Part shown: positions 1 through 64,000 of the stretch, in pieces
How positions within the stretch are numbered: the first letter of the stretch is position 1
Layout: the number at the start of each line of letters is the position of its first letter
From: an uncultured virus (IMG/VR IMGVR_UViG_3300034418_011988)
Lineage: Duplodnaviria > Heunggongvirae > Uroviricota > Caudoviricetes
Length of the DNA stretch: 64,000 bases
Strand: one strand, 5' to 3'
Virus record (IMG/VR): IMGVR_UViG_3300034418_011988
Made by a program: the position numbers and the translations under genes
The notes under the pieces: model-generated
Told to the model about the DNA's origin: nothing
The model's input: the letters and a program-made list of their open reading frames with translations, nothing else
The model's database searches: none

Positions 1-1887
1 TCCGACGACTAAGGGTAAACCTTGACCGTTGAAGCCTGTTGAACTCGTCCCAATCCCGACGTTTCCGCTGGAGTCGAGCGTCATCGCCTGCGTGCTATTG
101 CTCAATATCCAAGCGTGGGAAAGAGCATCATATTGAGCGTTGGCAAAATTACTTGCTGAACTATCAACACTACGAACAGCTTTTACAGTAGTCCCCGCAC
201 CAGATGACGCAGATCGTGCTGTAAAGGATGACGTTGCATTTGATACAACATCAAGGCTAGCGCCGCCAAGATTACTTGTTGTACCAATGCTTAAACCTTC
301 CGCACTCGCATCCCAGAAGAACTTAGGCGTGGTGCCGGTGTCCTCGTAGAAGGAGATGTCGCCGTTGGATGCAATGTTTAGACGAGAAGCGCCAGCAGTG
401 CTAAATAACATAGCATCGCTAGAATGACTGTATTTTATAGAACCTGACTGTCCCGCAGTATCAGAGAAGTAAAGACGAGAAGCGCCTGACGTACCCGTGG
501 ACTTAATTTCTACATCAGCAAAGCCATTAGAATCAACACCTACTGCTTGTATTAACGTTGTGCCTGATACATTTGAAGCAGTAAGCCCATCAGCCGTGAC
601 GGTGCCCGTAAATACAGAATTACCTGCGCTATTAATTTCAAGCCTGTCTGCTAAAACACCATTGATAAGCGTTTGGAAGTGTATAGAGCCGTCTTCAGCG
701 CCATTATCTGTTTGGTCTGCCACCCCATAAATAGTTGCAAAAGTATTTGTAGAGCCTACTGAGTCTTCACCAGTGAAAGTGATTTGACCAATTAGGTCTC
801 CATTTGTACCAGTTCCAGAGTTTCTCCAAAGATTAAGCTGTGGGCCAACAAGAGCATCTGTATCAGTAGAAATTAAAGTAACTTGTGCACTGTTATCAGA
901 AGTTGTAAAAGTACCTTGTCCATCAACCGTCAGCCCATCAGCCGTGACGGTGCCCGTTACGTCGATGCCGGTGGCGGTGGTGTTCAGCTTTAAGCTGCCG
1001 TCATGGTAGAAATTAGCCGCACCGTTTGTATAGAAACGTGCATAATACTCTGACCCTGCTGCATTCAGTAAACTAAGACTGTCTGCACGAATGTCTAAGT
1101 TGCCCGTTCCGTTATCCAGAATTATGGATTCGGCCCCACTGTGATAAATCTGCAGGTCCGACCCAGCACCGAAGATGGCCTTGGAGCTGTCCGCAAAGGT
1201 GATGTCGTCGCCCGTGCCAACCGCGATGTCCGTGCCGCCGGTCGTGTTGCCGTTAGCCAGAATCTCAGCGAGCGTATCCACCGTGCCGACTTGGCTATCA
1301 ACGTAGGCCTTAATGGATTGCTGCGTAGCCAACGCCGTGGCGCTGTCAGAAGACATGTCGTCTTCGTCGAGGATGTTGGTGACCGTCGTTGCACCGGTGC
1401 CCTTCAGGTTATTGAAGGAAAGTTGGGTGACGTACAGGTCCGTATTTACGTCCGTAACGGTAGCCGAGGCGCCTGCGCCGTCAAACTTCAGGAGAACATC
1501 TTTGCCATTCGGGATTTCAAAATCGTTCGAGGCGTTGTAGGTGCCTTGGAAGACGATGACCGAGCGCCCGCCAGACAGGCTGTTGCGCATGTGGACGATC
1601 TTTTCGGCGTCGTTGGGGTCGAGCTGAACATACGCCGTAGCCCCAAGGTCGCCGCCGTCGTTGAAGTCGATGAACTTGTTTCGACCGTCAGAAGCCGCAC
1701 CGTTGGTGATCGCCAGGGTGTTAGGCGACCCAGAGGTTCCGGCGCTCGCAAGCGTAACCGCAACAGCCCCGTTAACCGCTTGGTCAATCAGGTCAAAGTT
1801 GGTGTTGGTCGTCGTACCCCAAGTACCGGACTGTTCACCGGTTCCGATCTTCTCGATGCCAAGGTTGACGGTATAGGTGCTGGCCAT
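1..1887 (-). CDS. Tail fibre protein, 3' end runs off the window (not in the ORF track)
   Basis: ATG at 1887 with AGGA upstream; open frame to position 1 (MASTYTVNLGIEKIGTGEQSGTWGTTTNTNFDLID...); carries the modules GTVTADGL, DISFYEDTGTTPKFFWDASAE and GNVGIGT shared with the fibre at 57480-59843. Confidence 0.85.
   Translation of the reverse strand, partial: MASTYTVNLGIEKIGTGEQSGTWGTTTNTNFDLIDQAVNGAVAVTLASAGTSGSPNTLAITNGAASDGRNKFIDFNDGGDLGATAYVQLDPNDAEKIVHMRNSLSGGRSVIVFQGTYNASNDFEIPNGKDVLLKFDGAGASATVTDVNTDLYVTQLSFNNLKGTGATTVTNILDEDDMSSDSATALATQQSIKAYVDSQVGTVDTLAEILANGNTTGGTDIAVGTGDDITFADSSKAIFGAGSDLQIYHSGAESIILDNGTGNLDIRADSLSLLNAAGSEYYARFYTNGAANFYHDGSLKLNTTATGIDVTGTVTADGLTVDGQGTFTTSDNSAQVTLISTDTDALVGPQLNLWRNSGTGTNGDLIGQITFTGEDSVGSTNTFATIYGVADQTDNGAEDGSIHFQTLINGVLADRLEINSAGNSVFTGTVTADGLTASNVSGTTLIQAVGVDSNGFADVEIKSTGTSGASRLYFSDTAGQSGSIKYSHSSDAMLFSTAGASRLNIASNGDISFYEDTGTTPKFFWDASAEGLSIGTTSNLGGASLDVVSNATSSFTARSASSGAGTTVKAVRSVDSSASNFANAQYDALSHAWILSNSTQAMTLDSSGNVGIGTSSTGFNGQGLPLVVG
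1154..1242. repeat. 89-bp exact direct repeat, copy 1 (copy 2 at 59275-59363)
   Basis: aggtccgacccagcacc...cgtgccgccggt is identical at both loci; 1141-1242 vs 59262-59363 differ at 2 positions. Confidence 0.95.
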
Positions 1888-1898
1888 TTCTCAATCCT

Positions 1899-3353
1899 CT
1901 AAGCCGCGATTTCTGTCCAATTAGGCGTCTGCGCCGCCGTTTCTTCCGTCCAAGACGGACTCTGACTCGGTGTTTCCTCCGCCCAACCGGGCGTTTGACT
2001 AGCGGCGTCCTCTGCCCAAATCGGACTTTGTGACGGTATTACCTGACTATAAGACGGATTTTGGTCTGGGACAATTTTACCCCAAACCAGAACAGTGCCT
2101 ACCCCACCCGTAGCAGCGAGGCCCGTAACATCTACATCAGCACCAGCACTGGCGGTGACGCTGCCAACCGCACTAATCGCCTCTAGGCCTGTAACCTCAA
2201 TGGTTTGCCCCAGGCGAACTGTGACGCCGCCTTCTGTTTCGTTGACAATGTCTGTAGAACCATTGGCGCCATCAAAATGCAGTAACGCGGTAGTATTGCC
2301 GTCTACTGCGTAATCTTCGGTCGGCTCTGTGAAGGATGTGCCTTCATAACGGGCTGTAGATGAAAGTCGTACCTCATCAATATATCCGTTGAAATCACCA
2401 AAGGGATTTTTACCAATAGCAAAAACGCCAGCATCTGGGCGGTTTCCAGTAGAACTTGATGCCTCTAACGCCCCGTTTATGTAAAGCCTGTGGACATTCC
2501 CTTCTCTTTCAACAGAGATCATAGTCCAGACATTTGCAGAAATTCTGGTACTAGATAAGAAGAGTGTCGTTGACCCGCCGACAACGCCTTGAACCTGATT
2601 CCCGATCAAATACACATCGAGTCGAGAGCTTGTGCCTGACTGCCACAAGCCTTTGTAGCCTGTAACACTCGTCGGACGAATCCACATATCTACTGTGAAA
2701 TCGCCAGAACTTAGGTCAATGTTTTCGTCAGAGGTTACAAAGTCGTCCGTGCCATCAAGCAGCAGCGAAGATGGGCCAAACTTAGCTTGAGCAGTGGAAA
2801 GCTGCGCGTTTCCATCCGCCGTAAATGCCGAGCCGCCCCTTGGTGTTAGGGCCTCTGCGGAAACGCCAGTTACACTGACGTTTGCGGCCCCTGCCGTAGT
2901 GACAGTGCCGACTGCGCCAGTAGCTTCCAAGCCCGTAACCGGAGCATTCGTTTCCGTATCAACGGTGACAGTGCCAACAGCACCCGTGGCTTCGACACCG
3001 GTAACCGTGACATTGGCTTCACCAACAACAGTGGCAGAGCCGACCTCACCCGTGGCCTCAAGGCCTGTGACATTGATGTTGGCGTCAGCAGTAACCGTAA
3101 CGCCGCCCACGGAACCGGTAGCTTCCAGACCCGTGACCGGAACATTCGCTTCTGCATCAACAGTGACGGTGCCTACAGCACCAGTGGCCTCAAGGCCTGT
3201 GGGAAAAACGTTAGCTTCCGCAACAACTGTTACAGAGCCAACAGCGCCCGTTGCCGCGACGCCATCGACGTTAACGACAAGAATTGGGGAGCCCCAGGAG
3301 CCTTCACTCCATCCGGCGCGACCCCAGCCCTCATATAACGTCGAGGACGCCAT
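1899..3353 (-). CDS. Tail-associated structural protein with V/T/G repeats and an inserted LamG/concanavalin-A-like domain
   Basis: N-terminal GWGRAGWSEGSWG; repeats of VTGLEATGAVGTVTV; LamG-like motifs DFTVDMWIRP, RLYING, FNGYIDEVRLS; paralogue of 59861-60844. Confidence 0.75.
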   Translation of the reverse strand: MASSTLYEGWGRAGWSEGSWGSPILVVNVDGVAATGAVGSVTVVAEANVFPTGLEATGAVGTVTVDAEANVPVTGLEATGSVGGVTVTADANINVTGLEATGEVGSATVVGEANVTVTGVEATGAVGTVTVDTETNAPVTGLEATGAVGTVTTAGAANVSVTGVSAEALTPRGGSAFTADGNAQLSTAQAKFGPSSLLLDGTDDFVTSDENIDLSSGDFTVDMWIRPTSVTGYKGLWQSGTSSRLDVYLIGNQVQGVVGGSTTLFLSSTRISANVWTMISVEREGNVHRLYINGALEASSSTGNRPDAGVFAIGKNPFGDFNGYIDEVRLSSTARYEGTSFTEPTEDYAVDGNTTALLHFDGANGSTDIVNETEGGVTVRLGQTIEVTGLEAISAVGSVTASAGADVDVTGLAATGGVGTVLVWGKIVPDQNPSYSQVIPSQSPIWAEDAASQTPGWAEETPSQSPSWTEETAAQTPNWTEIAA

Positions 3354-3361
3354 GAGAGGGC

Positions 3362-3811
3362 TTAGGCGATGCGGATGATGGCGTTAGATGCGTCAGCCGT
3401 CGGGAACACCACGGTGAAATCACCCGCCGTGGACGTCTTGTCTGCGCCAAAGTCCAGCACTACTACCGCCGGGTTGGTCAGAGCAATGGACGTCGTGTTC
3501 GGGGTGCTGTTATAGATCAGCGCTCCCCGGGCAGTGATAGACGCCGTGGTCCACGTTTCATCCGCAAAATCGGTGAAAGCCGTGGTCCCGCTGGTCGTGG
3601 GATCAACATTGGTCAGCGCTTGGCCGCCCGCCGTGTAGCCCGTACCGCTCGTCTCGTTCGTAGCCGAATAGGCCGTCGTAGACGCATCCAGAGTAGCCGC
3701 GGAGGTGTACAGCGCCATGTACATCGTGTCCGCGCCATTGGCGAAATCGTGCGCCCCAAACAAGAGTTCTTTCTTGAAGGACGTACACATATAGTTGCCG
3801 GTGAAGGCCAT
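3362..3811 (-). CDS. Conserved phage structural protein
   Basis: 149-aa ORF (MAFTGNYMCTSFKKEL...) with GGAG RBS, tightly packed in the virion operon. Confidence 0.7.
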   Translation of the reverse strand: MAFTGNYMCTSFKKELLFGAHDFANGADTMYMALYTSAATLDASTTAYSATNETSGTGYTAGGQALTNVDPTTSGTTAFTDFADETWTTASITARGALIYNSTPNTTSIALTNPAVVVLDFGADKTSTAGDFTVVFPTADASNAIIRIA

Positions 3812-3812
3812 G

Positions 3813-4106
3813 TCACAGTCTCCTTATGAGTTCGGCCAAATCTTTTTGGCCGGCGTCAATCAACGCATTGTATACGGTCGTCCGGTCGCTGCGGATGGCT
3901 TGCCGCATATAGTATTCTAATACCTTAACCATCCGACGGCGAAAAGCTTTTGCCTGATCCCGAATTACCGGATTTGCGTCGTCAGAAATTGAAATGATCT
4001 TCTCGGCGCACAACTCGGCCACTTCTTCTGGCGTAAAACCACGGTTATCCGTGGTCCTAACTTCCACCTGAAACTCCGGGTTGAGCTGTATCGGGTCTAT
4101 CTTCAT
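3813..4106 (-). CDS. Hypothetical phage protein
   Basis: 97-aa ORF with overlapping start/stop to its neighbours. Confidence 0.65.
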   Translation of the reverse strand: MKIDPIQLNPEFQVEVRTTDNRGFTPEEVAELCAEKIISISDDANPVIRDQAKAFRRRMVKVLEYYMRQAIRSDRTTVYNALIDAGQKDLAELIRRL

Positions 4107-4753
4107 TGTTTCGGCCTGATAACCATACCAGTGCGGTACTCATCCGTAACTTCCTTCGCTTCCCCGAGCTGCTTGAGCGAGCCAAGCGCCTGGGTGAAGT
4201 TCTGGAAGTACATCTGCATCATGTCCTGTTCGCCCTTCATGAAGGTATAAGCCTCCACCAAAGAGCCGTAGAGCATAGCCACGGACGCATTCTCGCTGAG
4301 CCAAGTCGTACCAGAATCGGCGCCCGCGGTGAGGCTGGCCGGACGGTAGTAATAGTGCAGCTCAGAGGTATAGGAGCTGTCTGGGGTTGGCCCCAGGATG
4401 AAATTGTCAATGTCAAAAACGGCGTAGTACCGCGGAGCCCCGGTAGTGGTCGAATCGGGGTTAAAGGTCTGGACGTAATCGACGTCCTTGAAATCGACGA
4501 AAGTCTTGTTGCCGTCTCCATCCGTGAAGGACAAGGAGAACGGCGCCAGAAAGTCTGAAGGCACGGCCAGATATTGGTTGGAGGCCGTCATGGACCCGCT
4601 CACGTTCTTGCGGAACAGACTGAGCTGGACGTTCTTCAGAATCCGCTCTTCCGTATTCTTGATGAATATGGGCAGATTGTTGACGAACGTCGTCTCGTCG
4701 TTCTCGGCGTAATCCTGAATCGCCTGCTTTAACTCGCCGTAGGTAAAGCTCAT
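4103..4753 (-). CDS. Putative head-tail adaptor protein
   Basis: MSFTYGELKQAIQDY..., GAPRYYA, LGPTPD and LYGSLVEA motifs typical of podovirus adaptors; position downstream of the capsid gene. Confidence 0.6.
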   Translation of the reverse strand: MSFTYGELKQAIQDYAENDETTFVNNLPIFIKNTEERILKNVQLSLFRKNVSGSMTASNQYLAVPSDFLAPFSLSFTDGDGNKTFVDFKDVDYVQTFNPDSTTTGAPRYYAVFDIDNFILGPTPDSSYTSELHYYYRPASLTAGADSGTTWLSENASVAMLYGSLVEAYTFMKGEQDMMQMYFQNFTQALGSLKQLGEAKEVTDEYRTGMVIRPKQ

Positions 4754-5055
4754 GTCGTCGTCACCGTTACGCTACCGACCTTGGCATAAACCACCGTGGG
4801 CCGCGGCGCGGGCTGCTCCACCGTGGGGACGCACACATAAACGTCCAGGGGCTCTACGCGGTCAGGCCGCGCGTTGCGCAGAGCTTCCGCATCAATCACC
4901 TTGCGAAACGGTCCGAGCTGCGGATGCTTCGGCTCCCACTCGTCCTTACCGACAAGCAGGCCGTTCCACTCTTTGCGCATATCCTTATAACGATAGCGCT
5001 GACCAGAGCGGTCAGAGATCGCGTAGGCGTATTTACCTGACGCAAACTTAGCCAT
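4750..5055 (-). CDS. Conserved phage protein
   Basis: SDRSGQRYRY...EWNGLLV...EPKHPQL; translationally coupled to its neighbours. Confidence 0.7.
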   Translation of the reverse strand: MAKFASGKYAYAISDRSGQRYRYKDMRKEWNGLLVGKDEWEPKHPQLGPFRKVIDAEALRNARPDRVEPLDVYVCVPTVEQPAPRPTVVYAKVGSVTVTTT

Positions 5056-5723
5056 CAGACCGACCTAAAATACTGGTACTGAGGAACGACGTTGAAAGAC
5101 GCGCGGTCCCGGTCTTCTTGCATGGCGCGCTCAAACTCTTCCTCGTACACCGCCTTCAGGAGCTGAATGCGGTTCGGAGCGCGCTTCATGGCAATGTAGT
5201 ACGCCAGCCCGGCTGCGAGACAAGGATAAAAGCGGAAAGGCATGTCCACCGTGTTGGTGTACGTGTCCGCATCGTCCATGCGCGTCAGGCAGTCATAGAT
5301 CACGACATCCGTGCTGTTCTCGGCCACGGGCCAAAGCTTCAGCACCGGAGTGTTTTGGCGATCCAAGAAGAATTGGTTCGGACGGCTCTGCGTCGTCTTG
5401 TTCGGGATGCTCAGGTACTCATCCCGGGACAGGCGTTCCAGGGCGTAATCCGTGCCGTCGCGACGGACAACCACAGACAAGACGTCGATGACATCGGCGC
5501 TGAGCGTGTAATTGCCCGTGCCGGTTACCATCGTCTCGCTGCGGTTTTTGATCGTCCACTGGTTCAGACCACGGTTTGCCCACTCGGCCAGCATGAGGTT
5601 GAGCGAGCGCTTTGCAGTCTTCATGTCGTAGCCAGTACGAACCTCCAACCCACAACGCTCAAACGCCTCCTCAATGTAATCGGAGACGTCCAGCTCAAAA
5701 TCTTTGCTGCCCGAAGTAGCCAT
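5055..5723 (-). CDS. Putative tail tubular/adaptor protein
   Basis: IEEAFERCG...RSLNLMLAEWANRGLNQW...PFRFYPCLAAGLAYY; virion operon context. Confidence 0.6.
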   Translation of the reverse strand: MATSGSKDFELDVSDYIEEAFERCGLEVRTGYDMKTAKRSLNLMLAEWANRGLNQWTIKNRSETMVTGTGNYTLSADVIDVLSVVVRRDGTDYALERLSRDEYLSIPNKTTQSRPNQFFLDRQNTPVLKLWPVAENSTDVVIYDCLTRMDDADTYTNTVDMPFRFYPCLAAGLAYYIAMKRAPNRIQLLKAVYEEEFERAMQEDRDRASFNVVPQYQYFRSV

Positions 5724-5725
5724 GA

Positions 5726-5890
5726 TCAGTCTGCTTTAACCAGCTTGTAGCCCTTGTCCTTAGCGGCTTTGCGAAGATCAGAAACGGTCATGCCTCCCTT
5801 CGCCATCATTTCAGGCTTCATCGCCATTCCGCCCCCACGCATTTTCTTGGGAGCACCGCCTCCACGCATCTTACGCGGCTTCATCGCCAT
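5726..5890 (-). CDS. Small basic protein with repeated M-x-x-GG motifs
   Basis: MAMKPRKMRGGGAPKKMRGGG...MAKGG; ATG 5890 preceded by AGGAG. Confidence 0.65.
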   Translation of the reverse strand: MAMKPRKMRGGGAPKKMRGGGMAMKPEMMAKGGMTVSDLRKAAKDKGYKLVKAD

Positions 5891-6458
5891 GGTTGAGTCT
5901 CCTGTAGAGTTCCGTCCGCTTGGCAAAGAGTTCCTCGACGTCGTATTCGTCGAAGTACGTCTCATAGTAGCCCTTCTTGGCTAATTTGTCTGCGGCGTCC
6001 TGAACTTTGGAAAGCCGCTGAAGGAAGATTATCGCATAGGGCTCATCTATTACATGGGTGAATGACTCATCGTCCAAGTATTCGTTGGGCTCATCATCCG
6101 GGTGAAAACCCATGACCCAATAGTCCCTGTCTATGAAAAACCCGTTTGCGATAGCGTCGTTCAATTCATCCAAATAATCATGGAAGCGCCCAGGATCGGG
6201 GTCATAGTTGCGATCAACAACCAAAAGCACATCCAAAGTGTCTTCCCACTGGGAAAGGCAGGAATAAATCTCCTGATAGCTCTTTTCGTACTTGAACTTG
6301 AATCCGACGCGCTCGTCCTGCCATGCTTTTTTGGCATAAGGACATGGCGGAATGTTATTAAAAAAGGGGTTTTCGACCTCCAGAACAGTGGCCGACCACT
6401 CGCGAATCTCTTCAGCGATCTTGCGCTCATCGCCTACCAAGAAGGCTGCCGCCCTCAT
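5871..6458 (-). CDS. DUF1415-like protein
   Basis: PPCPYA and GFHPD motifs. Confidence 0.5.
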   Translation of the reverse strand: MRAAAFLVGDERKIAEEIREWSATVLEVENPFFNNIPPCPYAKKAWQDERVGFKFKYEKSYQEIYSCLSQWEDTLDVLLVVDRNYDPDPGRFHDYLDELNDAIANGFFIDRDYWVMGFHPDDEPNEYLDDESFTHVIDEPYAIIFLQRLSKVQDAADKLAKKGYYETYFDEYDVEELFAKRTELYRRLNHGDEAA

Positions 6459-6781
6459 ACCCGCGTGACCGAGCCCTTGGTGACTTTGCGACGATCCCCC
6501 AGGATAGACCCGCAGCCCCGGGCAACCACGCCGCCTTTGCGCTTGCGTACTACCCGCGCGCTTTCAGTATTTGCCACAACCTGCTTGCCTTTAGCGCCTT
6601 CTCGCTTCTTTTTGCGAGCTGTCGCAGCGCGCTCAGACTTGCTAAGACTCTGCGCCTTGCTTCGAGGCAAACATCTATCTGGGTTCTTCTTATCTTTAGA
6701 AGTCCCACACGCGCCCGCGATATTTCCCGAGCTATCAATGCGTACCCATTCCTCATCAAGCCACTCCTGAAGCTTACCCAT
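6455..6781 (-). CDS. Small basic conserved phage protein
   Basis: MGKLQEWLDEEWVRI...CG...CLP; start overlaps the upstream stop (TGATG). Confidence 0.65.
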   Translation of the reverse strand: MGKLQEWLDEEWVRIDSSGNIAGACGTSKDKKNPDRCLPRSKAQSLSKSERAATARKKKREGAKGKQVVANTESARVVRKRKGGVVARGCGSILGDRRKVTKGSVTRV

Positions 6782-7017
6782 CAGCGGCCCTTCCTCTTCC
6801 CGCCCTTGGATTTCTTGGCATAGTTGGGGTCTTTGCAATACTTGGACGCGGCCAAGTTAGCGTAGGCGCTGGGGTAGGTGTCAAAAGTGCGTTTCGCCCA
6901 GGCTTTGCCTTCTGGGCAAATCTTGCTGCCCTTGCTTTTCTTGGGCACCGCGCCGCCCTTGCGAAAGTACGTGACGCCGCACTTGCTAGGCTTGGGGCCG
7001 GTGCGGACGGCAGGCAT
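6781..7017 (-). CDS. Small basic conserved phage protein
   Basis: ...ICPEGKAWAKRTFDTYPSAYAN...; TAATG coupling at 7017. Confidence 0.65.
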   Translation of the reverse strand: MPAVRTGPKPSKCGVTYFRKGGAVPKKSKGSKICPEGKAWAKRTFDTYPSAYANLAASKYCKDPNYAKKSKGGKRKGR

Positions 7018-7232
7018 TACAGCGACTCCAGAAGCTTTACAAGGACTACCGTGACTAAAGGCGCCGAGAAAGCCGCGAGGACAATGGCCCAAAGCCGGTT
7101 ATCGAACTTGTCGATCTTTTTGTCCATTTTATCAAAGGCTTCGCTGTTCTCAGCAAGCTTTTCTTCGATGCGCTGATAACGCAAGCTGCACTCCGCCTCA
7201 TGCTTTTCCAAGCGGCCAAGCAAATCTTTCAT
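7017..7232 (-). CDS. Small coiled-coil protein with a C-terminal transmembrane segment (XhlA-like architecture)
   Basis: HEAECSLRYQRIEEKL...LWAIVLAAFSAPLVTVVLV; start codon uncertain. Confidence 0.55.
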   Translation of the reverse strand: MKDLLGRLEKHEAECSLRYQRIEEKLAENSEAFDKMDKKIDKFDNRLWAIVLAAFSAPLVTVVLVKLLESL

Positions 7233-7263
7233 GGTCAAGCGAGAAGGGTCTAGCTCCTTCTTG

Positions 7264-7548
7264 CTACCACGCTTTGCAGCTCCAGTAGCGCGCACTGAAC
7301 TTGTCTTTGGCTGAGGCACAGTTATGTCTCGCTCGAAAGTTACGCCGGCGGCCCGGCTGGTCCTTTTTGATTTCCATATTTGGATCGCCAAATCGGACAA
7401 GTTTGACTTCGCTTCCCTTTTTGGCGAGTACAGCAGACTTCTTAGACTTTCCAGGGGTGCGCTTAGGCTTATTGTATCCAGCAAAGGTTTCCCCCCTATA
7501 CTTCAACCTGCCTGACGGCAACCTTTCTACGTTCTTAGTTGTTGCCAT
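7264..7548 (-). CDS. Small basic conserved phage protein
   Basis: GYNKPKRTP...VRFGD...FRARHNC...ARYWSC pattern. Confidence 0.7.
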   Translation of the reverse strand: MATTKNVERLPSGRLKYRGETFAGYNKPKRTPGKSKKSAVLAKKGSEVKLVRFGDPNMEIKKDQPGRRRNFRARHNCASAKDKFSARYWSCKAW

Positions 7549-8348
7549 TACAACTCATCCCCGTTTTTAATATAGATGATTTCAAAAGCGGCAGATATGT
7601 CGAAGGTAACACTTGCTGAAGAAGAAACAGCTCGTGCTTCTATGTCTGTTTTTTCTGCAAATTTTAACGGAACAATAAGAGTGTTTTCGATGTGCATTCC
7701 TGTGGTAAGAGACTTAACATCTTTACTTTGAAACACCTCCCCCTGCGGCCTAGCTACCAATAACAACTTACACACGGCAGGTGTATTAGATGTCGTACCG
7801 TTGGAAACATCGTACTGCATCAAATAACCGGTGTACCCTGCGGGTACAGTCCACAAGGCCATCAAAGTCTGATTTGATCCGTCACCGTTAATCGTAGCGT
7901 AAATATTTGCAGGCACACCTGCGGTAACAGTGCCCGTGCCTGCGTAAATAATTCCCGCATTTGCATTACCAGAACCCGCAGAACGAACAATCATTCTATT
8001 GATTCGCAAGTAAGACTGGGTGGTGTTTACTTCTGTTTGACCGTTTAAGGTTACGGTTTCCGAAATTTCGTTGTAATCGCCGTCTAAACCAAACAATTCA
8101 ACGGTTCTTGCACCGGTCCCGGCAGACGTATCGTTAGCCGAGCTACTAGAAACCTTCAAAACAGATTCCGCAGACAGGTATGAGTACAAGCCCCCCTGCG
8201 CCCAAATAGTTTCGACGGAATCAGCAACTTCCGCATTATTTCCGAATTTGTAAATAGACTCGTGGTAAGCAACATGGCCGCGCGAAACCTGAAGCTCAAA
8301 GGGCTCGCTCGTTCCTACGCGGGTTATTGAGCTGACTTCACGGGCCAT
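7548..8348 (-). CDS. Putative virion structural protein
   Basis: 266-aa beta-rich ORF with GAGGA RBS in the head/tail operon. Confidence 0.6.
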   Translation of the reverse strand: MAREVSSITRVGTSEPFELQVSRGHVAYHESIYKFGNNAEVADSVETIWAQGGLYSYLSAESVLKVSSSSANDTSAGTGARTVELFGLDGDYNEISETVTLNGQTEVNTTQSYLRINRMIVRSAGSGNANAGIIYAGTGTVTAGVPANIYATINGDGSNQTLMALWTVPAGYTGYLMQYDVSNGTTSNTPAVCKLLLVARPQGEVFQSKDVKSLTTGMHIENTLIVPLKFAEKTDIEARAVSSSASVTFDISAAFEIIYIKNGDEL

Positions 8349-8358
8349 GGCTTAGTCC

Positions 8359-8763
8359 TCAGTTGTACTTTTTGCGCAAGTACATGATCACCGTGTAGGT
8401 ATCCGCAAGCGTGGCGCCCACGGTGGTGAAGTTGATGTCGCCAGTTTTTCCGGCACCGGCGTTATTGGTCAGGCCACCAAAGTCAGTGTAATCGTGGTCC
8501 CCGCTCTGGTTTTCACCCAGTTCAATGCAAAAAGCATCCGCCGTGGCATCCCAAAGGATTTGGACCTTCATACCGATGCACTGCCACCACAAACGCTCAA
8601 TGGCGACCCCAGTGCAGGGATCGCCATTTCCGTTCGCAGTCAACGCAGAGACATCGACCTTAGTAACCCCAGACTCACCCGTACCATCACTGATATTGGT
8701 GAATTTCAGGACAGCCGTTTGCGGGCCGTCGATGATGGTCTGAGAAGTTACGGCATCAGCCAT
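8359..8763 (-). CDS. Putative virion structural protein
   Basis: 134-aa ORF MADAVTSQTI..., virion operon. Confidence 0.65.
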   Translation of the reverse strand: MADAVTSQTIIDGPQTAVLKFTNISDGTGESGVTKVDVSALTANGNGDPCTGVAIERLWWQCIGMKVQILWDATADAFCIELGENQSGDHDYTDFGGLTNNAGAGKTGDINFTTVGATLADTYTVIMYLRKKYN

Positions 8764-8774
8764 GAGTCACCCCC

Positions 8775-9239
8775 TTAGGAGAGGTTTCGGTTTTGCAGGT
8801 ACAGCACCGTGACAGTTGCTGCCCCAGCGGTCGCTGCCGTGCCGGTCTGGTTGTAGGTTACCGTGACATCAACATCAGACGTTCCGATGTCGATCAGGTT
8901 GCCGATCTGGGATACGTCCGAGGTGGCCAGGACGCGAGCCTGGGCGCCAGCAGCCAAGGCGTCGGCGTACAGGTCAGCCGTGGACCCATCACCGATGTCA
9001 AGGGTGTTGGTCGTGCCAGCGTCGAAGGCGGTCGTGACGTCCACCGTGATCTGGAAGATTTGGCTGTTAGCAGGCAGCGTTGCGACCACAGTGGTGCTGC
9101 CGTTTGCGCCAAAAACGACGTTGCCGCTTTGAGCCATCAGCACAAAGCCGACGTTGGCCTTGTCCTGGCCGACGGTGGTGCCGGTGGTTGCTTTGATCGT
9201 TCCGGCCTTGATGGGCCCGGAGAAGGTCGTAGTAGCCAT
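8775..9239 (-). CDS. Putative capsid decoration/minor structural protein
   Basis: MATTTFSGPIKAG N-terminus, Thr/Ala/Gly-rich, immediately after the major capsid gene, AGGAG RBS. Confidence 0.6.
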   Translation of the reverse strand: MATTTFSGPIKAGTIKATTGTTVGQDKANVGFVLMAQSGNVVFGANGSTTVVATLPANSQIFQITVDVTTAFDAGTTNTLDIGDGSTADLYADALAAGAQARVLATSDVSQIGNLIDIGTSDVDVTVTYNQTGTAATAGAATVTVLYLQNRNLS

Positions 9240-9321
9240 GGGAATCTCCTGTCGCGGCTAGTGTCAGACTCCGATGAGTCTGTCAGGGTTCTGACCCATT
9301 TATACCCTTATTCCGAGCAAA

Positions 9322-9347
9322 TAAAAAGGGGGCCCGAAGGCCCCCTT
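9322..9347 (-). terminator. Intrinsic terminator after the major capsid gene
   Basis: Minus strand AAGGGGGCC-TTCG-GGCCCCCTT followed by a T-run. Confidence 0.8.
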
Positions 9348-9367
9348 CAAAACTATCCGAAGATAGC

Positions 9368-10276
9368 TTATGCAGCACCAGGGGTGCCAAACACGCAACG
9401 CCAGTCGGACACGCCGAAGGAGTAACGCTCACGCGCCTTAAAGCGCATGTTGCCGGTGTCAAAGTCCCCTTCCATTGCCGTCTTGATCGGCGAACGGTTG
9501 AAGTATTTGAAGCCGTTGGGCGCATCAGTCTTGATGAAGAAAGCATCCGTGTCGGTGAGGAAGTGGTTAACCACCGCACCTTCGGGAAGCATCCCCATGG
9601 ACTTCATGGCGTTCAGGTCGTTGTCTGCCGTGCCAGAACGCAGGTTGGAGTTGATCACCCGCTCTGCAACGAATTGCAGCTCTTTCGGGATGATCAGCTT
9701 CATGCCGCGAACAGCAATCTTCAGACCACGCTCGTCGGTCAGACCAGCAATGTCGATGAGCATCTGCTCAAGGGACGTCTCGTTCAAGTCAGCGGCCACC
9801 GAAAGGAGGTTGCGCTGGTTGCCCGAAAGGCTGGGGTGAGCGGAGGAGCAGAGAGCAGCACCATCGCCAATCGGGGAGCCGGTGCTGAACGCATTGTTCA
9901 GAATCGCGGCTGCCTTGATTTGCTTGGTCTGCGCCATGGAACGTGCCAGCGCCTTCGTGTACCGGGATGCCAGACGATCATAAAGATTGTCTTCGATGGC
10001 CTCTTCGGTAATGGAGAAGGCGAGAGCAATCGTCTCATGCTGGTAGCGAGCCGTGTACGTCTCCTGGGCGTCGTCAAAGGTGATGGCAGTGCCCTCGCCC
10101 TTAACAGGTGCCGTGGAGAAGCCACCAAGCATCACTTCTTCTTCAAAGGCGCGGTCCGAAGACTCCTCCTCGAAGATTTCAGAATGCTCGTTCTCATACC
10201 GGTTGTACTCAAGGCCGAAAAGGGCGTTGAGTCCGGGCTCCAGCTCTTTAGCTAGTTGTGCGCGTGAAATCGCCAT
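9368..10276 (-). CDS. Major capsid protein
   Basis: MAISRAQLAKELEPGLNALFG...ITEEAIEDNLY...FKARERYSFG; strong AGGAGG RBS; followed by a terminator. Confidence 0.85.
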   Translation of the reverse strand: MAISRAQLAKELEPGLNALFGLEYNRYENEHSEIFEEESSDRAFEEEVMLGGFSTAPVKGEGTAITFDDAQETYTARYQHETIALAFSITEEAIEDNLYDRLASRYTKALARSMAQTKQIKAAAILNNAFSTGSPIGDGAALCSSAHPSLSGNQRNLLSVAADLNETSLEQMLIDIAGLTDERGLKIAVRGMKLIIPKELQFVAERVINSNLRSGTADNDLNAMKSMGMLPEGAVVNHFLTDTDAFFIKTDAPNGFKYFNRSPIKTAMEGDFDTGNMRFKARERYSFGVSDWRCVFGTPGAA

Positions 10277-10288
10277 TTGTCAGCCTCC

Positions 10289-10939
10289 TTATAGACCGGT
10301 CGAATCCGCAGTAGTCTGCGAATCAAATCGACGGGTGGCAGCGTTGAAATGGGCATTCAGACGCACGATCAGCGGGATGCCCGCAGCGGTATAGTCGCTG
10401 TTGGCTTCATCATCAAGGATGCCCACAATACGCAGCGGCAGGGTTGCCGTGGTATTGACGGAGGACACGCTCAATGCACTGGTCGAGGAGCCAGTGTCGG
10501 TAGAACCGGCACGGGCCGAAGTGCCCAGCGAAGCGTTAGCAAACACCGTGGCCAACGCGGTTGCCCGGTTGGTCAGCGTGGCGTCGCTAGCGACTTTGAA
10601 GAGCTGATTGGGGTTATCAGCAACGAAAGCTTTGACAGGATAGTTCGTGTCAACGCTCACGGAGCCGGACCCCGGCCAATAGTTCAGGAAGACAGGCTTC
10701 TTCTGAACCGAGTCTTGATACTCAACGCCCATCAGCACACCAAGAGCTTGCGTGGTGCCGCCAGCCGTATCACCAGCTTGGTCAATGACGCCCGCAGCAA
10801 GCGGGACGACAATGCCGTACTGGTAGATAGCATTGGTGTTGTCAGAAGCGATTTCGTACTGAGTCACCCCAGTCGAGTTCACGCCGCTGCCAGCGAGGCC
10901 GATAGGACGAAGACCGTAGGCAGTATTAGCATTTGCCAT
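10289..10939 (-). CDS. Putative capsid cement/auxiliary protein
   Basis: MANANTAYGLRP..., directly upstream of the capsid gene. Confidence 0.6.
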   Translation of the reverse strand: MANANTAYGLRPIGLAGSGVNSTGVTQYEIASDNTNAIYQYGIVVPLAAGVIDQAGDTAGGTTQALGVLMGVEYQDSVQKKPVFLNYWPGSGSVSVDTNYPVKAFVADNPNQLFKVASDATLTNRATALATVFANASLGTSARAGSTDTGSSTSALSVSSVNTTATLPLRIVGILDDEANSDYTAAGIPLIVRLNAHFNAATRRFDSQTTADSTGL

Positions 10940-10961
10940 GACTAAAGTCTCCTATGTGGTC

Positions 10962-11462
10962 CTATTTCCGAGAACCACCGAAAGTTACACGGGATTGACG
11001 ATCAGGTTTGCTAATCGTCATGGTTGAGTGTGCATTCTCGCGCATCATGTCGTGGTCCACAGCCGCCATTTGATCAGCAGAGCGCTGATTAAAATAAGCG
11101 GTGCGTTCCGCAACGGTTTCTTCAGGAATCCGCGCGAGAAGCAACCCGCCGACCCCGAACACACCTTCGTATTTACCTGATTCAACCACAGGTGCTTCAA
11201 AGTCCGGGTACTCGTCCTGACGGACCAATTCCCAGCCTTCGCGCATCTTGGCACTGACGTTCTTGCGATCATCAAAGCCGCGCGTCTCAGCGCGAATCCA
11301 ACGATGCTTGAAACCGTCAGGGGCAGGCGGTGCATCCAGCATTGACGGGGGAGCCCAAGGCTTACGCCGTGCCGTAGTCTCCCGAGTTTGTTTAGCGCGA
11401 GAAGTGCGCTTCACGGACCCACCAAACTCCATATCGTTCGTTAAGTCGTCCATTTCGCTCAC
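10962..11462 (-). CDS. Conserved head-assembly-region protein
   Basis: WAPPSMLDAP...HRWIR...REGWELV...GGLLLARIP. Confidence 0.65.
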   Translation of the reverse strand: MSEMDDLTNDMEFGGSVKRTSRAKQTRETTARRKPWAPPSMLDAPPAPDGFKHRWIRAETRGFDDRKNVSAKMREGWELVRQDEYPDFEAPVVESGKYEGVFGVGGLLLARIPEETVAERTAYFNQRSADQMAAVDHDMMRENAHSTMTISKPDRQSRVTFGGSRK

Positions 11463-12364
11463 TCCTTCACGTACTTAGCGTACTCTTCCAGTGGCACTCC
11501 CAATTTCTTCGCTATAGCGACTTGGCTCGGGGAGAGTCGAACCGATTTACCACTTCTGCGCCCAGAATTACCGCGAGTAGCGGATGCGACAGTCTGAGCG
11601 GGCCGTCGATTACCGTCAGTTTTAGTTGCAGCGCCTAGCTTATGCGGAAACTCCGCAGCAATACGCTGATCTAATTCAGTATAGTAATCGTCTGATTGAG
11701 GGTCAAACCCTTCATCTTCAACTAATTTCTTGTGAATGCCGAAAGCGGCATAGGTCATGGCCTCATCTTGACCAAACCACGTGTTGCGCTGAGCCCAGGT
11801 TTCGGCTTTCGGGTCAGGCCGACGGGGCTGGGGCTGCTGCTGAGGCATGGGCTGCTGAACTTGCTGCGCCTGCTGCGCGGCAAGCTGCTGGCGATAGCGC
11901 TCTTGCTGCATCTGCGCTTGGCGAGCACGGTCTGACTCAATAGCTAAAGCCGTGATCTTCCGCTGGGCCTCAATGACCGCTTGGCTGTCACCCATCTCAA
12001 TGGCCCGGGCAAGCTCTTTCTCAGCATACTCGGTCTGAGACTGAACCCGGCTGGTGTACTCGGACACATAATTGGTGTCCAAAGCTTCCATCCGCTGGCG
12101 GATTTGCTGAGCTTCGCTTTGGACCGACTGAGCATAACGGATCGCTTCTTCCCGCTGCCGCTCAGCCTCGCGCATGCGCTTGGTGAGGTTGTTGATCCGC
12201 TTCTGCGTAGCCGTCTCGGCTTTCGAGAAGTTATCTTCCTGATCGGGATCAGAAGTGCCTGTTTCCGGGGCAGGGCTCCGGCTTTCTTCCTGATCAGGGA
12301 AATCAATTTCCGTTTCTTGGCTATCGCCCAGGTCTAATTCGACTTGATTCTCTGCTTCAGACAT
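11459..12364 (-). CDS. Putative scaffolding protein
   Basis: Acidic N-terminus, long coiled coil, C-terminal LSPSQVAIAKKLGVPLEEYAK; position before the capsid gene. Confidence 0.6.
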   Translation of the reverse strand: MSEAENQVELDLGDSQETEIDFPDQEESRSPAPETGTSDPDQEDNFSKAETATQKRINNLTKRMREAERQREEAIRYAQSVQSEAQQIRQRMEALDTNYVSEYTSRVQSQTEYAEKELARAIEMGDSQAVIEAQRKITALAIESDRARQAQMQQERYRQQLAAQQAQQVQQPMPQQQPQPRRPDPKAETWAQRNTWFGQDEAMTYAAFGIHKKLVEDEGFDPQSDDYYTELDQRIAAEFPHKLGAATKTDGNRRPAQTVASATRGNSGRRSGKSVRLSPSQVAIAKKLGVPLEEYAKYVKE

Positions 12365-12372
12365 GTCGCCTC

Positions 12373-12819
12373 CTAGTAATGCAGAACGTCTTCAGGGTCC
12401 ATGATCCGGGCCAGAATCTCGTCGTCATTCAAGATTCGGACCTCCCCGCCATCAATGGCAAAACGGCTGCCGGCATAGCGGGCAAACATGACCCAGTCTT
12501 TTTCCTGGCACCACGGGCCGCTGGGAAACTTCTCGCTGTCCTTGTAGGCCAGAGGGCCCACTTTCAGCACGTATCCCACCTGGGTGGACACTTTGTTCTT
12601 CTCGACAACGTCGTCAGGAAGATACAAACCACCGTCCGTTTTGCCTTTTCCCTGGTAGGGGAGGATGAGAAGACGCCAGCCCGTAGGGGACGGCATGCGT
12701 TCAAGAAGGGAAGCGCCAATGGCTTCGGGGTTTAGAACCCGCTTCTGGGGCTCTTGATAAGCCTCTTCGAGGCTCGCGACCTCTTCCTCGGGCGGAAGGG
12801 CCTCTGCTGCTTCAGTCAT
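12373..12819 (-). CDS. groES: Co-chaperonin GroES (Cpn10) homologue
   Basis: PTGWRLLI...KTDGGLYLP...GYVLKVGP...DWVMFARYAG...RILNDDEILA matches the Cpn10 pattern. Confidence 0.85.
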   Translation of the reverse strand: MTEAAEALPPEEEVASLEEAYQEPQKRVLNPEAIGASLLERMPSPTGWRLLILPYQGKGKTDGGLYLPDDVVEKNKVSTQVGYVLKVGPLAYKDSEKFPSGPWCQEKDWVMFARYAGSRFAIDGGEVRILNDDEILARIMDPEDVLHY

Positions 12820-13009
12820 CGCTGTGCTCCTGTTTTTCTAGCAGGCTCTTGAGTTCCTGTTCCACGTAGTCGAGGGCATCCAGATTGCCGGTCAACTCGC
12901 GGTAGTGCTCCATGTCTTTGACATGCTTGTAGATTAAAAGATCAGTTACTGCTTGGCGCCGTTCGCGGATAATCCTGAAGACCGCTTCAGCGAAGTAAAT
13001 TTCATTCAT
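12812..13009 (-). CDS. Small hypothetical protein
   Basis: 65-aa helical ORF overlapping the groES start. Confidence 0.6.
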   Translation of the reverse strand: MNEIYFAEAVFRIIRERRQAVTDLLIYKHVKDMEHYRELTGNLDALDYVEQELKSLLEKQEHSDD

Positions 13010-13084
13010 ACCCCACCATGTAACGTCAGAAGGTGAGCGCAGACTAACACGGATTTTATGCGAGAGGCTACGATTGATCGCAGA

Positions 13085-13531
13085 TTAAACGTGCTCGCGC
13101 CAGTCCTTCCCCTCCCAAAGCGCAGCTTCCGCCGCCCGGCGCTTCACAAGGCCTTCAAGCACCTTGCCGCCTGCCTTGTTCCACCGTTGAATTTGAAAGG
13201 GAACGTCTGACAGGGGGCCGTAATTGACTCGGTTCAACAGGGTGGATTCTTTGAAATTACCGGGCCCCAGGTTAAATACCCAGGCCACCAAAGCATCAAA
13301 CTCATGCTGCCTCAAAGCTACTTCCGTCATGCTGTTAACGTAGCCCTCAAACTCTTCGAGGTCTTCTATCAAAAAAGCCTCAGCAGCCTCTTGATCAATT
13401 ACGTCACTATCTCCAACGCCACGAGTATGACCATAACCGATAGTCCATACGCCAGCAGGGCATAAATACGCCTCCAGACGGCATCCCTCGAAATGTTTGA
13501 TGAGCGCCAGTCCTTCACCGCTAATCTTCAT
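13085..13531 (-). CDS. Endolysin, GH24 phage lysozyme
   Basis: IKHFEGCRLEAYLCPAGVWTIGYGHT and WNKAGGKVLEGLVKRRAAE; ATG at 13531 just after the holin stop. Confidence 0.9.
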   Translation of the reverse strand: MKISGEGLALIKHFEGCRLEAYLCPAGVWTIGYGHTRGVGDSDVIDQEAAEAFLIEDLEEFEGYVNSMTEVALRQHEFDALVAWVFNLGPGNFKESTLLNRVNYGPLSDVPFQIQRWNKAGGKVLEGLVKRRAAEAALWEGKDWREHV

Positions 13532-13532
13532 A

Positions 13533-14006
13533 TCAGTCCTGTTTTTGACTAGAGCCGAAATAGAACGCAATAACCGTGCTAAACGAGCCCGTAATCGAAC
13601 CCAGAATGAGGTTAATAATGGCATCAGAGTTTTGGTCAGGCGGCAAAACGGTCACAAGAACAATGTAGCCCGCAAACAGCAAGCACAAAGTGATAGCAAG
13701 GAACCGCGCCGTCCAGTCCTTGGCGAAGTGCTTCCGGGCATCGGCAGTATCGGCGGTCTGGAGCGCGTAGAGGTCAACGTCCAGCTCCTTCATCCGCGCT
13801 TCAAAGTCCAGCTCTGCCTTCTTGATTTGCACCAGTTGCTCTGGCGTGGCTTGCGACAAAGCTTTTTCTAAACTCCGTGCGTCCGTATCGCAACCAAGCA
13901 CACTGGCAATAGCTGACGCCGCTGCACCACCCAGAGGCCCACCGAGGGCCGTTCCAAGAGTAGGCGCTACGGCCCCTACAAGGTTCTTGATCGCGTCAAA
14001 CTTCAT
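13533..14006 (-). CDS. Putative holin (GTA-type 3TM family architecture)
   Basis: APTLGTALGGPLGG N-terminus, two C-terminal TM segments ending FYFGSS, adjacent to the lysozyme. Confidence 0.7.
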   Translation of the reverse strand: MKFDAIKNLVGAVAPTLGTALGGPLGGAAASAIASVLGCDTDARSLEKALSQATPEQLVQIKKAELDFEARMKELDVDLYALQTADTADARKHFAKDWTARFLAITLCLLFAGYIVLVTVLPPDQNSDAIINLILGSITGSFSTVIAFYFGSSQKQD

Positions 14007-14497
14007 CCTTTGGCCTTTATCGCTAGGAGAAATTCAATACTGCCCCATATCAACGCAGAGCCTAGCGCAAGTATGACTAATACCGCAACGGTGGTAAATG
14101 ACCGTTCCTTGAACCTTGCGCGCCGCGCTGCCTGGGCTTTTATTTGATCCGCGCGGTCCTGACGTATCTTGGCCCGCATAGCCAAAATCTCTTCCCAAGC
14201 ATCCCCGCCATGGGTCCACTTAACGTACTCGCGAAGTTGATCTTCCATCTGGCGGGCTTTCTGCTTGGCCGCAAAAGCCTGCATAGCCTCTTGTTCCACA
14301 GAGGACTTATTTATAATCGCGCGAAACAGCGGAGGATTCTTTGCTCGTTTTTCCGCGTCGTTAAGGTCTTGCAGGGCGCCCATCCAACGACCAATGTCGC
14401 CAGCCATGGACTCAAGGTTGTTGCCAACCTCAAAACCTTTTTTGATAGCGTTGAAAGCAGTGGACGCTACAGCCAGCGCCGTAATTGGATCAACCAC
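14003..14497 (-). CDS. Membrane-anchored coiled-coil protein
   Basis: DPITALAVA... with a C-terminal hydrophobic helix; GTG start inferred. Confidence 0.6.
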   Translation of the reverse strand: MVDPITALAVASTAFNAIKKGFEVGNNLESMAGDIGRWMGALQDLNDAEKRAKNPPLFRAIINKSSVEQEAMQAFAAKQKARQMEDQLREYVKWTHGGDAWEEILAMRAKIRQDRADQIKAQAARRARFKERSFTTVAVLVILALGSALIWGSIEFLLAIKAKG

Positions 14498-14593
14498 ATG
14501 CCCGCCCCCTATGCGAGCCCGTCTAGGGGGCAAATATATCAGAAGAGTTTTATCAACAAGTAATCGCTAACTATTGATTATTATGGGAAATAA

Positions 14594-16897
14594 TCAACGG
14601 CCGCCAAAAACCCCAGACCGTAAATACGGATTCATAAAGGGATTTGCTATCTCTTCCTCAGATAGGATTTGGTCAACCATCTTTTGTGTGCGCGGTGCAT
14701 AAGCGGTCCGCTCATAGCTCGGAAGCGGCGCAAACTCCGGTCGAATCGGCGTGGCAAACGGATCATAAGCCGGGGCCGACGGGCCTTGGATTTGCACATA
14801 CTCCGGCTGTGCCACTTGGAACGACGGGATAGGCTGATACGTTGCCGGGGGCAAGCTCAGCTCCGGGGCCGTGACGTCTCCGTACCCGACATCCAGCTCA
14901 GAATCAGAAACTCCACCGGTAAAGGGTCGGGGCTGGAACGAGCCCATGCCACCAAAAGGCGCAAAGCTTCGCGCGACATCCGGCAGAATGTAATTGAACT
15001 GCTGAGGCACATACGGCGTGTACCGGTAGCGCGGCAGCGGCTGCTCGGGTTCAACCTCAATCGGCGGGGCAGGCTCGGGAGCCGGCGCCGGCGCCGGTTC
15101 CGGCGCAGCACCGATTTCGTAACCGTAAAGGTCTTCTGAAAAATCCCCTTTTAGAATCTGAAGTGCATCTAAAACGTTGATTTCGCCATCGCCATTAACG
15201 TCGAACCGCAGGTCTTCTGGGTAATCAGACAGCCCAACGGCCATTTTCAGCACCGATTCGGCAAGGTCTTGCTGACGCTGAGGTATTTCGGGCACTTCCG
15301 GCAGCACCGGCTCAACAATCGAGCCATCCGGCACCGATTCATCCGGCAACTGCACCACCGTGTCAGCGCCATCCCGGCTGATTACCGGACCCGCAGGCCC
15401 CGTGTCTTCCGGGGGTTCTTCCTCACGGCCGACTACCGGACCCGGAGTATATAAATCGTCTCCGGCATCGGGGACGGTGACTACGACATCGCCGCCGTCC
15501 TGGCCGCCACCCGTCGGCGCTTCCGGGTCATAAACCGGGGGAGGCGGCGTCTCCGGCCCGCCACCCGGCGACGTTCCAGGGCCAAGGTCATCCCCGCCAC
15601 TGGGAGGCGGGATTTCAACGTAATCGTCCTCGACGGGAGGCGAGTCTATAACGGGCGGAGGGGGAGGCGGCTCAGGAGGGGGAGTTTCTTCTTGCCGCGC
15701 CTCCCGCTGAGAGGCATACCACTCGTCCTCAGCAATGCGGTCTTCGTCAGTGTAGCCGTCCCCGGGGTTGTATTCCCCGCCACCGCCCTGGTAGCCCACG
15801 GGCGGCGATCCGATGTATTCGTCCCCCGCCACCGTCGGCGGAGTGTAAGTCTCTTCCGGCGCAGCCGGCGCAGGCGCGGCCACCGGCGGATTCAAAGGAT
15901 TGGCGGGGTCAAAGCCTTCCAGTCCCGGGTACTGAGTAGCCGAAATGGCGTCGCGCGTCAGGCTTGCAATGCCCTCGTCTACCGCTGGTGGCGTGGGCTC
16001 TGGTGGCGTAGGCGTAACCCTCGGGCGCTGCGCAGGCACAGGCTGGCCCCACCGGGTTTCCGACGACATGGGGCGGCCTCCGGCGAGGCCCAAAAACTCG
16101 TTAAGCGTCGAATCGGCCAAACGGTCGCGCATCGAAGCTAGGGGAGCCGTGACGGGAGCCGGGGCTGGCGGCGCAACCGGGGTCAATGCTTCTAGCGCTT
16201 GTCGATCAAGGAAACCACTCATCCCCATATCATTGCTTACGGTTTCATTTTCCACTGGGGGCGGAGCAACCGGGGGCGGCGGAGGTGGAGGCGGAGGTGG
16301 AGGCGGAGGTGGAGGCGGAGGTGCCACCACGGGAGCAGGCGCCGGTGCCGGAGGCGGGGGCGGAGCAATAACAGGAGGCGGCGTGATAACGGACGGGATG
16401 CCCTCACTGTCAATAATAGGGGGAGGAGGCTCAACTACCGGGGGCGGCGGAGGTGCCACCACCGGAGGAGGCTGCGGAACCGGTTGGATAGGTAGGTCGG
16501 CCTGAATAGGCTCAAACCGTTCGCTCGGCGCAGACAGAACCTGAGAATGCGGCGCCGCCATCATGGGAGGCGGCTCAACCATCATAGGGGGCGGTGCCAC
16601 TGCCGCCGGAGGCGGAACAGGTTGAGGTGCTACAGCAGGAAGGGGAACCGTAATCGGAACCCGCGGCTCAACAGGAATGTTCTGACCAAAGCGCTCGTTT
16701 AGGAGAAAAGAACCTACGCCCTGGCCAATGCTGGGCTGCACATCGGGCACCGGCGCAGGAGCCATCGTCGGAGGGGGCGGAGCTGGAGCAGCAACCGGCG
16801 GCGCGGTCACAACAGGCTCCCCGCGTCGGTAATTGTTAAGGCCCAAGAATTGGCTAAGCGCAGAGTTGTTAAGGCTGTTGAGGTTAAAACCACCCAT
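14594..16897 (-). CDS. Large proline-rich protein with a dockerin/EF-hand-like motif
   Basis: 767-aa ORF whose start is coupled to the upstream stop (TGATG); poly-Pro tracts; DVNGDGEINVLDALQIL. Confidence 0.7.
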   Translation of the reverse strand: MGGFNLNSLNNSALSQFLGLNNYRRGEPVVTAPPVAAPAPPPPTMAPAPVPDVQPSIGQGVGSFLLNERFGQNIPVEPRVPITVPLPAVAPQPVPPPAAVAPPPMMVEPPPMMAAPHSQVLSAPSERFEPIQADLPIQPVPQPPPVVAPPPPPVVEPPPPIIDSEGIPSVITPPPVIAPPPPPAPAPAPVVAPPPPPPPPPPPPPPPPPVAPPPVENETVSNDMGMSGFLDRQALEALTPVAPPAPAPVTAPLASMRDRLADSTLNEFLGLAGGRPMSSETRWGQPVPAQRPRVTPTPPEPTPPAVDEGIASLTRDAISATQYPGLEGFDPANPLNPPVAAPAPAAPEETYTPPTVAGDEYIGSPPVGYQGGGGEYNPGDGYTDEDRIAEDEWYASQREARQEETPPPEPPPPPPVIDSPPVEDDYVEIPPPSGGDDLGPGTSPGGGPETPPPPVYDPEAPTGGGQDGGDVVVTVPDAGDDLYTPGPVVGREEEPPEDTGPAGPVISRDGADTVVQLPDESVPDGSIVEPVLPEVPEIPQRQQDLAESVLKMAVGLSDYPEDLRFDVNGDGEINVLDALQILKGDFSEDLYGYEIGAAPEPAPAPAPEPAPPIEVEPEQPLPRYRYTPYVPQQFNYILPDVARSFAPFGGMGSFQPRPFTGGVSDSELDVGYGDVTAPELSLPPATYQPIPSFQVAQPEYVQIQGPSAPAYDPFATPIRPEFAPLPSYERTAYAPRTQKMVDQILSEEEIANPFMNPYLRSGVFGGR

Positions 16898-17124
16898 CAG
16901 AAAACTCCCTTGAACCTCTGCGGACGCGCAATCGGGCTAAAACCCTTAACCACCCGACCCCTCGGTTTCCTTACCGCACCGCCCTTGGCCTTTTTCTGAG
17001 GCTTGGACCGTCCAGCTTCCTCCAGCGCAATAGCCACCGCCTGCTTCTGAGGATACCCCTCGCTCACAAGCTTGCTAATGTTTGCGCTGACCGTCTTGTC
17101 AGACTTGCCCTTTTCAAGGGGCAT
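16897..17124 (-). CDS. Small basic conserved phage protein
   Basis: MPLEKGKS...[20 protein letters not shown]. Confidence 0.7.
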
Positions 17125-17125
17125 G

Positions 17126-17320
17126 TCAGCAGGTCAGATACTTACCGCCACGCTTCGCAGCACCCATGCCGCGGGCCGTGGCAGTCTTCATCGTATCACC
17201 ACCCATGGGCGCATCCGCCGTCTTGCCGTAAGGAATCCGGCCCTGGCCCTTGATGTCCGCATATTCCACAGCCTTGGGAGCAGCCCCAGGCTTGTTGGTC
17301 ACAATCTTAACTGCCGCCAT
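17126..17320 (-). CDS. Small basic protein
   Basis: 64-aa ORF directly after the portal gene. Confidence 0.6.
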
Positions 17321-17321
17321 G

Positions 17322-19775
17322 TCACTGCCCTCGTTGTTGGTTCTGAATCTTCAGAAGCTCTCGCTCCATCGCAGACTGAATCCGTGCCTGGGTCTGCCGC
17401 TCCTGCGCCGCCAAGCGCTCTTGGAACTGCTGCGCCCGCATCTGCTGATTCTGCGCGTCAAGCTCCAGCTTAGCACGATCAATCTCAGCATCCGACTGCT
17501 GCGCCTGAGCATCCAACTGAAGCTCCTGCTGCTTGAGCTGCACCAGCGGATCAGGCCCTTGCTGGCCCTCACCGGAAATCTGACCGGAAAGCTGCTTAAC
17601 CTGCTGCATGCCCTCAGCCATAAACTGCGCCTCAAGCTGCGCAACCTGAAGCTCCATCTGCTCAGGAGGCATTTGCTGCATCTGGGCAACCTGCTGCGCC
17701 GCCTGCTCCTGAGCCGCGATCCGCACGTGTTCCATCACGTGCTTCTGCAACGAAATAGCCACCGCCGGCAACTGAGCCACCATGCCAGAAGACCCAAAGA
17801 CCAAGTGCGCCATGATGTGCGCCTGATGGTTCTGGCCCTCAAAAGCTTGAAGCTTGATGTTGTCCAGAGCGTTAATGTTCTCCTGGGCAGGGTCCGTGGG
17901 CCGCGGTTCGTCCTCCGGCACCGACTTCATCAAGCGATCAACGTCCGTGACCCCCAGCGCCTCATACATGTCCCGAAACACTTCAGGCATGTTGTGCATA
18001 TCAGGGGCCTGGGCCGCGAGCTGCAACTTGGTCTGCGCCAGCAAAATACGCTGCGACTGGCTAAAGGTATTCGGATTGCTGACCGGAATCACATCCACCC
18101 GATCATCAAAGTCCTCAGCCATCACGGTGCCGTCTGCGCCAGCCACGGAATAAGGATATTCCTGGGGCAGAGACTCACTCATCACCCGGGCCAGAATCTT
18201 GAACTCCAACCGCATGGCGTAGTGCAAGCGCTTATGCACCGCACTCATCACCCGCGTGCCCTGCTCAATCATGGCCATGGTGGTCCCAACAGCAGCCTGC
18301 TGGTTCCCATCGCCCACCTTCAGGTCCGTGATCGTGGCAAAACGCTGCCCCGCCTGAACCACAAAGCCCAAAAGGTTAAACAGCGTCTGGTCGGGCCCCT
18401 TGAAAGGCAGCGGCATGAGCGAATCACGGATCGCGCCACCGGGGGCATCGACATCGCGGAATTCGCCCGGTTGCAGAGGATCATCATCGTCCCTGATCCG
18501 CAGCCCACGGGCCTTGAAGCCCGCCGGCAGGTTGCTCAGGGTGCCGGCATCAATAAGCTGGCGAAGCGCCGCGGTCGCCGTGCGGGACAAGCCACCAATG
18601 GTGTGGATAAGCCCCAGACCATAGAAGCCAAAGCCCTGCAAGAACTTGTAATGCACAAAATACTTGATCTTGCGCTTCTGCTCGTCGTCCTCACGGTAAT
18701 TCCGCCGGATCGACAGAATCTGGCCGTTGTCCTGGGACAACGTGACCACATAAGGCACCTTGATGCCCGTCGGCTCGCCATCCTCGTCAAGGTCTTCGTA
18801 ACCCTCAAGGTCCAAATCAACGTGGCACTCAAGGATCGTGCAATCATAGTCGATGTTGCTGGGCTCCAACCCATCAATCCGATCCATGATTCCATCAATT
18901 TCGTTGGCGTCCCGCTGCCCAGGGAGCACCTCAATGTCGCGATAAAACCCAGACACCTGCCGCTTGCGCAAATCATTCAAAGACATGCGCACAATCTGGG
19001 TGATGTTAGGGCAAGTCTCTAAATCCGACGTCTCGTAAGGGACAATGAGGTTTTCAGCAGGGACAAACTTCGACACCGCACGGCCCAGGGACTCGTCGTA
19101 GTAAACCTTTTTGAAGGTCGAGCCCGCCAGCGGCAGATAAAACAGCATCTGATCCATGTCAGGAGTGTAGTCCTCCATGACATTGGTCAGATAGTAATTC
19201 ATGAACTGAGACACGCGCCGGGACTGAGCCACCTTCTCCGGCGTCTCATCCCCCATGACCACGGTCCGCACAGGGCCCCCAGGCGGCAAAAGCTCATTAA
19301 ACGCCTGCGCCTGAAACTGGGTGGCGGCTTCCGCCAATAATGGGTGAGTTACGCCACTCGCACCACGGAACGGCTGAGTACGCTCCTCATAGGTGAAGCC
19401 CAGAAGCTCCAGCCCGTCAGCATACGCATCTTCCCACTCCTGCCGCGACGCCTTGTTCGAGTCAAACTCGCCCAAAAGCTCCGAAGCAATCCGCCCAAGC
19501 TCTCGCTCCGGCATTTCTTCAGCCAAGTTGGCGTAGAAGTCTTCGTCCTCGCCCCGGCGGTCAGAAGGCTCAAAATCCACCTCCACACCACCATCCTCGG
19601 TCGGCGAAATCTCAATCTCCCCCACCCCCTCAGCCGCCATCAAAGCATAAACATTGTCCTGACTACCCGGCAGCTCAATCTCAAGCTCGTCAGAAAGGTC
19701 TTGCTCATCAAGCTGCGACGGCACATTCCGGTCCATCAGACCGCCCATGCCTCGCGGATATTCAGATTCAGCCAT
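17322..19775 (-). CDS. Portal protein
   Basis: 817 aa, P22-like podovirus portal layout (HPLLAEA..QFQAQA, LPLAGSTFKKVY, GFYGLG, Gln-rich C-terminal barrel); near TerL. Confidence 0.85.
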   Translation of the reverse strand: MAESEYPRGMGGLMDRNVPSQLDEQDLSDELEIELPGSQDNVYALMAAEGVGEIEISPTEDGGVEVDFEPSDRRGEDEDFYANLAEEMPERELGRIASELLGEFDSNKASRQEWEDAYADGLELLGFTYEERTQPFRGASGVTHPLLAEAATQFQAQAFNELLPPGGPVRTVVMGDETPEKVAQSRRVSQFMNYYLTNVMEDYTPDMDQMLFYLPLAGSTFKKVYYDESLGRAVSKFVPAENLIVPYETSDLETCPNITQIVRMSLNDLRKRQVSGFYRDIEVLPGQRDANEIDGIMDRIDGLEPSNIDYDCTILECHVDLDLEGYEDLDEDGEPTGIKVPYVVTLSQDNGQILSIRRNYREDDEQKRKIKYFVHYKFLQGFGFYGLGLIHTIGGLSRTATAALRQLIDAGTLSNLPAGFKARGLRIRDDDDPLQPGEFRDVDAPGGAIRDSLMPLPFKGPDQTLFNLLGFVVQAGQRFATITDLKVGDGNQQAAVGTTMAMIEQGTRVMSAVHKRLHYAMRLEFKILARVMSESLPQEYPYSVAGADGTVMAEDFDDRVDVIPVSNPNTFSQSQRILLAQTKLQLAAQAPDMHNMPEVFRDMYEALGVTDVDRLMKSVPEDEPRPTDPAQENINALDNIKLQAFEGQNHQAHIMAHLVFGSSGMVAQLPAVAISLQKHVMEHVRIAAQEQAAQQVAQMQQMPPEQMELQVAQLEAQFMAEGMQQVKQLSGQISGEGQQGPDPLVQLKQQELQLDAQAQQSDAEIDRAKLELDAQNQQMRAQQFQERLAAQERQTQARIQSAMERELLKIQNQQRGQ

Positions 19776-19822
19776 CTTGTCTGTCCTCTAGGGCCGTGGG
19801 CCGCGGATAGTCCATCATAATC

Positions 19823-20995
19823 CTATTTGTTCTCATTGCGAGCCTGGGACGCGAGATAAGCCGCGCCGATACCGGCAGCCGCCGGAGACGCCAAAAGGTT
19901 CGCAGAACCCCTCTGGTCAGGATCAAAAGCCGCCTGAGGCAATCTGACGGTGCTTGGGTCAAACACCGAGTATATTTCAGCGTCGCTCATGTCAGAAAGC
20001 AGCGCACGGCGAAGCTCGCGATCCCTACCGGCCATCATTTCCGCGGCACTGCTAGCCGCCTTGTAATTTGGGCCGATGTCCGTGATGTCTTGAAAAGTTA
20101 CGCCGGGGAAGCCCCTTGCTCTTAACTCGCGAGCTATTTCGTTTGTGCTTCCGCTAATCCGTTCTAAATCGGGCTGGCCAGGAACGTCTAAGTAGCCGTC
20201 AATTTCGTTCCAATTTCGACCGCCCCCGAGCACCACCGGGTATTCTTCGTCTCTCATGAGAAACCTATACATGGCCCCGCCTTTTTCTATGTCGGGGGGC
20301 ACGTATGTATTACCCAAAACGGGAGTATTAGTCATAAAGCTGCCGGAGTATGCACGTTCAAAACGACCCGCGTCCGGGTCAATAGCCTCCGCACTGGCTA
20401 GCTCAGGAGAGCCCGCATGGAAAGCTTCCTGTCGATAGCCCTGCTCCCGCGCCCGCGCCATGCGGCTAGCCTCGTCCATAGGCAAATCACCCAGGGCAAT
20501 CTTCGCCGCCGTAGGCTCGGGATACCCAAGCTCAAGAAGGGTCCGGTAAAGCCCCTCAACCTCCTCCGCAGGAAGCTGCTTGGCAGAAGCAAGCTGGAGC
20601 GCCCGCTGGAGGGCTCGGGGCCCCTTCAGAGCAGCAGCCGCAGCGGGCCCCACAACAGGAACCGCCATGGCCGCATCACCCAAAACACCTAAGCCCTGAA
20701 GCGCCGCGGTGCCATAATTGCCTTCTTCGATGTTCTCTTTGAGGCTCGCGGCCCGCGGGCCGGAAAGCATTTCCGCGACCGTCATGTCAGAAGTAGGGAA
20801 TTCAGGGGCCTCGCCAGAAGCTTCCAGGGCCCCTGCGCCAGGAGCAAAGCTGGCCGCAAGATACGCAAGCTGTGCTTCGGTCAGGAAAGAATCAATATCC
20901 GGGCGCTGACGGCGGGCCATCTGGCCACCGCCGGTAACACGCTGAACCTCGTCCGCCATCGGCAAAGAGGCAATACCCTGAGCTTCTTGTGCCAT
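19823..20995 (-). CDS. Putative virion protein with a C-terminal ADP-ribosyltransferase-like (ART-PolyVal-type) domain
   Basis: AFHAG, GSFMT, RARGFPGV and YSVFDPSTVR...AAFDP motifs in the order seen in ART-PolyVal domains. Confidence 0.5.
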   Translation of the reverse strand: MAQEAQGIASLPMADEVQRVTGGGQMARRQRPDIDSFLTEAQLAYLAASFAPGAGALEASGEAPEFPTSDMTVAEMLSGPRAASLKENIEEGNYGTAALQGLGVLGDAAMAVPVVGPAAAAALKGPRALQRALQLASAKQLPAEEVEGLYRTLLELGYPEPTAAKIALGDLPMDEASRMARAREQGYRQEAFHAGSPELASAEAIDPDAGRFERAYSGSFMTNTPVLGNTYVPPDIEKGGAMYRFLMRDEEYPVVLGGGRNWNEIDGYLDVPGQPDLERISGSTNEIARELRARGFPGVTFQDITDIGPNYKAASSAAEMMAGRDRELRRALLSDMSDAEIYSVFDPSTVRLPQAAFDPDQRGSANLLASPAAAGIGAAYLASQARNENK

Positions 20996-21012
20996 GCCGG
21001 CCTCGCATGGGG

Positions 21013-22464
21013 TCAGTAATAGACTGGAATCCTAACAGAGCTATCCTCATCCTCCCAGTCGTCCGTCGGCAACTGCACAAAGTTGCCCTGGCGATAGCGC
21101 ATGAGCGCCTGCGTCATGCTATCAACCAAGTCATCATGCTCGCCATTCGGAAAAGCCGCAACTTCCTCAATCAACTCGTCCGCAAAGGTCGTATCGGGGG
21201 CCCAGACCATCCCGGCTTCCAAAAGCGGCGAAATCGCATGGACCCGACTCACCTTGTCATTCCCACGGCTCGGAGTGAAATTCACCACAGGAATACCCAC
21301 CTGACGCAATTCATGGGTCAGAGGCATACCAGAAGCCTTCGCTTCCACAATTACCGTATCGGGCTCCCAATACTTGTACTCGTCAAAGGCAATCGCCTTC
21401 AACTCAGGGAAATCCCACCGCCCCTTCTTGCTGTCCAACAGGATAAGGTTCGGGGGGCCCCCCTCCTGCGGATAAAACACACCCCAGGTCGTGATGGCAG
21501 AGAAGTCAGAAGTCTCCCGCTTACTGAACGCCGTGTCGTAAGACTGGATCACATACTGCAACTGCGGAATCTTGTCCTTCTCCCAGCGCTTCCACCACTC
21601 CCGCTTGATAATGGCGTTCTCTTCACCGGTCGGGTTCTGCTGATACTGCGCATTCCACTTGCTTGGCGGGATTGATGCGCGGACCGCGGTCAGGTCTTCA
21701 ATGCTCCAGAACTCCGGCCAGCACGGCGTCCCATCATCAAAAATGGCCGGAAGCTCCACCACCTCCCACTGGTCCGCCAGAGGGTCTTTAGCCTGCGCCC
21801 TCAGAAGCTGACCGGTTAAGTCCTTCTCCGACCACCGGGTCTGGACCAAAACAATCGCCCCACCCGGCTGCAAACGCTGCCGGGGGCCCCCGGTGTACCA
21901 GTCATAGGCATACTCAAACCCGTTCGCAGACATCGCCGTCTGCTCCGAGTGCGGGTCGTCAATGATACAGAGGTCCGCACCACGGCCCGCGAGGTTCGAG
22001 CCAACGCCCACGGCGTAGTACATGCCCCCAGCAGCCGTGTCCCAGCGACCAGAAGCCTTGCTGTCCGCCGAGAGCTTCACCTCGGGGAAGACCTCCTTGT
22101 ACTCGTCCGCGTCCAGAAGGTTCTTCGTCTTTCGACCAAAGTTGACCGCCAGCTCGGTCGTGTGCGTCGCTTGGATGATCTTCATCTTCGAGTTGCGGCC
22201 CATCATCCAGGCCGGGAACAGGTAACTGGCGAACTCGGACTTCGTATGGCGGGGCGCCATGTTGATGATCAGACGTTTAAGCTCGCCCCGCGCTACGCGC
22301 TCAAGCTTCTCCGCAATGATGTAATGGTGTCGCCCGGCAATGAACTCGGGCCACATAGCTTTGACGAAATCCAAAAAATTTTCTTGGCACCGCTCGTTCC
22401 TCTCCAACTGCGCAAGGCGCAACTGAAGCTTCAGAACTGTCTCGTCGTTGGCGTCGATCCGCAT
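21013..22464 (-). CDS. terL: Terminase large subunit
   Basis: Walker A-like APRHTKS, Walker B IIDDPH, QTRW, nuclease motifs SYDTA and HDDLVDS. Confidence 0.95.
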   Translation of the reverse strand: MRIDANDETVLKLQLRLAQLERNERCQENFLDFVKAMWPEFIAGRHHYIIAEKLERVARGELKRLIINMAPRHTKSEFASYLFPAWMMGRNSKMKIIQATHTTELAVNFGRKTKNLLDADEYKEVFPEVKLSADSKASGRWDTAAGGMYYAVGVGSNLAGRGADLCIIDDPHSEQTAMSANGFEYAYDWYTGGPRQRLQPGGAIVLVQTRWSEKDLTGQLLRAQAKDPLADQWEVVELPAIFDDGTPCWPEFWSIEDLTAVRASIPPSKWNAQYQQNPTGEENAIIKREWWKRWEKDKIPQLQYVIQSYDTAFSKRETSDFSAITTWGVFYPQEGGPPNLILLDSKKGRWDFPELKAIAFDEYKYWEPDTVIVEAKASGMPLTHELRQVGIPVVNFTPSRGNDKVSRVHAISPLLEAGMVWAPDTTFADELIEEVAAFPNGEHDDLVDSMTQALMRYRQGNFVQLPTDDWEDEDSSVRIPVYY

Positions 22465-22488
22465 GAATCCTCCGGGGGCCCCTGGCGC

Positions 22489-22517
22489 AATCTATGGCAG
22501 AAAGTCGCATAGGTCAA
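22489..22517 (-). promoter_or_regulatory. Sigma70-type promoter for the terL/virion operon
   Basis: TTGACC-17 bp-TAGATT, ending about 25 bp upstream of the terL ATG. Confidence 0.6.
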
Positions 22518-22669
22518 GGAGGCCAAATTCGGGGCCTTCTTAGCACCTTTTGGCATAAGTAACGCGAATTGTTTGAGACGCCGTTATTCAATCCGCGAAT
22601 AACCTGTATGGATATACATACTCATACCGTTTTTCTGCTGAATATTTGTCAAAAACATGGACCTTGCCC

Positions 22670-23050
22670 TCGTCCCCCCGCGCGGGGGGCCGCGACGCCC
22701 GAGCTTTGGGTTAGTGAGCGCTCACTTCGGCGGATGACCCGATAGGCCGGGGCCCCTGGACCTCGTTAGTTGCAAAATGCAATAGAGACCAGGCGGCGTG
22801 GACCAGGGACCAGGGGCGCGGCGCGCGGTCCTGGGCGCGTTATTTGAGGGCCTTAATATGCGTTTAAATGCGCTTATATATTAAACGCGCTGGCGCTTAC
22901 ATATTAAGCGCGCTGGCGCTTAATTATTAAAGGCCCGGGGTTTACATATTTAAAGCGCGGCCCACGGCCCACGGGGCGCGGACCACGGCCCACGGCCCGG
23001 GGCGCTGGCGATAGGCTGCGCCTATCAAAGCGCGGCCCTGGGGGCGCGAT
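22670..23050. repeat. Non-coding repeat/palindrome cluster, putative genome-end or packaging region
   Basis: Palindromes CCCCCCGCGCGGGGGG (22674-22689) and AGTGAGCGCTCACT (22713-22726); tandem ATATTAARCGCGCTGGCGCTTA units (~22879-22923); CCACGGC 7-mer array (~22955-23003). Confidence 0.55.
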
Positions 23051-23258
23051 CGGGGCGCCGATCGGACAGGAAAGCGGCCCTGGGGCATAGGCAAAAGCTA
23101 TTCGGTACGTTTTACGGGGGCAAAGGGGCGCGGCCCGGGGCAGGTTTAACTAAATAAATGAAGAATGCTCGAGGGGGCATACCAGGACAACATTAACAAC
23201 TGGCGCTCGAGCGCGGCGGCGGCCGCCAGGACAAAACGCCAGGACAAAACGCCAGGAC

Positions 23259-23302
23259 AAAAAAAGGGGCGCTTAGCGCCCCTGGTCAGTAGATCGGGAA
23301 GG
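23259..23302 (-). terminator. Cassette terminator T1 with CCTTCCCGATCTAC box
   Basis: AGGGGCGC-TAA-GCGCCCCT hairpin plus T-run on the minus strand. Confidence 0.8.
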
Positions 23303-23303
23303 G

Positions 23304-23384
23304 TTAGGCGAGCGCCATGGCGGCCAGGACAAAACAAAACCAAAGCCAGAGCGCGGCGGCCAGGACATTACGCGCCATGATCAT
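23304..23384 (-). CDS. 26-aa hydrophobic micropeptide (not in the ORF track)
   Basis: MIMARNVLAAALWLWFCFVLAAMALA; TGATG coupling with the upstream gene; ends just before the terminator box. Confidence 0.45.
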   Translation of the reverse strand: MIMARNVLAAALWLWFCFVLAAMALA

Positions 23385-23701
23385 CACCACGCCCCCATGC
23401 TTTCGAGCGCGGCGCGATCGCGGTCTAGCATTGCGACCAGGGCGCGGCGCTTATGAGTCAGACCTTCGCACCAAGCGTCGATTTCATTAAACAGAGCGCG
23501 GCTTTCCGGGCCGAAAAACATCATATGCCCCAGCCCCATTTTATAGGGGTTGGCGTTAGCCGTTAGCGCTTGCCACGCGGCGGCGGCGGGCGTCCCCATG
23601 CGCGGACATTGCGCCTTTAGCCGGCCCTTATTTGCGCCCCGGCTTACCAGGGCGCCCCGGATGGCATCGCGCGCGGCGGCGCTAAGTTTCGTATTTTCCA
23701 T
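23384..23701 (-). CDS. Hypothetical early protein (cassette 1)
   Basis: 105 aa with GGGAG RBS, own promoter and leader hairpin. Confidence 0.75.
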   Translation of the reverse strand: MENTKLSAAARDAIRGALVSRGANKGRLKAQCPRMGTPAAAAWQALTANANPYKMGLGHMMFFGPESRALFNEIDAWCEGLTHKRRALVAMLDRDRAALESMGAW

Positions 23702-23721
23702 TTTTTAATGCTCCCAATTGA

Positions 23722-23776
23722 GCCGGCCCCGTGCCGGCATAGGGTTAATCCTATGCGCATAGGCGCATAGGCGCAA
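23722..23776 (-). promoter_or_regulatory. Cassette 1 promoter and 5' hairpin
   Basis: TTGCGC-17-TAGGAT, then 7 nt, then AT-GCCGGC-ACGGG-GCCGGC. Confidence 0.75.
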
Positions 23777-23781
23777 GGCAC

Positions 23782-23824
23782 AAAAAAGGGCGCCCCGAAG
23801 GGCGCCCCTGGTAGATCGGGAAGG
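23782..23824 (-). terminator. Cassette terminator T2 with CCTTCCCGATCTAC box
   Basis: GGGCGCCC-TTCG-GGGCGCCC-T7. Confidence 0.85.
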
Positions 23825-23828
23825 AAAA

Positions 23829-24536
23829 CTAGGCGGCGGCGATCAAGCGCGAAGCGTCCACGATAAAGGCGCTCTCGCTTGTCCGGGCGCGGCCCTTTGC
23901 CTTGAGGCCCACGATAACGGGGCCCGCCAGGACATTCGCTAAATCGCTGGCGTCCCCATCAATAACGCGGCGCCCAAGGAAAACGGACGGGAAAGGCCCG
24001 CGAAAGACTGCCGCGATCGGCGCGGCGGACGCTTGCGCGCGGCGGACGCTTGCGCGGAAAGCCGGCGCCCCGGAATAGGAAAAAATCAATCGATAGTTTT
24101 CCGGGGTTTTACCTAAGCGCGAAGCGTTTTTAGTGTAATCGTAAAAAAACAGGGACGGGAAGGCCTGGGGAATGCCATGCTTTTCCCAAGGTATGTCAGA
24201 AAGCACGTTAAGCCGGACCGCGCCCCTAACGCCCTGGCGCGCACATAGGCCCTGGAAATTTTCCAATTCCCTGGCGAGAGCCGCCAGGAAAGCGCGGCGA
24301 TCGTCATGCCAGAGCGCGGCCTTACGCTGGCGCGCGGCCTGAACATTCGGAAAAACCCCACGCCCCGCCGTGTCCAGGCAAGGCGCCGCGCATCCGGCCT
24401 TATGCCGCCAGGGGCAGAGAATGTCATCAGGCGAAAGGGAAAGGCCGGCTAGGCGATACTCTGCAGCGCCCTTGTCCGTTTTGCGCAGTTTGGTATTTCC
24501 GCCGCGCGTATCCAAAAGCTTGATTTTGTGAGCCAT
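23829..24536 (-). CDS. Phage GP88-like Cys-cluster protein (cassette 2)
   Basis: CP-x5-GC-x3-CL, VRLNVLSDI, FYDYTK, YRLIFS and VGLKAKG motifs; ATG 24536 after GGGGA. Confidence 0.65.
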   Translation of the reverse strand: MAHKIKLLDTRGGNTKLRKTDKGAAEYRLAGLSLSPDDILCPWRHKAGCAAPCLDTAGRGVFPNVQAARQRKAALWHDDRRAFLAALARELENFQGLCARQGVRGAVRLNVLSDIPWEKHGIPQAFPSLFFYDYTKNASRLGKTPENYRLIFSYSGAPAFRASVRRAQASAAPIAAVFRGPFPSVFLGRRVIDGDASDLANVLAGPVIVGLKAKGRARTSESAFIVDASRLIAAA

Positions 24537-24555
24537 TGAAAAATCCCCATTGAAG

Positions 24556-24610
24556 GCCGGCCCCGCGCCGGCATGGGGCATATCCTATGCGCTTTAACCT
24601 ATACGCGCAA
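24556..24610 (-). promoter_or_regulatory. Cassette 2 promoter and 5' hairpin
   Basis: TTGCGC-17-TAGGAT, then 7 nt, then AT-GCCGGC-GCGGG-GCCGGC. Confidence 0.75.
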
Positions 24611-24614
24611 ACAC

Positions 24615-24658
24615 AAAAAAAAGGGCGCCACGCGGGCGCCCTTGGTAGATCGGGAAGG
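24615..24658 (-). terminator. Cassette terminator T3 with CCTTCCCGATCTAC box
   Basis: AAGGGCGCC-loop-GGCGCCCTT plus T-run. Confidence 0.85.
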
Positions 24659-24663
24659 AAAGG

Positions 24664-24927
24664 CTAGGCCGCGGCGGCGGCCGTCAGTAGATCGTCTAGG
24701 CGCTGGCCGAATTCAGCGAGGGCGCGCTCCCGGCTGGAATGGTAGCCACCAACGTTAAGGCCGCCGTTTGCCGTGCTAAACCGATGCACGGCCCAGGGGT
24801 GCGGCCCATGGGCAAGGCATAGGGTAATCGCGGCCCCCATTGCAGGGACCGCGTGAATGGCGACAAGCTCGAAGCCCTGGCGCTGCGCTTCCGCGTCGGC
24901 GGCGGCGATGATATCGGCATGATCCAT
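24664..24927 (-). CDS. Hypothetical early protein (cassette 3, second gene)
   Basis: GGAGG RBS before ATG 24927; ends immediately before T3. Confidence 0.65.
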   Translation of the reverse strand: MDHADIIAAADAEAQRQGFELVAIHAVPAMGAAITLCLAHGPHPWAVHRFSTANGGLNVGGYHSSRERALAEFGQRLDDLLTAAAAA

Positions 24928-24929
24928 TT

Positions 24930-25346
24930 TCAAACCTCCAATGCGCGCACAACGCGCTCAGTTTCCGGGCGAAGGGAAGCCAACGCCGGCGTGATCAGAT
25001 CAAGTAAAGCCTCGCGAATCGCCCCGGGCAGAGCGGCGGCCACCGCCTGATCGATTCGGGCCGCCACCTCGTCTTCCACGCCTGCCCCGCCTAGGCGCGC
25101 GTCAAGCGCGCCCTCTACGGCGTCGTCTAGCTTGTCTTCAAGCTGCGCATAGACTTGATCCTCGACTTCCGCAGGCAATTTTTCATCAATGGCGCGCTCA
25201 ATTTCATTATCAAAATCAGGCAGCAAGTTATTAATGGCGCGCTCGATTTCAGGCAGTTTGTGATCAATGACGCGCTCAATTTCGGGCTGCATAAGCACCA
25301 CCAAGGCGCCCGCAAGTTGCTGCAAAAAAGCGTTCTCATTTTCCAT
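24930..25346 (-). CDS. Acidic coiled-coil protein with EIERxI repeats (cassette 3)
   Basis: MENENAF...PEIERVIDHKL PEIERAINNLL...EIERAIDEKLP; GGGAG RBS; leader hairpin at 25366-25382. Confidence 0.7.
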   Translation of the reverse strand: MENENAFLQQLAGALVVLMQPEIERVIDHKLPEIERAINNLLPDFDNEIERAIDEKLPAEVEDQVYAQLEDKLDDAVEGALDARLGGAGVEDEVAARIDQAVAAALPGAIREALLDLITPALASLRPETERVVRALEV

Positions 25347-25488
25347 TTTTGAAGCTCCCAATTGGGCCCGCCCCGTGCGGGCATGGGAATGATCGCATAG
25401 GTTTTGGGGAAAAGAAAAGGGCGCCGCATGGGCGCCCCTGGTCAGAAAAAACGGCGCACCCGCTGGGGGATGCGCCATGCCCGAAACA

Positions 25489-26688
25489 TCAGGCGACGGC
25501 GGCGAGCAACTCACCGGCCTTGCGTTCTAACGTCACGCGATCCTCTTGGTGCGGAATGTCCCGGGCAACTGCGGTTATCGCCTGGGCAGCATCCCAGACA
25601 GTGCGCATTTCGCGGCCCTCTTCCGAAAGGTGACGGGAAAGCGCAGCCGTCGCTAGGCGCTGACTCATCCCGGCGCGGCGGGTAAGGAATTTAAGCTGCG
25701 TATCCTTATCGTGCGCGATTTCGGCAGCCTTCGCGGCCTGGGTGGTTTCAATGAAAGACCGCGCCCCGGAACGGGCAAAGTCAGCCAGGGCAGGGCGGGC
25801 CTCAGCGGCGAACCGGTCGGGCGCGTACTTCGTATGCCGGATGCGGATTTCTTGGAAATCCTGAATCCCCGTTAGCAAGCGGTTATTGCACACTCCGCGA
25901 AGGTAAAACCCCGCGATGCCCGCAGTCTTTGAGCCCACCTCAGAATTCCACGCATAGAAACCCTTAAAGACTAGATCGGGCTCGCCGCTAGGCAGGCGCC
26001 CCACCTCAATCGGGTTTCGGTCATCAACCAAAAACACAAAAACGTCCCGATCCGACGCGAAAAGGGAAGTGCTTTCTAGCGTCACGGGTGCTTCAGGGTC
26101 ATACGTCATGCGCTCCCCGTTCCAGTTCAGCAAGCGCCCTGGGATTTTCCAGCGCCCGCCGGACTCCTCCACTAGTCGCTGGATCGGTTCGAGCAATTCG
26201 AGATCGTGAATCCGCCCATAGTCGGGGCCGGTCATAGCGCGCAGGTGAGTGCCCGCAGGGCCCGCGTAAGCCTTCACTTGCTCGCGGCTGCGATTGTGGC
26301 GCAGGCCCCATTGAATGCAGTCGGCAGCCAAAGGCGCAGGAAGATCGCGGAGGTAGGCCGCAGGGGCGCCAGAAAGCTGGGCAAGCTGGCCCAGGCTCCA
26401 GTGCGTGGGACGGCGCAGGCCCTCCCCGTTGGCGTCGCGGTAGCTGACCATGACGCTCCCGTGGCGGGGGTTGTTTTCATCAATGTCCCCGATCACTTCG
26501 AGGTCATGCGTATCCACAATGCTGCTCCGCAGGTTTTGCGAATCGCTGCGCTTGAAATCGATCATTTCCTGCAGGCTCAGGAACCGCTCATCCATCGGGC
26601 GGGTATGCCACTCAGTGGCAATGCGAGAAGAGGTTTGGCCAGTTTGCGTACCGGCGACGGTGAAAGGCGCGTGAAAGACGTTGCTCAT
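25489..26688 (-). CDS. DUF932-like protein (cassette 4)
   Basis: RAMTGPDYGRIHD, FASDRDVFVFL, WNSEVGS, RGVCNN, IRHT motifs; leader hairpin at 26714-26732. Confidence 0.7.
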   Translation of the reverse strand: MSNVFHAPFTVAGTQTGQTSSRIATEWHTRPMDERFLSLQEMIDFKRSDSQNLRSSIVDTHDLEVIGDIDENNPRHGSVMVSYRDANGEGLRRPTHWSLGQLAQLSGAPAAYLRDLPAPLAADCIQWGLRHNRSREQVKAYAGPAGTHLRAMTGPDYGRIHDLELLEPIQRLVEESGGRWKIPGRLLNWNGERMTYDPEAPVTLESTSLFASDRDVFVFLVDDRNPIEVGRLPSGEPDLVFKGFYAWNSEVGSKTAGIAGFYLRGVCNNRLLTGIQDFQEIRIRHTKYAPDRFAAEARPALADFARSGARSFIETTQAAKAAEIAHDKDTQLKFLTRRAGMSQRLATAALSRHLSEEGREMRTVWDAAQAITAVARDIPHQEDRVTLERKAGELLAAVA

Positions 26689-26784
26689 AATGATCACTCC
26701 AAAGGTTAAGGGCGGGCCTCCCCGTGAGGCCCATGCGAATCCTCTCATCATATCCCATGGGGGTGCAACTGTTTTTCCAAAAAT

Positions 26785-26811
26785 AAAAAAGGCGCCCGTA
26801 GGCGCCCTGGT
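26785..26811 (-). terminator. Cassette terminator T5
   Basis: CCAG-GGCGCC-TACG-GGCGCC-T6. Confidence 0.75.
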
Positions 26812-26910
26812 CTAGCGGTGGCGAGGCCTTCGCCTGACAGGACGGCGGCGGGCCTTTTCAACGGCCTCCTTCCCGAACAGCAGCGAAGCAAGCCAGTTAA
26901 GTAAAAACAT
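26812..26910 (-). CDS. 32-aa micropeptide with hydrophobic N-terminus and Arg-rich tail (not in the ORF track)
   Basis: MFLLNWLASLLFGKEAVEKARRRPVRRRPRHR; TGATG coupling; stop abuts T5. Confidence 0.55.
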   Translation of the reverse strand: MFLLNWLASLLFGKEAVEKARRRPVRRRPRHR

Positions 26911-27332
26911 CAGACCGCTTCCTCCCAATACGCCGCATCAGAAACGTCCGAAACGCCCCATTTAGCCGCCACTTTTTCGCGCAGGGCGTCAGCCATGTTG
27001 ACAAAAAGGCACTCCCCCTTGTGGTTGTAAGCGTAGGAAACTCCCACCAAAAAGTGCATGTTTTCGCTGCCCACTTCTTCGATGACCAACACCTCACCTT
27101 CGCAAAGGTGCCGCCCTATTTCCTCCTCACAATCGACTAGAGCAACAGCCTCGCTTTCTTCATCCGGGTATCGGTAAGGCGTAGACCCGTCCCCGTTATA
27201 ACAAACAAAGCCCACGCGCCCATCTTTTGCGTAAACCAGCTCGCACTCAAAATCTTCAACGAAATCCCTAAAAGCCCGCTCGTCCTTCACGCGCACATAG
27301 TTGCTGCGAACGCTGCACACATAATTTGCCAT
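26910..27332 (-). CDS. Hypothetical early protein (cassette 5)
   Basis: MANYVCSVRSNYVRVKD...; GGGAG RBS; promoter TTGATT-17-TAAAGT and leader hairpin at 27351-27365. Confidence 0.75.
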   Translation of the reverse strand: MANYVCSVRSNYVRVKDERAFRDFVEDFECELVYAKDGRVGFVCYNGDGSTPYRYPDEESEAVALVDCEEEIGRHLCEGEVLVIEEVGSENMHFLVGVSYAYNHKGECLFVNMADALREKVAAKWGVSDVSDAAYWEEAV

Positions 27333-27346
27333 TTCACTTCTCCCAG

Positions 27347-27859
27347 TCAGGCCGCCCCGTGCGGCTCAGGTGGGACTTTATGCGCATCTATGGGTGCAAT
27401 CAACCCCCAAAGCTCATCCCACCCAAAGGGGTAGGTCCAGTACAGAGAAGGCTCAACGTGGAGCCCGTTCATCCGAACGTCCAGGGCCTGCCCGCCCCGG
27501 TACAGAAACAACTCGCTGGTCTCCCGGTTTTCGTGGGTGTGCAGCCGGCGCACCAATAACCAGACGCTGGCTCGCTTGTGAGCAGTCAGGAACGCCACCT
27601 GATGCGGGCGCAGCTCTACGATAGCCGTGCCCGTGTGCTTAAGCTCGATCAGGTGGAAGTTCCCGGCTTCGTCGCAAGCCATGACGTCCGGCACCCCGGG
27701 GGTGGCCCAGGTCTCAAGCCTCGTCAGACTGATCCCAGGTCTCTCCTTCTTCGTCGCGTCCCGCAGATTCTTCCAAAGCTGCCTCTCCCTCAACCCAACT
27801 TTCTGAGGGCTCACCCGCGTGTCCACCAGCGGGAGCGGCGAGTCTTCGGTCCGCTGCAT
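27347..27859 (-). CDS. PD-(D/E)xK nuclease (VRR-NUC/Holliday-junction resolvase-like)
   Basis: E...RLE...PGVPD...IELK...LRPHQVAF; start codon uncertain, overlaps the TerS 3' end. Confidence 0.75.
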   Translation of the reverse strand: MQRTEDSPLPLVDTRVSPQKVGLRERQLWKNLRDATKKERPGISLTRLETWATPGVPDVMACDEAGNFHLIELKHTGTAIVELRPHQVAFLTAHKRASVWLLVRRLHTHENRETSELFLYRGGQALDVRMNGLHVEPSLYWTYPFGWDELWGLIAPIDAHKVPPEPHGAA

Positions 27860-28409
27860 CGTGTGCCTCGCTGGCTTCTTCCGCTTCCGGGGTGACGTCG
27901 ATGATGTTTCCTTGGGCACGTTTGATCTCCTCCAGGGCTTTGAGAACGTCTTCCTTGCTCATACTGTCGATGCTGCCGTGGCGCACTTCAGACTTGCTGA
28001 TGTAAATGTCGCCATGGGCCTGCCCGCGCCGGTATTCAGCCTGCACGGCGGCAGAATAGGCGCCATTCTCCAGGGCTCGGTCGCGGATAACTTGCAGGTC
28101 GCGAAGGTGTCTTTCGTAGGTCACCCCGAATTTGGCGTCTAATTCGCTCTTGAGGGCGCGAATGCGCGCAACCACGTTGGGGTGCTTCCTAGGGTCTGTC
28201 AGCTCATACGCGCGCTGTGCGGCGCTCTCAGCGGCATATCCAGCATTCTCCGCCGCTTCCCGCTTGGTGATCATGCCGTCCTTCAGGACAAACTCCCGCA
28301 CAAAGGCCTCCTGACGGGGGGTCAGAGGGCTATCGACGGTCAATTTCTTCCTCCCACGGGTTTCTACCCGGGTAGAATTGCCGCTCTTGTCTGCGATTTG
28401 TCTTGCCAT
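27714..28409 (-). CDS. terS: Terminase small subunit
   Basis: LTPRQEAFVREF...AAENAGY...AYEL HTH followed by SAAVQAE..RG. Confidence 0.75.
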   Translation of the reverse strand: MARQIADKSGNSTRVETRGRKKLTVDSPLTPRQEAFVREFVLKDGMITKREAAENAGYAAESAAQRAYELTDPRKHPNVVARIRALKSELDAKFGVTYERHLRDLQVIRDRALENGAYSAAVQAEYRRGQAHGDIYISKSEVRHGSIDSMSKEDVLKALEEIKRAQGNIIDVTPEAEEASEAHDAADRRLAAPAGGHAGEPSESWVEGEAALEESAGRDEEGETWDQSDEA

Positions 28410-28744
28410 GGGATAAGTCTCCACTTTATCGCGTGTAATGAAAACAATGCCTTACGGCGCACTCTTGAGTCGTTACCTTTTAGGTTTGGGCTAGGTAACC
28501 AAAAAAGTATCCCTCGCCCCTTCTTTAAGCCCTTGTTTTATATATAGAAAGAAAACATAGTTACACGGTTACACGGGTTACGGCCATTTGACGCAAAATT
28601 ATTGTTTTTCTTTTTCTGTCTATATATAGGGAAGGGGGTTTTTGACCCAAGGGCCGTGGTTCGCGGCCCGTGCGTCCTGAACCCCCACCCCAACGCAAAG
28701 ACCCCCGATCCGTGGACCGGGGGCCGTGAGCCGCGCTGGCTGCT

Positions 28745-29179
28745 TTACGCTACCTCTTCAATCTCCCACTCTTGGCGGTTGTCCCACCCTTCCTGCACGG
28801 CCTGTTCCAGCTCAGCCTCGAACTTCCGTTTGGTCCTCCAGTGGAGGCCGGAGTAGCCGCCGCGTTTCATTGGAGGGAGCTTTGGAACATCCACGGAGAC
28901 GGAGTAGACGGGTGCAATTTTGACCGTCTCTTCCTTTCCCCTTGGAGCCCAATGCAGGTAGGGCCATGAGAACTGGTCCATGTGGCCGCCGTCGAATCCG
29001 ACGGGGTTGAACAAGCAAAGCGAGAGTCGGTGGTCGTCTCGATAGTCGTGGATGACGTCTCGACGGACCAATTTTCTGAGCGCTTCTTCCGGCGTTTCTG
29101 CCCAGGCCCAGACGAAACCCAGCCCGGAGTAGCAGGCGCCAGCAAACCATTGAAGCGTGTCCGAATCATGATCGCTCAT
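28745..29179 (-). CDS. Hypothetical protein
   Basis: AAGGA RBS before ATG 29179 (MSDHDSD...); 5' hairpin GTGGCTGG-GGGGA-CCAGCCAC at 29231-29251. Confidence 0.65.
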   Translation of the reverse strand: MSDHDSDTLQWFAGACYSGLGFVWAWAETPEEALRKLVRRDVIHDYRDDHRLSLCLFNPVGFDGGHMDQFSWPYLHWAPRGKEETVKIAPVYSVSVDVPKLPPMKRGGYSGLHWRTKRKFEAELEQAVQEGWDNRQEWEIEEVA

Positions 29180-29354
29180 GTCGTTTTCCTTTTGCAGCAG
29201 ATTGTTAAAGAGCCCCGCGCGAGGCGGGTTGTGGCTGGTCCCCCCAGCCACTTGTATATTGTCCCATAGATTGACTAAGAAAAAAAGGGCTATCGACTTG
29301 CAGATCGCGCCATTCGACTTGCAAATCGCGCCAAACCGGTCGTGAAACACCGAT

Positions 29355-29370
29355 TGTTCCACGTGGAACA
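29355..29370. promoter_or_regulatory. parS-type centromere site
   Basis: Perfect palindrome TGTTCCACGTGGAACA matching the widespread chromosomal parS consensus; extra half-site CGTGAAACA at 29341-29349. Confidence 0.8.
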
Positions 29371-29463
29371 CTTGAGCACTCTCTGTTGGTTATCGTGGTA
29401 GACTCCTGCCCGCCGCGCCCCGGGGTGGTTCCCGCCCGTTGCCCCCTGGGTGCTGCGGCACCC

Positions 29464-29772
29464 CTAGTCCATCGTGCCGTGAGCCGTGGGCCGTGGAACG
29501 ATCTCCCCGGGCCTTGGCTGTATGGCCTCCACCAGCGTGTCCAGCTCTTCTGCTTCTAGCAGTTCGATGAGCCTGTCGAGGTACCAGCGCGCCTTTTTCG
29601 GGTCGCAGCTTGGGTCGTCGGGGTGCTTGTCCCGATAGCGCCAGAGGTACTTGATGACGTTAGCCACGCAGACCGCTTCGAGGCCGCGCTTGTCTTCGAC
29701 GGCGGCGGTGATGGCGTCGATGCACTCCATCTTGCTGCCTTTGTAGTGTGCGGGGTTGATGGGGTCAGTCAT
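29464..29772 (-). CDS. DUF3310-like protein
   Basis: DPINPAHY..ECIDAI...NVIKYLWRY...KKARWYL. Confidence 0.8.
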   Translation of the reverse strand: MTDPINPAHYKGSKMECIDAITAAVEDKRGLEAVCVANVIKYLWRYRDKHPDDPSCDPKKARWYLDRLIELLEAEELDTLVEAIQPRPGEIVPRPTAHGTMD

Positions 29773-29980
29773 GTTGGGTGGCCTTTTTGAGCAGGGTGTT
29801 AAGGGCCGCGTTGAGGTCGCTCTCTGTCTCGATGTGAAAGACGTCTGACACCTGCTGGGTGCCTTCTTGGACCGTGAGCCGAAAGGCGTGGGCTCCGTAT
29901 CCTGGGGCGTACTCGACGTCTGCGCCGCAGTAGCGGGCTGATCTTCTGAGCGTATCGCCCATGCTGCCGTATGAGTTCAT
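29765..29980 (-). CDS. Hypothetical protein
   Basis: AGGAG RBS, overlapping neighbours. Confidence 0.6.
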   Translation of the reverse strand: MNSYGSMGDTLRRSARYCGADVEYAPGYGAHAFRLTVQEGTQQVSDVFHIETESDLNAALNTLLKKATQHD

Positions 29981-30171
29981 GCGTTTCTCCTGTTCAAGAC
30001 GTCCATCGGTGTTATGTACATGGCCCGGGGCCAGTAATAGTGGCGCTCTGCCAGGGTGAGCTGGTCGTAGCCGGGCCGATCTTTGTCGAGCTGGCTGCGC
30101 TTTGGCGCGTTCTCCGGGTCGGTGACCGCGAGGTGCGTTTGGATAGCGCGGGCGATCTCAGCGGGGCTCAT
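29977..30171 (-). CDS. Hypothetical protein
   Basis: GAGGAG RBS, ATGA overlap with the next gene. Confidence 0.6.
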   Translation of the reverse strand: MSPAEIARAIQTHLAVTDPENAPKRSQLDKDRPGYDQLTLAERHYYWPRAMYITPMDVLNRRNA

Positions 30172-30181
30172 TCCCTTCTCC

Positions 30182-30391
30182 TCAAAAATAAACCGGCAAA
30201 ATGTCCCACGTTGCGGGGATCATCAGGTGCGAATCTGATCTGACGACTACCTCCTGCCGCCACTTGATCTGCTCCTCGTAACACTGCTGGTACGGCTCGC
30301 CGTTCTTTAGCAGGCGAATCCACTCTAGCCTGCGGTACTGCAAAGTCATTCCGCATTCAAGGTAGCGGCGCAGCTCTACAGCAAAACTCAC
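30182..30391 (-). CDS. Hypothetical protein, paralogue of 30576-30776
   Basis: GTG start overlapping the upstream stop; (M)SFAVELRRYLECGMTLQY. Confidence 0.55.
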   Translation of the reverse strand: MSFAVELRRYLECGMTLQYRRLEWIRLLKNGEPYQQCYEEQIKWRQEVVVRSDSHLMIPATWDILPVYF

Positions 30392-30576
30392 CGGTCCCAG
30401 TCTCCTGTCCACGGCTCGGCATCGAAGTCTTGGCGCTCGTTGCATTCGTAGCAGAAGCAATCGTCGGAAACGTCGCTAACGAACCATTGCTGCGGGCCTT
30501 TGCGCCAGAAAACGACGGCGTCGCAGGAAATGTTGTCTGAGCCGCACTCTTTGCAGACCATCTTTACCGTGCTCAT
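30388..30576 (-). CDS. Small zinc-ribbon protein
   Basis: CKECGS...CYEC; TGATG coupling. Confidence 0.65.
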   Translation of the reverse strand: MSTVKMVCKECGSDNISCDAVVFWRKGPQQWFVSDVSDDCFCYECNERQDFDAEPWTGDWDR

Positions 30577-30776
30577 CAGAAGCGTCCGTCCTCGAATTTG
30601 AAAGAATAGGAACGCAGGACGTCGATGCCCTGCATGGAGTCGGAGCGCTGCCCGTAGGTGCGCTTGTAGTAGACCGGCGACTCGTAGGTCGTCTTTGAAT
30701 ACCAAGAGCCTGTCTCTTGATACTGGAGGTGCAGCCCGCGGCGGAGGTATCGCATCAGCTCTTCGGCGAAAGTCAT
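30576..30776 (-). CDS. Hypothetical protein, paralogue of 30182-30391
   Basis: MTFAEELMRYLRRGLHLQY. Confidence 0.55.
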   Translation of the reverse strand: MTFAEELMRYLRRGLHLQYQETGSWYSKTTYESPVYYKRTYGQRSDSMQGIDVLRSYSFKFEDGRF

Positions 30777-30868
30777 GACAGCAGCCACATGCCAAGGATG
30801 ATGGGGAGCACCCCGCCCAGAAGCACAAACACAAAAACAAGTTCCCAGGAAAACCCGTCGTCATTCAT
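30773..30868 (-). CDS. 31-aa single-TM micropeptide (not in the ORF track)
   Basis: MNDDGFSWELVFVFVLLGGVLPIILGMWLLS; fills the gap exactly, overlapping both neighbours. Confidence 0.55.
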   Translation of the reverse strand: MNDDGFSWELVFVFVLLGGVLPIILGMWLLS

Positions 30869-31109
30869 AAGAAGTTTCCATCAAAGCCTGTTGCTCGTTC
30901 TCAGAAAGAACTCTGTCAGAAGCCATAGAGCCTAAATACTCTATAACTTTCAACAACTTATCCGCGGAAGCAAGAATCTCCGCAGCCACCGACGCATCAC
31001 ATTTACCACGGCTAACATCATCGAAAAGCTCCAGTAGGCCGCCGTACTGCTCGCGCAGATAACGGATGGTTATCTCGCGAGCCTGGGCGTTATTGAGGGT
31101 AAGGTTCAT
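30861..31109 (-). CDS. Hypothetical protein
   Basis: 82-aa helical ORF in a tightly packed operon. Confidence 0.55.
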   Translation of the reverse strand: MNLTLNNAQAREITIRYLREQYGGLLELFDDVSRGKCDASVAAEILASADKLLKVIEYLGSMASDRVLSENEQQALMETSYE

Positions 31110-31281
31110 CGGCGTCTCTGAATCCGTTCATTTCCGTGTCGGCATCCCAGTAGCCGGCGAACCATTCTGTACGCTGGCGCAGCTCGAAGGCTTTGCCGTA
31201 GGGACACTTGTGGGCGGGGTCGCCCCACTGGAAAGCAGAATAGCCTTGCTGATAGGCCTTTGGCATCCGTTCGAGGTTCAT
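31090..31281 (-). CDS. Rmf-like (ribosome modulation factor fold) protein
   Basis: AYQQGYSA...CPY...RTEWFAGY motif; AGGAGG RBS. Confidence 0.65.
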   Translation of the reverse strand: MNLERMPKAYQQGYSAFQWGDPAHKCPYGKAFELRQRTEWFAGYWDADTEMNGFRDADEPYPQ

Positions 31282-31592
31282 TGCGCAGCCTCCTGAATCT
31301 GCGACTCCACCCAGTCCAGCACTTCGGTCATGGCCCGTGGGCCGAGAGTCCATTTCCGCACCCCGCCGTGCAGGTTCAGGCCGCGCTCGCGGAGCGTGTC
31401 CTGATCTTGGAGCAGCGTTTCGAGGTAGTAGCCGCCGCCGGTGAATTGCCCGTGGACCGTGTGCGGGTAGTCGGTGTCATAGAATTCGATGGTGGGCTTG
31501 TCTGTTTTCTGATAGGGCCCCATGCAGAGCACGACGCGGGCTTTGAGGCCGTATTCCGGCTCTTCGACGTCGAAGGTGGGTTGCTTGCTCAT
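31278..31592 (-). CDS. Hypothetical protein
   Basis: GGAGG RBS, ATGA overlaps. Confidence 0.65.
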   Translation of the reverse strand: MSKQPTFDVEEPEYGLKARVVLCMGPYQKTDKPTIEFYDTDYPHTVHGQFTGGGYYLETLLQDQDTLRERGLNLHGGVRKWTLGPRAMTEVLDWVESQIQEAAQ

Positions 31593-31774
31593 GCGCAGCC
31601 CTCCGCAATCATCTGCTCTTCGAGGGAGCGGATAAGGCGCGCGTGATTGTCGGCATCCTGTTCCGACATGAACAGGCCGCAGTCGGTGCAGTCGAGCCAG
31701 AGCCGATAGGCGGGGATCGTGGGCGTATCCTCGCGGACCACGGCCCAGGTCATTGGATCAAGTTTCTTACCCAT
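31589..31774 (-). CDS. Hypothetical protein
   Basis: AGGAG RBS; promoter TTGACG-17-TACCGT at 31803-31831. Confidence 0.6.
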   Translation of the reverse strand: MGKKLDPMTWAVVREDTPTIPAYRLWLDCTDCGLFMSEQDADNHARLIRSLEEQMIAEGCA

Positions 31775-31819
31775 GCTGAGTCTCCTTTGCAGCAGCTCAG
31801 CAACGGTATGCGATTTATT

Positions 31820-32011
31820 CTATGCCGTCAACGCTTCCGGGGATAATTTATGCGCTTTTTCGTAAGCGTCGAGATTGGCCTGAGCGATGTCTAGCTCCCG
31901 GCGCCATGCTTCTGACGCTTTGCCCCATCGCTGAAGAAAGGCGATGTAGGCGCGGTCCCTGATTCCCCTGAGCCGGTCCCGTTCTTTGAGCGAATAGATT
32001 GTCTCCCCCAT
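31820..32011 (-). CDS. Hypothetical protein
   Basis: AGGAGG RBS before ATG 32011. Confidence 0.6.
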   Translation of the reverse strand: MGETIYSLKERDRLRGIRDRAYIAFLQRWGKASEAWRRELDIAQANLDAYEKAHKLSPEALTA

Positions 32012-32019
32012 GCTTCCTC

Positions 32020-32280
32020 CTAATGCACGGTTGCTTCTCGAAAAACGAACTGACCTCCTCCTTCTCCAAGCTGGGCTTTGAGTGCGGCGCTGTTGATGCA
32101 CTCGGTCATCAGCTCGGCGGCGACGTCGATGTTCTCTGAACACTCGAAGAGCCGATAGGCGAGCATCGTGAGCGCACCGGCGAAAGCGCTTTCAGGCGCA
32201 AAGCCTGCGTCGCTCATGCGGTCGATTAGCCGGTCCATCATCTGGGTGGCTTCAAGGAACTCGCGCTGGTGCTCGGTCAT
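32020..32280 (-). CDS. Hypothetical protein
   Basis: 86-aa helical ORF, GGGGA upstream. Confidence 0.55.
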   Translation of the reverse strand: MTEHQREFLEATQMMDRLIDRMSDAGFAPESAFAGALTMLAYRLFECSENIDVAAELMTECINSAALKAQLGEGGGQFVFREATVH

Positions 32281-32461
32281 AATCCGTCCCCAACTGTTGA
32301 TGCACTCTGCGGAAGGCTTTGACGATTAGCATCATCTTCAACCACTCATCGTCGTTTGCTTCCCGCTCCGCTAAATCTAGCACTTCGTCCATGAAGTCTT
32401 GAAGCACTTCAAGTGCCATATCCAATTCCATTTGTATAACTTTTGTCGAATTTTCGTTCAT
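32252..32461 (-). CDS. Hypothetical acidic protein
   Basis: Helical acidic ORF; start uncertain. Confidence 0.45.
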   Translation of the reverse strand: MNENSTKVIQMELDMALEVLQDFMDEVLDLAEREANDDEWLKMMLIVKAFRRVHQQLGTDYDRAPARVP

Positions 32462-32503
32462 CTTGTTATGACCAAAATCATGTTGTAAAAATTTTCCCAA
32501 CCA

Positions 32504-33256
32504 ATGTACGGGCTATTACCGACAGTGAGGGGACTGCCGGTGGAGACGTTTGTTTGCAAACGCTGCCAGGAGGCGCTGCCCAAGGACCGTTTCCGCATAG
32601 TCCGCGACAAGCGCAGAAACTCCACCTACCGCACCAAAATCTGCAAGACCTGCACCCGGACCAAGGACCGTGAGACGTTTCACGATCAGCCCGATCCCCG
32701 CCGCTATCTCACGCGAAACTGGAACGCGCTCTGCCGCCAGCGCAGAAACAAGGGCGTGTATGTGTGCCCCGAGCTTTTCGGCATCCAGGGGGTCGATTAC
32801 TTGATGGAGCTTTGGGAGCACCAAGGGGGTCGCTGCGCCCTAACAGGCGTCTCCATGACTTGGGTATCCATGCCCATAGCGGAGGTGCGCGCGGGCCACG
32901 GGCTGGGCACTTCGATCAGCGTTGATCGCATTCAGAACGACAAGCGTATTGGGTACCGAAAGGGGAACCTGCGGCTGGTGTGTTCCCAGATTAACCACAT
33001 GCGCAGTGCGCTTCCGACGGAGGACTTTTTGCACTGGTGTGAGCTGGTGATCCGGCGAATGGGGCCCGTGGCTCCTGACTTCTCTTTGGCAGACGCAAAA
33101 ACTGTGAGGAAAGACTTGGCTAATCATCCTGAGCGACAAGCCAGTAAGAAAGAATCCAAAAGGGCAGGGCCAGCAAAATCCCCGGCGAGGCGATCAAGAG
33201 CCCGGCCAAGAACGAAAGCCCCGCAACGACAAGAACCCAATTCGATTCAGGACTGA
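32504..33256 (+). CDS. HNH-type endonuclease-like protein
   Basis: CxxC...CxxC N-terminus; QGGRCALTG...SVDRI...GYRKGNLRLVC..IN. Confidence 0.7.
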   Translation: MYGLLPTVRGLPVETFVCKRCQEALPKDRFRIVRDKRRNSTYRTKICKTCTRTKDRETFHDQPDPRRYLTRNWNALCRQRRNKGVYVCPELFGIQGVDYLMELWEHQGGRCALTGVSMTWVSMPIAEVRAGHGLGTSISVDRIQNDKRIGYRKGNLRLVCSQINHMRSALPTEDFLHWCELVIRRMGPVAPDFSLADAKTVRKDLANHPERQASKKESKRAGPAKSPARRSRARPRTKAPQRQEPNSIQD

Positions 33257-33263
33257 TCTTCAT
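33120..33263 (-). CDS. Small membrane protein (antisense to the HNH 3' end)
   Basis: WVLVVAGLSFLAGLLIASPGILLALPFWILSYWLV. Confidence 0.4.
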   Translation of the reverse strand: MKISPESNWVLVVAGLSFLAGLLIASPGILLALPFWILSYWLVAQDD

Positions 33264-33435
33264 CTTTGGGCTTGATGGGGACCGTGCCCAGGGTGGGAGG
33301 TTCATCCAGAAGGCTCCTTACAATGCGCCGTGCGCGGCGGATCAAGGCAAAGTCTTGGCTGATGATGACCAGCGTTGCGCTGAAATCGCCCTCCTCATCG
33401 GGCTCAGTATCTTCTTGCCATTCAATGCGTTGCAT
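33247..33435 (-). CDS. Hypothetical protein
   Basis: GAGG RBS before MQRIEWQED... Confidence 0.5.
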   Translation of the reverse strand: MQRIEWQEDTEPDEEGDFSATLVIISQDFALIRRARRIVRSLLDEPPTLGTVPIKPKDEDQS

Positions 33436-33474
33436 GGGTGAGCCCTCGCTGTCCCCCTTCAGGCCTACCATATT

Positions 33475-33575
33475 AAAAACCCCCGGAGGTGGAAAGGCCT
33501 CCGGGGGCTACGGGGTCCGGCTAGGCTGGGTGAGACCTGACCGGTTTCTGCTGCAAGACCCGGGGGACGGGTCAA
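33475..33575 (-). ncRNA. Candidate ~100-nt small RNA
   Basis: Promoter TTGACA-16-TATTGT (33581-33608), two internal hairpins and a 10-bp-stem terminator with T5, no ATG on the transcribed strand. Confidence 0.45.
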
Positions 33576-33611
33576 GTGCAACAATACGCGATTTTGTGAG
33601 ACTGTCAAGCC

Positions 33612-34004
33612 TTACGCCGCCTTTTTCTTGGCGTAGTACGCCTTGCTGTAAGCGCGTTGCTTGTCCTTGTTCCGGCTCTGCCAGTCCTTGGTGGCGCAGA
33701 GCTTGGAGCAGTAGCGGCGCTGCTTGCCTTTCAGGCGCTTGTCACAGTGGACGCAGGAGGGCTTCTGAGCGGCTTTCGCCTTTGCCTTGGCCCGTGAGCC
33801 GCGGGCCGTGGCTTTCGGCTTCTGAGGCGCTTCCTGGGCTTCCTCATCGGCCATTTCGATCTTGGCTTTCTCAACGAGAAGCCGGGTGCGCGCTGCGACG
33901 AGGAGGAGCGTGTCTCGGGAGACGTTGCCGGTTTGGAAAAACTCTTGGCTCAGCTCAAAGCAGTCGCTGAGCAGTTCTGAGAGGAGGCTGTCTTCTTTAG
34001 TCAT
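33612..34004 (-). CDS. Basic protein with a C-terminal zinc finger
   Basis: CVHC...RRYCSKLC. Confidence 0.65.
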   Translation of the reverse strand: MTKEDSLLSELLSDCFELSQEFFQTGNVSRDTLLLVAARTRLLVEKAKIEMADEEAQEAPQKPKATARGSRAKAKAKAAQKPSCVHCDKRLKGKQRRYCSKLCATKDWQSRNKDKQRAYSKAYYAKKKAA

Positions 34005-34054
34005 AAGATTAATCCCATGCAGCAGGGGTGAAAAAAACGTAGGGCGTTTCGGCC

Positions 34055-34219
34055 CTATTCTCCGGGGTTGAAGGGTTTGCGAGAGCGGTAGCCTTTGTAG
34101 ACGTCGAACATGAGGCGCAGTTGGCCGCTGATCGTGCGTCCTTCGCTCTTGCTGATGGCTCTGATCTCGTCGTAGACCTCACGGGGGACCAGAACCGATT
34201 TCCAGCGGGTGGTATCCAT
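34055..34219 (-). CDS. 54-aa ribbon-helix-helix-like DNA-binding protein (not in the ORF track)
   Basis: MDTTRWKSVLVPREVYDEIRAISKSEGRTISGQLRLMF...; AGGAG RBS, own promoter TTGACT-17-GACAAT and downstream hairpin/T7. Confidence 0.65.
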   Translation of the reverse strand: MDTTRWKSVLVPREVYDEIRAISKSEGRTISGQLRLMFDVYKGYRSRKPFNPGE

Positions 34220-34276
34220 AGTGGCTCCTAACAAATCTGCTGCGATTGTCTAGGAAAGTATGCGCTTAGTCAAGTT

Positions 34277-34327
34277 AAAAAAGCCCCGCCAGGGCAAAGA
34301 GAGAGAGGAGAAACCCCTGGCGAGGCA
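34277..34327 (-). terminator. Intrinsic terminator after the DNA polymerase gene, with a long CU-rich loop
   Basis: GCCTCGCCAGGG-loop-CCCTGGCGGGGC-T6. Confidence 0.7.
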
Positions 34328-34355
34328 ATGGTTTGAGACCGGCAGCACGGAGAAA

Positions 34356-36248
34356 CTACTCGGCCTCGCCCCAACTGGGTCCGATTTCTATATCACACTT
34401 TGACGGAACTTCCAAAGGCACCGCCGTTTCCATGACCTGCGCGATCTCTTCCGCCTCAGCGCGATCAGTGACCGACATGGCCAGCTCGTCGTGGACTTGG
34501 AGCATGGGGAGCTTGCCGGCTTTGTAGAGGTTGACCATGGCTTGCTTGGTCATATCGGCCGCAGAGGCCTGGATCAGGCGGTTCAAAGCCTTGTAAGTGT
34601 AGGCGCGCTTGAGCCGGGTCGTGGCCCCGTAGGTGTCGATGGCCTCTTTGTACGGGAGCGCCTTGTTCATCTTGAAGGTGTCCGGCTCCCAAAGGTCGAA
34701 GCGGCACTTGCGGCCCAGCAGGGAGCGGACGCTGCCGCCGCTGGCTTTGTCGTTGAGCCGGTTGGTCACGCCGTTCATGAGCGCTTTCACGAAGGGCACC
34801 CGGTCGTGGTATTGGCGCACCAGCCCCTTGGCCTCGTCCAGGGGGATGTCAAGCTGCTCTGAAAGCTTGCCCACCCCCATGCCGTACATCATGCCCAGGT
34901 TGATGGTCTTGGCCTGCTTCCGCGAAATCTTGGCCATTTCCGCCACCATGGTGTGGAAGTCCATGTCGGGATTGTGGGTGTAGCCCTCGACAAACTCCTT
35001 TACGCCTTCCAGGGGCATGCCCCGGCTCTTGCCGTAGACATGGGCGTAGTGGACCAGTATCCGCGGCTCCTGCTGGGAGAAGTCGATGGCCGCCCACTGG
35101 TCGCCCTCTTCGGGCAAGAACAGGCTGCGGATCATGGGGCCCAGCTCTGGATCGCGGGCCGGGATTTGTTGGAGGTTGGGCGAGTTCATGCTGATGCGCC
35201 CGGAGACCGTGCCGCCGTCGTCCGAGCGAATTTGGTTGATATGGCTGTGGATGCGGCCGTCTTTGTGCGTGTGCTTCATGATCGTGTTGATGAAGGTGCC
35301 ACTGGTCTTGTTCAGAGCCCTGGCTTGCACGATGAGCTTGGGCAGCTCATGGGGGTGGTCCGTCAGGAAAGACTTGGTAAACGAGGGCGCGCCCTTCTCT
35401 GTCTTGGGGTAGCTCACCCCCGCCTTATCAAAAGCTTTGGCCAGGGACTGGGCCGCCCAGATTTCGACGGTCTGGCCCGTGAGCCGTTTGATCTGGCCCA
35501 TGACGTCTTTCTCGCGCTTGAGCAGCGCGTCCCGGGTGCGCTCCACCTTGTCCATGTCCACGCGGATGCCGCGCCATGTCATGTCCACAAGGCACGGCAG
35601 GAGGTCCAGTTCGAGGTTGGCGATCTGCCAGAGGTCTTCCTTGCCAAGCTGCACACTGAGGTAGGACCACAGCTCCAAGGTCAGGGTGGCGTCGCCCTCG
35701 GCGTAGGGGCCGACAAACGCTGCCGGCATCTTCCACATCTCGCCCTTGGGGTCGAGGCCAAACTCTCGGGCGGCTTCGTTCAAGCCCTTCTCGCTCTTCA
35801 CCTTGTTGAGGTGGTCATAGGCCAGGGAGTTCAGGCTGTAGCTGAAGCGGTTCTCGTCGAGCAGGGATGCGATGAGCATCGTGTCGATGATGCGGCCATT
35901 GATCTGAAAGCCCATGCGCCGAATCCAGCCGGCGTCATACTGGGCGTTGTGCATGATCTTGTCTGCCGGGCACTCGAAGACTTTCTTCAGCCACTTGTTG
36001 ACGATGCGCTCATCCAGATTGCCGCCGCCCAGATGGCGCACGGGAATGTATCCAGACCACTCTTCCGTGGCGATGGCGTACCCGACTACCTCACCGTTGC
36101 CCACGGCCCAGCCCGGGCCGCTGTTTTTCAGGTCCGGGTCTTTGGTTTCGACGTCGATAGCGATGCGCTTGGCACCGGTCAAATCGGGGAGTTCATGAGG
36201 TGGCACCCACTCGCTCTGCTGGCCCATCATCACTAACTGCAAACTCAT
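34356..36248 (-). CDS. polA: Family A DNA polymerase with 3'-5' exonuclease
   Basis: Exo I DVET, HNAQYD, YAEGD; GRISMNSPNLQQIP; motif A DFSQQEPR; motif B RKQAKTINLGMMYG; motif C QVHDEL. Confidence 0.95.
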   Translation of the reverse strand: MSLQLVMMGQQSEWVPPHELPDLTGAKRIAIDVETKDPDLKNSGPGWAVGNGEVVGYAIATEEWSGYIPVRHLGGGNLDERIVNKWLKKVFECPADKIMHNAQYDAGWIRRMGFQINGRIIDTMLIASLLDENRFSYSLNSLAYDHLNKVKSEKGLNEAAREFGLDPKGEMWKMPAAFVGPYAEGDATLTLELWSYLSVQLGKEDLWQIANLELDLLPCLVDMTWRGIRVDMDKVERTRDALLKREKDVMGQIKRLTGQTVEIWAAQSLAKAFDKAGVSYPKTEKGAPSFTKSFLTDHPHELPKLIVQARALNKTSGTFINTIMKHTHKDGRIHSHINQIRSDDGGTVSGRISMNSPNLQQIPARDPELGPMIRSLFLPEEGDQWAAIDFSQQEPRILVHYAHVYGKSRGMPLEGVKEFVEGYTHNPDMDFHTMVAEMAKISRKQAKTINLGMMYGMGVGKLSEQLDIPLDEAKGLVRQYHDRVPFVKALMNGVTNRLNDKASGGSVRSLLGRKCRFDLWEPDTFKMNKALPYKEAIDTYGATTRLKRAYTYKALNRLIQASAADMTKQAMVNLYKAGKLPMLQVHDELAMSVTDRAEAEEIAQVMETAVPLEVPSKCDIEIGPSWGEAE

Positions 36249-36475
36249 TCATCCTCCCCACGCCGCGGCGGCGGTGTAAATGGCGAAAGCTCGCCGGTTT
36301 TCATGTCCATGATCTGTATGCGGGGCTCAGCTTCGAGAATGTTCTTCTGAACCCGGGCAAGGTACTTCAAGCCCTTTTCGATGGTGTCCAGGGCTTCGGC
36401 CAGAGTCATCTTGCCGTGCTCAACCTGCTCGGTGATCTCGTCGATGCGCGCAAGGTTCTGCTCTAGCTTGCTCAC
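36245..36475 (-). CDS. xseB: Exonuclease VII small subunit-like protein
   Basis: LEQNLARIDEITEQVEHGKMTLAEALDTIEKG..L......LEAE.RI follows the XseB pattern over its whole length. Confidence 0.65.
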   Translation of the reverse strand: MSKLEQNLARIDEITEQVEHGKMTLAEALDTIEKGLKYLARVQKNILEAEPRIQIMDMKTGELSPFTPPPRRGEDE

Positions 36476-36627
36476 AGCTCTTCCTCGTCCTCTGGCTCGG
36501 GCAGATACACGAATACCAAGCTATGGCAGTTGGGGCAGTGGAAGTTTGAGCAGATGGTGTAGCCGTCCATTTCTGAATCTTCATCACCGCCCCAGATAAC
36601 TTCGGTGTTGCAATGCCAGCAGTTCAT
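36472..36627 (-). CDS. 51-aa zinc-ribbon protein (not in the ORF track)
   Basis: MNCWHC...CPNC; GAGGAG RBS; ATGA/GTGA overlaps with both neighbours. Confidence 0.7.
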   Translation of the reverse strand: MNCWHCNTEVIWGGDEDSEMDGYTICSNFHCPNCHSLVFVYLPEPEDEEEL

Positions 36628-38135
36628 AGGTCATAGCTCCTCGAAATGTCCTCAGGCTCCACGATGTAGAGGTTCTGCTTGGTCCGGGTCACGCCCACGT
36701 AGAACATCCGGTGGACGTCATCGGCGTTCACGCGCATATCTGCATCGGCGGCTGGGCTCAGGTCCGTGAACAGCACGACGTTGTCCGCCTCCCCGCCCTT
36801 TGACCCGTGGATCGTGGACACCGTAATCCGGGGCACCCCATTGAACTTCTCGCCGCGACGCAGCATGGCCACAATGTAGGCACGGTCCCGCTCGGGCAGC
36901 TTGTCCATGGCTTCGTGCCAAATCAGCTCGTCACCAATGACCAGACCGTGCTGGAGCTGGAGCTGAGCGAGGTTCAGCATTTGGTTGTCTTCGACGCCGG
37001 GGAGCTTCTTGAAGCCCCGGGCAATACGTGAGCCGGTGCTCATGTATGAATAAATCTTCCGCGCTGTCTCGCCCTTAATCTCCTGGCCCTTGCGTAGCTG
37101 CTCCCAGCCGTTCACGGCGGCAGAGACTTTTTCTGACACGGACCGTGAGCCGCGGTAGTTGAAGAGGTAGCCGTTGGCCTTCAGGTCGTTGGCCACGGGC
37201 TGGAGCTGGTATCCCGCCTGGGACAGCACGAGCCATGAGCCGTGGGCCATGTCCAGCTCATTAACCGTCGAGCACCGCGCAACACGGCCAAGCTCTTCTT
37301 TGGGGTCATAGCGTTTTGGGAAGCGGCGCTGTATCCGGTTGGCTACAGACTCCGCCAGCATGTGTACGCTTTTCGGTACGCGGAAGGATTGGCTGAGCGT
37401 TTCGCTGCCGCCCGGGAGGTTGATGAAGTGATCAACGTCGGCCCCGGCCCAGCGGTAGATGGCTTGGTCGTCGTCCCCGGCGACGTACATGCGGTCGCTC
37501 TTGGCGTCGAGGATGTGCGCGATGTCCCACTGCATGGGGGACAGGTCTTGGGCTTCGTCGAGGAAGGTGAGCTTGAAGTGCGGGCACACCTGGGGGTTGT
37601 CGATAAAGACTTGGAGCATGTCGGTGAAGTCATAGAGCCCGAAGCGCTTCTTGTAGTTGTCGAGGGCCTTGGCGAGGTATTCGACTTTCACCCAATCGTC
37701 GCTGAGGTTGGAGCGGTTGTACTCGTCCCGCAGGTTGGTCTTCTTGAGCCGGGCGAGGTTGATGAGGCCCAGGATGGGATCAGAGGCCTTGCTGGCTTCG
37801 ATGAGGTCATCGGCTTCTGTAACGCTGTCCGTTACGAGGGAGACGCCGGTGGCGGTCGCCAGCTCCCGGTAGTGCTCGCTCTGCATCACTTCGTCGGGGC
37901 GGATGCCTGAGTACATGAGGGCCATGCTGTGCAGGGTTCTGAAATTAACTAGGTCGTGCTTGGGGTCTAGGCCAAAGCGGAGCGCTGCGCGCTCCTTGGC
38001 TTCGTTGGCGGCCTTCTTGGTGAAGGCTAGAAAGGCTATGTCCTGTGGATTAGTCCCGGCCTCCAGGGCCTCGTCCACCATATTCAGAAGTGTCGTTGTT
38101 TTTCCTGTCCCCGGCGGTCCGAAAATCCGAAACAT
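36624..38135 (-). CDS. Superfamily 1 (UvrD/Rep-like) helicase
   Basis: GPPGTGKT, DEAQD, GDDDQAIY, STIHGSKGGE, YVGVTR; start inferred at MFRIFG (38135). Confidence 0.9.
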   Translation of the reverse strand: MFRIFGPPGTGKTTTLLNMVDEALEAGTNPQDIAFLAFTKKAANEAKERAALRFGLDPKHDLVNFRTLHSMALMYSGIRPDEVMQSEHYRELATATGVSLVTDSVTEADDLIEASKASDPILGLINLARLKKTNLRDEYNRSNLSDDWVKVEYLAKALDNYKKRFGLYDFTDMLQVFIDNPQVCPHFKLTFLDEAQDLSPMQWDIAHILDAKSDRMYVAGDDDQAIYRWAGADVDHFINLPGGSETLSQSFRVPKSVHMLAESVANRIQRRFPKRYDPKEELGRVARCSTVNELDMAHGSWLVLSQAGYQLQPVANDLKANGYLFNYRGSRSVSEKVSAAVNGWEQLRKGQEIKGETARKIYSYMSTGSRIARGFKKLPGVEDNQMLNLAQLQLQHGLVIGDELIWHEAMDKLPERDRAYIVAMLRRGEKFNGVPRITVSTIHGSKGGEADNVVLFTDLSPAADADMRVNADDVHRMFYVGVTRTKQNLYIVEPEDISRSYDL

Positions 38136-38295
38136 CCCCGTTCTCCTGTTCACCCAAGATGGCATCAATGCCGCGCACGATTTGCCGCACCCGCTCCCTT
38201 GAAAGGTTGAAGCGTTTGCCGATGGCTTCGAGGGTCATGCGCTCGTCCCTACGCAGCCTGCGTATTTCGCGGTTTCTCGGCGTGTCGATCTTCAT
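38050..38295 (-). CDS. Stand-alone sigma70 region 4-like HTH protein
   Basis: TLEAIGKRFNLSRERVRQI; TGATG coupling with the primase gene. Confidence 0.7.
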   Translation of the reverse strand: MKIDTPRNREIRRLRRDERMTLEAIGKRFNLSRERVRQIVRGIDAILGEQENGDVSDFRTAGDRKNNDTSEYGGRGPGGRD

Positions 38296-39833
38296 CAGAA
38301 AGGCGCCTTCTCCTGTGCCCCAAACTCCGGTGCGTCCAACTGGATGCTGCCGTTATTGAAGGCCGGGATGCGCCACACGCGCACGGCCCGGCCCTTGATC
38401 TTCAGCACCACGCTCTCGCCCTGGATGTCCCGCAGGCGCTGAGCGATCTTGTGACTCTTGTACTCGAAGAACTTCTGCTTACGCAGGAAGGCCTCAAAGT
38501 CTCTGAGGCGGAAGTAGCTGAAGCCCTGCTCCTCATCGGTCCACGGGCGGCGGAGCAAGATTTCTTCTTTGTCCTGGGCTTGCTGAAGGTTCTGGCAAAA
38601 GTCCTCAAGATAATCGTAGAACTGCCCAGAGGTGCTGGCGTCCTGGGCCACTTCGATAATAGCACCCTCGTTCTCACGCATTTCCGACAGCAGGGTCGCG
38701 ACGCGGTTCTCCCAGCCCAGCTTGTTCATGGCCTTGGGCAGGAAGTTGAGCTGTTCCATGCACACCTTCTGGAAGGCGCTCTGGTTGTGCAGCGTTTCCG
38801 TATCCAGCTCTAGGGGCTCGCCGTTGACGTCGAGGAACCACACGGGCGGGACAGAGTTGTACTTGCGCAGGTTGGCGATGGCCGCGTTTGATACGGCAGC
38901 GCCGATGCCAAACTTCCGGGTCTGGCACAGGTCTTTGTTGCAGTGCCCGCAGATGGGCTCGTCGGAGCAGCGGTAAGCGTAGTCCTTCTTTTCCACCTGT
39001 TTCACGACGGTGTTCAGCTCCGCCAGCGGCAGCGGCGGGTTCAAATACTTCATGTTGTGTTCGAGGATTTTGTCCTGCCAATCGTCTGGATGGGCCTTGC
39101 GCAGATACACGCCGATGTTGAACAGGCCGTTGTTCCTGCCGCCCTCGCTGATCGTTTCCTTGCACAGAATCTGAAGGCACGGCGGGCCGTCTTTGATGGC
39201 CACCTGCTCCTTGGGCTTGGTGTTCTGGAGCGCGATGATTTGTTCTTCGGTCTGAACGTGCGCGTCGTAAAGCTCAATGAACTCGTCCAGGGTGGCCGAG
39301 GTGCCGTCGTCCTTGATGGCGTAGCGCAGACCATCTTCCGCGTCGTAATAGGGCAGGTTCAGGAAGTTGCCGACGTCCCCGCGATCTAGGTTAAGCCTGA
39401 TCTGCTTGGGGAATATCTCGCTGCCGGAATAGCCTAGCTGCGCCGCCACCATGGTCAGCGTCTTTTGCATGTCCTTGGCGGTCACCCAGGACTTCGCAAA
39501 CAGGAAGCAGTGCGCGCCGCCGCTCTTGGACCGGCACACCACCAGAGGCAGCTTGTCTGCCCGAATCTTGGACACCAGCGCCGTGTGGTCTAGCGGGTAC
39601 TGGTCTATGTCTATGCAGCCCCAAACGCAGTTGGACTCCGCGTTGATGGGGATGATGCCGATTGCATTGCCTTTGCCACTGAGGTGGCCTTCCCACAGCT
39701 CCGTGGTCCGTGGTTCGCGGACGACGCCGGCTTTACCCGTGTTCTTGCCGTTGTCCTGCCGCTTCTCAATCTTATAGGTGCCGTAGGCTTCCTTCAGGCC
39801 ATCGAATATGGCCATGAACTTTTCGACTTGCAT
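38295..39833 (-). CDS. Primase (AEP-like, with PriCT-like domain)
   Basis: CIDID, SKSGGAH, NLPY, PPC...EGGRNNGLF. Confidence 0.75.
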   Translation of the reverse strand: MQVEKFMAIFDGLKEAYGTYKIEKRQDNGKNTGKAGVVREPRTTELWEGHLSGKGNAIGIIPINAESNCVWGCIDIDQYPLDHTALVSKIRADKLPLVVCRSKSGGAHCFLFAKSWVTAKDMQKTLTMVAAQLGYSGSEIFPKQIRLNLDRGDVGNFLNLPYYDAEDGLRYAIKDDGTSATLDEFIELYDAHVQTEEQIIALQNTKPKEQVAIKDGPPCLQILCKETISEGGRNNGLFNIGVYLRKAHPDDWQDKILEHNMKYLNPPLPLAELNTVVKQVEKKDYAYRCSDEPICGHCNKDLCQTRKFGIGAAVSNAAIANLRKYNSVPPVWFLDVNGEPLELDTETLHNQSAFQKVCMEQLNFLPKAMNKLGWENRVATLLSEMRENEGAIIEVAQDASTSGQFYDYLEDFCQNLQQAQDKEEILLRRPWTDEEQGFSYFRLRDFEAFLRKQKFFEYKSHKIAQRLRDIQGESVVLKIKGRAVRVWRIPAFNNGSIQLDAPEFGAQEKAPF

Positions 39834-39888
39834 AAATCCCCCGGATGGAAGTCCCGCGGGCCGTGGGCCGACCCGCGGGGGTTAAGCT

Positions 39889-40665
39889 TTAGAACGGTAG
39901 GTCGTCGTCTCCGACAGCCGACTCGTCGGTGTGCTTAACCACTACTTCCCCGGCCATGATGGACTCAGAGAATTCCTTCGCGCGCTTGTAGAGGGCGCCA
40001 TCGGTGATGGGGCCTTCCCGGCTGATTTCCCAGCCGTGCCAAGAGCCTTTGGAGTTTTCTTCGCCCACGGTCTTGAGGTGGTAGATGTGGGAGAAGCGGG
40101 GCGGGGTGAACGGACCGTTCTTACCCTGCATGACCACGGACTGCATCATGCTGTTCCACTTCCGCGACTTCTTGAGCTGGGTGCTCTTCATCGCGATGAG
40201 AGCCGTTTCAGCGCTGCCGTCTTCGTTCAGGATGATGACGAAGTGCTGGTGGGTCTCTTCGATGTAGGAGCCGTCCCCATCGACAACGTAGTCCTTGTTG
40301 TCGTCGGCGCTGCGCTCGGTCTTGGGCCGCGCATCGTTGGGCTCGAAGATAGCGATAGGCGCACCGCTGCCCGTGCCCCGGGGGGCCCACTGGATGAAGC
40401 GGCGCTGGTAGGCGCAGGGGATGACGCGGACGCCGTCCTTGCCCTTGTAGATCGTGCCGCTGACCGTGTTGTAGATGTCACCCTTGCGGGCGGTTTCATG
40501 CTCGTCGAGCACGGGGTCGTTACCGGACAGGACTTTGAGGAACGGGAGGGCGAGGTCTTCCTGGCCCATGTTCTCCATGCCTTTGCCGGCATCTTCCTCG
40601 AACATACCGATGTCGAAAATGGCAACGGCGTTTTCTTCTTTCTCAGCAACAGCTTTGCTAGTCAT
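39889..40665 (-). CDS. Putative ssDNA-binding protein
   Basis: DLALPFLKVL...MKSTQLKKSRKWN; acidic DDDLPF C-terminus; replication operon. Confidence 0.6.
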   Translation of the reverse strand: MTSKAVAEKEENAVAIFDIGMFEEDAGKGMENMGQEDLALPFLKVLSGNDPVLDEHETARKGDIYNTVSGTIYKGKDGVRVIPCAYQRRFIQWAPRGTGSGAPIAIFEPNDARPKTERSADDNKDYVVDGDGSYIEETHQHFVIILNEDGSAETALIAMKSTQLKKSRKWNSMMQSVVMQGKNGPFTPPRFSHIYHLKTVGEENSKGSWHGWEISREGPITDGALYKRAKEFSESIMAGEVVVKHTDESAVGDDDLPF

Positions 40666-41244
40666 TTACTTGCTCCTTTTGATGACTGCGCGTTGTCCAA
40701 CATAGGCACCGAATAGCTCCATGGGGAACTCATCCCCTGCTTCTACGCGCTCTTTAACGAACGCGCGCAGGGTCTGCGGATGCACTTCTGTTTTCTGTTC
40801 CGCGAAATAGCCTTCTTTTTCAGCGAAAGCGGCAAAAGCTGATGCCCTGTCGTCTTCACCCCGGCCAAACGAACACGCAACGGTGTTCTTGATGATGTCG
40901 TCGTAGCCGTGCTCACGCAGCCATTCAAAAGCAGCAGGCCGATTATCGACCTTAATGGAGGCCCCGTAGGTTGGCTTTACTTCGACGGTGCTGCCATCGT
41001 CCAAGCTGAAGCTAGACAGACCAAGCTCTTGCAGCATTGCCGGCAAGTCTTCATCCGTAAGCTTGAGCAGCTCCTTCTTGTACTCCTTGAGTTGCTCTTC
41101 AACATTGGCGATGCGGTCTTCCGCGGCGCGGATAGCGCGAGCTATCTCGGCAACGGACCCCAGGCCTTGCTGGCTGACTTTCTCGACAGCCGTTGCGGAG
41201 GCTTCCTCAAAGTCGGCCTCCATTTCAGCGAGCAAATCGCTCAT
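40666..41244 (-). CDS. Conserved replication-module protein
   Basis: LPAMLQELG...WLREHGYDDIIKN...VHPQTLRAFVKE. Confidence 0.7.
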   Translation of the reverse strand: MSDLLAEMEADFEEASATAVEKVSQQGLGSVAEIARAIRAAEDRIANVEEQLKEYKKELLKLTDEDLPAMLQELGLSSFSLDDGSTVEVKPTYGASIKVDNRPAAFEWLREHGYDDIIKNTVACSFGRGEDDRASAFAAFAEKEGYFAEQKTEVHPQTLRAFVKERVEAGDEFPMELFGAYVGQRAVIKRSK

Positions 41245-41305
41245 ACCCTTCTCCTTTCGTGGTTTGGGGCGCCGTTAGGGCCCCGATTCATCAACCCACC
41301 GCGGG

Positions 41306-41346
41306 TTGACAAAGTCGTTTATATTCTTATAGGATTGGCTTGTCAA
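41306..41346. promoter_or_regulatory. Overlapping divergent sigma70 promoters
   Basis: Minus: TTGACA-17-TATAAA; plus: TTGACA-18-TAGGAT. Confidence 0.7.
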
Positions 41347-41356
41347 CTGTTTTGAG

Positions 41357-42808
41357 GTGACCGTGACTTACGAGTTCAAAACCAAGCCCTTCGATCACCA
41401 GCGCCGCGCCTTCGATGAGTCGTGGGCCGCGGGCTACTACGCGCTGATGATGGAAATGGGGACGGGAAAAACGAAGGTCGCCATCGACACCATGGGTGCG
41501 CTGTATGAAGCGGGGAAGATCAATGCCGCTTTGATCGTCGCGCCCAAGGGGGTCTACGACAACTGGGTCAAGGGCGAGATACCGCTGCACCTGCCTGACC
41601 GCATACCCAGAACGGTAACACGGTGGAGCCCGAAAACCACAAAAACGTACCAAGAAGAATTGCGCGAGCTGATTTACGGCGACGCTGACGGCATGAAGAT
41701 TTTCGTCATGAACGTCGAGGCCTTTAGTACGCGCAAAGGTGTGGGGGTGGCCGGCACCTTTCTGGAAAAGAACCCTGACAGCATCATCATCGTGGACGAG
41801 AGCACGACCATCAAAAACAAGGGGGCGGCTCGCACCCGCAATCTGATCAACGTCGGCAAGCTCGCCCGCTTCAAACGCATCATGACAGGCTCTCCTGTGA
41901 CGAAAAGTCCAATGGACCTGTACAGCCAATGCCTTTTTTTGAGCCCTAAGGCGCTTGGCTACAACAGCTATTTCGCATTTCAGGCCCGTTATGCGGTGGT
42001 GCGCCGCCGGCAGATGGGCCACAAAAGCTTCCAAGAGATTGTTGGCTACCGCCGACTGGATGAGCTGAACCAGAAGCTGGACCGCTTCAGCAACCGGGTA
42101 CTCAAGGAGGACTGCCTTGATCTGCCCGAAAAGACATACCAGAAAAGGTATGTCGAGCTGACGGACGAGCAGGCCACCCTATACATGCAGATGAAGAAGA
42201 TGGCCCTGGCGCAGCTTGATAGCGGAGAGCTAGCCACGACCCAGAGCGTCCTGACGCAAATCATGCGACTTCAGCAGATTTGTTGCGGGTTTTTGCAGCC
42301 TGACGACGGGGAAATTGAGCCCGTCCCTAACCACAGGCTGCGGGAGCTGATGGACGTTGTGGATGAAGTTCAAGGCAAGGCGATAATCTGGGCGTCGTAC
42401 ACGTATGACATCCAACGCATCGCTTCTGCCTTGCGCGACCGCTTTGGGCCCGAAGCGGTCGCAACCTATTACGGCGAAACGCCCCAGGATGAGCGCCAGG
42501 AAATCGTCAACCGCTTCCAGAACAAGGAAGACCCCCTGCGCTTCTTCGTGGGCCAGCCCCGCACCGGCGGCTACGGCATCACGCTCCACGCTGCCAACAC
42601 GGTCATCTACTTCTCGAACAGCTACGATCTGGAAATCAGGCTCCAGTCTGAGGACCGGGCCCATCGTATCGGACAGAAGAATGCGGTGACCTACATTGAC
42701 CTTGTGTCCCCCAACACCATTGACGAAAAGATCATCAAGGCGCTGAGGGACAAGGTCGATCTGGCTGGGCGCGTCCTAGGCGAGGAAGCCCGGGACTGGC
42801 TTACCTAG
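41357..42808 (+). CDS. SNF2-family (SF2) helicase
   Basis: EMGTGKT, DES, MTGSP, GYGITL, QSEDRAHRIGQ. Confidence 0.9.
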   Translation: MTVTYEFKTKPFDHQRRAFDESWAAGYYALMMEMGTGKTKVAIDTMGALYEAGKINAALIVAPKGVYDNWVKGEIPLHLPDRIPRTVTRWSPKTTKTYQEELRELIYGDADGMKIFVMNVEAFSTRKGVGVAGTFLEKNPDSIIIVDESTTIKNKGAARTRNLINVGKLARFKRIMTGSPVTKSPMDLYSQCLFLSPKALGYNSYFAFQARYAVVRRRQMGHKSFQEIVGYRRLDELNQKLDRFSNRVLKEDCLDLPEKTYQKRYVELTDEQATLYMQMKKMALAQLDSGELATTQSVLTQIMRLQQICCGFLQPDDGEIEPVPNHRLRELMDVVDEVQGKAIIWASYTYDIQRIASALRDRFGPEAVATYYGETPQDERQEIVNRFQNKEDPLRFFVGQPRTGGYGITLHAANTVIYFSNSYDLEIRLQSEDRAHRIGQKNAVTYIDLVSPNTIDEKIIKALRDKVDLAGRVLGEEARDWLT

Positions 42809-45800
42809 CCCATCAAGCTTCCGATCCCGCCGCTTGCCGGGCTCGTCGCCCGGATCATCTGAGACGTAGACTCAAATGGGTATAAAGCCGCGTACCGCGC
42901 TCGGGTGTCCGCCTGGGGTGCTGCGGGGGCCGGAGCAGGCATGGGCGGGGGTGCTGCCTGGGCCACGGGCCGCGGAGCGGGAGGCGGTGCCATGGGAGCT
43001 TGGGCCGTGGGCCGCGGAGCGGGCTGAATCGGCATCGGGCGCTCCTCCTGACTTATGGGGATCGAGGCTTCTGCCGCCGCACGTAGGGCAGGAGTAGCCA
43101 CCGCGCCTGTCCCGAAGACGGAACCCAGGAACTTGGCCAGCAGGTTGGTTGCTTGCTTGCCGTCAGCACGACGCTGCTGAGCTAGGCCCAGAAGCTTTTC
43201 CATTTCATCATAGCCCCCGGCCCTGGGCTCAGAGGCAGAGACGAGGATGTCGCGCATGGCCATGGACGGAGCGGTGTCAAAGAGCGCTTGCGCTTCCCGA
43301 GCGAAGTATCCCGGCACCTGAATCGTACCCGTGCCCATTGATGCTCCGACCCGAGCACCGGCGAAGCGGGCGAGGAAGGACAGGGTGGGGTTGCTGCCGG
43401 AAAGGATTTCATCGATTTCCAGACCTTGGTCCACGGCGCTTTGTAGCTTCTCGACATTAGCGAGGTTGGCCCGCAGCTTCTGGTTGAACTCCGGGCTGAC
43501 GATGTTGCCGTCGATCAGCATCTGCATGGGGCTGCTCTGGCCCTGGGTCACGGGCTTGAACAATGCGTCCTTATACCTTTTTAGGTCTAAGGTGCCGTCG
43601 TCTTTGATCGCCTCCTGAAACGCCCAATCCAGCACGTTGTTCCGCAGACCGTCTCGACTTGCTTGAAGCGTGTCGGGGTCTTTCACCCGGTTGACCGTGC
43701 GGATAACCGCCTTGAAGGACTTCTCCGGGTTGAACTCGCCGGCCACGCGACCGGTTAGGGCCTCAGAAACTACGCGCAGCGGGTCCGCTTGACCAAGAAC
43801 GCGCCCGAAGGCCATGTTCTTCTGGAAGTTTTTGTAGCGCTGGCTGGTTTGGTCTTTGGCAGAAATGGCCAGATTGCTGGCCTTTTCGGCATCCGCGAGA
43901 TCACGGTTCAGAGCTTTCATGGCGTCCATATTCAGGACGTCTTGATAATCCCGACGGAACCGCCGCAGCTTCACCGGGTCAATGACTTCGATGGGCGCTA
44001 GATCGCGGCCAGTCGCTGGGTCACGCGGGGTGATGGTCTTGAGCACCCCGTCGTAGGGATCGACCAATCGGCCAGCAAGGAACTTGTCCAGCGTGTTTTC
44101 AAAGTCGTTTAGGCGCTGCGCTGCATTGGCCGCCGATTCGAGAGTGGCTTCGCCCCCAGGCAAATACTTTACGGCTTCTCGAACGTCGTTAATTTTCATA
44201 ACCGTGCGGTTGGAAGAGCCCTTCATTAGCTCTTCCAGTGCCAGCTCTGGGGGAATCCGCTCGGCGCCGGTCCGCTCTTTTGCGGTCAGGTCTTTTGCAA
44301 AGGAACGAGTGAAGACGTCGTTGCCCTCACGGCTAATCGCGTAGGCGCGCAGGAGTTGGCGCTGGTTTTCAGAAGGTTCCAAGCCCTCTTCCAGCATCTG
44401 TTCCACGCGCTTAGCGGACACACCTAAATCGTCGAGCGCGGCTTCGGCCATGCGGCCGAAGATCAGCCGGTCTGTCTCGTTGACGCGCTGCGAATCTCGT
44501 GCTAACCGCAGCATTGCCGACCGGAAGTTTTTGATCTCTCGAAGGGTCATGGCCCGCGGATCGAAAGGCACTGCCGCTTCTCTTTGCGCTTGTTCGCGTA
44601 CATCCGCGAGACGATTCTCGTACTGCGAAAACGCTTTTCTTGCCGCAGCAGCATCTTGAATCCGCTGTCGTCGAGCAGGGCGCATTTCAGGTAAACCTGC
44701 TGTAGCCTCTCGGTCGCCCCGAAGAAGGCCTTCCATCACCGCTTTTTCTTCGGCGCTGAGCTTAGCCTCCATGTCGCTAGCGCGATTACGGGAAAACCTT
44801 ACGTCCGATTCAGCAAGAGAAAGAGCGTCTTTTGTCTTTTTTGAAAGCGGGTCAACGGCGTCTTTTCCTGCAATCGCCACGATCATGTCGGTGATTTCTT
44901 TAGGCATCTTAGCGCCGGGGTAGCCAAATTCCGTTGTGAGATCACGGAACTTGCTTAAGATGGCGTCGGGACTGACTTGCTCGTCTAAATTGACGTTAGC
45001 GTAGGCTTGCCGTTCGACTTCACGCCATTCGCGCAAGGACTGTTGAACAGCAGTGGTCAAAACATCGCCCAGCTTTCGAGACTCCTCCGCTCCGATGCGG
45101 ACTTCCCCTTCCCGAGTTGCTTGAGAGCCCAGGCGCTGCGAAATGCGTCCAATGGTTTCGACGGCGTTGGCGGCCTTCGCGTCAAGGTTTGCGCGAAGAA
45201 GGTCGTTAATCGCGGACTCTTCCATCTTGGCCGCGGCGTAAATCGCCCGCGGATCGCCAGATTCGGTGAGCTTCTTCATAACAACCGCAAGCTTGGCCAA
45301 GCCATCTTGTGATGCCTGTTGCGAACGAGATTTTGCGGCGGACCCCAGCTCACTTTTGAAGAGCTGACGCTCCATGGCCAAAAGCTCCGGGCTATTCAGA
45401 ACCTGCCCGGGAGTAAGCTTCAAGGGTTTTCCTTCGGCATCCACCAGATTACCGACACGCAGCTCTTTGATGAGGTTGTCCAAAGTGCCTGCGGCTTTTG
45501 CGGCCACTTGATCTTCATAATCCGCAATGCTCATGCCTTCGGGGCGAGGCCCCACTTGAGCTTCTGCCACGGTATCGAAGAACCGGTTCAGATAATCGGC
45601 GGCCATGTCTTCCCGCCCGGAGCGCGTTAGCCGCTGCCCCGCATCTTTCAGCATGGGCAGTGCGCCCAGGACAACACGGTGCGGAAGGAAAGTGCCCACA
45701 GCGGTTTCTGCAAGAACGCGCGGCACGGCTTCCCCGGGCGCCACTTGCTCCGAAACACCGCCGGCCAGACCCATGTATCCGGCGGCCCCCACTTCCCCGG

Positions 45801-46587
45801 CGGCAATCGCGGCAGCTCCAGTTTTGGTCCGAGCGCGCTTACCAATCTCTGGGATGACCCGTTCTGCGCCGGCCAGCCCTTTGCCTAGCGCCATACGCGC
45901 CGCGCCTTTTCGACCGCTGTAATCCGCGACGTTGGTCAGGATTTTGGCGGAGCCAAGGTTGATGGCTTCAGGAAGAGCGCGCATCGCGCCAAGCGCGGTG
46001 GGAATTCCAGCCAGGGTGGCACCCACCGTTCTGCCCGCTTCAAAAGCCGGCTGCTGCGACGGCAAGATTTGACCTTCGCCGGTGACCGGGGTGACCAACA
46101 AGTCTTGGGCCGTTTCGCCGGCCAAGAGGCCCGCCAAAAAACCTCCGACACCACCCACTCCTGCGGCGCCCAGCTTGACGGGCAGCGGACCGGGGACGCG
46201 GAACCCCGCTTTGGCGCCAGCAGTTGCCGCAGCAAACGCCGGTGCCGCGCGGATGCCCTCTCGAACAGCGCCTTCAGCCGCTGCCGCGATCATTCCTGGG
46301 TCGCGGGCACCGGTGAACCGGGAAATGATCTGCTCCGGGGTGAACCCGCCCTCTTCGATGGCGGCCCTAAAGGCTGACTCAGGGATGCCCGCGCGCCGCG
46401 AAACGTCGCGCGCCACCTCAAAGGTGGCGTCCTTTCGGGACAGGTTCTTCTCGTTGACGAGGAAGTTGAACGCTCCGGTGACGTCATACTCTCCGGGCAG
46501 CTCAAAGGACGAAGCCGCTGGTTCAAGCGGCTCGCCGGTAGCTACAAGGGGCGGGGCACCTAAAGAGAGAAAACCCGAAGTGGACAT
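42805..46587 (-). CDS. Large internal virion/ejection protein
   Basis: 1260 aa, Gly/Ala-rich hydrophobic N-terminal segments, helical body; last gene of the tail operon. Confidence 0.6.
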   Translation of the reverse strand: MSTSGFLSLGAPPLVATGEPLEPAASSFELPGEYDVTGAFNFLVNEKNLSRKDATFEVARDVSRRAGIPESAFRAAIEEGGFTPEQIISRFTGARDPGMIAAAAEGAVREGIRAAPAFAAATAGAKAGFRVPGPLPVKLGAAGVGGVGGFLAGLLAGETAQDLLVTPVTGEGQILPSQQPAFEAGRTVGATLAGIPTALGAMRALPEAINLGSAKILTNVADYSGRKGAARMALGKGLAGAERVIPEIGKRARTKTGAAAIAAGEVGAAGYMGLAGGVSEQVAPGEAVPRVLAETAVGTFLPHRVVLGALPMLKDAGQRLTRSGREDMAADYLNRFFDTVAEAQVGPRPEGMSIADYEDQVAAKAAGTLDNLIKELRVGNLVDAEGKPLKLTPGQVLNSPELLAMERQLFKSELGSAAKSRSQQASQDGLAKLAVVMKKLTESGDPRAIYAAAKMEESAINDLLRANLDAKAANAVETIGRISQRLGSQATREGEVRIGAEESRKLGDVLTTAVQQSLREWREVERQAYANVNLDEQVSPDAILSKFRDLTTEFGYPGAKMPKEITDMIVAIAGKDAVDPLSKKTKDALSLAESDVRFSRNRASDMEAKLSAEEKAVMEGLLRGDREATAGLPEMRPARRQRIQDAAAARKAFSQYENRLADVREQAQREAAVPFDPRAMTLREIKNFRSAMLRLARDSQRVNETDRLIFGRMAEAALDDLGVSAKRVEQMLEEGLEPSENQRQLLRAYAISREGNDVFTRSFAKDLTAKERTGAERIPPELALEELMKGSSNRTVMKINDVREAVKYLPGGEATLESAANAAQRLNDFENTLDKFLAGRLVDPYDGVLKTITPRDPATGRDLAPIEVIDPVKLRRFRRDYQDVLNMDAMKALNRDLADAEKASNLAISAKDQTSQRYKNFQKNMAFGRVLGQADPLRVVSEALTGRVAGEFNPEKSFKAVIRTVNRVKDPDTLQASRDGLRNNVLDWAFQEAIKDDGTLDLKRYKDALFKPVTQGQSSPMQMLIDGNIVSPEFNQKLRANLANVEKLQSAVDQGLEIDEILSGSNPTLSFLARFAGARVGASMGTGTIQVPGYFAREAQALFDTAPSMAMRDILVSASEPRAGGYDEMEKLLGLAQQRRADGKQATNLLAKFLGSVFGTGAVATPALRAAAEASIPISQEERPMPIQPAPRPTAQAPMAPPPAPRPVAQAAPPPMPAPAPAAPQADTRARYAALYPFESTSQMIRATSPASGGIGSLMG

Positions 46588-46590
46588 GGG

Positions 46591-49377
46591 TTACATCCTC
46601 GACTTGAAGAAGGCGTCCAGTTCGCTGCCGATTTCTTCCCTGGGCGCCATGCGCTTTTGGAGTGCCCCTAGGAGGCGCTGATACTGGTCACGATAACTCG
46701 TCAGGCGCCGTAAGTCTTCCTTTGCCTTTGAGAGCTGCGCCGGGGGCAGGAGACGTTCTTCGATCTTGGTCTGAACATTCAAGATGTCGTCGTTCAGCAT
46801 TCCAATCAAGGAGCGGGTCTTGTTCAAGGACTCTTCGTCCGTCGCTAAAGCGCCAGGGCTCGGGAAAAGATCCTGAAGCTTTCGCTGCATCTCAAGGTTG
46901 GACCGTTGGCCGCGAGCGTCGAGAATCCCCACCAGGGTATCGGTGTTCAAAGCTTCGACTGCGTTTATCGCCTCCGCAGATTGAGGAGCGATTGTGTAGT
47001 CCGCAATCTTAGTGAAGGTGTTGGCAATGCGGGCGCCTAAAGAGCCGGGGCCCGTGGCAAAAGAGAGGTCCAGCTCCGGGCTTGCGCCGGCCAAAGCGCC
47101 ACGGTTTTCGCGCAGCATCCCCATCCCCGGGTCCAGGCCTGCTCCCATAATGGCGCCGCCTTCCTGCATACCGGAGTAGCCCATTTCAGGGACAGACAGA
47201 CCGCTTTGCTTGCGCGCTTCAATAGCCGCAACAAGCCGCGGATTGAGCTGGCCGCCGGGCTGCATAACGAATTGAGCACCGTCCCAAACCCGCTGAGGCT
47301 GGGTGTAATCCAGAATGAGCTGCTCAAACTCCGCCGTCTGGTCCCCGAGCTGCCCGGTAGCGTACTCATTGAGCACCTGCGGGTCGGAGAGATACTGGAT
47401 GGTCCGGGCTTTGGCCGAATCGCCCAGGCGGTTGGCCCGGGCAGCGAGCCCGGAAAGAACGCTCATCTCGGAAGCATTGGCGAGCTGAGCGGCTTCCATA
47501 GCCAAGCGCGTGTCTACCTGATCCAAACCGCGCTCTCGGAGGAGGAAGTCCAAGGTGTTGTTGTAAACGGACATCCTCCGATCAATCTCGCGCTCAGAAA
47601 GCCCCGCTTCTCGGGCATCTTCTGCCATTTCGCGCTCAAATTGTCGGCGGGTTCGAGCCTCCCCGGAAGAAAACTCTCTATCCAGTCGCCTCATGTACAT
47701 GTCATGAGCACGTTCTTGGCGAGCCATCAACTCGGCCAAATCGCCGCCTTCTTCCTGAAGCTCCAAGTTGTATTCGTGTCGTTGCTCCATGGTTCGGAGA
47801 TCAGATTCTTCGCGAGCCGTTAAGAGCTGGAGCTGGTTGCCAAGGTCCAACCCGTAACGAAGCTTAATCTGTTCCTCTTCAAGAGCAGCCCTCGCTTCCG
47901 CCGTTTTTCTTTGCTCCTGGCCAGTAGCCCCAATCTGTTCCAAGGCTTGACCGCCACGGAGCACTTGAAGCTCTCGCTCGTTATCAAACAAACGATCCTG
48001 CATCGACTGCCGGAAATCTCGATCCAATCCTGCTTGTGAAGCCGTAAAGTCGAAAGTTCTTTGCTGCGCATCTGCCGCGATCCGACCCTGAAGCTCGGCC
48101 AAGCCGCGCTGAAGCGTACCGCGAAGCTGGATGTCTTCCTGGCTCTGCGAGCCTCGAATACGCTGAAGCCTCTCTTGGGCCTCAATAGCTTGCGTAGCCA
48201 AGCGAGCGCCATAATCTCGCTGCGTCTCGTTTTCTTTCTGCGTGAAGTCTTGGCGCATCAAATCGCGGGCGAAGTCAAAGGTCGCTTGCCGCTCTTGAGC
48301 TTCTGCTCCGGCGCGGCGCTCTAATGCTTTGCCACGTTCCGTCTCTGCACCCTGGAGGGCGGTAAGCTTCAGACCGCGCTCAAACTCCCGACCTTCCTTC
48401 TCCCGGCCACGCTTGAATTCAGAAAACTGCTGGGCTCGGCCCCCGAGGCGGTCAAAAAGTTGAGTCTGCTGGGTCGCTTCAGCCAGCCGCTCTGCCGGGC
48501 TCATGGTCCGTGAGCCGGGGCCCGCGAACGCAAAAGCGGTGCCGGCGATGTCAAAAAGGGCTTGCGCTTGGCTCAGCCGCTTCTGCTCTTCGATGTCGGC
48601 CGTCGGATCGCTGGCCTGGAGCCCCATCTGCTTGTATAGGTCCATCCGCTCTTGAACGCCCTGCTGCAAACCAGGGATTTCGGGAAGGGCGGGACGCTGC
48701 GGAATCATGCCGGTGGGCATACCAAAAGAAGCGGGCATTAACGGGGAGCCGCCGTTAGCCATACGAACGACACCCCCATTCCTAAAAGCCTGGACGGGCT
48801 CGCCACCCTCCATCGGCATCGGAGCTTCTTCACCGCCCATGTTGACGGTGGACATGATGCCCCCGGCCATCGGGCCTTCGACCGCGCCGCTGCCCATGGC
48901 CTCTTCGGCTAGGCCACCAATGCCTTGCTCGACGGCGGCAATTTGCATCACGGGTTGAAGGAGAGTGAGCACTGACTCCGGGGTTTCTTGAGCATCTTCT
49001 TGCCCCACCAGAGCAGCCAGCTCTTGGCGGCGCTCGCCAATGCTCATCTGGTCGCCCCGGATGGCGTTCATCATTTCTTCGTAGTCGCCGGCCTCCTCAA
49101 TATTCGCAAACTGCGTAGAGGCCTGCTGAAGCATCTGCTCCATCATGGCGGGATCAATCTGATCTGGGCCCTGGGCCGCGGACGGTTGTGCGGCAGCCGC
49201 CGGTAGCCCCGCAGGCATCGGCATTCCGTCCATGGGGACCATCCCGCCTTCTTGCATGGGCAGCACACCGCGACCCATCAGGATGTCCTTTCGAGTGACT
49301 TGGCCGTCTCCGCTAAGGTCAGGGAATACGGCTCCGCCCTTCTTGAACATTTGCCTGTCTAAAACGCTTCGGTTCAT
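46591..49377 (-). CDS. Internal virion/ejection protein
   Basis: 928 aa coiled coil; five xxGG motifs; EF-hand-like DLSGDGQVTRKD near the N-terminus. Confidence 0.6.
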   Translation of the reverse strand: MNRSVLDRQMFKKGGAVFPDLSGDGQVTRKDILMGRGVLPMQEGGMVPMDGMPMPAGLPAAAAQPSAAQGPDQIDPAMMEQMLQQASTQFANIEEAGDYEEMMNAIRGDQMSIGERRQELAALVGQEDAQETPESVLTLLQPVMQIAAVEQGIGGLAEEAMGSGAVEGPMAGGIMSTVNMGGEEAPMPMEGGEPVQAFRNGGVVRMANGGSPLMPASFGMPTGMIPQRPALPEIPGLQQGVQERMDLYKQMGLQASDPTADIEEQKRLSQAQALFDIAGTAFAFAGPGSRTMSPAERLAEATQQTQLFDRLGGRAQQFSEFKRGREKEGREFERGLKLTALQGAETERGKALERRAGAEAQERQATFDFARDLMRQDFTQKENETQRDYGARLATQAIEAQERLQRIRGSQSQEDIQLRGTLQRGLAELQGRIAADAQQRTFDFTASQAGLDRDFRQSMQDRLFDNERELQVLRGGQALEQIGATGQEQRKTAEARAALEEEQIKLRYGLDLGNQLQLLTAREESDLRTMEQRHEYNLELQEEGGDLAELMARQERAHDMYMRRLDREFSSGEARTRRQFEREMAEDAREAGLSEREIDRRMSVYNNTLDFLLRERGLDQVDTRLAMEAAQLANASEMSVLSGLAARANRLGDSAKARTIQYLSDPQVLNEYATGQLGDQTAEFEQLILDYTQPQRVWDGAQFVMQPGGQLNPRLVAAIEARKQSGLSVPEMGYSGMQEGGAIMGAGLDPGMGMLRENRGALAGASPELDLSFATGPGSLGARIANTFTKIADYTIAPQSAEAINAVEALNTDTLVGILDARGQRSNLEMQRKLQDLFPSPGALATDEESLNKTRSLIGMLNDDILNVQTKIEERLLPPAQLSKAKEDLRRLTSYRDQYQRLLGALQKRMAPREEIGSELDAFFKSRM

Positions 49378-52052
49378 TAGAATAGCCCCGACTTTGCTGC
49401 CCCGGCCGCAGCGGCTAGGCCGCCCACTGCCGTGCCGGCAAATTGCTGGAAGGGTGACGCTTGCGGCGTGGTGGCCTGCGACGTAACCATCTGAGTGGAC
49501 GGCGCACCGCGCTGGATGTCAGACAAGAACCCAAGCTGCTGATAAGGCTCGTAGTAGTTCTGAAGGTTCGTGGACCGCGCGGCGTCGAGGACGGCCTGCG
49601 CTTGCCGTTGCTCTTGCTGACCGAGGTCGAAGAGGAAGCCTGCTTGGCCCTGACCGAGCTGCTGAGACATGCCGCCGAGCTGAGCCTGCTGCATTCCAAG
49701 ACCCGCACCGGCCTGCCCGGCTTGAATACCAAGCTGGCCGTACTGAGTACCGAGACCGCCAATGCCCTGAGCGATCTGAGCGGCCTGCTGAGAGCCTTGA
49801 AGCCCCAGGCGCCCTGCCGCTTCGGCGCCGGCCATACCCATCTGGGCTTGACCCTGACCAAGCTGGCCATATTGCTGAGCCAGTTGCCCGGCAAGCTGCT
49901 CCGCGCTGATGCCCATCTGAGCGGCCCGCTGGGCAATGTCTGCCTGGGCAGTAGCACCGGCCATGCCGAGCTGACCCGCCTGCTGGGCAAACTGCCCGGT
50001 GAGCTGGGCGGCGTTCATGCCGGTGGTGGCGGCAAGCTGCTGGATGTTCATGCCCGTCTGCGCTTGGGCTTGAGCATTGGCTGCCGCAAACTGCTGAGCG
50101 GAGAGCCCCGTCCGAGCCGCCATTTCGGCGCCAGAGAGCCCAAGCTGACCCGCTTGAAGGGCTCCGGTCTGAGCAAGCTGCTCTGCCGAGAGCCCAAGCT
50201 GACCCGCGGTCTGAGCAGCCTGCTGACGCTGCGCCGCAAGCGCTTGAGCGTTTCGAGAGGCTTGGTCGGCAGCCGAGAGGCCGAGCTGACCCGCCTGAAG
50301 GCCGCCGCGCTGGGCAAGCTCCTGAGCCGATAGACCAATCTGGCCTCCCTGCAATGCGGTTTGCGCTGCAAGCTGTTCTGCGGACAGACGCTGAGCACCG
50401 CCTTGGAGGAGTCCGGCTTGCGCCAACTCTTGGGCCGAAAGTCCCGTTTGCGCAGCAAGTTGTTCTGCCGACAGCCCGAGCTGTCCAGAAGCTTGAGCTT
50501 GCTGAGCGGCGAGCTGTTCCGCCGACAGCCCCAAGCCGCCAGCAGCCTGCGCTGCGCGAAGCTGAGCTTCCGCACCCTGGGCACCCAAGGCCCCCGTGAG
50601 CTGAGCCGCTTGCTGGGCCCGGCCCTGCTGCGCCTCAAAGGCGGCCTGAGCCCGCTGCGCAGCGGTTTCAAAACCCTGAGCCCGGAGCTGAGCCGCGGTC
50701 CGCGCTTGCTGCTCCAATACATTCCGCTGAAGCTCTGCTTCCTGAATCCCTTGTCGCGCGCCGCCAAAGGCCCCGGCGCCCACTGCTTGGGCCCGTTGTC
50801 CTTGAGCTGCGATATCGCCTTGGCGACGGATGTCAGACAGCGCTTGGTCAATGACCTCCTGCTGGTACGGGCTCATGAACTGAGAAACAGAAGTAGGATC
50901 GTACAGAGCCGTGGTGCCGGCCAGCCCCGCAATACCTTGTTGGGCGGTAGCCGCCCCCATGCCGCCTGCGGCCTGAAGCTGCCGGGCCGCTTCTGCGGTG
51001 ATGCCCCGGGCGCCAGAAACAGCTTGTTGTGCTTGCTGAGCTGCCGTACCGGCTGCGCCGCGAGCGCCTAAACCGGCCTGTTGAGCTACGCCCTGAGCCC
51101 CGGCTGCCGTACCGGCCAAGCCGGCTTGTGTTCCAAGGGCCGCGGCCCGTGCTTGTTGTGCCGCCGTATCCAGACCAAGCCCGGCCTGGATGGCTTGCTG
51201 AGCTGCCCCGCGCTCCGCGGCCTGAGTGGCAGCGCGCGCTTGATCGGCTGCGGTAAGCCCGCGCATGGAAGCAACGCCAAGCTGCTGGGACAGGGTGGGG
51301 ATCGCTTGGCCCATGGCCTGCTGGGCCTGGGCCACGGACTGGCGAGCCCGTTCGGCGGCCTGCTGCTGGGCCGTTTGACCGTACTGAGTTTGGCGCGCAG
51401 CGTTGATCGCTGCGGTGCCTGCAATGTCCTGAGCGCCAGTGGTGGCTTGTTGCAGAGCGCGCGCTTGCGCCGTTCCAACATCAAGGCCGCCAAGCATGGC
51501 TTGCCGGGCAACGTCTTGCGCTGCGACGCCCGCGGCTCCAAGGCCTTCCTGGGCGGCGCCTACTTGACCGGTAATGGCCCGCTGAGCGGCCAGCATGTCC
51601 TGACCACCAATGTCAGCAAAGGTCCGTGCGCCGAGAGCCGATTCCGTGAGCCCCGCGAGAGCCTGAGCGGTCCGCGTGTCGCCTCGCGCCAAGGCGGCAG
51701 CAATGTCCCCCTGGGTAGCTTCGATCTGGGGCCCTATGGTCCCGAGAGCACCCTGATAGGCTTGCATGGCTTGCTGTTGGTAAGGGGTCGCGCCTTGCAT
51801 GATGCCGCTGAGCTGCTGCGCCGCCCCGCCAAGGCTTTCTCCGGCAGCCGTCAGGTACGGTTGATAATCCCCAATGCCCCCAGCAGCTTGCTGGAGTGCG
51901 CTTTGCTGAAGATTGGAAAGACCGGCGACTTCATAGCCGGGAAGACCGGCCGCCTCGCGCAGGGAAAGCTCCCTTGCACGTTGCATAAGCGCAAGGCGTT
52001 CTGCCTCAATTCGAGGGTCTTCACGATAGATGGTTGTTTGAGTCTCGGCCAT
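49377..52052 (-). CDS. Ala/Gln/Gly-rich ejection (DNA-conduit) protein
   Basis: GLSAEQLA repeats at 11/18-aa spacing; GAGAFGGARQGI motif. Confidence 0.6.
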   Translation of the reverse strand: MAETQTTIYREDPRIEAERLALMQRARELSLREAAGLPGYEVAGLSNLQQSALQQAAGGIGDYQPYLTAAGESLGGAAQQLSGIMQGATPYQQQAMQAYQGALGTIGPQIEATQGDIAAALARGDTRTAQALAGLTESALGARTFADIGGQDMLAAQRAITGQVGAAQEGLGAAGVAAQDVARQAMLGGLDVGTAQARALQQATTGAQDIAGTAAINAARQTQYGQTAQQQAAERARQSVAQAQQAMGQAIPTLSQQLGVASMRGLTAADQARAATQAAERGAAQQAIQAGLGLDTAAQQARAAALGTQAGLAGTAAGAQGVAQQAGLGARGAAGTAAQQAQQAVSGARGITAEAARQLQAAGGMGAATAQQGIAGLAGTTALYDPTSVSQFMSPYQQEVIDQALSDIRRQGDIAAQGQRAQAVGAGAFGGARQGIQEAELQRNVLEQQARTAAQLRAQGFETAAQRAQAAFEAQQGRAQQAAQLTGALGAQGAEAQLRAAQAAGGLGLSAEQLAAQQAQASGQLGLSAEQLAAQTGLSAQELAQAGLLQGGAQRLSAEQLAAQTALQGGQIGLSAQELAQRGGLQAGQLGLSAADQASRNAQALAAQRQQAAQTAGQLGLSAEQLAQTGALQAGQLGLSGAEMAARTGLSAQQFAAANAQAQAQTGMNIQQLAATTGMNAAQLTGQFAQQAGQLGMAGATAQADIAQRAAQMGISAEQLAGQLAQQYGQLGQGQAQMGMAGAEAAGRLGLQGSQQAAQIAQGIGGLGTQYGQLGIQAGQAGAGLGMQQAQLGGMSQQLGQGQAGFLFDLGQQEQRQAQAVLDAARSTNLQNYYEPYQQLGFLSDIQRGAPSTQMVTSQATTPQASPFQQFAGTAVGGLAAAAGAAKSGLF

Positions 52053-54025
52053 TAGGCAACCCTACCTCGGCGCTCAAGATCACGCATCACGCTGTACATG
52101 TTCTTGATTCCCCGGTCCATGGAGCCATTGCCCAAACCGCGCACGGCGTCCTTAGTCATAACGAATTCGCCCGGCATCAAAAGTGCTCGAACGCTGTCTT
52201 CATCCGGGGTGCCTTCGTAGGGCATGATGCCGCCATTGCGGCGCGGATAAACTTCACCGCCTTCGGCGGCGGTCATGTCAGGAATGTTCGGCGGCGGGGT
52301 ATATACCGGTGGCGTATACCCGCCAGGAAGCCCGTAATACTCTGGATTCGCAGCAAGAAGATCGAACCCGGTGTAATCATACCCAATAGTGGGCATGGGT
52401 TGCTCAGGAGTTTCAAAGAAACCGCCGGCGTACAAGCCCGCACCAGTGACCGCGGCCAGGGGCCCATATTTAGACAAAAGGCCCGGCTGAAGCTGCCGGG
52501 TTGCTGACGCTAAAGCTTCCGAGTAAGAAGCTCCTTTATCCAGGGCCGCAGCAAACTCTGGAGAGTTTTGAAGCTGTGTTTCCGTAAGCATGTTGCGGCT
52601 GGGGGACAAATAATCTTTGTAGAAGTTCTCCACCGGGTCGGGGATAAACTTCCGAATGAAGCTTTGCTGCGCCTGCGCGGGTGCCGTAGCACCACCCGCC
52701 GAAGGCGCTGCGGCAAGGGTGCGGTCCAGAGGCATAGCCGAGGCGCCCGCGCCGGCTTGCGCCGCCCGGGATGCTTGAACCGCATCAGCCAGCGTTTCTC
52801 CGCCCGTCGGAGTCGGAGCTGCCGCCTGAGATACGCCCGCTGCGCCTGCCCCAGAAGTGGCCGAAGGAATGCTGATAGAGCCCACTCCGGCAGACGGAGT
52901 TGGGGGAGCCGTGGTAAAGGGCTGAGAAGAAGTAATCGTGCTGCGAATGGTGCTCGGTCCGCCGCCAGCTCGGGCCAGGGCCTGCTGCACCGTCTCACCG
53001 GGGCGCATGGAAATCACACGGCTAACACCCGTGGGAGCACCCGCCGCGCCAGGGGTGAAGGTAGTGGCCGGGGCTCCCGGTACAGAACCTGCTCCAGCAA
53101 GGGGCTGAAGCTGGGCATCCAAGGCGGCAGAGACTTGCTGCGTGTTGGCAAGATTCTGCTGCGCCACCTCGGTAGCTCGGTCAAATACCGGGACCGCGTC
53201 TTCCACAGGAGGCAGCGTCGGTTGGGCCGCGGCCCCCGCTCCGGCAGCCCCTGCCGTCGGGACATAGCCCGTGAAGAGGTTCCCGGCTCCAGTCAAGCCA
53301 CCGCCGGTCAGGGTCGAGCCCAGGCCAGACGCGGTCTGCGCAACACGGCCCCCGAAGCCCGAAACAGCCTCTTTGACGCCGCCCGTAAAGGTGCCGCCCG
53401 TAGCAGCGCTTCCAATTCCTTTCAAAATGCCGCCAGTGGCCCCAGAGATTGCAGCAGCTTTGAAGGCATCCTTCAGACTGCCACCTTGAATCAGGCTGGC
53501 GATACCAGAGCCCAGAGCTGCACCAAAGACTGGTCCGAGGGGCGTGAACGACAAAGCAATAGGCAGGATGACGCCTGCGGCCTTCTTGAGGAACTTACCG
53601 ACCTTCTTAAAGGCTTTCTTGACGCCCTTGAAGAGCTTCTTCAAGAAGAATTCGGGCATCCCGGTTACAGGGTTAATGCTGTTTTCCGACGAGCCGACGA
53701 CATAACGATCCGGGTCTTCAATGCCCCGAGCCCGAAGATCGTCAAAAATGGATTGTTTTAGCGTCGGATTCTCAGCAATAAGCGCTGCCGGGATGACAAT
53801 TTCCCCGGTCTGAACGTGCGCCAGGGTGTTGTCGCCGTAACGGCCATAATCGGCCATGCGGGCAGCAACTTCTTGGAAATTAGCGATACCAGACTGGCCG
53901 AAAGCGCGCTCAGCATCCTCGCGGTCCATGCGCTCAATTTCATCGTCGTCCACGATGAAATCTGCGATACCGCCCTCCGGCACCACAAATTCTTCAAGCT
54001 CTTGATATGCCGGTTCTGCCATCAC
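52052..54025 (-). CDS. Internal virion/ejection protein
   Basis: D..LAH...GE.VIP and DSVRALLMPGEFV motifs at the two ends; cationic amphipathic helix followed by a Gly-rich hydrophobic region. Confidence 0.6.
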   Translation of the reverse strand: MMAEPAYQELEEFVVPEGGIADFIVDDDEIERMDREDAERAFGQSGIANFQEVAARMADYGRYGDNTLAHVQTGEIVIPAALIAENPTLKQSIFDDLRARGIEDPDRYVVGSSENSINPVTGMPEFFLKKLFKGVKKAFKKVGKFLKKAAGVILPIALSFTPLGPVFGAALGSGIASLIQGGSLKDAFKAAAISGATGGILKGIGSAATGGTFTGGVKEAVSGFGGRVAQTASGLGSTLTGGGLTGAGNLFTGYVPTAGAAGAGAAAQPTLPPVEDAVPVFDRATEVAQQNLANTQQVSAALDAQLQPLAGAGSVPGAPATTFTPGAAGAPTGVSRVISMRPGETVQQALARAGGGPSTIRSTITSSQPFTTAPPTPSAGVGSISIPSATSGAGAAGVSQAAAPTPTGGETLADAVQASRAAQAGAGASAMPLDRTLAAAPSAGGATAPAQAQQSFIRKFIPDPVENFYKDYLSPSRNMLTETQLQNSPEFAAALDKGASYSEALASATRQLQPGLLSKYGPLAAVTGAGLYAGGFFETPEQPMPTIGYDYTGFDLLAANPEYYGLPGGYTPPVYTPPPNIPDMTAAEGGEVYPRRNGGIMPYEGTPDEDSVRALLMPGEFVMTKDAVRGLGNGSMDRGIKNMYSVMRDLERRGRVA

Positions 54026-54255
54026 GCTGCTCCGCCAGAAATGCCTTGAGGCATAGTGACTTGAATCAGTGTACTGCGCTTTTCAGACCCCGTCCACGGA
54101 TTACCGCATACGGGGCAATTGCCGTTGGGGTAGCTCAGAATCTCTTCTGGCGTATCCACCTCGTTCGCGCAATTTGCACACTCCACCTTGTCGGTGCTGC
54201 TAGACGGCAGCCACTTGCTGCCATCCCGCATGGTAATAACCGTTTGATCGCTCAT
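54022..54255 (-). CDS. Small zinc-ribbon protein
   Basis: CANC...CPVC. Confidence 0.6.
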   Translation of the reverse strand: MSDQTVITMRDGSKWLPSSSTDKVECANCANEVDTPEEILSYPNGNCPVCGNPWTGSEKRSTLIQVTMPQGISGGAA

Positions 54256-54548
54256 GGCGTAGACACCGTAACCGTACCAACGCCGCCAGAGCTGCTAGAA
54301 CCCACCACATGCGGGATGTTGGCTTGTGTGATCTTTACCGTGCCGTCCACTTGGAACAGCGCGCCGTTTTCTAATCCAAAATCGTTGTTTTGCAGGGCCG
54401 TCAGGGTGATCTGCGTGGACCGAGACGGGCCCGGGTTCTGAACCTGCTCAAGAAATACGGAGAATGCTCGAACAATCTCCGCAAGATAGCGCTGGTCATA
54501 CTCCCGAGGCGGGACCGGGAACTGAGGCTTGACGACCTGCTGAGCCAT
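54252..54548 (-). CDS. Conserved tail-region protein
   Basis: 98-aa ORF coupled to the tail protein gene. Confidence 0.65.
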   Translation of the reverse strand: MAQQVVKPQFPVPPREYDQRYLAEIVRAFSVFLEQVQNPGPSRSTQITLTALQNNDFGLENGALFQVDGTVKITQANIPHVVGSSSSGGVGTVTVSTP

Positions 54549-56437
54549 TAGCGGCGCCCATCCTGCCTGATGTCAATGCGAGGGCTGCCCAAACGCCACT
54601 TCACCCCCAGGGCATCAGACTGCAAGCGCAGAGCAAAGCTCCGCCCTCGAAGGCGCACATGCACCTGATCGGTGAACTGCTCCACCGGCACCGTGGCCGA
54701 GCGCGTGACCGTTGAATCGTCCGTGGTCGTGTAAGCAGCGCCAGGGAAATTGCGCGTCTTGAGCACAAAGTCCGCAGCCGGAGACGCTGCATTAGAACCC
54801 TCAAAAGTGATGTCAGGGATCAAGCGGCGGATGAAGGCAAAGGTTTCACCGTCCCCAATATCAATCTGGCTCGACTCAATGTAAGCACTAATGGCCGTCG
54901 CAGGGCTGGTGCTCCCGTCGTCATTGCCCAGCTCATGCTGGTATAAGCGCCCATCCGAGCTGGCCGCAATGGGATTTGAAACAATGCCACGATCAAGCCA
55001 CGCCGTGCGGGCCATGGTGCCGTAGGTCCAGACGTTTTCCTGATAGTTAAAGGTAACGTAGCGGTCGATGTTGTCCGAGCTGCCAGAAGGGTAGAACCAC
55101 GTGATTTCGTTGAAAGACGAATTCAGCGCTGCCATGACTTTTTCGGCCTGAGCATCGTTGAAGTCGTTGAAAACGTAAGACTTTACTGAGCACGGAAGTT
55201 TTTGCACTTGACCGGTGTAGACGTAAAACTCCTCCAGCCCCATCCAGTAAACGGCGTCGTCCACCGCTTTCGCGGCGTTCGGACCCATGATGGTCGTGTT
55301 CTCAGAAATCTGGTTAATGCCAAAGGTAAAGGGCGGGCCCAGGTACTGCATGGCATGAAGACTGACGTCCGTAAACACCAGCACCTGCTGGCGCGTCTCC
55401 ACCGCACACACAATCTCCGAGCCAGAACCAATGCGCAAATCACCCGCCGTGTTCGTCGCCGTCGCTGCCCAGGTCGTCGGGCTCTCCTGATCAGAGAAAC
55501 GAATCAACAGAGGGTCTTGCACCCCAATGTTGTCCTGAGGATCGCAGCCAAAGACCAAAATATGCCGGTCGTTGTCGGAAACCAAAACCTGCTTGGCAAT
55601 GGTCGGCGTCGTCGCATCCGCCCCGGCCAAGGCCGAAAGGGCTACCCCGCGAGCAAAGGGCGCGCTGCTCGTAGACTTGTCCCAGTAGTAAATCCCGCCG
55701 TCCCGGGCATTGAAGATCAAATCTTCGCCAAAGTTGTCGGAAGACCAAAGGCGAAGCGTAGCGCCGGCAACCAAGAGAGAAGTGCCCGAGCCCCACGTGC
55801 CACGGCCCCAGGTTCCCGCACCCCAGCCGGTGCCCACCACCGTAGTGTCCAGACCCACGTTGATCTGGTAAGCGCCCACAACAGAGGCCCCGCCGTTGCC
55901 CGTATCACTGGCGTTTGCCGTGACCGTGGCCCCCGAGGTGTCCTTTGCCGTGATCGTGTAAGTGTTGGCGGTCAGGATTTCAACGATCTGGTATTCCTGA
56001 TTCAGAACATCCGCCGTGATTAACCCGCCAAGGCTCACGGCGCCAGAAAACGTCACAAAGTCGTTCTCAAGAGCGCCGTGGTTGGAGTCGGTGACCGTAA
56101 GGATCGAGCTGCCGTCCGTGGCCGCAAAGGTGACATCCCCCGCCGCGGTGGTTTCACGGATCGGGGTGATGTCGTTATAGGCCCCGCCTTCCTCAATGTA
56201 GAATTTGAGGTGCGTACCTAAGCCGATGTATTGGTTGCCGTCGAGCGCTACAAAAGCGTGTAGGTTCCGGCAAGACCCCAGAAAAGTGTTGGTGGACGTT
56301 GCGATCCATCCACCAATCTTCTCCGGCACTCCAAAACGGAACCGGACCATATCGCAATCGAACCATCCACCCTCGTTTGAATACGAGGTGGTTTCGCGAT
56401 TAACGCCGGGCCTGTATTGGAGTTTTTGCAAGGGCAT
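54548..56437 (-). CDS. Tail stabilisation/nozzle (tail tubular B-like) protein
   Basis: MPLQKLQYRPG...VRFRFGVPEKIGGW, IRFSDQE, EITWFYP, RLRGR; beta-rich 629 aa preceding the ejection proteins. Confidence 0.7.
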   Translation of the reverse strand: MPLQKLQYRPGVNRETTSYSNEGGWFDCDMVRFRFGVPEKIGGWIATSTNTFLGSCRNLHAFVALDGNQYIGLGTHLKFYIEEGGAYNDITPIRETTAAGDVTFAATDGSSILTVTDSNHGALENDFVTFSGAVSLGGLITADVLNQEYQIVEILTANTYTITAKDTSGATVTANASDTGNGGASVVGAYQINVGLDTTVVGTGWGAGTWGRGTWGSGTSLLVAGATLRLWSSDNFGEDLIFNARDGGIYYWDKSTSSAPFARGVALSALAGADATTPTIAKQVLVSDNDRHILVFGCDPQDNIGVQDPLLIRFSDQESPTTWAATATNTAGDLRIGSGSEIVCAVETRQQVLVFTDVSLHAMQYLGPPFTFGINQISENTTIMGPNAAKAVDDAVYWMGLEEFYVYTGQVQKLPCSVKSYVFNDFNDAQAEKVMAALNSSFNEITWFYPSGSSDNIDRYVTFNYQENVWTYGTMARTAWLDRGIVSNPIAASSDGRLYQHELGNDDGSTSPATAISAYIESSQIDIGDGETFAFIRRLIPDITFEGSNAASPAADFVLKTRNFPGAAYTTTDDSTVTRSATVPVEQFTDQVHVRLRGRSFALRLQSDALGVKWRLGSPRIDIRQDGRR

Positions 56438-56674
56438 TTACATAACCTGCGCCTGGGGTTCCGGTTCCGCCTCAGCCGGCGTTTCCACCGACTGAATCAA
56501 CATGTTGGTAAACACGTTCTGCGCAGCCGTCACCTGATCCAGTTGAAAGCGGATGCCCTCCGCCTTCGTTTGCAGGTCACGAATCTGATTGATCAGATAC
56601 TTCTGCTGATCACTAAGGCTCTCAGCATTGTACTCCTGACCGTTGATCGTAACTACATTGCTTTGCTCGGTCAT
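56438..56674 (-). CDS. Small coiled-coil tail-region protein
   Basis: GGGAG RBS before MTEQSNVVTINGQEY. Confidence 0.65.
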   Translation of the reverse strand: MTEQSNVVTINGQEYNAESLSDQQKYLINQIRDLQTKAEGIRFQLDQVTAAQNVFTNMLIQSVETPAEAEPEPQAQVM

Positions 56675-56687
56675 AAAGGCTCCCGTT

Positions 56688-56885
56688 TTATTCCGTATCG
56701 TCAGCGTTTTTGTTCTTGCCAAAATTCCCGGCGATGGTGTTCAGCACCCGCAGGGCGAGGCTGACGTACTTGTCGTCGGTCTTGGTGGGGGTCAAGGCCG
56801 TGATGGCGGTCGCGGCGGTGACCAGGGCCGTGATGGCGTTAAGCCACCCGGGCAGCGCGTCGAAGATGGCGAAGAAGGTATCCAT
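56688..56885 (-). CDS. Small membrane protein (holin-like)
   Basis: [21 protein letters not shown]...NTIAGN. Confidence 0.6.
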
Positions 56886-57193
56886 TACCACGGCACTCCA
56901 TCAGCGGTCGTGGGGTTCTTCTGCGCGTCGATGTTGGCTTGTAGCGCCGCCTCGGTTGCGTCCTTGTCCACGCCGTCAGCCCACACCCAGCCAAGCACGG
57001 TCGCTTCCGTAAGGCTGTCGTAGGGCACAAAGTCCGGGCTAGAGGCGTCGTAGGTGAAGCCACAGGTGCCGTAGCTGGACGCGGAGAAGGTATCTTCCCC
57101 AACGGTCTCAGAGGCCGTGCAGCGCCAGTGGGCCACGATAACGCCCCCGTCGGAAAGCTCGCGCTCAAGGGTCGAGATGGTCCAGTTAAACAT
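56885..57193 (-). CDS. Tail-fibre-associated small protein
   Basis: WTI..LER...AHWRC...[14 protein letters not shown]...GVPW. Confidence 0.65.
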
Positions 57194-57437
57194 TCTGTGC
57201 CTCCATGTGCGCCGCGTAGGCGTCGATTACGTCTTGGGTGTGAACTGCAGCACACACTGCTTGCACCTTCGCATCCTCGGCGCTGTAGTCGTCACCGGGG
57301 GCCACAACGTGGCGATGGAAAGACCGGCTGATCTCCTCGCCGTCGCGCTTAATCACGGTGGCCGTGCGAACTTGAACGTGGCTGAAGTCGCCCACGATCT
57401 CCACCTTGTCTGCAAAACTTTCTTCGGTTAATGCCAT
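57186..57437 (-). CDS. Tail-fibre-associated small protein (possible chaperone)
   Basis: DKVEIV...VQVR.ATVIKRDGEEISRSFHRHV; AGGAG RBS directly after the fibre gene. Confidence 0.65.
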   Translation of the reverse strand: MALTEESFADKVEIVGDFSHVQVRTATVIKRDGEEISRSFHRHVVAPGDDYSAEDAKVQAVCAAVHTQDVIDAYAAHMEAQNV

Positions 57438-57479
57438 TGTGTTTCTCCTTGGTCCGCCTCAATCGTCCGAGTGAGGTAA

Positions 57480-59843
57480 TTAGCCCACATGATAAGTAAA
57501 GCTTAAAAAAATATCTGCGTTACCAGAAGTCGCCGCACTAACTGTAATTTTAGCTCCAGATTTTGCTTCGTCTTGCTCTAAAAATTGCAGAGCCGTACTT
57601 CCATTATTTAATTCCGCACAAATCCCCTTCGTGGTGGTTATCAAATTAGTTGCGATGGGGATATATACCTCCGAATTTGTTGTCACAGGTGGCGCAAAAG
57701 GAAGTCCCGTAATTCGTAAACCAGCCCCTGCCGTCAGTCCTGTTGTGTCAAGATTAAGCAAAGCAGCACGAATATGTACTACTTGTCCTATTTTTGTATA
57801 AATAGCGCTTATAGCAGTAAGGCTTCCTGTATTTGTACCGTCATCAACTCCCGGCGTCCAAGTCCCCTCCTCGTAATCGTCCAGCAGATTCGCCGCACCC
57901 GTGCCGCCGAGGTAGACGCCGCCGGAGAGGTAGAGGTTGCGCCAGCGCGCAGTGGAAAGCCCCAAATCTTTTGTGCCGTTAGCGAAAACGCCCGTGCCAG
58001 TAACAGGGACTATGCTATCCGTGTTGGTGCCGCCAATTCCTGTCCCGCCTGATCGGGGGTCTAGGTCTATATAGGAGACAAGGCCAGAGACAGACCCAAT
58101 CGACCCCACCGTGGTGCCGTCTTTATTAAACTCAAGGATGCTCCCATCATTGGTAGTGCGGTTGAGGCGCATGACCCGATCACTGTCAGTAGTAACCTCA
58201 ACCGCCTTGCCTGCTTCGTAGACAAAACCTTCGGTGTTGAAGGTTGTTACCGATTTCCCCACCAGCAGGTTGCCGCTGGCGTCGATGCGCACGGCTTCTA
58301 AACCATCAACGCTCATGGTTAAGTGCGACGCAGAAAGAACATTACCGCTATCAACGCCAATATCTAAGCCATTAGCCGCTGTCCACCCAATACGAGAATA
58401 AAGACCGCTTACCTCCGCAACTCTAGATAGAACAACTTCAGAATTTGTACCACTACCCTCTACGGCTAACTTACCTAAAGGACTCGTAGTCCCAATCCCG
58501 ACGTTGTTTCCATTGCCAGCGTAAAGAATTGAAGTTCCGGCGTAGTCTGTAACATTCAGCGCATAACGTGATGCTGCTCCGCCACCTTGAATAAAAACCC
58601 CATACCCAGTCGCGTTGGTGTTGTAAAACTCACAAGCAGTTTGGTTTGCGGCGTTGTAAGTGAATGAAGAAGTACCACCTTGCACATTAAGGCGATAACC
58701 ACCCGGCGAAGCCGTCCCGATCCCCAGCGACTCCGCACTCGCATCCCAGAAGAACTTCGCGGTCGTGCCGGTGTCCTCGTAGAAGGAGATGTCGCCGTTG
58801 TTGAGTATCCGAATTCGTTCGATTGCCGCTGTATCTGGCGCAGAAGACGGACTAGCATATAAACGAATCTCACCGCCAGACGTATAATAATACCCAGCAA
58901 GTGTACCTGTTGAGTCATGCTTTGGAGTTGTTCCGTCTACATAAAAATTATAACCACCACCAAAAGCGCCGCTAGTGTCTCTATCTGCAATCCTGTTGTA
59001 GGTACTTCCTAAACCAAAATAGTCATCAGTGGTAATTATTCCTGCATTAGTAATACCATCAGCCGTGACGGTGCCGGTTACGTCGATGCCGGTGGCGGTG
59101 GTTTGAAACTTCTGCGCATCATCGTAATAAACACGCACCGCACCATTAAGGTCGGCAGTTAAATAGTTTTCACCACCAGATGCGGACTGTAGGCGCAAGT
59201 TGGTAGCTTGAATTTTTAGCTCACCCGTCCCTGTTTCATTAATAATGCTGTGAGTGCCTGAGTGATAAATCTCTAGGTCCGACCCAGCACCGAAGATGGC
59301 CTTGGAGCTGTCCGCAAAGGTGATGTCGTCGCCCGTGCCAACCGCGATGTCCGTGCCGCCGGTTGCATTACCAGCCGCCAGCACCTCGGCCAGCGTATCG
59401 GTCACGCCGGGATCGACCAGAGCCATCGCATCAACCACCGCAGCGCCAGCTCCGGCGCCATCGAGGTAAACAACGGCGGTCTTGCCTGCGGCGATGGTGA
59501 CGTTACCGCCGCTGCCCTGAGAAATCTCAATGGACTGAGAGCCGGTGGTGGCGTTCTCGATGAACATCACCCGGGAAACCGTGTTCGGGCCGATGGTCAG
59601 GGTGCGGGTCGCGGTCAGGGTGGCCGAGGAGGTCACCTTGAAGTACATGGCCCGGGCCGGGTCCGTGGCCCCGTCAGCGACCGTGGTCGTGGCGTCGGCG
59701 TCGGTCGCGAAGCAGTCCTGCGTGCCGTAGCCCAGGGCCTCGCCGATGAGCTCCAGGTTTGTGTTCGTGGTAACGCCCCAGGTTCCGGAGCCTTCGCCGG
59801 TCGCGAGCTCGGTCAGGCGGAGATCATTAACGTAAGTGGCCAT
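57480..59843 (-). CDS. Tail fibre protein
   Basis: GEGSGTWG..TNTNL N-terminus, NVGIGT repeats, LDDYEEGTWTP C-terminal module. Confidence 0.85.
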   Translation of the reverse strand: MATYVNDLRLTELATGEGSGTWGVTTNTNLELIGEALGYGTQDCFATDADATTTVADGATDPARAMYFKVTSSATLTATRTLTIGPNTVSRVMFIENATTGSQSIEISQGSGGNVTIAAGKTAVVYLDGAGAGAAVVDAMALVDPGVTDTLAEVLAAGNATGGTDIAVGTGDDITFADSSKAIFGAGSDLEIYHSGTHSIINETGTGELKIQATNLRLQSASGGENYLTADLNGAVRVYYDDAQKFQTTATGIDVTGTVTADGITNAGIITTDDYFGLGSTYNRIADRDTSGAFGGGYNFYVDGTTPKHDSTGTLAGYYYTSGGEIRLYASPSSAPDTAAIERIRILNNGDISFYEDTGTTAKFFWDASAESLGIGTASPGGYRLNVQGGTSSFTYNAANQTACEFYNTNATGYGVFIQGGGAASRYALNVTDYAGTSILYAGNGNNVGIGTTSPLGKLAVEGSGTNSEVVLSRVAEVSGLYSRIGWTAANGLDIGVDSGNVLSASHLTMSVDGLEAVRIDASGNLLVGKSVTTFNTEGFVYEAGKAVEVTTDSDRVMRLNRTTNDGSILEFNKDGTTVGSIGSVSGLVSYIDLDPRSGGTGIGGTNTDSIVPVTGTGVFANGTKDLGLSTARWRNLYLSGGVYLGGTGAANLLDDYEEGTWTPGVDDGTNTGSLTAISAIYTKIGQVVHIRAALLNLDTTGLTAGAGLRITGLPFAPPVTTNSEVYIPIATNLITTTKGICAELNNGSTALQFLEQDEAKSGAKITVSAATSGNADIFLSFTYHVG
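59275..59363. repeat. 89-bp exact direct repeat, copy 2
   Basis: Identical to 1154-1242; offset 58,121 bp. Confidence 0.95.
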
Positions 59844-59860
59844 GCTGTACCCTCACTCAA

Positions 59861-60844
59861 TCAGGCGGCGTCGCGCCCGGCTGCAATATCTTCATAGTTT
59901 GGCGCCTGGCTGGAGTCTATGTCTCCATAGCCTGGCACTTGTGTCGTGCTAACCGCCGAGAAACCTGGGACCTGCGCCGTGCTTATCGGCGAGTAGCCCG
60001 GGGTCTGGCTCGTATCCACCCCTGCATAATCCGGATCCTGTCCGGTGTCAATTTCACCATAAACAAGCGCCCGCCCCAAGACGCTTGTGATGGTAACGCC
60101 GTCGAGCTCCACCACGGCCCCGGCATCCACCGCAGGGTCGCCAAGGGCGCTGGTCATTCCTTGGCCGTCTACCGAGACCTGTATGCCAAAAGAAATGAAG
60201 ACCGTGCCCAGGGCGCTGGTCGTTGCTTGCCCCGTGGGCACCACATTCGCCTTGGCGATAATGTCGATCGAGCCGACGGCGCCGCTGAACTGAACCCCTG
60301 CGAGCTCCACCACAGCCCCGGCGTTGACCTCCAGGGCGCCCAGGCCAGCGGTGGCAGCCTGCCCGGTGGGGAATACGTTGCCGATGCCCGTGACAGTAGG
60401 CGTACCAAGGGCGCTGGCGATCGATTGCGAATCGGGGCTTACGTTTGCATTAGCGACCACCGACACGGTGCCCAGGTCGCTGGCGGCCCCCAGGCCCGTC
60501 ACCGCGACGTTCGCCGCGGCGTCTATAACAGGGGACCCTGCGGCGAAGGTTGCCTGCTGGCCGACGGGGGAAACGTTCGCCAGGGCCGTAACGCTAGGGG
60601 TGCCGACCGCGGTGGTGATCAGTTGTGAGCCTGGGCTCACATTTGCGCTGGCGGCAACCGAAACGGTTCCGACGGCGCTGGTGGCCTGCTGGCCAGTGGG
60701 GACGACGTTTGCGCTGGCAACGACCTCGACAGAGCCGACGGAGGTCGTAACTTGGAGGCCGGTGACGTCGACATTGACGTACAGGGGCGTGCCCCAGGCG
60801 CCTAAGCCCCAGCTACCCCTGCCCCAGCCCTCCTGGATCGCCAC
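59861..60844 (-). CDS. Tail-associated structural protein, paralogue of 1899-3353 without the LamG domain
   Basis: GWGRGSWGLGAWG N-terminus, V/T/G repeats, C-terminal 11-aa Q-x-P-x-aromatic repeats. Confidence 0.75.
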   Translation of the reverse strand: MAIQEGWGRGSWGLGAWGTPLYVNVDVTGLQVTTSVGSVEVVASANVVPTGQQATSAVGTVSVAASANVSPGSQLITTAVGTPSVTALANVSPVGQQATFAAGSPVIDAAANVAVTGLGAASDLGTVSVVANANVSPDSQSIASALGTPTVTGIGNVFPTGQAATAGLGALEVNAGAVVELAGVQFSGAVGSIDIIAKANVVPTGQATTSALGTVFISFGIQVSVDGQGMTSALGDPAVDAGAVVELDGVTITSVLGRALVYGEIDTGQDPDYAGVDTSQTPGYSPISTAQVPGFSAVSTTQVPGYGDIDSSQAPNYEDIAAGRDAA

Positions 60845-60845
60845 G

Positions 60846-60989
60846 TTACTCGCTGAGGTCCGCGGCGGCGGAGGTCAGGTGGGCCAGGACCTCGGTCAGG
60901 ATCTGACGCACGGGCGTGGTCATGTAGTCCTGGGCGAGCATGCCCTCGACCTTTTCGATGCAGAACTGGATCTCTTCCAAGGCGCTCAT
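60846..60989 (-). CDS. 47-aa hypothetical protein (not in the ORF track)
   Basis: GGAGG RBS; MSALEEIQFCIEKVEGMLAQDYMTTPVRQILTEVLAHLTSAAADLSE; stop 1 nt before the next start. Confidence 0.6.
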   Translation of the reverse strand: MSALEEIQFCIEKVEGMLAQDYMTTPVRQILTEVLAHLTSAAADLSE

Positions 60990-61032
60990 GGCGGGCCTCC
61001 GGGGGCGTCAACCCCCCGGAGTATAGATCATA

Positions 61033-61827
61033 TCAGGCGTGCTCGTAATGCAGCCCCTGCTCCTTGCGCTCAAGGATCCGGCGCACCTTGTGGCGGCTCA
61101 TGTCCCGGGCGTTCGCGTGGAGCGAGCTCACCTGCTTGGCGATCTTCTGGTGACCAAGGCCCCGGTCAGCCAGGCGGTGGATCGTGCGGATCACCCGCTG
61201 CTCGTCCTCCACGGGCACCAGGCGCGTGCGGCTGTTGTTCCCGTGGCGCTCCCGCACCTTCTGGAAGCCGTAGGGCACGCTCCCGCCGATGCTGAAGCCG
61301 CGGTTGGCCCAGTCGACCTTACCGTCCGCGAAGCGGTCCTTGATGATCCCGTGCTCAAGCTCCGCCACGGCCGAGAGCACCATGAGCATGATCTGGTTGG
61401 TCATCTGGTTCATGTCGAACTTCGACCGCAGGCCCTTCCCGCTGGTCTCCCGCGGGTAGACGATCGGCACGTCCCCGAACTGCTCGCAGAAGAACAGGGT
61501 CACGTTGCTCTCCTGGAGGTGGGGGATCATCTGCAGGAGGTCGTGGGTCGAGCGCGACAGACGATCGAGGCGGGTGCAGACAATGACGTCCCATTCTTCG
61601 ATAGCGTCCGTCAATGAACGGGAGCCATCCCGATCGAGGATATCTATCTTCCCCGAGACGCCCTCGTCGAAGTAGAAGCCGTCGACCTCGCGGTTATACT
61701 TCTCCCGCACGAACTCCTCGATGTGGCGCTTCTGGAGCTCGATGCTCACCCCGTGCCGCGCCTGCTCGACGGTCGAAACCCGGCAGTAGCCATAGATCTT
61801 GTTGATGCGCTTAGCCGGCTCAATCAT
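61033..61827 (-). CDS. Serine recombinase (resolvase catalytic domain plus partial recombinase domain)
   Basis: YCRVST catalytic motif, DEGVSG, RLDRLSR, AELE, GG.VPYGF. Confidence 0.9.
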   Translation of the reverse strand: MIEPAKRINKIYGYCRVSTVEQARHGVSIELQKRHIEEFVREKYNREVDGFYFDEGVSGKIDILDRDGSRSLTDAIEEWDVIVCTRLDRLSRSTHDLLQMIPHLQESNVTLFFCEQFGDVPIVYPRETSGKGLRSKFDMNQMTNQIMLMVLSAVAELEHGIIKDRFADGKVDWANRGFSIGGSVPYGFQKVRERHGNNSRTRLVPVEDEQRVIRTIHRLADRGLGHQKIAKQVSSLHANARDMSRHKVRRILERKEQGLHYEHA

Positions 61828-62057
61828 TTCACACCCCCGCGGTATCCATAGTCAGCGAGCTCACCGTGGAGCCGCTCCCAGTTAATGTTCAGCGGCGTAA
61901 AGCCGTCGCCCCGGTCGGCGAAGAGGGTCATGCCGTCCTTCTTGATCTCAACGGCGCGGTAGTTCTTGGGCGCACCGTCGAAGACGATATCAAGCCCATG
62001 CAGGCGGCAGGTGCGGCGCACCCGGTTGTAGTATTGTTTCTTCCTAGCGACGCTCAT
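61824..62057 (-). CDS. Hypothetical protein
   Basis: GAGGAGG RBS, ATGA overlap with the recombinase gene. Confidence 0.65.
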   Translation of the reverse strand: MSVARKKQYYNRVRRTCRLHGLDIVFDGAPKNYRAVEIKKDGMTLFADRGDGFTPLNINWERLHGELADYGYRGGVK

Positions 62058-62133
62058 AGGGACCTCCTCTCAATGCGCAAGCGCATGGTAACTGGTCCCG
62101 TGTCGATGTGCAAGTGTGCATAGAGGGGGTTTT

Positions 62134-62307
62134 ATGAGGAAGGAAGACGTGAAGATCACGGTCAAGTTCGACGAGGAAGACCTGGAGTCGATCATGGAAG
62201 GCCTGCACGCCATGGCCGACGAGGTTCAATACCTGCGAGAGGTGCTAGAGCGCCTCCGGGAGGAAGCCTCCCGGGTGGTAACCGCCAGCGAGGGCGAGGT
62301 TCACTGA
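62134..62307 (+). CDS. Small acidic hypothetical protein
   Basis: GAGGGGG upstream of ATG 62134; divergent from 62057. Confidence 0.5.
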   Translation: MRKEDVKITVKFDEEDLESIMEGLHAMADEVQYLREVLERLREEASRVVTASEGEVH

Positions 62308-64000
62308 GTCCGGCCGACCCGCTTGAGGGCCGTACCCAAGCCCCCTAAGGTCAAGAGGTTCAAAGGATCCAGGAAAAGCTCGGCTGCAGTCGCCAGGGCC
62401 GGGGACCCAGTGATATCCAAGGTCTGCTGGCCCATGAACTCCGACGGCGCGGCGAGCGCCTCCAAGGGACCCGCAGCAGCTTGAAGGGCGTCCATCGAGC
62501 CCTGGCTGCTGGGCATGTAGGTCAGAGCCTCGGTGATTTCATTGATCCGAGCCTCCGCCGCCTCCCGGTCCCCCGTGCGGGCAAGGGTGAAGAGCCCCTC
62601 AAGCCCTGCGGGCACCGAGCCCAGGATCGAGCTCCCGATCGTCGCGGCAGCCTCAAGCGCTTCCCGGGGACCAATGGAGGGCTCTCTCATTTGGGCCTCC
62701 ATCATGAGCCGGTCCAGGGCCTGGGAGGCGATCGCCGTTTGCCGCTGGTCGTAGTCCCCAAAGACGTTTTCCTGGGCCAAGGACCTTGCGCTTGCGTCAC
62801 GGAAACTGAAGGGCTCATCGTCCTGGTAAAACGGGCTCATGCCGCGGGCCATGCGGTCCATGGCGTGGGCCCGGGCCTTCTCGATGATCGCCTGGGGTGG
62901 CCGATCCCGCCCAAGGTCCATGTTCGCGATCGTCTCGATCTCATCCCGGGTCAGGGTTGGGACCAGGAGCGGGTAGAAACCCTCCTCCGAGCCCGGCTGG
63001 CCCACCGAGACCTCGGTCATGGTGCGGCCGGAGACCCTGTTTTGAATCGGGCCCAGGAAGCCGCTCTCGGATTTAATTGAGCCATCCAGCCGGCGCATGT
63101 AATCCGGGACCTCATCCTGCCCAGGCTGGGGCATCGCAGCCGCAGGAGCCGGCGGGGTGAGCTCGGGGGCACCGAACAGGTCTTCCTCGATGCCTGCGGA
63201 GATGTTGATGGGCTCCGCCGGGGGAGGAGCGAAGGTAGCCTGAGGAGGCTGAGAGCCGCCCATGACAATCTGCTCGGCCATCTCTCGGGGGAAGCCAGCG
63301 TCGATCAGGCGCTGCGTGGCCCTGTCTGCGACCACAGGGGCGGACAGCGCCTCAGGAAGCGGCTGGGGCCCGGCTTCGCCAGGGAAGGCGCGCCCAAACT
63401 CTTCAAACTTAAGCTTCTCCTCTTGCGCCTGCTCTGGAGACAGGCCCTGCAGGGCAGCGATCCCCTGGGGAAGCAGTACCGGGAGCGGAGCAAAGCCAAA
63501 CATCGTGGTAGGCGACTTCATCTTCTGGAAGATGGTTTCGCCTTCCTTCGTCGGGGTATCTAGGCGATAAATCTTGGACTCGTAGCCTTCGACCGCCATG
63601 GTTTCTGGCAGCCCCGAGGCCGAGACAGGCGCAGGGCCTATGGCCTTATCGATGGCTGAGGGGATGTTTTGATCATACTGAACCCGCAGCCCTGGATCGC
63701 CCCAGCGATCGACATGCACCTGGCCGGGCGCGAAGCTGACGCCGTCGTAGCCCTCCTCGGCGGCCTTCTTGAAGATGTACTTCACCGCCAGCCTGTTCCA
63801 GGAGTCAGTATCAAGGACGAAGGGTCCTTGCTGCGGCAGGCCACGCTGCTCTTTCCCTTGGCGTATCTTCGCGCCTTCAGGATCCGCCCTGTCCAAGGCG
63901 GCTTGCAGCTTTGACATCAGCTTTGGATCGACGCCATTCGATGCTAAGTACCTCTCCCGCTCTTGCAGTATCCGCTCAAAAACCTCATTCCATTGCGGAT
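62301..64000 (-). CDS. Large virion-type/polyvalent-like protein, 5' part outside the window
   Basis: Frame stays open from 63917 to the window end; PF...W..LA.K...AAEEGYDGV motif; Gly/Ala-rich hydrophobic C-terminus. Confidence 0.65.
   Translation of the reverse strand, partial: PQWNEVFERILQERERYLASNGVDPKLMSKLQAALDRADPEGAKIRQGKEQRGLPQQGPFVLDTDSWNRLAVKYIFKKAAEEGYDGVSFAPGQVHVDRWGDPGLRVQYDQNIPSAIDKAIGPAPVSASGLPETMAVEGYESKIYRLDTPTKEGETIFQKMKSPTTMFGFAPLPVLLPQGIAALQGLSPEQAQEEKLKFEEFGRAFPGEAGPQPLPEALSAPVVADRATQRLIDAGFPREMAEQIVMGGSQPPQATFAPPPAEPINISAGIEEDLFGAPELTPPAPAAAMPQPGQDEVPDYMRRLDGSIKSESGFLGPIQNRVSGRTMTEVSVGQPGSEEGFYPLLVPTLTRDEIETIANMDLGRDRPPQAIIEKARAHAMDRMARGMSPFYQDDEPFSFRDASARSLAQENVFGDYDQRQTAIASQALDRLMMEAQMREPSIGPREALEAAATIGSSILGSVPAGLEGLFTLARTGDREAAEARINEITEALTYMPSSQGSMDALQAAAGPLEALAAPSEFMGQQTLDITGSPALATAAELFLDPLNLLTLGGLGTALKRVGRTQ

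Follow-up and report, generated by a model that had tools for sequence, protein, structure and literature searches.

A covarying hairpin with a near-invariant ACGGG loop recurs in the leaders of accessory-gene cassettes of an uncultured marine podophage

Five perfect hairpins on the minus strand, each with a stem of 5-7 bp, a closing C-G pair and the loop ACGGG (four copies) or GCGGG (one copy), stand at the head of successive gene cassettes in the 64,000-nucleotide stretch analysed here (IMG/VR record IMGVR_UViG_3300034418_011988, hereafter the window). The array belongs to an uncultured marine podophage akin to the HTVC023P/HTVC027P pelagiphage group and lies in a variable region flanked by the small and large terminase genes. 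The explanation that we favour, with about even confidence, is a 5'-terminal protective or insulating mRNA stem-loop in cassettes that resemble the promoter-early stem-loop (PeSL) cassettes of T4-type phages and are transcribed by the host sigma-70 RNA polymerase. Overall, the element is a variation on kinds that are already known.

All five hairpins are present exactly where the original prediction, made from the letters of this DNA, had placed them. Each belongs to a repeated module that runs in the order intrinsic terminator, sigma-70-type promoter, 6-9 nt, hairpin, 3-13 nt, GGGAG ribosome site (SD) and ATG. The features of the array (23265-27403) are as follows.

27403-27375, minus strand: cassette 5, predicted promoter; TTGATT (27403-27398), 17 bp, TAAAGT (27380-27375); the stem starts 9 nt on
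27365-27351, minus strand: leader hairpin 5, GCCGC-ACGGG-GCGGC (covariance model, 48.2 bits)
26910..27332, minus strand: cassette 5 gene, 140 aa; no Pfam or PHROG family matched
26739..26808, minus strand: cassette 4 upstream module; TTGCAC (26768-26763), 18 bp, GAGGAT (26744-26739)
26808-26789, minus strand: cassette 4 terminator, GGCGCC-TACG-GGCGCC plus T-run
26732-26714, minus strand: leader hairpin 4, GGGCCTC-ACGGG-GAGGCCC (34.1 bits)
25489..26688, minus strand: cassette 4 gene, 399 aa, DUF932 / phrog_1362
25389..25478, minus strand: cassette 3 upstream module; terminators at 25478-25451 and 25439-25417, extended -10 TATGCGATCAT at 25399-25389
25382-25366, minus strand: leader hairpin 3, GCCCGC-ACGGG-GCGGGC (45.3 bits)
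24664..25346, minus strand: cassette 3 genes, 138 aa (25346-24930) and 87 aa (24927-24664), both without a family
24582..24643, minus strand: cassette 2 upstream module; terminator at 24643-24621, TTGCGC (24610-24605), 17 bp, TAGGAT (24587-24582)
24572-24556, minus strand: leader hairpin 2, GCCGGC-GCGGG-GCCGGC, the sole copy with a G-initial loop
23829..24536, minus strand: cassette 2 gene, 235 aa, Pfam GP88 / phrog_1617
23748..23809, minus strand: cassette 1 upstream module; terminator at 23809-23786, TTGCGC (23776-23771), 17 bp, TAGGAT (23753-23748)
23740, minus strand: cassette 1, predicted +1 (A)
23738-23722, minus strand: leader hairpin 1, GCCGGC-ACGGG-GCCGGC (47 bits)
23701-23384, minus strand: cassette 1 gene, 105 aa
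23283-23265, minus strand: terminator closing the array, downstream of the cassette 1 gene

Hairpin 5 overlaps the final codons of an ORF at 27919-27347 (stop TGA at 27349-27347), and the GGGAG of this cassette lies 6 nt past the hairpin. The earlier claim that the hairpins are leader elements placed directly after a -10 box, most of them entered through AT(G), agrees with what is found: a -10-like hexamer ends 6-9 nt upstream, the letters ATG run into the stem in four of the five copies and GA precedes the fifth. Among 25 distinct copies, a hexamer ending at this distance (at least 4/6 matches, with A at position 2) precedes the stem in 19, compared with 118 of 2000 random positions. TTG at the -35 position, 17-18 bp away, is present in 15/25 and a TG extension in 13/25, with one or the other in all 25; the sigma-70-type assignment is thus a consensus match and the promoters are predicted. 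All five window copies are followed by an SD and an ATG, the AUG lying 17-25 nt past the hairpin. A larger set of 58 distinct copies was gathered across close relatives, and most of its rows, judged by eye, carry an A 1-2 nt upstream of the stem. The promoter spacing predicts a +1 at a purine 0-2 nt ahead of the stem, which would put the hairpin at the very start of the mRNA. Three of the five window copies have their best -10 hexamer ending 9 nt ahead of the stem; with initiation at the canonical seventh base, their transcripts would carry 3 free nucleotides at the 5' end. The hairpin is the minimum-free-energy structure in 5/5 predicted leaders, with the SD mostly unpaired. No T-run follows it, the terminator being a separate hairpin upstream. 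The five window leaders fold no better than their shuffles (z from -1.24 to +0.08), so thermodynamics alone lends no support to the structure.

That the stems differ but always pair was part of the original prediction, and the compensatory changes are real. Pairing holds in 91.6% of cells across the 25 copies, and both sides change in 5/7 pairs; across the 58 copies, whose alignment was fitted to the covariance model and is therefore biased toward structure, the figures are 96.0% and 4/6. In neither set was the covariation score matched by any of 500 shuffles. The stems take about ten paired arm forms, including GCCGGC, GGCCGC, GCCAGC/GCTGGC, GCCCGC/GCGGGC, GCCTGC/GCAGGC and GGCCTC/GAGGCC, and a G-U intermediate on the sense strand (GCCGGC/GCTGGC) was seen once among the 58. 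Orthologous leaders carry such changes as well: GCCCGC in the window copy at 25382 corresponds to GCCGGC/GCCGGC in the relative L007, a compensatory C-G to G-C change, and elsewhere GCCAGC in L007 corresponds to AGCCGC in L106. These data support selection on the hairpin structure.

The loop is constrained beyond pairing, which is likewise supported. It is 5 nt long in 58/58 distinct copies and reads ACGGG in 57, whereas the terminator loops of the same cassettes vary freely (12 forms in 16); homologous leaders keep the loop, as the prediction of a near-invariant loop had it. The sequence flanking the hairpin is variable on both sides. These observations also bear on a reading in which the RNA has no function, the uniform leader and its palindrome being kept as a homology patch for recombination and the pairing being a by-product of a GC-rich palindrome. 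Gene-replacement joints between close relatives do fall at the leaders, lower-GC relatives manage without the hairpin, and passages of a PeSL study describe recombination of cassettes at such motifs, with the authors' speculation that the stem-loop may be the target of a recombination protein (PMC2839356). However, a homology patch would be expected to stay identical, and here the divergence of the stem is confined to compensated changes (52 cells altered on both sides in the 58-copy alignment), the flanks vary, and the distances from the hairpin to the -10 box and to the SD are held fixed. We consider this reading improbable.

The signal lies in the hairpin together with its context. The window has 6 perfect hairpins in which a stem of 5 bp or more carries the loop [AG]CGGG, compared with a mean of 0.63 (sd 0.78, maximum 3) in 200 block-wise dinucleotide shuffles. 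The heptamer CRCGGGG alone is not enriched (26 matches against 35.5 expected). The sixth of these hairpins lies within a coding region at 52798-52812 and is closed by a G-C pair. Run over the window with filters off, a covariance model made from 25 copies recovered just the five leader hairpins, at 34-48 bits; the runner-up scored 10 bits (E 0.54). The original prediction did not recognise the hairpin as a described family, and none in Rfam matches it: at gathering thresholds the sole match in the whole window was Mu-gpT-DE at 9237-9288, and a permissive search of 22400-28800 gave 4 weak matches with none overlapping any hairpin.

Cassettes have been shuffled among the relatives. Among phages with TerL identities of 91-100%, one and the same leader is followed by different genes (the window, L007, L068 and L106), and breaks in homology coincide with leaders, for example at window position 27325 against L068 and 25388 against L007; the modules are sites of gene swapping among related phages. 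The promoter type TATG[ACG]GAnA[AT] is followed by a hairpin within 12 nt in 17/23 leaders from relatives with a GC content of at least 0.52, but in only 3/22 and 0/7 from lower-GC relatives, against about 8-9% at random positions. Promoter-proximal hairpins are therefore a trait of the whole high-GC branch, and since the lower-GC relatives keep the promoter without the hairpin, the latter is dispensable to the cassette. The architecture recurs in high-GC sister lineages, combined there with different loops that are similar within each lineage (AAUUCC, ACUUCC, AAUCCC and AUAUCCC). These sister loops, the mobile cassette of terminator, promoter, hairpin and ribosome site, and the predicted place of the hairpin at the 5' extremity of the mRNA all go beyond the original prediction.

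Under the favoured 5'-protection reading, the host sigma-70 RNA polymerase would make short mRNAs, one for each accessory-gene cassette, beginning 5'-(AU)-stem-ACGGG-stem and continuing through 3-13 nt to the SD and the AUG. In a host with these enzymes, a paired 5' end with at most two free nucleotides would be a poor substrate for RppH and a poor entry site for 5'-end-dependent RNase E or RNase J. A ribosome on the adjoining site would leave nearly no naked leader. With attack on the 5' end blocked and the leader covered, these monocistronic messages should gain stability from the hairpin. The hairpin would also prevent base pairing between the GC-rich 5' end and the G-rich SD. The cassettes double as homology patches for gene exchange between related phages, like PeSL cassettes. 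Sections of a review (PMC3997798) state that RppH and RNase E require single-stranded 5' ends and that 5' secondary structures increase mRNA stability. Among the stabilisers it describes are the ompA and papA leaders (Emory et al. 1992 and others, cited in PMC3997798), in which, according to those sections, a hairpin at most a couple of nucleotides from the 5' end (a predicted position in our case) is followed by a ribosome-binding site, with the same expected block to RppH and to 5'-end-dependent entry of RNase E. Those leaders are described there as single-gene elements without a required loop sequence, whereas at least 58 copies keep one pentaloop here.

The architecture of the cassettes is closest to PeSL (Arbiol et al. 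2010, PMC2839356; Comeau et al. 2014, PMC4122927). As portrayed in the relevant parts of these papers, both have a repeated intergenic module with a sigma-70-type promoter, stem-loop, SD and start codon, both flank fast-evolving genes of unassigned function and serve as crossover points, and relatives differ by whole cassettes. By consensus, promoter, SD and start codon occur together in the present array (-35 TTG or TG 25/25, -10-like hexamer 19/25, SD and ATG 5/5), and variable ORFans with joints in the motif are found in the window, L007, L068 and L106. In contrast, the PeSL stem-loop is described there as mostly lying between -35 and -10 or over the -10, where it is a terminator or attenuator. 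Here the terminator is separate and upstream, a second hairpin without a T-run, with its invariant loop and covarying stem, comes 6-9 nt after the -10 in the predicted transcript, and the phage belongs to an unrelated podovirus group.

A pure 5' stabiliser needs no particular loop, yet ACGGG is found in 57/58 copies. The near-invariant loop thus probably marks a sequence-specific partner beyond 5' protection alone, and it is possible, at well under even confidence, that the hairpin is chiefly a recognition site at which a phage or host RNA-binding protein reads the C-ACGGG-G pentaloop and co-regulates the accessory genes. The hairpin could load an antitermination factor of the boxB/N type, bind a translational repressor comparable to RegA, or be cut by a nuclease as a means of temporal shut-off. 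Such a role is compatible with 5' protection, and the two may be additive. The loop persists despite changes at four of six stem pairs while the terminator loops vary, and the sister-lineage loops differ from one another but agree internally, as co-evolution of protein and loop would lead one to expect. Part of this uniformity could, however, be explained by the common ancestry of recently duplicated cassettes, and no candidate RNA-binding protein or domain emerged from Pfam and PHROGs among the ORFs scanned.

The lambda boxB has a 5-7 bp stem and a pentaloop, which is the size of the present hairpin; the boxB loop in the lambda and P22 nut sites is GNRA-like (GAAAA or GAAGA) and is accompanied by a boxA. 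Hairpins of about 15-19 nt with a 5-nt loop of relevant sequence, placed in an early leader, are common to both systems, and the present phage is rich in intrinsic terminators. A lambda-type nut site was nevertheless rejected: the stem and loop sizes fit, but ACGGG is not GNRA-like and no boxA occurs in 23700-27400. Moreover, no N-like protein was detected, and each cassette has its own promoter and terminator, so that read-through is unneeded for expression. An rrn-type boxA does occur in a sixth promoter-proximal leader, which is of a different type and lies outside the range of the original prediction.

29177..29268, minus strand: sixth leader
29268-29258, minus strand: extended -10, TATGGGACAAT
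29251-29231, minus strand: first hairpin, GTGGCTGG-GGGGA-CCAGCCAC
29228-14, minus strand: second hairpin, CCCGC..GCGGG
29213-29202, minus strand: rrn-type boxA, GCTCTTTAACAA
29179, minus strand: start codon ATG

This boxA indicates that Nus-type antitermination signals are in use nearby, a point for the recognition role; against it, the five hairpins are without boxA, for GCTCTTTAACAA with up to 2 mismatches has no match in 23700-27400 and its only exact copy is at 29213-29202. Hairpins bound by CsrA or RsmE carry A(N)GGA loops with an invariant GGA. The present pentaloop, in a 5' leader close to the SD, likewise starts A-N-G-G and sits on a short stem, but it has GGG in place of GGA, and no second SD-overlapping site accompanies it beyond the ordinary GGGAG. 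In its most specific form, the recognition reading makes C-ACGGG-G the RNA operator of a phage or host protein that unites all accessory cassettes of this marine podophage lineage into a single post-transcriptional regulon. This boxB/N-like or RegA-like system would travel with the mobile cassettes, the A(A/C)UUCC-type loops of the sister lineages reflecting co-evolving specificity. We offer this proposal tentatively and regard it as rather unlikely.

The original prediction had also raised extruded DNA hairpins as in N4-type promoters. In N4 hairpin promoters, a 5-7 bp stem carries a loop of 3 nt whose middle base is a purine; they form as DNA hairpins upstream of +1 and require a giant virion RNA polymerase. 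Both cases involve short GC hairpins upstream of early genes, with a loop that is conserved and a stem of 5-7 bp that covaries, and the phage encodes very large virion-type proteins without assigned function (1260, 928 and 891 aa) as well as a resolvase-family gene (61033-61827), in keeping with a signal at the DNA level, whether an N4-type hairpin or cruciform promoter, an operator or a serine-recombinase site. However, the loop has 5 nt instead of 3 in all 58 copies, and a full host-type sigma-70 promoter (-35 TTG or TG extension in 25/25) stands upstream at a fixed spacing. No phage RNA polymerase was found by Pfam and PHROGs in the ORFs scanned or by PDB sequence search with the three large proteins, a weak negative because distant polymerases escape sequence searches. 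Sequence-specific dimeric DNA binders need conserved half-sites, whereas the half-sites vary here and the conserved core is asymmetric, and 81/81 copies share one orientation relative to the gene. The N4-type promoter is accordingly unlikely, and we give a DNA-level signal as a whole very little credence.

The leader hairpin is a testable 17-nt RNA element with 58 natural variants, built-in compensatory mutants among them. The marine phages that carry it are abundant worldwide as a group, and their gene regulation has hardly been described; in one HTVC023P-type genome paper (PMC9599517), the words promoter, terminator, hairpin and stem-loop do not occur. The array carries the PeSL concept of plug-in cassettes beyond T4-type myoviruses, into an unrelated podovirus clade, and adds to it a transcript-borne hairpin with a separately constrained loop. 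For high-GC hosts, the compact succession of terminator, promoter, 5' hairpin and ribosome site is an insulated expression unit of natural origin. A partner of the loop, if there is one, would offer a handle on the timing or protection of fast-evolving genes that probably act in interaction with the host.

The original prediction described five related hairpins on the minus strand, and all were confirmed at these positions:

27365-27351, minus strand, leader hairpin
26732-26714, minus strand, leader hairpin
25382-25366, minus strand, leader hairpin
24572-24556, minus strand, leader hairpin
23738-23722, minus strand, leader hairpin

Perfect hairpins with a stem of at least 5 bp and an (A/G)CGGG loop number six in the window, against a mean of 0.63 and a maximum of 3 in 200 block-wise dinucleotide shuffles. 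The sixth lies inside a gene (52798-52812) and has a different closing pair, and the bare loop heptamer is not enriched in the window. Searched with filters off, R1, a covariance model built from 25 distinct hairpin copies, gave the five hairpins 34-48 bits and no other match above 10 bits in the rest of the window. The occurrence of the hairpins is real and far above chance.

Each hairpin is one component of a repeated module. An intrinsic terminator closes the preceding gene, its stem mostly GGGCGCC/GGCGCCC and followed by a T-run. Next comes a sigma-70-type promoter in one of two designs: TTG(C/A)NN, 17-18 bp and TA(G/A)NAT, or an extended -10, TATG(C/G/A)GA(T/G)(A/C)A(A/T), abutting the terminator T-run. 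The hairpin follows after 6-9 nt, and after a further 3-13 nt come GGGAG (or GGGGA, GGAG) and the ATG; in the fifth cassette, promoter and hairpin lie within the final codons of the preceding ORF. A -10-like hexamer stands 6-9 nt before the hairpin in 19 of the 25 distinct copies versus 5.9% of random positions, and a -35 TTG or a TG extension is found in all 25. With about 7 nt between -10 box and start, as is usual, transcription is predicted to begin at the conserved A in the AT that precedes the stem, or at the first stem bases. A start there would also explain the AT(G) remarked on in the original prediction. A leaderless mini-ORF beginning with an ATG at the stem, which in some copies would encode MPARGR-type peptides, was rejected: GA, AG, AC or ATA replaces ATG in 9 of 25 distinct copies, and frames and stops differ.

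The cassette terminators of the window belong to a single stem family, GGGCGCC/GGCGCCC, and their loops vary (UUCG, UACG, CAUGC, CGCGU, UAA), some being of the UNCG type:

23786-23809, minus strand, cassette terminator
24621-24643, minus strand, cassette terminator
25417-25439, minus strand, cassette terminator
26789-26808, minus strand, cassette terminator
23265-23283, minus strand, cassette terminator

Two cassette terminators give weak, sub-threshold Rfam matches to alphaproteobacterial sRNAs (suhB/mmgR and SorY), at most a faint hint of an alphaproteobacterial host.

Relatives were gathered from IMG/VR and JGI metagenomes by searches anchored on proteins, and the same lineage is present there on many contigs; these phages occur in estuarine and coastal samples. 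In 34 sources R1 recovered 81 copies, which reduce to 58 distinct sequences over 45 nt. Of these 58, 57 have an ACGGG loop, the one GCGGG being the window's copy at 24572, and the stem is built from about ten different arm pairs. Paired cells make up 96.0%, and 52 cells, spread over 4 of 6 pairs, differ on both sides. The covariation score of the 58 copies is 0.415 versus 0.086 when shuffled, a value reached by none of 500 shuffles, and the signal is lost when the partner is slid. This alignment is model-fitted, and an independent MAFFT alignment of 25 copies agrees with it. Compensated stems also stand ahead of orthologous genes in different phages. The 16 terminators found by a strict rule in 25 cassettes examined have few stem types and 12 loops. 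Since terminator loops vary in the same cassettes, the fixed leader loop does not merely stem from recent duplication.

Applied to 94 related loci (884,929 bases), R1 detected no additional members; the top score of a non-member was 18.9 bits. The exact 15-mer GCCGCACGGGGCGGC, scanned in IMG/VR, occurs in at least 123 stretches. Known lineage aside, nearly all of the matches listed are without cassette context, and many are terminators in reverse complement. Neither the loop nor the stem by itself is therefore peculiar to this clade; as the query fixes the loop, its matches say nothing on loop frequency. An unrelated group of IMG/VR phages (L149, L173, L200, L205, L213, L215, L254) carries the reverse-complement hairpin GCCGC-CCCGT-GCGGC, in most of them at about 4001-4015, directly preceding gaaaccAGAGGAGAgcgacgATG on the strand opposite to that listed. 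This may be a further family of leader hairpins.

The reading with most support is a stem-loop at the 5' terminus of the mRNA. In the RNA as predicted, 0-2 nucleotides (at most 3) would be free at the 5' end, ahead of a GC stem of 5-7 bp and a ribosome site starting 3-13 nt further on, and hairpin and bound ribosome together would occupy the whole leader of about 40 nt. RppH and 5'-end-dependent RNase E require single-stranded 5' ends, the accepted explanation of stabilisation by 5' structure (PMC3997798). The minimum-free-energy folds of the five predicted leaders contain the hairpin and leave the SD mostly free; their folding energies are no better than those of shuffles, so covariation and geometry, not thermodynamics, make the case. 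The invariant loop is left unexplained by 5' protection, which we take as evidence for a sequence-specific partner, protein or RNA, that would read it. Such a partner is the main rival or companion to 5' protection. No candidate protein was found among the ORFs scanned with Pfam and PHROGs, and no boxA lies beside the five hairpins.

Two possible pairing partners for the loop were rejected or discounted. About half of the copies have a CCC 2-6 nt ahead of the stem, yet upstream of the predicted +1, and in a pseudoknot the G-run of the loop would pass into the 3' arm without a linker. A hairpin at 22988-22962 (minus strand), in a non-coding repeat region, has GCCCCGU in its loop, complementary to ACGGGGC (leader loop plus closing pair); this loop is a variant of the local CCCC(G/A)GGGCC repeat, and the match is probably chance. 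An extruded DNA hairpin as in N4-type promoters, also put forward in the original prediction, is unlikely given the 5-nt loop and the host-type promoter upstream; no phage RNA polymerase was detected in the ORFs scanned either, though as negative evidence this is weak. Variable half-sites and an asymmetric conserved core speak against both a dimeric DNA operator and a serine-recombinase site.

The TATGnGAnAA promoter type is common to relatives with a GC content of 0.38-0.61. At a GC of at least 0.52, a non-terminator hairpin lies no more than 12 nt after the promoter in 17 of 23 leaders, whereas in lower-GC relatives the same promoter is followed by one in 0 of 7 and 3 of 22, near the 8-9% background. 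Four high-GC sister lineages (loci L064, L116, L119 and L133) have GC stems with pyrimidine-rich loops (AAUUCC, ACUUCC, AUAUCCC, AAUCCC, UAUUUC) in the order terminator, TATGnGAnAA promoter, hairpin, AGGAG, ATG. Leaders of the same architecture are:

L064, 8011-8070 and 8667-8730, sister-lineage leaders
L116, 7981-8040, sister-lineage leader
L119, 3267-3330, 4691-4750 and 5123-5180, sister-lineage leaders
L133, 4741-4790, 6938-7000 and 7567-7630, sister-lineage leaders

With hairpins present in these relatives and no ACGGG-type copy found by R1 beyond the close lineage in the 94 loci, the architecture extends across the whole high-GC branch, and the loop is lineage-specific.

A fully conserved palindrome (TTTACAATTGTAAA, CTAACAAATGTTAG or TTACACAATGTAA) recurs immediately ahead of the SD in several genes of low-GC phages that have a GP88 homolog:

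L011, 2695-2708, 3081-3094 and 3911-3924, low-GC palindromes
L016, 4522-4535, 4759-4772 and 5697-5710, low-GC palindromes
L010, 4978-4990 and 5703-5715, low-GC palindromes

Unlike in the window hairpins, the stem is conserved here, which is more suggestive of a DNA operator or phage-specific signal.

The window (GC about 0.53-0.62) carries nearly all its genes on the minus strand, and Pfam and PHROG scans show a tailed-phage gene set:

28424-27714, minus strand, small terminase
22464-21013, minus strand, large terminase
10276-9368, minus strand, Mu-gpT-like major capsid gene
9237-9288, minus strand, Rfam Mu-gpT-DE RNA (62 bits, gathering threshold 49), immediately downstream of the major capsid gene

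Further products are SU10-type adaptor proteins, lysozyme, DNA polymerase A, a UvrD-type helicase, AEP primase, Pam3 gp33/gp34-like proteins, a resolvase-family recombinase and several very large family-less proteins. The large terminase shares 63-64% identity with its counterparts in Pelagibacter phage HTVC027P and in phage 023Pt_psg01, and 55% with that of HTVC023P; a DNA similarity search of the window against GenBank phages gave no match. Among bacterial genomes, TerL had just two spurious 40-aa matches, and hence gave no prophage and no host clue.

A different leader, resembling rrn-type antitermination regions, lies nearby:

29268-29177, minus strand, leader with extended -10 TATGGGACAAT
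29251-29231, minus strand, first hairpin, GTGGCTGG-GGGGA-CCAGCCAC
29228-29214, minus strand, second hairpin, CCCGC-loop-GCGGG
29213-29202, minus strand, boxA-like 12-mer GCTCTTTAACAA

At 0 mismatches the 12-mer occurs just once in the window, and it is found within a primer bearing the E. coli rrnB boxA (PMC2176067). Lineage relatives keep this leader, with a compensatory change in hairpin 1 (locus L265) and varying hairpin 2 loops. Its sequence suggests Nus-factor-dependent antitermination of the unit running toward terS and the cassette array. Upstream of terS, after a terminator at 28725-28700, an AT-rich non-coding stretch (28440-28700, minus strand) contains tatatata runs and the direct repeat ccgtgtaaccgtgtaac. 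The 800 bp of non-coding DNA that separate the large terminase gene from the last cassette terminator (22465-23265) are rich in repeats (GTTTTGTCCTGGC three times, several CCCC(G/A)GGGCCGCG-like units, TTAATATGTAAGCGCCAGCGCG about 2.5 times) and are a candidate packaging site or origin. Before terL lies:

22517-22489, promoter-like TTGACC, 17 bp, TAGATT

In phages whose large terminases are 91-100% identical, different genes stand behind the same leader; they encode more than a dozen unrelated small proteins as well as DUF932 and GP88 proteins. By blastn, homology stops at the leaders, for example at window position 27325 against locus L068 and at 25388 against locus L007. The window cassettes are in this respect like the promoter-early stem-loop (PeSL) cassettes of T4-type phages, for which the same gene-swapping behaviour has been described (PMC2839356; PMC4122927).

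The original prediction recognised no described family in the hairpin; an Rfam search likewise gave no match to it, and a limited collection of literature on PeSL, 5' stem-loop decay, HTVC023P and phage early-promoter stem-loops yielded no description of it. In sum, the element is a hairpin whose stem covaries and whose pentaloop is constrained, located where sigma-70 transcripts are predicted to begin and carried in mobile terminator-promoter-ribosome-site cassettes. It is akin to PeSL-like cassettes and 5' stabiliser stem-loops and belongs to no described RNA family. A loop-specific partner, if found, would raise its interest.
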